Shown here: piece after piece, positions 1 to 64,000 of the stretch
How positions within the stretch are numbered: the stretch's first letter is position 1
How the letters are laid out: each line of letters begins with the position of its first letter
NCBI GenBank assembly: GCA_964016885.1
Contig: OZ024743.1
Coordinates: 106,888,001-106,952,000 of the forward strand
Direction of reading: 5' to 3'
From: Eledone cirrhosa
Taxonomy: Eukaryota
Length of the DNA: 64,000 nt
Position numbers and translations under genes: made by a program
Notes under the pieces: generated by a model
What the model was told of the DNA's origin: nothing
The model's database searches: none
Seen by the model: only the letters and a program-made list of their open reading frames with translations

Positions 1-27679: not shown

Positions 27680-29000
27680 GTGTTTAATGGTAGCTATGGT
27701 GCTTCCATAGGCGGTATGCCAGTTGAGCACTCAATGTTCTTACAGAGCAGGGTGTGAATAATATAAAAAAACGAAAAATCGGTGATGCATCTAGACTCAG
27801 TTAATTGCGTGTTACAATTGTTTCGCCGGCAGATAGCTCGAAACATGATCATTGTATGGATCTGCCTGATTCTACAACTTCAAGTTCTTCGGATACATGC
27901 AATGCTTTCGGAGCAAATTTTCTCACTGGGGTGTTAGCTTCAAAAAACACCTTCAAAAAAACATCTTCCACTCTTGTCTTGCCATTGGCTGTTGTTTTTC
28001 TACGTCATCATAAATTCTGGTCACTATTTGCTGCCATACTGGTCTTCAGCTAGTCTCCGTCCGAAACACTTCAATGGAGTCATGCTGGGTTTGGTATCTC
28101 ACACGTCCGCTCACACTCGCGAGTATATACCCACAGATACACACACACATATACATACACATACACACACACGCCGATAAATACACATATATGCACACAC
28201 ATATATAAGCACACATGTGTAGACAAACACACCCATATACATATACACAAACACACGTTCTCTCTTACACATCCCCAAGCACACCCACACCCATATACAC
28301 ACCAACACACGTCCACTGACGCCTGCATATACTCACAAACACACACGTACACGCATACAAGGACACATATCAGCGTTCGCGTACATCTGCACATATACAC
28401 AAACACGCACAGACATATACATAAACACACACACGCACACATACACGCCTGTCATTATTGATAGGCAACAAGGACAGACACACTTCAAAAGACACAAACG
28501 CACATACACACATACATACAGACATGTATATATATCTACACATATGTATATGTACACGCACATAAACATACACACAAACCCTGTCCTATGTGGGTGTGGG
28601 TGTATGTGTATATGTATTTATATGTGTGTGTATCTCTGGGTATATACTCGCGAGTGTGAACAGACGTGTGAGATACCAAACCAAGCATGACTCCATTGAA
28701 GTGTGTCGGACGGAGAGTAGCTGATGACCATTGCGGCAGCAAATAGTGACCAGAATGTATGATGACATAGAAAAACAACAGCCAATGGCAAGACAAGAGT
28801 GGAATGTATTTTTTTGAAGGTGATTTTTGAAGCTAACACCCCAGTGAGAAAATTTGGACGCATTGCATGTGTCCGAAGAACCAGCAGTTATAGAATCAGG
28901 CATTTCATACAATGATCATGTCTCGAGCTATCTGCCGGCGAAACAATTGTAACGCGCTATAAACTGAGTCTAGATGCATCACTGATTTTTCGTGTTTTTT
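27680..29000. repeat. Inverted pair of ~430-bp family copies B (27680-28150) and C (28620-29000), each with a CCGAAGA hammerhead-like motif
   Basis: Motifs are at 27809-27896(-) and 28868-28956(+). The latter reads tgtgt-CCGAAGA-accagcag...ctgccggc-GAAA-caattg-TA-acgcg. Confidence 0.75.
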
Positions 29001-29011
29001 TTTTTTTTTTC

Positions 29012-29062
<51 letters not shown>

Positions 29063-29212
29063 GTCATATGTAACATATCATAGCGTCTCTTACTCTCTAT
29101 CCTTCTCTGATATATATGCATATGTGTATATAACATATGAATGTATGCATATATATGTATACAAACACAGACACACAGAAACACACAGAAACACCCTCAC
29201 ACACATATACAC

Positions 29213-29281
<69 letters not shown>

Positions 29282-31234
29282 AGCAAATGTGTAAGAGATT
29301 GCATCAGTAGGAAGAAAGAAAAACTAAATATAGTAAATGTCTCACTCAGTTAGATAGAACAGTTTGCACTTGCATTCTCACAAAAATGCTGAGCAATTCG
29401 ATTTGTCATGATATTTTCTGAAGGAAAAGACATGATTAATATCAGAATGCTAACAGAAGAATAGCTATTATCAATCTATTTCATCTCATTTGTCATATAA
29501 CTATTATTAAATGAAATTAAATCATAGCAGATGAGAATAATAGAGGGTGGCAGGGCAAATGAGAAAAGGGTTATATTAACACTGCTACGTATGGATGACA
29601 GGATGAAATTCGATTATATAATACCCAATAATATTTAAGCAAATATGGAATACTTCAAAGTCAATCTACGAATATAATTGATATGATATCTTCCTTTAGA
29701 GTTTCTTTGCCATACAGCTAACAATATCTGTTCAATGTGATTTACAGTTGCCTATTTGTCAATGTAAGGATAACTGGGTAGGAATATAAATAATGATAGA
29801 ATACAAAAATTCTGTTTTGTATAATTTCATTCAAGCTCTTTTATTTAATTTTAATCAACCCTAAATTTTTGATTAGCTGAATTTTAAATATATTTAAAAA
29901 ACAGAGATCTTTATCTTGGTTCATGTTAGTTAAATAAGACGTATGAATTTATGATAAGTGAATTGAGTATTCAAATGAATGAATAGAAATAAAGAGTAAA
30001 TAGAGACACATATTCTGATCTGTTTAATTTCGTTCCCGATAACCTTTCTATGTTCTATTTCAATGGATATTTTAGATTTTATGATTATGCGAAAGCAAAT
30101 ATTATCTTCTTAACAAAGAGTTTATTTATTCAGTGGTACGAACAAAAATAATCGTTGTAATTTAAATAATGTTCTTCTTAAACTTATTGAAAGATAGAAT
30201 GCAAATATGCGTCGAATAACATGAGCCTTTCCCGGATCAAATCGAATTATTTTTAATACTATTTGAGAAATATAAGGACGGTGATTGGCAGAATCTTTAT
30301 AGAATTTGTAGAACATATTTTTCGGCATTCTTTTAGGATCCATATATTCGAAGTTCATATCCCGCCGAGTTTATCTTTACATTTCATCCTTTTGTGGTCG
30401 AGTACCACTGCGGAAGCCGACTCGGTTTAACATCCGGCATTTTACTGGATTTTACTTAAATTAGAAAACATTAGTGTCAGCTTAGTGGATTGCTAGAATT
30501 TGTTGAACCTTAGATAAAATACCATTGTGGTATTTGTTCAGGTTCTTTACATTCTGAGTTCAATTCCCATCTATGTCAACTTTGTCTTTCATCCAGTCTA
30601 GTAATTAGATTGATTTAATCAACGTTAACTTTCTACAAAAATTTTCCGGCCTTGAGCAAAAATTAAAAATTAAAATTGAAATGTAAAATGTGTCTATAGA
30701 AAAAACCGTTATCAACAGAAAGTCTAATTTTACCCTTTACAGTATTTAGTATTTACTCATATTGGTTATTAATTCTTAGTGACTATCATGCAAGTATTGG
30801 CTTAGTATTATGAAAAAATCTACAACAGATATAAAATAGGACTTTCATGCGTTGAACATTTTCCACACGTATCTAATAAAAAAAGATCTCAAAATATTTT
30901 ATTTATTCATAGTATTCAACTTCATAACAGAATAATCTTGTCATTTAACCTCCCTAAATTGTTATATATCACGAATCGTTAAATATCGAGGTGAAATGGC
31001 ATAATATATAGACCTAAGCTACTGACATAACAACACCTTCAATAGACGTTAGTCCCCAATAGACTTATACTCAGTTTATGTGTGTGGTTTTTTTAAATGC
31101 AAGAAAATCTTATATTATTTCAATATCAGTAACATAGGAAAACATTTTTTCTCTAATCAATTATAGATAATAAATTAAGCCAACTATGTTTTACAAAAAT
31201 AAGTTATACAATCATGGAAATCTGAAAAGGAAAG

Positions 31235-31690
31235 CTAAATATTAAATTCAGTAATGGATTGGCTTGTCTGCCTGTGCTCTGCACCTCGGGCCGAAGCGAC
31301 AAAGATGGAGGCGGATAACATGCCACAACATGTGGCGTCACAGATGAAGGATTTACCTCCTTCAATTGAGAAGTGGGTAATTCCGTCTGGATACTTGCCG
31401 TCTCCGCGGTTGAAGCCTGCTGGCTCTAGTTGTGATGGGGAGCCATCTGCGTCCACGCTCCTTCTGAATATGTCGTTAAAAATGAAATTTCGGAGAACCT
31501 TGAGTGCAGGCCAAACTCGTCAACGACAGCCACACACAGGCATTTGTTTGGCTCACACACACGGAGCTTGAGGCGTTGAGCTACTCCGTTGCGAGTCCAC
31601 TCGTCATAAAGAAGGGTGCCGGTTGATGAGGTGGGCACAGAATTGAACCACGCAACGTCGTCTGGATTCGAGTCCGGCGAGGCGCTTGGA
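31235..31690 (-). mobile_element. CRE-clade non-LTR retrotransposon C-terminal (zinc finger/RLE) fragment
   Basis: PTSSTGTLL..RNGVAQRL..VCEPNKCLC...VDEFGLH, then LEPAGFNRGDGKYPDGIT..GKSFICDATC. Confidence 0.75.
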
Positions 31691-33533
31691 TTACAAGATC
31701 TTAATTTATTTATTTTCTCTACTCTTCCTTATTTGCTAGGTCTTTCTGTCTTGCCCCCCCCCCCTCCGCGCCTATCTCTATTGTTCCATCTCTTTATTTC
31801 TCTCTCACTCACTTTTTCTCTCGCTCTTTCTATTCTATTAGACAATACAACACTGTGTTTCTATTTACGTTACGTAAAGTTGCGTTGCATAGTGATTAGT
31901 GTTTTGAACTCGCGAACATAAAGTTGTGGTTTCCAATCCTTGTCCTGGTGGCACGTTTTATTACTGAATAAACTTCTTTATTTCATGCTTCTCCTTCTGT
32001 CATGTATTTTGATCGCCAAATAGCATCAGCAATGGAAAGATTAACCTTTTTTTTTTAACTTTCTTCTGTCAGGAGTTGTTATCGGCATATAACAACAGTA
32101 ATAAAAGAACGAATAATAGCATTGTTTCCTTCGGCCTATCAGAGAATCGACTCTGTTTTTCCTACCAGTATTTCTGACGGACAGTAAGCAGAAAATATCT
32201 AACGCAAACATTGTTTATTTGACAATTGACTACTTCTTTCTATCATGAATTGAGCGACAATGGGTATTAGTAATTGAAATACCGACGGAAACAGTGGCTA
32301 CTTGGTCCTATCTGACAATCGACTTTTTTTTTTATACCAGTAATTTTGACCGAGATTATCAGCAATTGAAACACCGGAAGAAACATAGGTTCCTTGGTCC
32401 TATCTAACGGTCGGCTTCTTTCCTTTCCTTTTCTTTTATGTAACATAAACAGTTAGTGAAAATAATATTTCAGTACAACATAGAGAACGTTTCCACAGCG
32501 GCACTATGTTAAATATGAGTCAAGTGTCTATCATTATTGTATAGAAAAACTAGGAAATTGCTGTTCTCCTTTATAGAAGCATTTTTTTCTCTCTCATCAC
32601 ACCATTCAGCTGACAATAGATCAAGTCATTTCCTGGTCATTACGTGAAAAGAACATTGAACGAGCCACCATCCGGAATGACCAACAGTTCAGCTAATGGG
32701 GAAGTGAGGGTCGTGAAATTTGTGGTTCTCTTTCGACATTTATAAATCAATGTTTAATCTACGCTCTAGCTGAAGCCAACACGCTTTCAAACTGTTATTG
32801 TCTATGTGTCAATGAGAAAAATTAAGGAAGCGTTACCATAACTACTAAACATTAGCAGATCCATTGCGAAACGAATATTATACCAATATAGACATATAAG
32901 ATAAAAATGCAGCTAGCCATAAATATTCATGGCATTAGTTTGATTGGATACTTTATTGATTTATAATATTGCCCTCTTGTTAGTTACAATTGAATTAAAA
33001 GTCTTAATGGCCACCCATAGAAGTATACATTGGGAGAAAGCATCATCATTCATCTATGTATATGTGCATGTAGATGTTGGTGTGTATATGTCATTGTAAA
33101 GTGTCAATTTACTTCAAGTTATTATTGTATGGAGACATGAATAAATGTGCGCATATGTCAGAAAATATTCACACACACATACACGCGCATACGCATACAC
33201 ACATACATACATACAAACATACAAAGATACACACAGATTTACATAATATATGTGTGTATATATGTATGTATTTGTGTGTGTCAGTGTGTGCTGTTAGCGG
33301 ACATTCGTCGATTCCGAATCATATTACTTCAGTTGTTTGATACATGGAACTGCCTGATCATGTAATTAATATAAAGTACCTGTACCCTAAACTTGGGTGG
33401 CGGACTACCTGAATTACAGTCACAACTTATTCTTCTCAGCTTAATGGATACAATCGTCGGGAATTGAAATGACGACCTAATGAATATATGCCCAGCCCGC
33501 TACACACAACGATACATGCATATATATATGTAC

Positions 33534-33569
<36 letters not shown>

Positions 33570-33685
33570 TATTTTCCGTTGTGTTGTAACTGCTATCGAA
33601 AAACCACTCCTTCAACTATTCTTCTAACAACTTCACCCCTCCCTCCTAATATTCTCTATAAAAACTAAATAGGTCCTCAGTAATA

Positions 33686-33802
33686 TTATTCTGATGAAAT
33701 GACAGTAAATAATAACATTGAAATATTGAATGTCTGCATAACTAAAAGTTTGTAGATAGCTGTTTTAGGTTATGTAACTGTTATAGAAACACGTGTCAAT
33801 AA
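33686..33802 (+). ncRNA. Hammerhead ribozyme, second copy of the 1269-1389 family (solo pLTR about 33570-33840)
   Basis: ttatt-CTGATGA-aatgacagt...actgttata-GAAA-cacgtg-TC-aataa. Confidence 0.8.
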
Positions 33803-33858
33803 ATTCCTTTCAACTAAACTGTATCCATTCAAATCTTTCTATATATATATATATATAT

Positions 33859-33934
<76 letters not shown>

Positions 33935-36777
33935 AAAATTCCAACCGCAGCACCAAGCGTTTTCCGCCTGTGTGTTCAGCAACCCTACTTAAAATGTGGA
34001 TATATGTGTAGGGTGTGAAAAATTGGTCACTGATCTTGGTAGCGATTTGGTTAGGTTTATCGTAGTAGTAAACAGGTCTGATGGAGAGAGTCTGGGGGGG
34101 GGGGTCAAACAGAGGTAAATATATTTGGACACGCAAATGGTCAGAGGAAGGAAGTACTCTAGTTGGGGATAAAGGTGGTTAAAGGGTAGGAGAGGAATAG
34201 TAGTAGGGGCATAATATATGTGCTTGTGTGTCTGTTTAAGAGTGTGTTTTGATGTGTATAAATATCTGCCTGTATAGTACTATATATTGAAAGTTAATGA
34301 AAGCATAACAAAGCAGAAGAATCATATGCGGATAGGTGAATGATTGCTGAATACTTGTCTGTGTTCATTGAAACACTGATAGTATTACCTCAGAATAAAT
34401 GACCTTAGTCTGCATGCTGGTCAACAGACATCTCTCATAATTCGAAAATATTTTGACCTTGAGCTCTGTAGAAATATTCACACGAGATTCTTGAATATTT
34501 AAGAACTTGTAACTTAATGAAGTCGAAATAAACTGGAGCTTCTATGAATGATATATTGAGCCTGACAAAATACATTTAGTTTTCGAATATCTTATATGAA
34601 GCTATCATATGATATATCAAAATCTGTATATCTTAAATAGAAAAAATACAATTGCTGTGTCTTGTGGCGATACAAAGCATAATCATTAAAAAAAATGAAA
34701 CACCTGCAATATTGAAGTGATTTAATAATTTGACATAACGTTGACACCTCATGTGTATGAAATAAACGGGAATATCTTGATAGAATATTTCACAGTGTCG
34801 TTTTATGATGGAATTCTTCACAGACATCAGGAGCATCATTCATCATTTTTAATATCCTGGCAAATAAAAATCAGTCACGCACAGGATTCAATTGAATACA
34901 CAACACTCTTCTGCAAACTATGTTGCCCTGTGCAATTGTTAGTAACAAATAATCAGAAACCACTATTGATATTATGAGCTTATAAAGTGTGTCGAGTTAA
35001 ATACATTGCTAGATCGTAGGTATTTTCTGTAGCTCATAGCAATCTGAGTTCATAACACGCCGAGTTCAACTTTAATTTTCATCTTTCTGGTGTGGATAAA
35101 TTAAAGTAAAAGTCAAATACTAAAGTTTGTTTTATAGAAGTTTGCATTTATACAAATTGTTGCTAGTCATGTGCTTAGATTAGAAATAACAGTTATAGGC
35201 TAATAACGGCTGGTGGATAACTAAAATTGATACAGCGTCTGTAACAATGACATCGCTGCATTTATTTTGACTCTTTCCGTTTTAAATTAATATCCCGCCA
35301 AAGTCAAATTTACTGTTCATCTTTACAGATTCGTTAAAATACTGTAGATGAGTACTATGCTAATACAATCACATTCGCCCTTGTACCTCAATTAGAAATC
35401 AATATTATGCTTTGAAATGTCGGAAACGCTAAGGTTCACAACTAAATTCTTAAGAATTTCAGCTGCATATCGTTAGATTTTGAGATCAAATCCATTGCTA
35501 TCTTCTGCAATCCGTAACAAACTATTAATAAGTTTTATTCAAAATTAACTGAGTTAAAGTGTTACTAAATATACATTTATTGACAAACAATTACATAGAG
35601 TAAAATATTTACACATATGTTTTTTGATTATTTTCTTATGTGAAAAATAAGACGTTTATTCAATGTAACGTCTATTCTGTTCATGCTTTGTTGGTAGTTA
35701 CCAATTCATTGTTTTAATTATGTGGATTGGCTGGATCTTCATAAACATTGGACAACATGATTTGTTCCGGCTCTTGACGATTTACATGCAAATCCAACTA
35801 AACACAGTTTTGCATTTCATCTTTCAGGGGTTGATAAAATGAAGTACCATTCAAGAACTGGGCTCGATTTAATCGACTTTTAACCCGTCCAAACAAAAGT
35901 CCACTGGTATTGGGGCAAAACATAAAAACCATAAATTTGTCCTGCTTGTATTTTGCAATTGATCTCAATATAGAGTGAATATTCTGAAGGTGCTTGGATC
36001 ATTGGACAGTACATTTAGCACATGGTCGTATTGTGGTTCAAATCACGCTTGTGGGTTCTTTTCTTCTGCAAGGCGATTTCCTTCACGTTGTTTTTGTCAA
36101 CACAGTCGGCAAAAACACAGAACGTGTTAGATAAATAGCCAAACGTGTCACACTTTGAATCACAGAGAATCTCTCAGAGAATACCGTAACGAATACACGT
36201 GTCTATAGAATGCTCAGTCACCTGTGCGTTAATTTCAGGAACAGAATATCCCATTAGCCAATCAAATGAAATCCTCGATGTAGGAAACGATAATGTCGAA
36301 CGACAATTGCAATAATACAGTCTGTCTAATTTTCTATTCTATACTCTGACCGTCTTCATGAAAATTTTCGATTACATTTTTCTTCACAAGTTTGCTGTTT
36401 GCGGTGGCAAATTTGCAGGGTCTTTAGAACGTCGGACGGAGTGGTTTGCGGTATTCGTTTCGGCTGTCTGATAGTTTTACCGGCAAACTTTAGACTCGAA
36501 TGGGAGTCGCTGTCGCGTGACAGCTGATCGAACGATGAGAGACGTATCGCCTTCAATGTTTTTAAACTCTTGAAATAGTGAAAAATTAAGTAAATAACGT
36601 TTATATATCTGGACCAAAGCTCGAAATATTGTGTTGCCTTTTCTGTTGACAACGTATAGCGTCCTATTAACAGATTCTAGTCAACATATTTTTTTAAAAT
36701 CACACTTTCAACAACTAAAACAACAAACCTTTTGGAATTGACAATGAGAGCTTTTCAAAGACAGTCGCCAATAATAA

Positions 36778-37383
36778 TAATTGTTTCTACTTTTGGCACA
36801 AGGCCAGCAAATACACAGTACAATACTGGTACGTTATTTTATCGACCTCGTAAGGATGAAAGGCAAAGTTAAACTTGGCGCGATTTGATTTCAGAATGGC
36901 AAGGGGCGTAACTCTATGCGCCAAAGCATAGTGTCCGACCCTGTACCGATACTGCCAATCCACCGATAATAATAATGTTTTCTGATTTTAGGCACAAGGC
37001 CAAAAATGTTGCGGGGAGGGGAAAGTCAATCAAATCGACCCCAATACATCACTGGTGCTTTTTGTATTGACACCGTAAGGATGAAAGGCAAAGCTCATCT
37101 TGGTGGGATTTGAATTCAGAACGTAAAGGGCCCTAACTCTATGTCACAAAGCAAGGTGTCCGATGCTGACGTTACACCGAATGATAATACCAATAATTGT
37201 TTCTAATTTTGGCACAAGGCCAGCAATTACCCAGAGCATTACTGGTACTTTATTTTATCGACCCCGTAAGGATTAAAAGCAAAGTTAACCTCGGCGGGAT
37301 TTGAACTCAGAATGGCAAGGGCCTTAACTCTATACGTCAAAGCATGGCATCCGACCCTCTACCGATACTGCCAATCCACCGCC
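36778..37383 (-). mobile_element. Three head-to-tail CORE-type SINE copies
   Basis: Copies at about 36778-36965, 36976-37178 and 37195-37383, each with ggcacaaggcc...aaaggcaaag...gatttgaa.tcaga, separated by short aat-rich spacers. Confidence 0.88.
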
Positions 37384-37489
37384 CTGATAATACCAATAAT
37401 GCTAGTAGAAATCATAGTAGGAATATATATCCTATTGTCATCTTTTCACCATGATATATATCTTTCTCTCTCTCCCTCCACCCTCTCTT

Positions 37490-37554
<65 letters not shown>

Positions 37555-37985
37555 CGTAAAATAAGAAAATATCTTTAAAAAAAATTTTTTACAAAATTTT
37601 TTACTTACTTACTTAAATTTTCACTCCAACTAATTAGTTTCTGCAATGGGATAAATGGACGTGCATCTGTGCGCTTATGTTAGTTGATATATTAAATTAT
37701 CTATATTTATCTCCAAATCACTGATTTGTCGAGCAAACCTGCCAAAACCACTTCAACATTTTTTTTGGGGTGTTAGTAGGCGTCAGTCATCTTACCATCC
37801 CATTCCTTCTAACTAGCCTCTGTGTCACGTGATTGATTCTTTAGAATCGGCCATTTGACTAGAAGCAGTGAGAATTTCAGTACATGGAATCCAGTCCTCG
37901 CCAGCTGTTCTATCTACCGAATTATTATTATTTTTATATGAGCCGCCAGTGTCCGCGCATTGCCTGGAGACTTAGCTGAGAATAG

Positions 37986-38067
37986 ACTCCCTGATGACGC
38001 AATGAATTCTCGACAGTTGGATTACGTAACTGTCTTTATCCCATTGCAGAAACTAATTAGTTGGAGT
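37986..38067 (+). ncRNA. Type I hammerhead ribozyme, canonical core (unit 1)
   Basis: actcc-CTGATGA-cgcaatg...cattgca-GAAA-ctaattag-TT-ggagt. There is an inner hairpin gacagtt/aactgtc, and stem III is the palindrome ACTAATTAGT. Confidence 0.88.
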
Positions 38068-38541
38068 AAAAATTTAAGTAAGTAAGTAAAAAAAATTTTT
38101 TTAAATTTTTTTAAAAGATATTTTCTTATTTTACGTCTTTTATATTATTGTTCTGCATCCTCCTGCATTGAACCACCTAGGTACTATGACATAACCTGTG
38201 TATTTGCTGGCATGGACGTGTATCTGTGCGCTTATGTTAGTTGATATATTAAATTATCTATATTTATCTCCAAATCACTGATTTGTCGAGCAAACCTGCC
38301 AAAACCACTTCAAAATTTTGTTGGGGTGTTAGTAGGCGTCAGTCATCTTACCATCCCATTCCTTCTAACTAGCCTCTGTGTCACGTGATTGATTCTTTAG
38401 AATCGGCCATTTGACTAGAAGCAGTGAGAATTTCAGTACATGGAATCCAGTCCTCGCCAGCTGTTCTATCTACCGAATTATTATTATTTTTATATGAGCC
38501 GCCAGTGTCCGCGCATTGCCTGGAGACTTAGCTGAGAATAG

Positions 38542-38623
38542 ACTCCCTGATGACGCAATGAATTCTCGACAGTTGGATTACGTAACTGTCTTTATCCCAT
38601 TGCAGAAACTAATTAGTTGGAGT
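38542..38623 (+). ncRNA. Type I hammerhead ribozyme, canonical core (unit 2)
   Basis: Same motif as 37986-38067, shifted by 556. Confidence 0.88.
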
Positions 38624-39137
38624 GAAAATTTAAGTAAGTAAGTAAAAAATTTTTTTTTAAATTTTTTTAAAATATATTTTCTTATTTTACGTCTTTTATA
38701 TTATTGTTCTGCATCCTCCTGCATTGAACCACCTAGGTACTATGACATAACCTGTGTATTTGCTGGCATGGACGTGCATCTGTGCGCTTATGTTAGTTGA
38801 TATATTAAATTATCTATCTATATATATATATATATATATATATCATCCACTGAAAAATTATAGGAGCCCACTTGAATACATATCTATTGATGGTATACAA
38901 GCTCCTACATAAATTGGTATAATTTCACCCAAATTGTAGGAATCCTATAATGAAACGAGACGTCCGTCTGGGAGGAGATATATTCGATATGTCTCATATG
39001 AAATAATACAGCCAATTTTCCACGCAATAGTTAGCACCCCGAACGCTTAATTAGGAATATAATCACTTATTTCCTAATGTTTATTGAGTGAGTTGGAATT
39101 TGGCCGGAGTATCGCTAAAAAGCTTTCTCCGATATTG

Positions 39138-39181
<44 letters not shown>

Positions 39182-39574
39182 CAATTTGAAAATCTCACTT
39201 TGTGTTTGTGGCAGAGGAAGATATATACATATATATATATATACATAAATATATATATATTCCTCTGTCACAAACACAAAGTGAGATTTTCAAATTGTAA
39301 ATTGTATTTTTTTCCCGTCTCAACGTATTTTACGGTTCCCGACACCTTGAACACACACACACATACACCCACACAGTCTCACACACACACACACACATAC
39401 ACTCACACACACACTTACACACTCACACACACACACTCACACACTCACACACATACACACACATACACACACACATACATACATACATAGATGCATATAT
39501 ATACCCATCCCACTCCCCACCCTCTCCTACCACTTGTAGAGACCTATAAATACCATTTTTATTTTTTGATACCC

Positions 39575-39625
39575 AGATTCCTGATGATTTCTAATGAATG
39601 AAACAGTTCTAGTCCTGTAGAATCT
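39575..39625 (+). ncRNA. Type I hammerhead ribozyme, canonical core, monomeric stem III
   Basis: agattc-CTGATGA-tttc(taat)gaat-GAAA-cag(ttctagtc)ctg-TA-gaatct. Confidence 0.8.
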
Positions 39626-39627
39626 CA

Positions 39628-39687
<60 letters not shown>

Positions 39688-40291
39688 CAATTTAGTAGTG
39701 AAGAATATTTGGTTATTAGTGAAAGATGAAGGCTCACGAACGTAAGCGTGCCGGTGGCATATAATGTCCTTGAGCAAGACATTTTATTTCACGTTGCTCC
39801 AATTCACATAGCTGGCCAAAAATGAGTACGTTTATATGTTTACATATGTAGATATTTTCTCAGATGAAAAAATTATTGTATTTCAGAATCAATTTTCCAT
39901 GAATTTATATAGCAACGACATTACGTATGCTTTCCCACACCACCATACATATTAATATCTTCCTTTCTTCTTCTCATACTTTCTCTCACACACTCTCTTT
40001 CTCCCTCTCTTCCCCCTCTCTCTCTCTCTCACTCTCTCTCTCACTCTCTCTCAATGTCTATCTATCTAACTATCTATATATCTTACTTTCTGTGTTTATA
40101 TTATATTGTATCAATATGTGTGTATGTGTACATAAGTGACAGCGCATGCTTGTGTCGATTCTGTCACCGTAGGATGTAAGTTTTCTCTATACCAAACAGA
40201 GAAATGTGTTTCAATTCATATTAGAATGTATTTTCATATACAAAACATTATTCATATAGAAAATGCATTTGTTAAGACGTACATATATATC

Positions 40292-40346
<55 letters not shown>

Positions 40347-40362
40347 ACACACGCGCGCACGC

Positions 40363-40420
<58 letters not shown>

Positions 40421-40468
40421 TATTGTATATATATATAAATATATACACGCGCACGCACACACACACAC

Positions 40469-40578
<110 letters not shown>

Positions 40579-42489
40579 TATATATGTTGTATATATATGT
40601 TGTATATATATGTTGTATATATATATATATGTTGTATATGAGTGTATGTTTCTATGTTGCTGTGTGTATTTCGGTAAGTATCCCGCGGTGTTTCGGATAA
40701 GTGAACTGCAATAATTCGCTGAATGTGAAGGAGAAAATTATCAGTTTGGAAATAATGTCACAGAAGGTACCGTTCCCATTAGTTGCTCGCAGGCTACATT
40801 CTCATGACGTAATTGCAGAAATCAAGCATTCTTGAAAAGCCCTTGCACGTTTTAGTAAATTAAGGAGAACCTTGCCACTACCTCATATATTCTGAAAATA
40901 TCTTCCGATTCTTATCTTTCTGATACGATTAGTCACTTTTGAATAACACTGCAAGATTCTAAAGAAAATATGAATCTTCTCTTTCGTAATATTCATCTAT
41001 GGGTAAGAGATTTCCTGTTGGCATTCAATTTTACAATCCGGCTTCCATAGAGAACACTAATAATATGGAATGTAATGGATCTCCATCGGTTCCGACGATC
41101 AGTATCCCACTTGTTCAATCAACGGAACAGCTTGTTTCTGAAATTATCATGCAAGTGCCACAGGCACCTGTAATCATTATGTAAAACTCAGGGAGATTCA
41201 GCTGGATACAGTTCAATGACCCATTGAATTACCGTCATTATCTATCCGATAGACTTTCCAAACCAAATTCACTCATATGGCTTCAGTCGATCCGAAGCTA
41301 TAGGAAATTCGACTTGCCAAAGACCCCACAAGTAGGACCGAACCCAACCAGCGTAACAAACTGAACTGTTTAATCCCATACTACGTTCACTGTCTGAAGT
41401 TAAAATTATTTCTCACCTTATTAAAAGTTCAGCTATTCTGGGGTGGGGAAACTCGCTTATATCGTGTCCATAACTGATTGGTACATTATTTTATCGACAT
41501 CAACCAGATGAAATGTAAATTTGACCTCGGTGAATTATGGACGTAAAGAGCCAGGAACTCTGAGGCTCCAAACACTCTGCCCACAAACCACCATCAAATT
41601 GTGAATTAACGAAAATTTTGTAGGTCAAATAAATAATTTATATATATGTTGTTATAGAGATATGAGGTCAACTTATTAGTATTTGCTTGATAGTGTTATG
41701 TTATGTATTAAGTTGCCCTCAGACCGTTACTGCTACTTTATTTCATCGACCCTATAAAAATGAAAGGCAAGGCGGGATTTGAACTCAGTCCATTTTCGTT
41801 CTGAATTCAACTCCCGCAAAGGTTAACTTTTCTTTTTATCCTTAGGCGGTCCAAAAGATAAAGTACCAGTCACGCATTGAGATCGATGTAATCGACTTTC
41901 CTTCTCCCCCAAAAGGGTTGGCGTTTTACCTCATTCAGAAACATTATGTATTTTATTACAGACAAATCATTCATTTATTTATGACTTTCGAAAAACTCAT
42001 CAACTTTACATCGTTTTCTGAAATATCCGACATTAATTAAAATATCGTGTGGGGAATAATTATAATACTATATATTTGCAAATTTCCCTTAATTCTTTTA
42101 TGTAAATATCTTATGAAAATACATGTTATTTAATCTGATCTGTAATATAAAATCACTGTGTTTTATTGAATATGAAGAATTATTTTCCTACTTTTGACGG
42201 AAGATAAAATATAACAGCAGAGGTCTTTGCAATATGTACAATACAATCCGGTAACGTGATGCATTTTGTTGCAAATTCATCTTGCTTGTATATGAATGAA
42301 ATGTGAATATGTAAAATTTATAAATTGTTTTACAGTTAGTAGATGTAACTCCTGGCGGTGCAAAGAAATCTTGAGCAAGACACTATATGTCACGTTTCCC
42401 GAATCCACTAAACTGGGTAACAATGAGTTGCACGTGGAATTCTAAAGGCCCCTCTTATGCAACATACCAGGCTGAATCTCCATTGGGGA

Positions 42490-54449: not shown

Positions 54450-56400
54450 CATAAGAATAATAGAGTTCGTTTGAGTACTGCGTAGAAGAAATGTCTAATA
54501 TTAGCTTCCAATAATAGATTATTTAATTTTTCTCCATTGTGTTTCTTAACATTGTGTTTCTTATCATTAAGTCCACAATTTGCGTATACTGTTTTTTTTT
54601 TATAAATCGCTGTTTCATTATCTGAAGTTGGATTATGACTACTTCTGGAATTTGCATGCATTTCAATGTATCATCAGCTGAAAGCTAATTACTTTATTAT
54701 CAATGACATTTATCGTTCATATTTTGTCTATTTTGAATTGCTATTTAATATAAATCATTCATTTACTGCACCACTTTAATTCAATATTATAGAATAAATA
54801 ATATTGTTCGTGTACATTCGTTTTTTTTATATTCTGTAACCATTTATTTTTCTATACGCTTTGAAATAATTCAACAAAACTAAAGATAAATACCATATAG
54901 ACGAAGTGTGAATAAGTATTTTAGATACTTTTGATGATGTCTATACTTTTAGTTTATGTTGGGTACAGCATACTTCGACTTCCTTTTAGTTGTAATATGG
55001 TTGATAAATTCTATCATATTTACTTCCAACTTTTGGTTGACTAGAGTGATGATTACGCAGTTATAGACGTTGCAATTGAAAGCTATCTGAGCCATAGTGT
55101 TTCTAGATTCTCATTTTAATTCTAGATTTCATCCTGGGATTTTTCATTCATCAATTATGGTCCACTTGTGTATATTCTCATCTATGCTTGTCAGTAAATG
55201 ATTTTCGTCTAAATTGTTATAAATTTGTTCCTATTAGTCAGTTCGCTGAATATTGTTGGGAATAATCCTTTGCATTTGTTTACCTTTAGTTTTGTTTGTG
55301 CTTCTCCTCAAATTTCTGTAGAAATATATATTTTTTTGTTCACTTATAGAATTTGTAGCGCTATTTACTATTGTTTAATATTTTCGCCAAACTGATATAT
55401 AGAGAATCTATCTTTACTTTATTGTCTAAAGAATTTTCAAATTTGACAAAACTCTGTTTTATATCTGTGTCTCTATGCATTTTGTTCCTTATTTCTGTCC
55501 ATTTACCTCTACATCTAGGTACATTGTATAGTTTCGCATAATGGTCTAGGATTTAATAGGCCCCTGTGCCATATATCTTTTCCCCCGTATTTTAATATAT
55601 AATGCTTCCATTTCGTTCTATAATAGAACTAGTTTTATGAGGATATTTTATTTCTGATATATTTCCCTATAGATATATTTTTCATGAAGCATGTTTTTTA
55701 TTGTATATATTATTTGCCAATCTTTCCTTTGTTTGATCCTTAAGGATTTTGTGAGAATAAACTGCTTCAGATGATTTTTTCATATTTTTACCTTACTTCA
55801 GTTCATTGTATCGTATATATACTTCTTACATTAGAATTTTTATATTTTTACTTGTACTGCATTTGGATTTCTGTTAAATATTAATAAGTTCTTTCTTTGT
55901 CAGAGAATATATTTCCATATATATATATTTGACATATTGGCTATTTCATTTTTTTTTATCTAATATTTATTTTTTCCGGTTTCGTTGTTTGAAAATGAAG
56001 CTAGATCTCGCATATTATCTATCATTTACATAGATTATATCTATTACATCATTTCAGATGTGCATTATTTGTTTTTATTTCTTTAATTACATTTTAAAAC
56101 ATTTTCTCTGCTTTCATTTGTGAGAGCTATTTCGGTATAAGGGAGTTATTTATTTAATCACAGAGCTATATTATTGTACAATTATGTAATTGCGAAGCTA
56201 TATGCCATCTCCCTTTTTTTTTTCTCTTCATATGTAGGAATTATATTATTTATCTTATATGTTGTTGTTTCAAGTGAAATTCATTGCAGAAGTATGTTGA
56301 GAGTTCATTTGGCTTGATGGGAGGTTTATTGGTTTAATGTCTTGCATGCATTCTTATAGATAATACATATCACAGCTGCATTCTTGACTTTACGTTTAAC
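54450..56400 (-). mobile_element. Highly decayed AT-rich L1-like LINE (tentative)
   Basis: Minus strand agctttcagctgatgataca (F-ADDT-like) near 54670 and ttcaaagcgtatagaaaaataaatgg (FKAYRKINW-like) near 54850. No open frame remains. Confidence 0.35.
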
Positions 56401-56876
56401 ATATAGATCTGCTTCTAAGAAATGATTCATTAGGGGTATTTTTATGGTACTGTTCCTAATCAGAAATAAAAATAACCACCTGTTTCCTGACATATAATTC
56501 TATGAAATAAGATTTAAGAGCTTACACCAATCACATTTGCTACAATACTGAAGTAACAACACACGCCATCTCTATTTCTTTTAGGTAAGGAGTGTGTTGG
56601 TAAAGAGAGAGCCATAACAGATTCTGGGATCTTTATCTTCAAAAGAAATTGTAATCGAAGCATAGAAATATCAGAAATACGGAAGAAATGTTACGAAAAA
56701 TGTTGCACGATTCACTTGTGAATGTTTCACAATATTGTAATATGTAACGTTATATAATGATTTGTATTATAGGCGCAAGGCCATCAATATTGGTGGGAAG
56801 CAAGCTGGTTAAAACGACACCAGTGCATTACTGGTGCTGTATTTCATCAACCCACCACCAGTAAGACAGAAAGGCA

Positions 56877-57193
56877 TATATATGTGTGTGTCTCTGTGTG
56901 TGTGCGTGTGCGTGTGTGCCTGTGTGTGGAGATATATATATATATGCACACACATTCACTTTTATACTGTATATATATATGCTAGACGCCTAGACACACG
57001 TACACACACAAACACACACCTATTTATATATATATATATATATGTGTGTGTGTCTATGTGTGTGTGGGGGTGCGCGTGTGCGCGTGTGCCTGTGTGTGTA
57101 AATATATATATATATGCACACACATTCACTTTTATACTGTATATATATATATATGCTAGACGCCTAGACACACGTACACACACAAACACACAC

Positions 57194-57205
<12 letters not shown>
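56877..57205. repeat. 170-bp tandem duplication
   Basis: tatatgcacacacattcacttttatactg...gctagacgcctagacacacg starts at 56941 and 57111. Confidence 0.85.
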
Positions 57206-57265
<60 letters not shown>

Positions 57266-58459
57266 ATGTGTGTGTGTGTGTACGCGTGCGTGTGTAAAGC
57301 GAGATAGAGATAGAGTGATGTGTCAGTGTGTGCATTTATGGTTGTGTATATGTGTGTGGGGGGGGGGAATTGCTGGTCATCACCTGGTACTTAGATAATT
57401 ATAATATTTAGTTTGAATACAAATTGATTTCCATAACTGATGTATATTTCCTTGTACACGTCTTAAGTGACGCACCTAAAAATGAAATTAGTTCGCAGGC
57501 TCATGGGCAAAGATTTTACTCTAAATCGTAAACACATTTATGTGATAATATTGATAATTACAGGTCACTTATCTCCCTCATAACATTACACTATCTCACA
57601 TTTCTTTCTTCTAAATATCTCAAAATTATCAGCTAATTATTTAAATAGAGATTATGAAGACAAAATTTGTTTTCTAGTGTTTTTGTTGTTATTTGCTATT
57701 AAGAAGATATTATCTTTAAGACACAGATGAGTGTCGATTACATTTTAAGATCAACCTACCTCACGTTTTAATACCTAATTGTATTTTTTATTGGCAATTA
57801 CCTTAAATAGCGTCGGACGATTTTGCCATATATTTTCATTTGTTGTTTTTATTTTTAGAAAATGTCTGTCTGTAAATATATCAAATTATCACAAGGTGAT
57901 TCAGGAATTATACTAATACTATGAAGGAAAAGTGACGAAATAAAATGAATATTAACCCTATTCATATGATGTATATGACTTAATAAAATGTGTAAACCGA
58001 GAAACATCCGTATTCAGCTTTCTTATCAATTGAATGTTCTACTCTTTATACCTTTCTGTAGATTTAATCAAAACACTATCCTACTTGATCTTAAGGACAA
58101 AAATACATCAGCCAAGAAAGTTTATTGAATACATATCTACATTACATTGCAAACTGATTAAAATATGTTTGATCTTCAGCTAGTTTAGTTTGAAATACTT
58201 AATGCTTTTAATAGAAAAAACAATTTGAACAGTAATTTCTGGGACGGAGGATTTCAGTTATACGTTTTGCTGTGCAATGTAAGACGTGGTGTTTCAAAGG
58301 GGTCAATAATTCTTTTGACGATTGACTCTGGACGACACGTTATTTGTCCCCTCTCGTCCTCGCTAATAAAATTATCGTTACCTTTCAGAATGTTATCAAA
58401 TACAATTTTCGCAAACCACTTCATATATCAATTCACCAAAGTATAGTTTGTTTTGTTTT

Positions 58460-60300
58460 AACCTGGTCCCAAATCTTATCCACCTTCGTAACCTGGTCCT
58501 AAATCTTATCCACCTGGAAATCTGGTTTGAAACAGACGCCGAATAACTTTAACGGTCCGTCCGTAAATCGCCCGACGGCGCTGTTGAAAGACATGTAGTT
58601 GCCTCTCCAGTTGCTGTGGTGCAATCCACCGACTTTTCCGGGTTTAATTTTGCTCCCGTCAATTTTTCATATTCCTCCAAGTAGGTGCGGACATCCTCAA
58701 TTTCTGAGGTGCTTGACAGCATCACGGTGATGTTGTCCGCATAAGCCGACAGCATCCAGCTATCGATGAACGGCCTATCGAAAACTTCCGATTGACATAA
58801 AATAATCAGATCCCCACCGAAGACAGGTTTACACCTTACTCTCTATATGATATATCAGATGAGGTAGAGGTTGTCATGCGTGGAGATGGTTGGCATTGAG
58901 CATGTTTTTGACTCCTATACCAGATTCTTAACTAGCGCCAACCTCATGCTTAGCAACTTGTCCAAAATCATATACTCGGATGTTATCAAACTTTTAGGCC
59001 TGAAGTTATCTAAAACGTCCATATTTTCTCATCTTTCCTCACCAGCTTTATCACGCCCGGACTGAAAGCACTGAGAATTTCGCAATAGACGCCTTCGAAG
59101 GAATCGTAGAACAAATCTGTCATATTTACGTAAATCTCAGGAAAAACCATCCAAACTGGCGATTTGCGCCTCATATAGTCGATCATCCCGAATTTCAGCT
59201 GATGTCATCGGCGTTTCGCAGCCCTCCACCTCAATCGTCGGTTATCAGGGAAGGCCATCGCGTTAGGAACTGAAGTTCGTTTACCTCTCCGACACTTCCC
59301 TCTTCCCGAACAGTTGTGTAGAGTGCAGGCGAAAATCAACACACATCTGCCTCAAATCGGTCAGTATGCGTTCGTCTCGGTCCGTCAAAATACCGAATTG
59401 TGGTTTTGTTACCATACTGTGCCTCTACAGCGCGGCCTCATGAAACAGCTTTCATGCCCTCGATTCTTAGAGTAAGCGCATTAGCTCTGGTAATGCAGCC
59501 TTCGTGTTTTGCATTAAAGAAATGATCTAATCCAATATTTGCCGCAAGCACGTCGGCTGCGATGCCACCTTTAATTGCGTCCCCTTCTTTTCTTTATTTT
59601 CTACCCCACCGCCTCTTTTCTTTGCTAATTCTTTCCTAAATGCTATTCATTCTACTCTAATCTCTCCTTTGAGAGCACCGCACCATCTGTTGCTAATAAA
59701 TCGCACTGGGAACATTCTCTTAAATAAAGTGCTGACCTGATCTCTAAAAACGTTACTCGCCTGCATATATGTTATATCTAGGCCGATAGTGCAGATCATG
59801 AATTACTGATCTGAAAAGGTGACTATTTGGAATTGTGGAAACAATATGCTATCCCTATCAACTTACCCAATGAGAAACCTAACTAATACGATTTAGATGA
59901 ACCTATGCAATTGGCCCATGTCCACACTGGTGCACTGTGGAAATCTAGTCAATATCTGTCAAATAGTTGGAAATGCCTGATCAGGTTATTGAGAGTTTTG
60001 CAGCGCCGCCTTTGACTGCTACTCCCACATGATCCCAGTGTCAGTCTAAGGTGCCGTTCCAGAAATCCGCAAACGGTGAAATGTGAGACGTTCCCAGAAA
60101 GGCTTCCGGACGCATACAGAAATCCGACCGTCCAGCCCCTGTTGGAATGTCCACGGCCACCAGTCTGAATACATCACCTTCGCCATTGTTCAAGTCAAGT
60201 ATCACCACCTAACCGTCTCAGGAATATAGCCATTACTTCAAGATACAAGCTTTTGTTAAGCAGCATTTTCACTCCAATCTTATGATAGCCATATTGGCTG
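58460..60300 (-). mobile_element. Decayed Tx1-family LINE ORF2 copy
   Basis: LSAYADNITVMLS...EYEKLTGAKLNPEKS. Nucleotide matches to the 45-51 kb element include gccgcaagcacgtcgg and gccttcgtgttttgcattaaagaa. Confidence 0.8.
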
Positions 60301-61384
60301 GTTAGTTAAGAATGAGGTAACTACTTACCCACCACACACTGTTCATCATTTTATATTTACTGGTGCAAAAAATCTCGATGATCTTAGCGAGTGCTATAAG
60401 ACCCATGACTTTTTGTTTATCCTCCTTGCCAGCACGAATTTTATTTTAATTTTTAATTGTTTGCTGTTGAGGCCGTCTCTTCGTGGGTTTTCTTTTTCTT
60501 GTTGTTGATTGTTGTTGAGGCGTGATTTACAATTTTGATGTTATATTCTGCGAATGGCCGGCTCTTCCTTTCGGGCAAATCTACTCTTCTCATCCGATGT
60601 CATGCTTTTTTTTAATTGAGGGACATTGTGATGAACAAACTGCGGTCTAGCACCCAAAGGACTACGAGTAGAACTAAACTAACCAGCTCATGCACATACA
60701 TGTTACTTTGACTACAACACAGTCAGTCACAAAAGCGTACTACGATAGGTTGAATAAAAGTGCAAAACCATAACAAACTTACCGAGCAGCACATATCTGT
60801 GTGTGGGTAAATATATATATATATATATTGTTATACTTGGGGAGGGTCATATTTGTGTAATATTGCCAGAATTATTAACAGAACACACTCACTGTTTGGT
60901 TGGTTTTCGCTTCTGTGTCTTTTATATCGGTAATCTAATTTATTCGGTCCTCAATGTTGCCATTGACTGACCAACGGTCAAAAATAATACAGATACAATA
61001 TAGACACAAACACATATATATAGTTTATCAAAGTTCTTTCGTTGCACATCTGCAACATCGTCAGTGGTGCTATTGTTTCCTCCAGTTGCATTGTATTTTC
61101 TACGCCATCTTTATTTAGTCTGTTTATATATTTATTTATTAGTCTATTTTATTTTGCCTTCTTTGCGCATGCGTTTGCGTGTGTGTATAGTGTTTTGTTT
61201 GATGTGTGTTCGTGATTGGGTGCCTGTGTATTGGTTAATGTATTCTATCTTTACTAGTGTGTGTTTATATGTGTTTGTTGTTATTGTGCTTGTGTATGAA
61301 TTTATTTATTTATTTATCTATTTATTTATTTATACAGAAAATATCCTAAAAATTATTTATACAGAAAATATCCTTAAAAATTAT

Positions 61385-62162
61385 TTATACAGAAAATATC
61401 CTAAAAAATATAGATTCCAAAAATATTCACTGTACTTACTATATGTGCCTTTACCGCGGTTTCAGATCCCAAACAAATAGATAATCCAAGCGGATTTCCA
61501 GGCCTTCTGTCGAGGATCTCTTTCTCAATGGAAAACCGCTTGGATTATCTATTTGTTTGGGATCTGAAACCGCGGTAAGGGCAGATATATTAAGTAAAGT
61601 GAATTTTTTGGAATCTATAATTTTGTATATATTTTTGAGGATATTTTCGGTGTTTAGACTCCCTGATTTTATATGTTCTGGCTTTTTAATTTGTTAACTT
61701 ACCATTGAACCACACTTGCATACGGTCAGCCTATACTTATGTCCCTATGTGTATTAATTACATGTAGGAACATATACCTTTAATATTATTCTCCCCAACG
61801 GTAGAGAAACCTTTGGTCTTTTGAACGGCTGCTATTTTTAGCAGCACGGGATTGACCTGTACACCCTGCTTTCTGTTTTTGCACACGGTACGAGAAAAAA
61901 TTGTCTCATCATTCATTTATTCTCATTCTGAGGCAGTTTTGTATGGCACCAATTTGTAATTTGAAATCGGGTATTTTATATTCTCCGAGAGAGAAAAACC
62001 TTCTGACGAGGATATCTTTCCCAATGTAAATCGACTTGGATTATCTATTTCTTTGGGGTCTGAAACCGCGATAAGGGCGCATATTGTAAATAGAGTGAAT
62101 TTTTTGGAATCTATATTTTTAATATTTTTTTAGTATATTTTCTGTGTTTACACTCCCTGATG
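61385..62162 (+). repeat. ~496-bp period direct repeat with 5' inverted partial copy; two hammerhead motifs
   Basis: 61385-61500 is the reverse complement of about 61529-61650. Motifs are 61503-61581 (cctt-CTGTCGA-ggatctc...gggatct-GAAA-ccgcgg-TA-aggg) and 61999-62077 (cctt-CTGACGA-ggat...gtct-GAAA-ccgcga-TA-aggg). Confidence 0.8.
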
Positions 62163-62519
62163 TATATATATATTATTACAAATATTAGTAAATGAAACAT
62201 ATTCTCATGATCAAAATATATATTTTATTATACATATTTCAAAGGTACAATGGTGTTTAAGTATGTTTTCAACAGATAAAATATATAAGAGATTGGATAT
62301 GCGACATACCGCTACGGTTTTGATAATTCAATTGTAGTGGTAGTGATTTATTTCAGTAACCCTCAACGTTTGTATACCACAAATAATATGATATTAAATA
62401 TTATACCACAAATAATATATTAAATACTCCAGAAAAATTTCTATCCAGCCAGTGCATCTAATCTATTGTAACATTGTATTCGTTGAATAATCAATGAACC
62501 ATATAAACTATAAACTTTG

Positions 62520-62572
<53 letters not shown>

Positions 62573-62575
62573 ACA

Positions 62576-62643
<68 letters not shown>

Positions 62644-62766
62644 GTGAGGTTTTCTTACAAAATGAAAAAAACGAGGTGTCCCACACGAGTGAAAGTATAA
62701 GGAAAAAAGATGGAATCGAAAATGCAACTGAAGTCTTTTTTCATAAAAATATATACTTATTTGGTT

Positions 62767-62803
62767 CCTTTACCGGTTTCGCAGTTCTTCTGCTTTTCAA
62801 AAG
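62767..62803 (-). ncRNA. Minimal hammerhead, U3-A8 variant (second copy of the 10717-10924 element, about 62637-62837)
   Basis: Minus strand reads ctt-TTGAAAA-gcagaagaactgc-GAAA-ccgg-TA-aag. Core and stems II/III are identical to 10748-10785 while the flanks have diverged. Confidence 0.75.
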
Positions 62804-62836
62804 TAGAATTGAAATGGAGGTTTTGCGGTTTTCCTC

Positions 62837-62868
<32 letters not shown>

Positions 62869-63793
62869 ATATATATATATACGAGTGTACAGCGGGGTAC
62901 GAGATATAAGTAGCAGATTAGTAGATTATTCGGTCTTGTCTGTATCAGTTTTTAATTTCTCAATAACTGCGTATTCTTATTCCTCTGCCTATTAATATGA
63001 ACACACAATATGCTGGAATTGCATAATTATAAGTTTCAATATTGCATAATTTTGACTATCATCGAACGGCTGTAATAGATATCAGTAATAATAATGTTTA
63101 ATAGACTTTTGTTACTAATAATTCACAAGCAATCATAGATAAGTTCTGTATTTATTAAAATCCGAGCAGGATGTACCTATAAATGATACGCATGTGTGTT
63201 GCAAGATTAACAAGCGAAGCTAAATTACTAAACAAAATGAAATGAAATAAAATAAAATAAGAATTAGACAAAATAACTAGGAAACAAATAGAACATATAA
63301 TGAATATATTTTATGAAAATAAATTGGAAAAAGATTTGCTGAAATCAAATATATTTTGCTATTAGAAATGATTCATTTTCTAGTAGCATTTTATTATTGC
63401 TTAAAAGACCACAGAATTGATCCCAGTGCATTACGAGTTGTCAACAATCCAATGGGAAAGAGTAAACGATCACTTGACCCATTAGAAATAAGGAAAAGAA
63501 TCGATATTTGAGATTTTCCCTTACGAAGCATAAATACGTTTAAAAGAATGCTTGAAATGTAAATAACACGTAAATCTAAACACTGAACAGCGCCCGTGAA
63601 CGTATACAACTCTTGAGACTGCCGAGTGGGTGGAAGGTAAATATTCTCATGCTGATGACATGGTGTGAATGCTTCTAAAAAACAGTTTCCCTACAAGCTG
63701 AAGACCAATTTCATACATATTCTGTAAATTAACAATTGTTTCAAATAATGATTGTGCGTACAATAGGGTTATCGGTAATGTGTTTAAGACTTA

Positions 63794-63854
<61 letters not shown>

Positions 63855-64000
63855 TAGCGGCGATGAATTAGTTTTGCGAGGTTTTTTATATGAAATCGTG
63901 TGTCGAAACAGATATTGTTATATTTGGGGAGGGTCATATTTGCGTAATATTGCCAGAATTAATAACAGAACACACTCACTGTTTGGTTGGTTTTCGCTTC

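Follow-up and report, generated by a model that had tools for sequence, protein, structure and literature searches.

The insertion described here, found in a window of 64,000 nucleotides of the Eledone cirrhosa genome (contig OZ024743.1), is an unexceptional member of a young non-coding retrozyme family with thousands of copies, and its main content is a two-end architecture of the Penelope type. It is likely that this hammerhead retrozyme, which lies in (TA)n and encodes nothing, is pasted in by the reverse transcriptase (RT) and endonuclease of a Hydra-type Penelope-like element (PLE), its ends falling at two fixed sites, hereafter A and B. By genomic definition the element is a non-LTR retrozyme, which inserts like a PLE; it is neither an autonomous PLE nor a canonical hammerhead. 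The main texts of the papers cited below leave two questions open, namely the way in which animal retrozymes enter genomes and the reason for the inverted arms and one-sided tail of Penelope-like insertions. The RNA of the retrozyme is small and defined, its two start sites are mapped, and both a signal and an enzyme can be proposed as candidates, so that one in vitro reaction could address both questions.

The insertion in the window

The insertion (37545-38823) is composed of an inverted arm of 111 bp and about 2.1 forward units of 556 bp, with (TA)n on both flanks (Table 1); unit positions are numbered from 37656. The two forward units, followed by the 55-bp start of a third, are 98.2% identical over 613 bp and carry CTGATGA (at 37991 and 38547) and GAAA, which confirms the near-identical tandem units of the original prediction. 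The RNA of 556 nt that it had expected between two cuts would agree with the GTT triplets, as the predicted cuts after 38062 and 38618 lie 556 nt apart. The 10-nt palindrome of stem III is not only present but extends to 12 nt (38051-38062 and 38607-38618); in the monomer, it folds into a stem III of 3 bp closed by a loop of 4 nt. As had also been noted, the inverted copy stops in loop II: its arm, which lacks the rest of the ribozyme but keeps stem III, the cut site and the helix II 3' half, ends at unit position 380, on the 3' strand of the helix II internal loop. When the limits first given to the insertion, 37545..38816, are compared with the alignment, the left one stands and the right one moves to 38817, after which a 4-nt duplication, likely due to slippage when copying starts, precedes (TA)n. 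The earlier reading of the locus is thus partly supported; what it made of the ribozyme and of the break inside it is taken up below.

No open reading frame is found in 37545-38823, where the longest ATG frame has 31 codons, and the single RT and GIY-YIG frame of an autonomous PLE is therefore absent. The tail between sites A and B contains bulged hairpin A, which shows one compensatory pair between the retrozyme family and a sister family (see below), and a long hairpin (38197-38249) with compensatory changes. The CACGTG-box block may be a promoter element.

Table 1. Features of the insertion and its flanks, in window coordinates.
Feature	Position	Strand
(TA)n on the left flank, the likely target	37506..37544	.
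Inverted arm covering unit positions 380-490, its outer end being the short one (fixed site A)	37545..37655	-
Head-to-head joint of two 5'-truncated arms, 1 base in common	37655..37656	.
Forward arm, made up of two units plus the first part of another, its outer end being the long one (fixed site B)	37656..38817	+
Bulged hairpin B, a 2-nt bulge between stems of 3 bp and 6 bp, 5 nt past internal site B (37706)	37711..37733	+
CACGTG-box block, 13 bases identical in the sister family; second copy 38379-38398	37823..37842	+
Type I hammerhead 1, predicted cut after 38062	37986..38067	+
Hammerhead 1, stem I	37986-37990/38063-38067	
Hammerhead 1, core	37991-37997	
Hammerhead 1, helix II	37999-38004/38042-38047	
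Hammerhead 1, distal hairpin	38012-38034	
Hammerhead 1, GAAA	38049-38052	
Tail of 118 nt from site A (38145) to site B (38263)	38146..38263	+
Bulged hairpin A, a 2-nt bulge between two stems of 4 bp, 5 nt past site A	38150..38173	+
Bulged hairpin B, second copy	38268..38290	+
Type I hammerhead 2, predicted cut after 38618	38542..38623	+
Bulged hairpin A, second copy	38706..38729	+
4-nt duplication at the B junction, then (TA)n	38818..38843	+

The retrozyme family and its sister

In the 3.0 Gb of genome searched, exact patterns of the ribozyme 5' half and of the whole core have 1901 and 3969 matches, respectively, the latter on many contigs, against 0 for each reversed control; these counts are lower bounds on units, not on insertions. 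The genomic copy number, whose determination had been proposed, is thus high. The 39 best-scored unit matches, out of 1411 candidates, are 90-100% identical. The family displays the genomic traits of non-LTR retrozymes, i.e., short tandem units with one type I hammerhead each, non-coding, dispersed and in high copy number.

A sister family, with a unit of about 529 bp, about 70% identity and 178 core matches, retains the core, stem I and a 12-base palindrome. One of its loci (L167, G000:C1:152491789-152500148) is a single arm of 13 tandem units; at another (L145), a tRNA-like sequence was noticed by eye about 130 bases beyond the end. When the genome is searched for other ribozymes with the same stem III, 8 matches are obtained, 7 of which belong to the retrozyme family or its sister.

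Arms end at two fixed sites, one of each

Two sets of insertions were classified, the first composed of the first 56 insertions, in order along the largest contig, that carry the ribozyme 5'-half pattern, and the second of 31 further insertions from the remaining whole-core pattern matches. Set 1 contains 32 simple head-to-head insertions, 21 single-armed and 3 complex ones, and set 2 contains 18 head-to-head insertions and 13 single arms. Sense 3' ends fall at site A (38145 register) and site B (38263 register), 118 nt apart, and head-to-head insertions have one of each. A+B is found in 26 of the 32 in set 1, where the other 6 are unclassified (an end at neither site) and none has two alike, and in 17 of the 18 in set 2, with 1 unclassified; both sets together give 43 A+B of 50, 7 unclassified and 0 with two alike ends. 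Single arms end at either site (22 at A, 11 at B, 1 elsewhere). In the sister family, classified by eye, A+B is found in 11 of 15 insertions, the other 4 being unclear, one of which (L164) is a possible but interrupted B+B. Since all these tallies include only loci recognized by an intact ribozyme motif, they leave out very short insertions.

Sites A and B each end in TATAT and then run into (TA)n, and the target is a microsatellite, classified 3' ends running into (TA)n; as no empty site was seen, we infer that the (TA)n runs predate the insertions. At two loci (L010 and L107), rare ends lie in (CA)n and not in (TA)n, the junction being moved to a CA-compatible base. The two kinds of junctions differ: a (TC)n run or a duplicated four-base unit is present in 19 of 69 B junctions, vs. 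0 of 79 A junctions (p = 8e-8). Since TC is present in the template of site B and next to absent at site A, this suggests slippage at the start of copying.

A bulged-hairpin pattern is found exactly twice per unit in both retrozyme families, and 0 times on the minus strand. After shuffling, its mean number is 0.11 per shuffle, and the probability of two or more is 0.008. The hairpins sit 5-7 bases past A and B in both families.

The two different fixed stops of the arms likely reflect a Penelope-type enzyme, borrowed by the retrozyme, that copies its RNA from both ends of one DNA cut. In the literature on retrozymes and Penelope-like insertions, covered mostly outside subscription journals and by main texts, we found neither a strict one-of-each rule nor twin hairpins, and neither B-only slippage nor a retrozyme-PLE hybrid.

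A candidate partner among coding Hydra-type PLEs

Two coding PLE families of the genome were compared with the retrozyme. Family 1, to which a GIY-YIG-like fragment at window positions 2647-3123 leads, has frames of about 808 aa and a hammerhead in its pLTR. Family 2 is young (99% identical, 1275 candidates). Both are like the retrozyme in their two-end rule and in their bulged hairpins, found past both ends. Over 46 loci, family 1 has 29 simple head-to-head insertions, 23 of which are A+B, 1 is A+A (L220) and 5 are unclassified; in family 2, A+B is found in 3 of 3.

Hydra motifs are present in both families, and those of family 2 comprise DKT, CxCx5C, CxxC and CxH, following the list of PMC8557442 (section 11). 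Pfam and PDB sequence searches leave the partner PLE proteins unmatched, and the Atlas clusters for family 2 have HTH_animal/GIY-YIG shares of 13-100%. Motifs and Atlas clusters together thus argue for a Hydra identity of the partner proteins.

The retrozyme, which encodes nothing, shares with these Hydra elements only short end signals, no extended DNA homology being detected between the unit and families 1 and 2 beyond them (best local E 0.14-1.7). The end-signal matches to family 2 are each weak alone (E 1.7), yet in register: the tail of family 2 measures 115 nt, 17 of 21 letters are alike around site B, and 11 bases of the 3' strand of its hairpin are identical to those of the retrozyme. 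On these sequence signals, family 2 appears as a closer match than family 1.

A further link is provided by one hybrid insertion (L073/L235), in which a retrozyme arm ending at A is joined 5'-5' to a family 2 arm ending at B. The joint is devoid of TA and contains a 7-base inverted copy (fold-back) of the PLE's own upstream letters. It is the only hybrid among the 87 sampled loci, and no further one is found among 166 other loci scanned against PLE families 1 and 2. One event with two templates explains this hybrid; it could also result from two successive insertions. Taken together, these sequence comparisons designate family 2 (L223-L235) as the best candidate partner, a designation for and against which we consider the chances to be about even.

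Several other observations concern these PLEs. The fragment at window positions 2647-3123 and another at 5-361 correspond to GIY-YIG-like C-termini of Hydra-type PLEs. Hammerheads of family 2 3' ends, followed by (TA)n, are found at window positions 1274, at the long site, and 33691, at the short site. The 3' untranslated region of family 2 (L223-L235) contains a long (TA)n tract, together with a second hammerhead-like half that is defective, and at one locus (L141) a retrozyme is inserted in the (TA)n tract of family 2.

The hammerhead: a kept fold with probably attenuated cleavage

The core motifs CUGANGA and GAAA and a UH cut triplet are present, and no core position is altered in more than 4 of about 116-129 segments. 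The predicted fold forms stems I and II and a distal hairpin (z -3.1), helix II being enlarged by a 7x7 internal loop and this hairpin. In a set of 25 ribozymes (24 of them distinct) selected among the loci retrieved, compensatory double changes relative to the sister family are found in helix II (2) and in the distal hairpin (3), each being essentially one event between the two families; helices I and III are near invariant, which makes covariation uninformative there. Comparative evidence of this kind indicates that the hammerhead fold is conserved in each unit. Rfam gives 0 matches at gathering score within the 64-kb window.

The hammerheads had been described as canonical, which does not hold: the foot of helix II (10.1-11.1) is an unpaired C and A in the retrozyme family, mostly A.A in the sister family, and is unpaired in 24 of 24 distinct rows. 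Among the 100 matches listed, C is found at the foot in 99 and A in 100. Unpaired in all 24 rows, the foot is a kept feature and not a sign of decay.

The locus had also been presented as the best candidate for demonstrating activity, which now appears doubtful. For the monomer, the predicted structure pairs the core with loop III (-21.6 kcal/mol, vs. -16.9 for the active fold), and the predicted probability of stem III is 0.11. A double-hammerhead dimer is predicted at -45.8, vs. -43.2 for two monomers, and in the best predicted dimer fold (-52.8) the cut-site U pairs with A14. A GUU triplet is, moreover, cut more slowly than GUC. There is a precedent in Xenopus, where 8 of 9 retrozyme dimers are reported without cleavage in vitro (10.64898/2026.07.22.740005, main text). 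Given the predicted misfold of the monomer and the dimer energies, the ribozyme is likely real but weak or dimer-dependent, and these models suggest a probably attenuated ribozyme that cleaves chiefly in dimeric form or with the help of a protein.

Template of the arms and proposed mechanism

Opposite arms of an insertion differ by a median of 1.1% (42 pairs), vs. 5.0% between loci, homopolymer tracts being masked. The other arm is in the closest third in 26 of 29 loci, kinship not being shown at the three others (L038, L079, and L086), and alleles private to one locus are common to both arms in 6 of 29. This kinship could also come from two RNAs of one source locus, or from later gene conversion. 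Of 39 pairs of adjacent units, 4 show differences at sites diagnostic of subfamilies. Unconstrained A arms, which played no part in the selection of loci, exceed 87 nt in 14 of 16 cases, and the other two, which start at 392 and 396, also extend past the cut. All these data indicate that arms cross the cut site and that the template was likely uncut or re-ligated, and usually of a single haplotype. Concerning possible scars of RNA editing, an excess of A-to-G changes on the sense strand was not found in the segments of the family; T-to-C changes are higher (5.4 vs. 3.2 per 1000, p = 0.013), a difference inflated by three old segments.

The mechanism that we propose, which is modelled in part on the anole PLE enzyme (PMC11167929), would proceed as follows. 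A Hydra protein, perhaps a dimer, would bind the two hairpins of one RNA and cut both strands of a (TA)n run. One DNA end would be primed at site A and the other at site B, via TATAT microhomology, and both copies would head towards the 5' end, the enzyme started at B displacing the strand in order to get past site A. Both resulting cDNA ends would then be joined head to head at variable points. As for the template, uncut at the ribozyme, we lean slightly towards a re-ligated one-unit circle copied round more than once; it would otherwise be an uncut multimer. The complete scenario, with one circle, two hairpin signals, a Hydra dimer priming at A and B, both enzymes running round that circle, the hybrid as partner family 2 caught in the act and B-only slippage seeding new (TC)n microsatellites in a telomerase-like manner, by a telomerase-related enzyme, is put forward tentatively, its full conjunction being somewhat improbable.

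The same Penelope-type insertion could use as template a long linear uncut multimer transcribed from tandem source loci, without any circle, the ribozyme being a nearly silent passenger. The anole PLE is a precedent, as its main substrate is uncut RNA and ribozyme mutants still insert (PMC11167929, main text). The predicted misfold of the monomer and the existence of long arrays as possible sources, such as that of 13 units at L167, go in the same direction, and read-through fits both templates. However, core and fold are kept, with compensatory changes, over about 30% divergence, a sign that cutting is under selection; the units of a given arm are clonal; and 5' truncation at each round would presumably shorten the arrays unless they are regenerated. 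We therefore regard a linear multimer as rather unlikely.

Alternatively, each arm could be made from a separate RNA by a separate enzyme subunit, the one-of-each rule then coming from an asymmetric protein dimer and not from the twin hairpins. Such a scheme, in which strand displacement is unnecessary, agrees with the lengths of the two arms, which are uncorrelated (rho 0.007), and the hybrid does require two different RNAs. It is nevertheless unlikely, as arms are nearly always of one haplotype, private alleles included, and as hybrids are found at 1 of 87 loci, even though the cell must also contain PLE RNA.

Inversion breakpoints

Breakpoints were analyzed as a set of 134 arm 5' ends from two positional samples. 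The original prediction pointed out the break inside the ribozyme; 18 of the 134 breakpoints fall within the ribozyme, vs. 19.8 expected (p = 0.81), which speaks against a special role of this break, and the break at position 380 in the window is an unremarkable effect of chance. Within four bases of the cut, there is no clear excess (5 of 134, vs. 2.2 expected, p = 0.07). In the A/T-rich self-complementary tract 3' of the ribozyme, 29 of 134 breakpoints are found, vs. 16.1 expected (p = 0.002, pooled); this excess comes from set 1 and is not repeated in set 2 (6 of 49), and is possibly an alignment effect. A fixed arm 5' end at unit position 508 was also considered and rejected, direct alignment showing variable 5' ends.

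An L1-type twin priming, or a DNA-level fold-back with tandem duplication where the ribozyme structure causes the break, would account for the 5' inversion and for the pooled A/T tract enrichment, but is very improbable and, by the end tallies, largely refuted: the arms have two fixed internal end sites without poly(A), 21 of 23 B arms run past site A with no stop there, which does not fit L1-type twin priming, and breakpoints show neither the excess in the ribozyme nor, in the second set, that in the A/T tract.

Comparison with known systems

The main texts of the sources cited allow the Penelope-type reading of the retrozyme to be set against known elements. Like metazoan non-LTR retrozymes (PMC7229834; 10.64898/2026.07.22.740005), it has non-coding tandem units with one type I hammerhead each, a low GC content, thousands of copies, a proposed PLE partner and an unpaired helix II foot, a feature already reported. 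A link between retrozymes and PLEs was proposed in PMC7229834 and argued from homology in 10.64898/2026.07.22.740005. The retrozyme differs from these elements by its 7x7 internal loop and distal hairpin in helix II, and by inverted arms, fixed ends and microsatellite targets, which the main text of PMC7229834 does not describe, the words 'inverted', 'microsatellite' and 'target site' occurring 0 times in it. In Xenopus, pLTR homology to a coding PLE is reported in 24 of 57 retrozyme families (10.64898/2026.07.22.740005), whereas none is found here with the two PLE families compared.

With PLE insertions (PMC8557442; PMC11167929), the retrozyme has in common an inverted 5' copy, a tail at one end, two start sites and an AT-rich target. 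The one-end tail and inverted 5' copy were already known (PMC8557442), and in the anole PLE two internal RT start sites bound the tail, both strands being cut and extended by an enzyme predicted to be a dimer (PMC11167929). The retrozyme differs by its lack of a coding frame and by its tail of 118 nt, vs. 30-40 in these elements. In the anole Poseidon_Ac, as described in PMC11167929, copying starts without homology to the cut DNA and without a strand-specific start site in vitro, whereas microhomology is present at both sites here and the A/B pairing is strict; these differences speak against carrying the anole scheme over unchanged. The Hydra clade of C-terminal-endonuclease PLEs resembles the retrozyme by (TA)n insertion and by its hammerheads (PMC8557442).

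The ribozyme itself is close to PLE hammerheads (PMC4209133), with the extra base after core position 9 that is typical of them, a G-C foot pair, a 6-bp helix II and a palindromic helix III; their cleavage is weak and dimer-dependent, as is predicted here. It differs in that the 3' side has another extra base (A), helix III is of 3 bp and helix II is much larger. A mismatch at the foot of helix II, U-U, is also known in axolotl HHR_Amex2 (PMC7229834).

Other elements in the window

Another retrozyme-like family is represented at window positions 6264-7223 by 2.1 tandem copies of 466 bp (99% matches), which carry a type I hammerhead core at 6883 and end in (TA)n. Three further hammerhead-like cores, of different sequence, are found at 5773, 14186, and 39581; in those at 5773 and 39581, the helix II foot seems to be unpaired too. 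The minus strand carries at 45249-50349 a LINE-like element with several broken frames, which match endonuclease, RT and zf-RVT. Finally, a dispersed repeat of about 200 bp is present three times, head-to-tail, at 36780-37400, and is also found beside many other loci.
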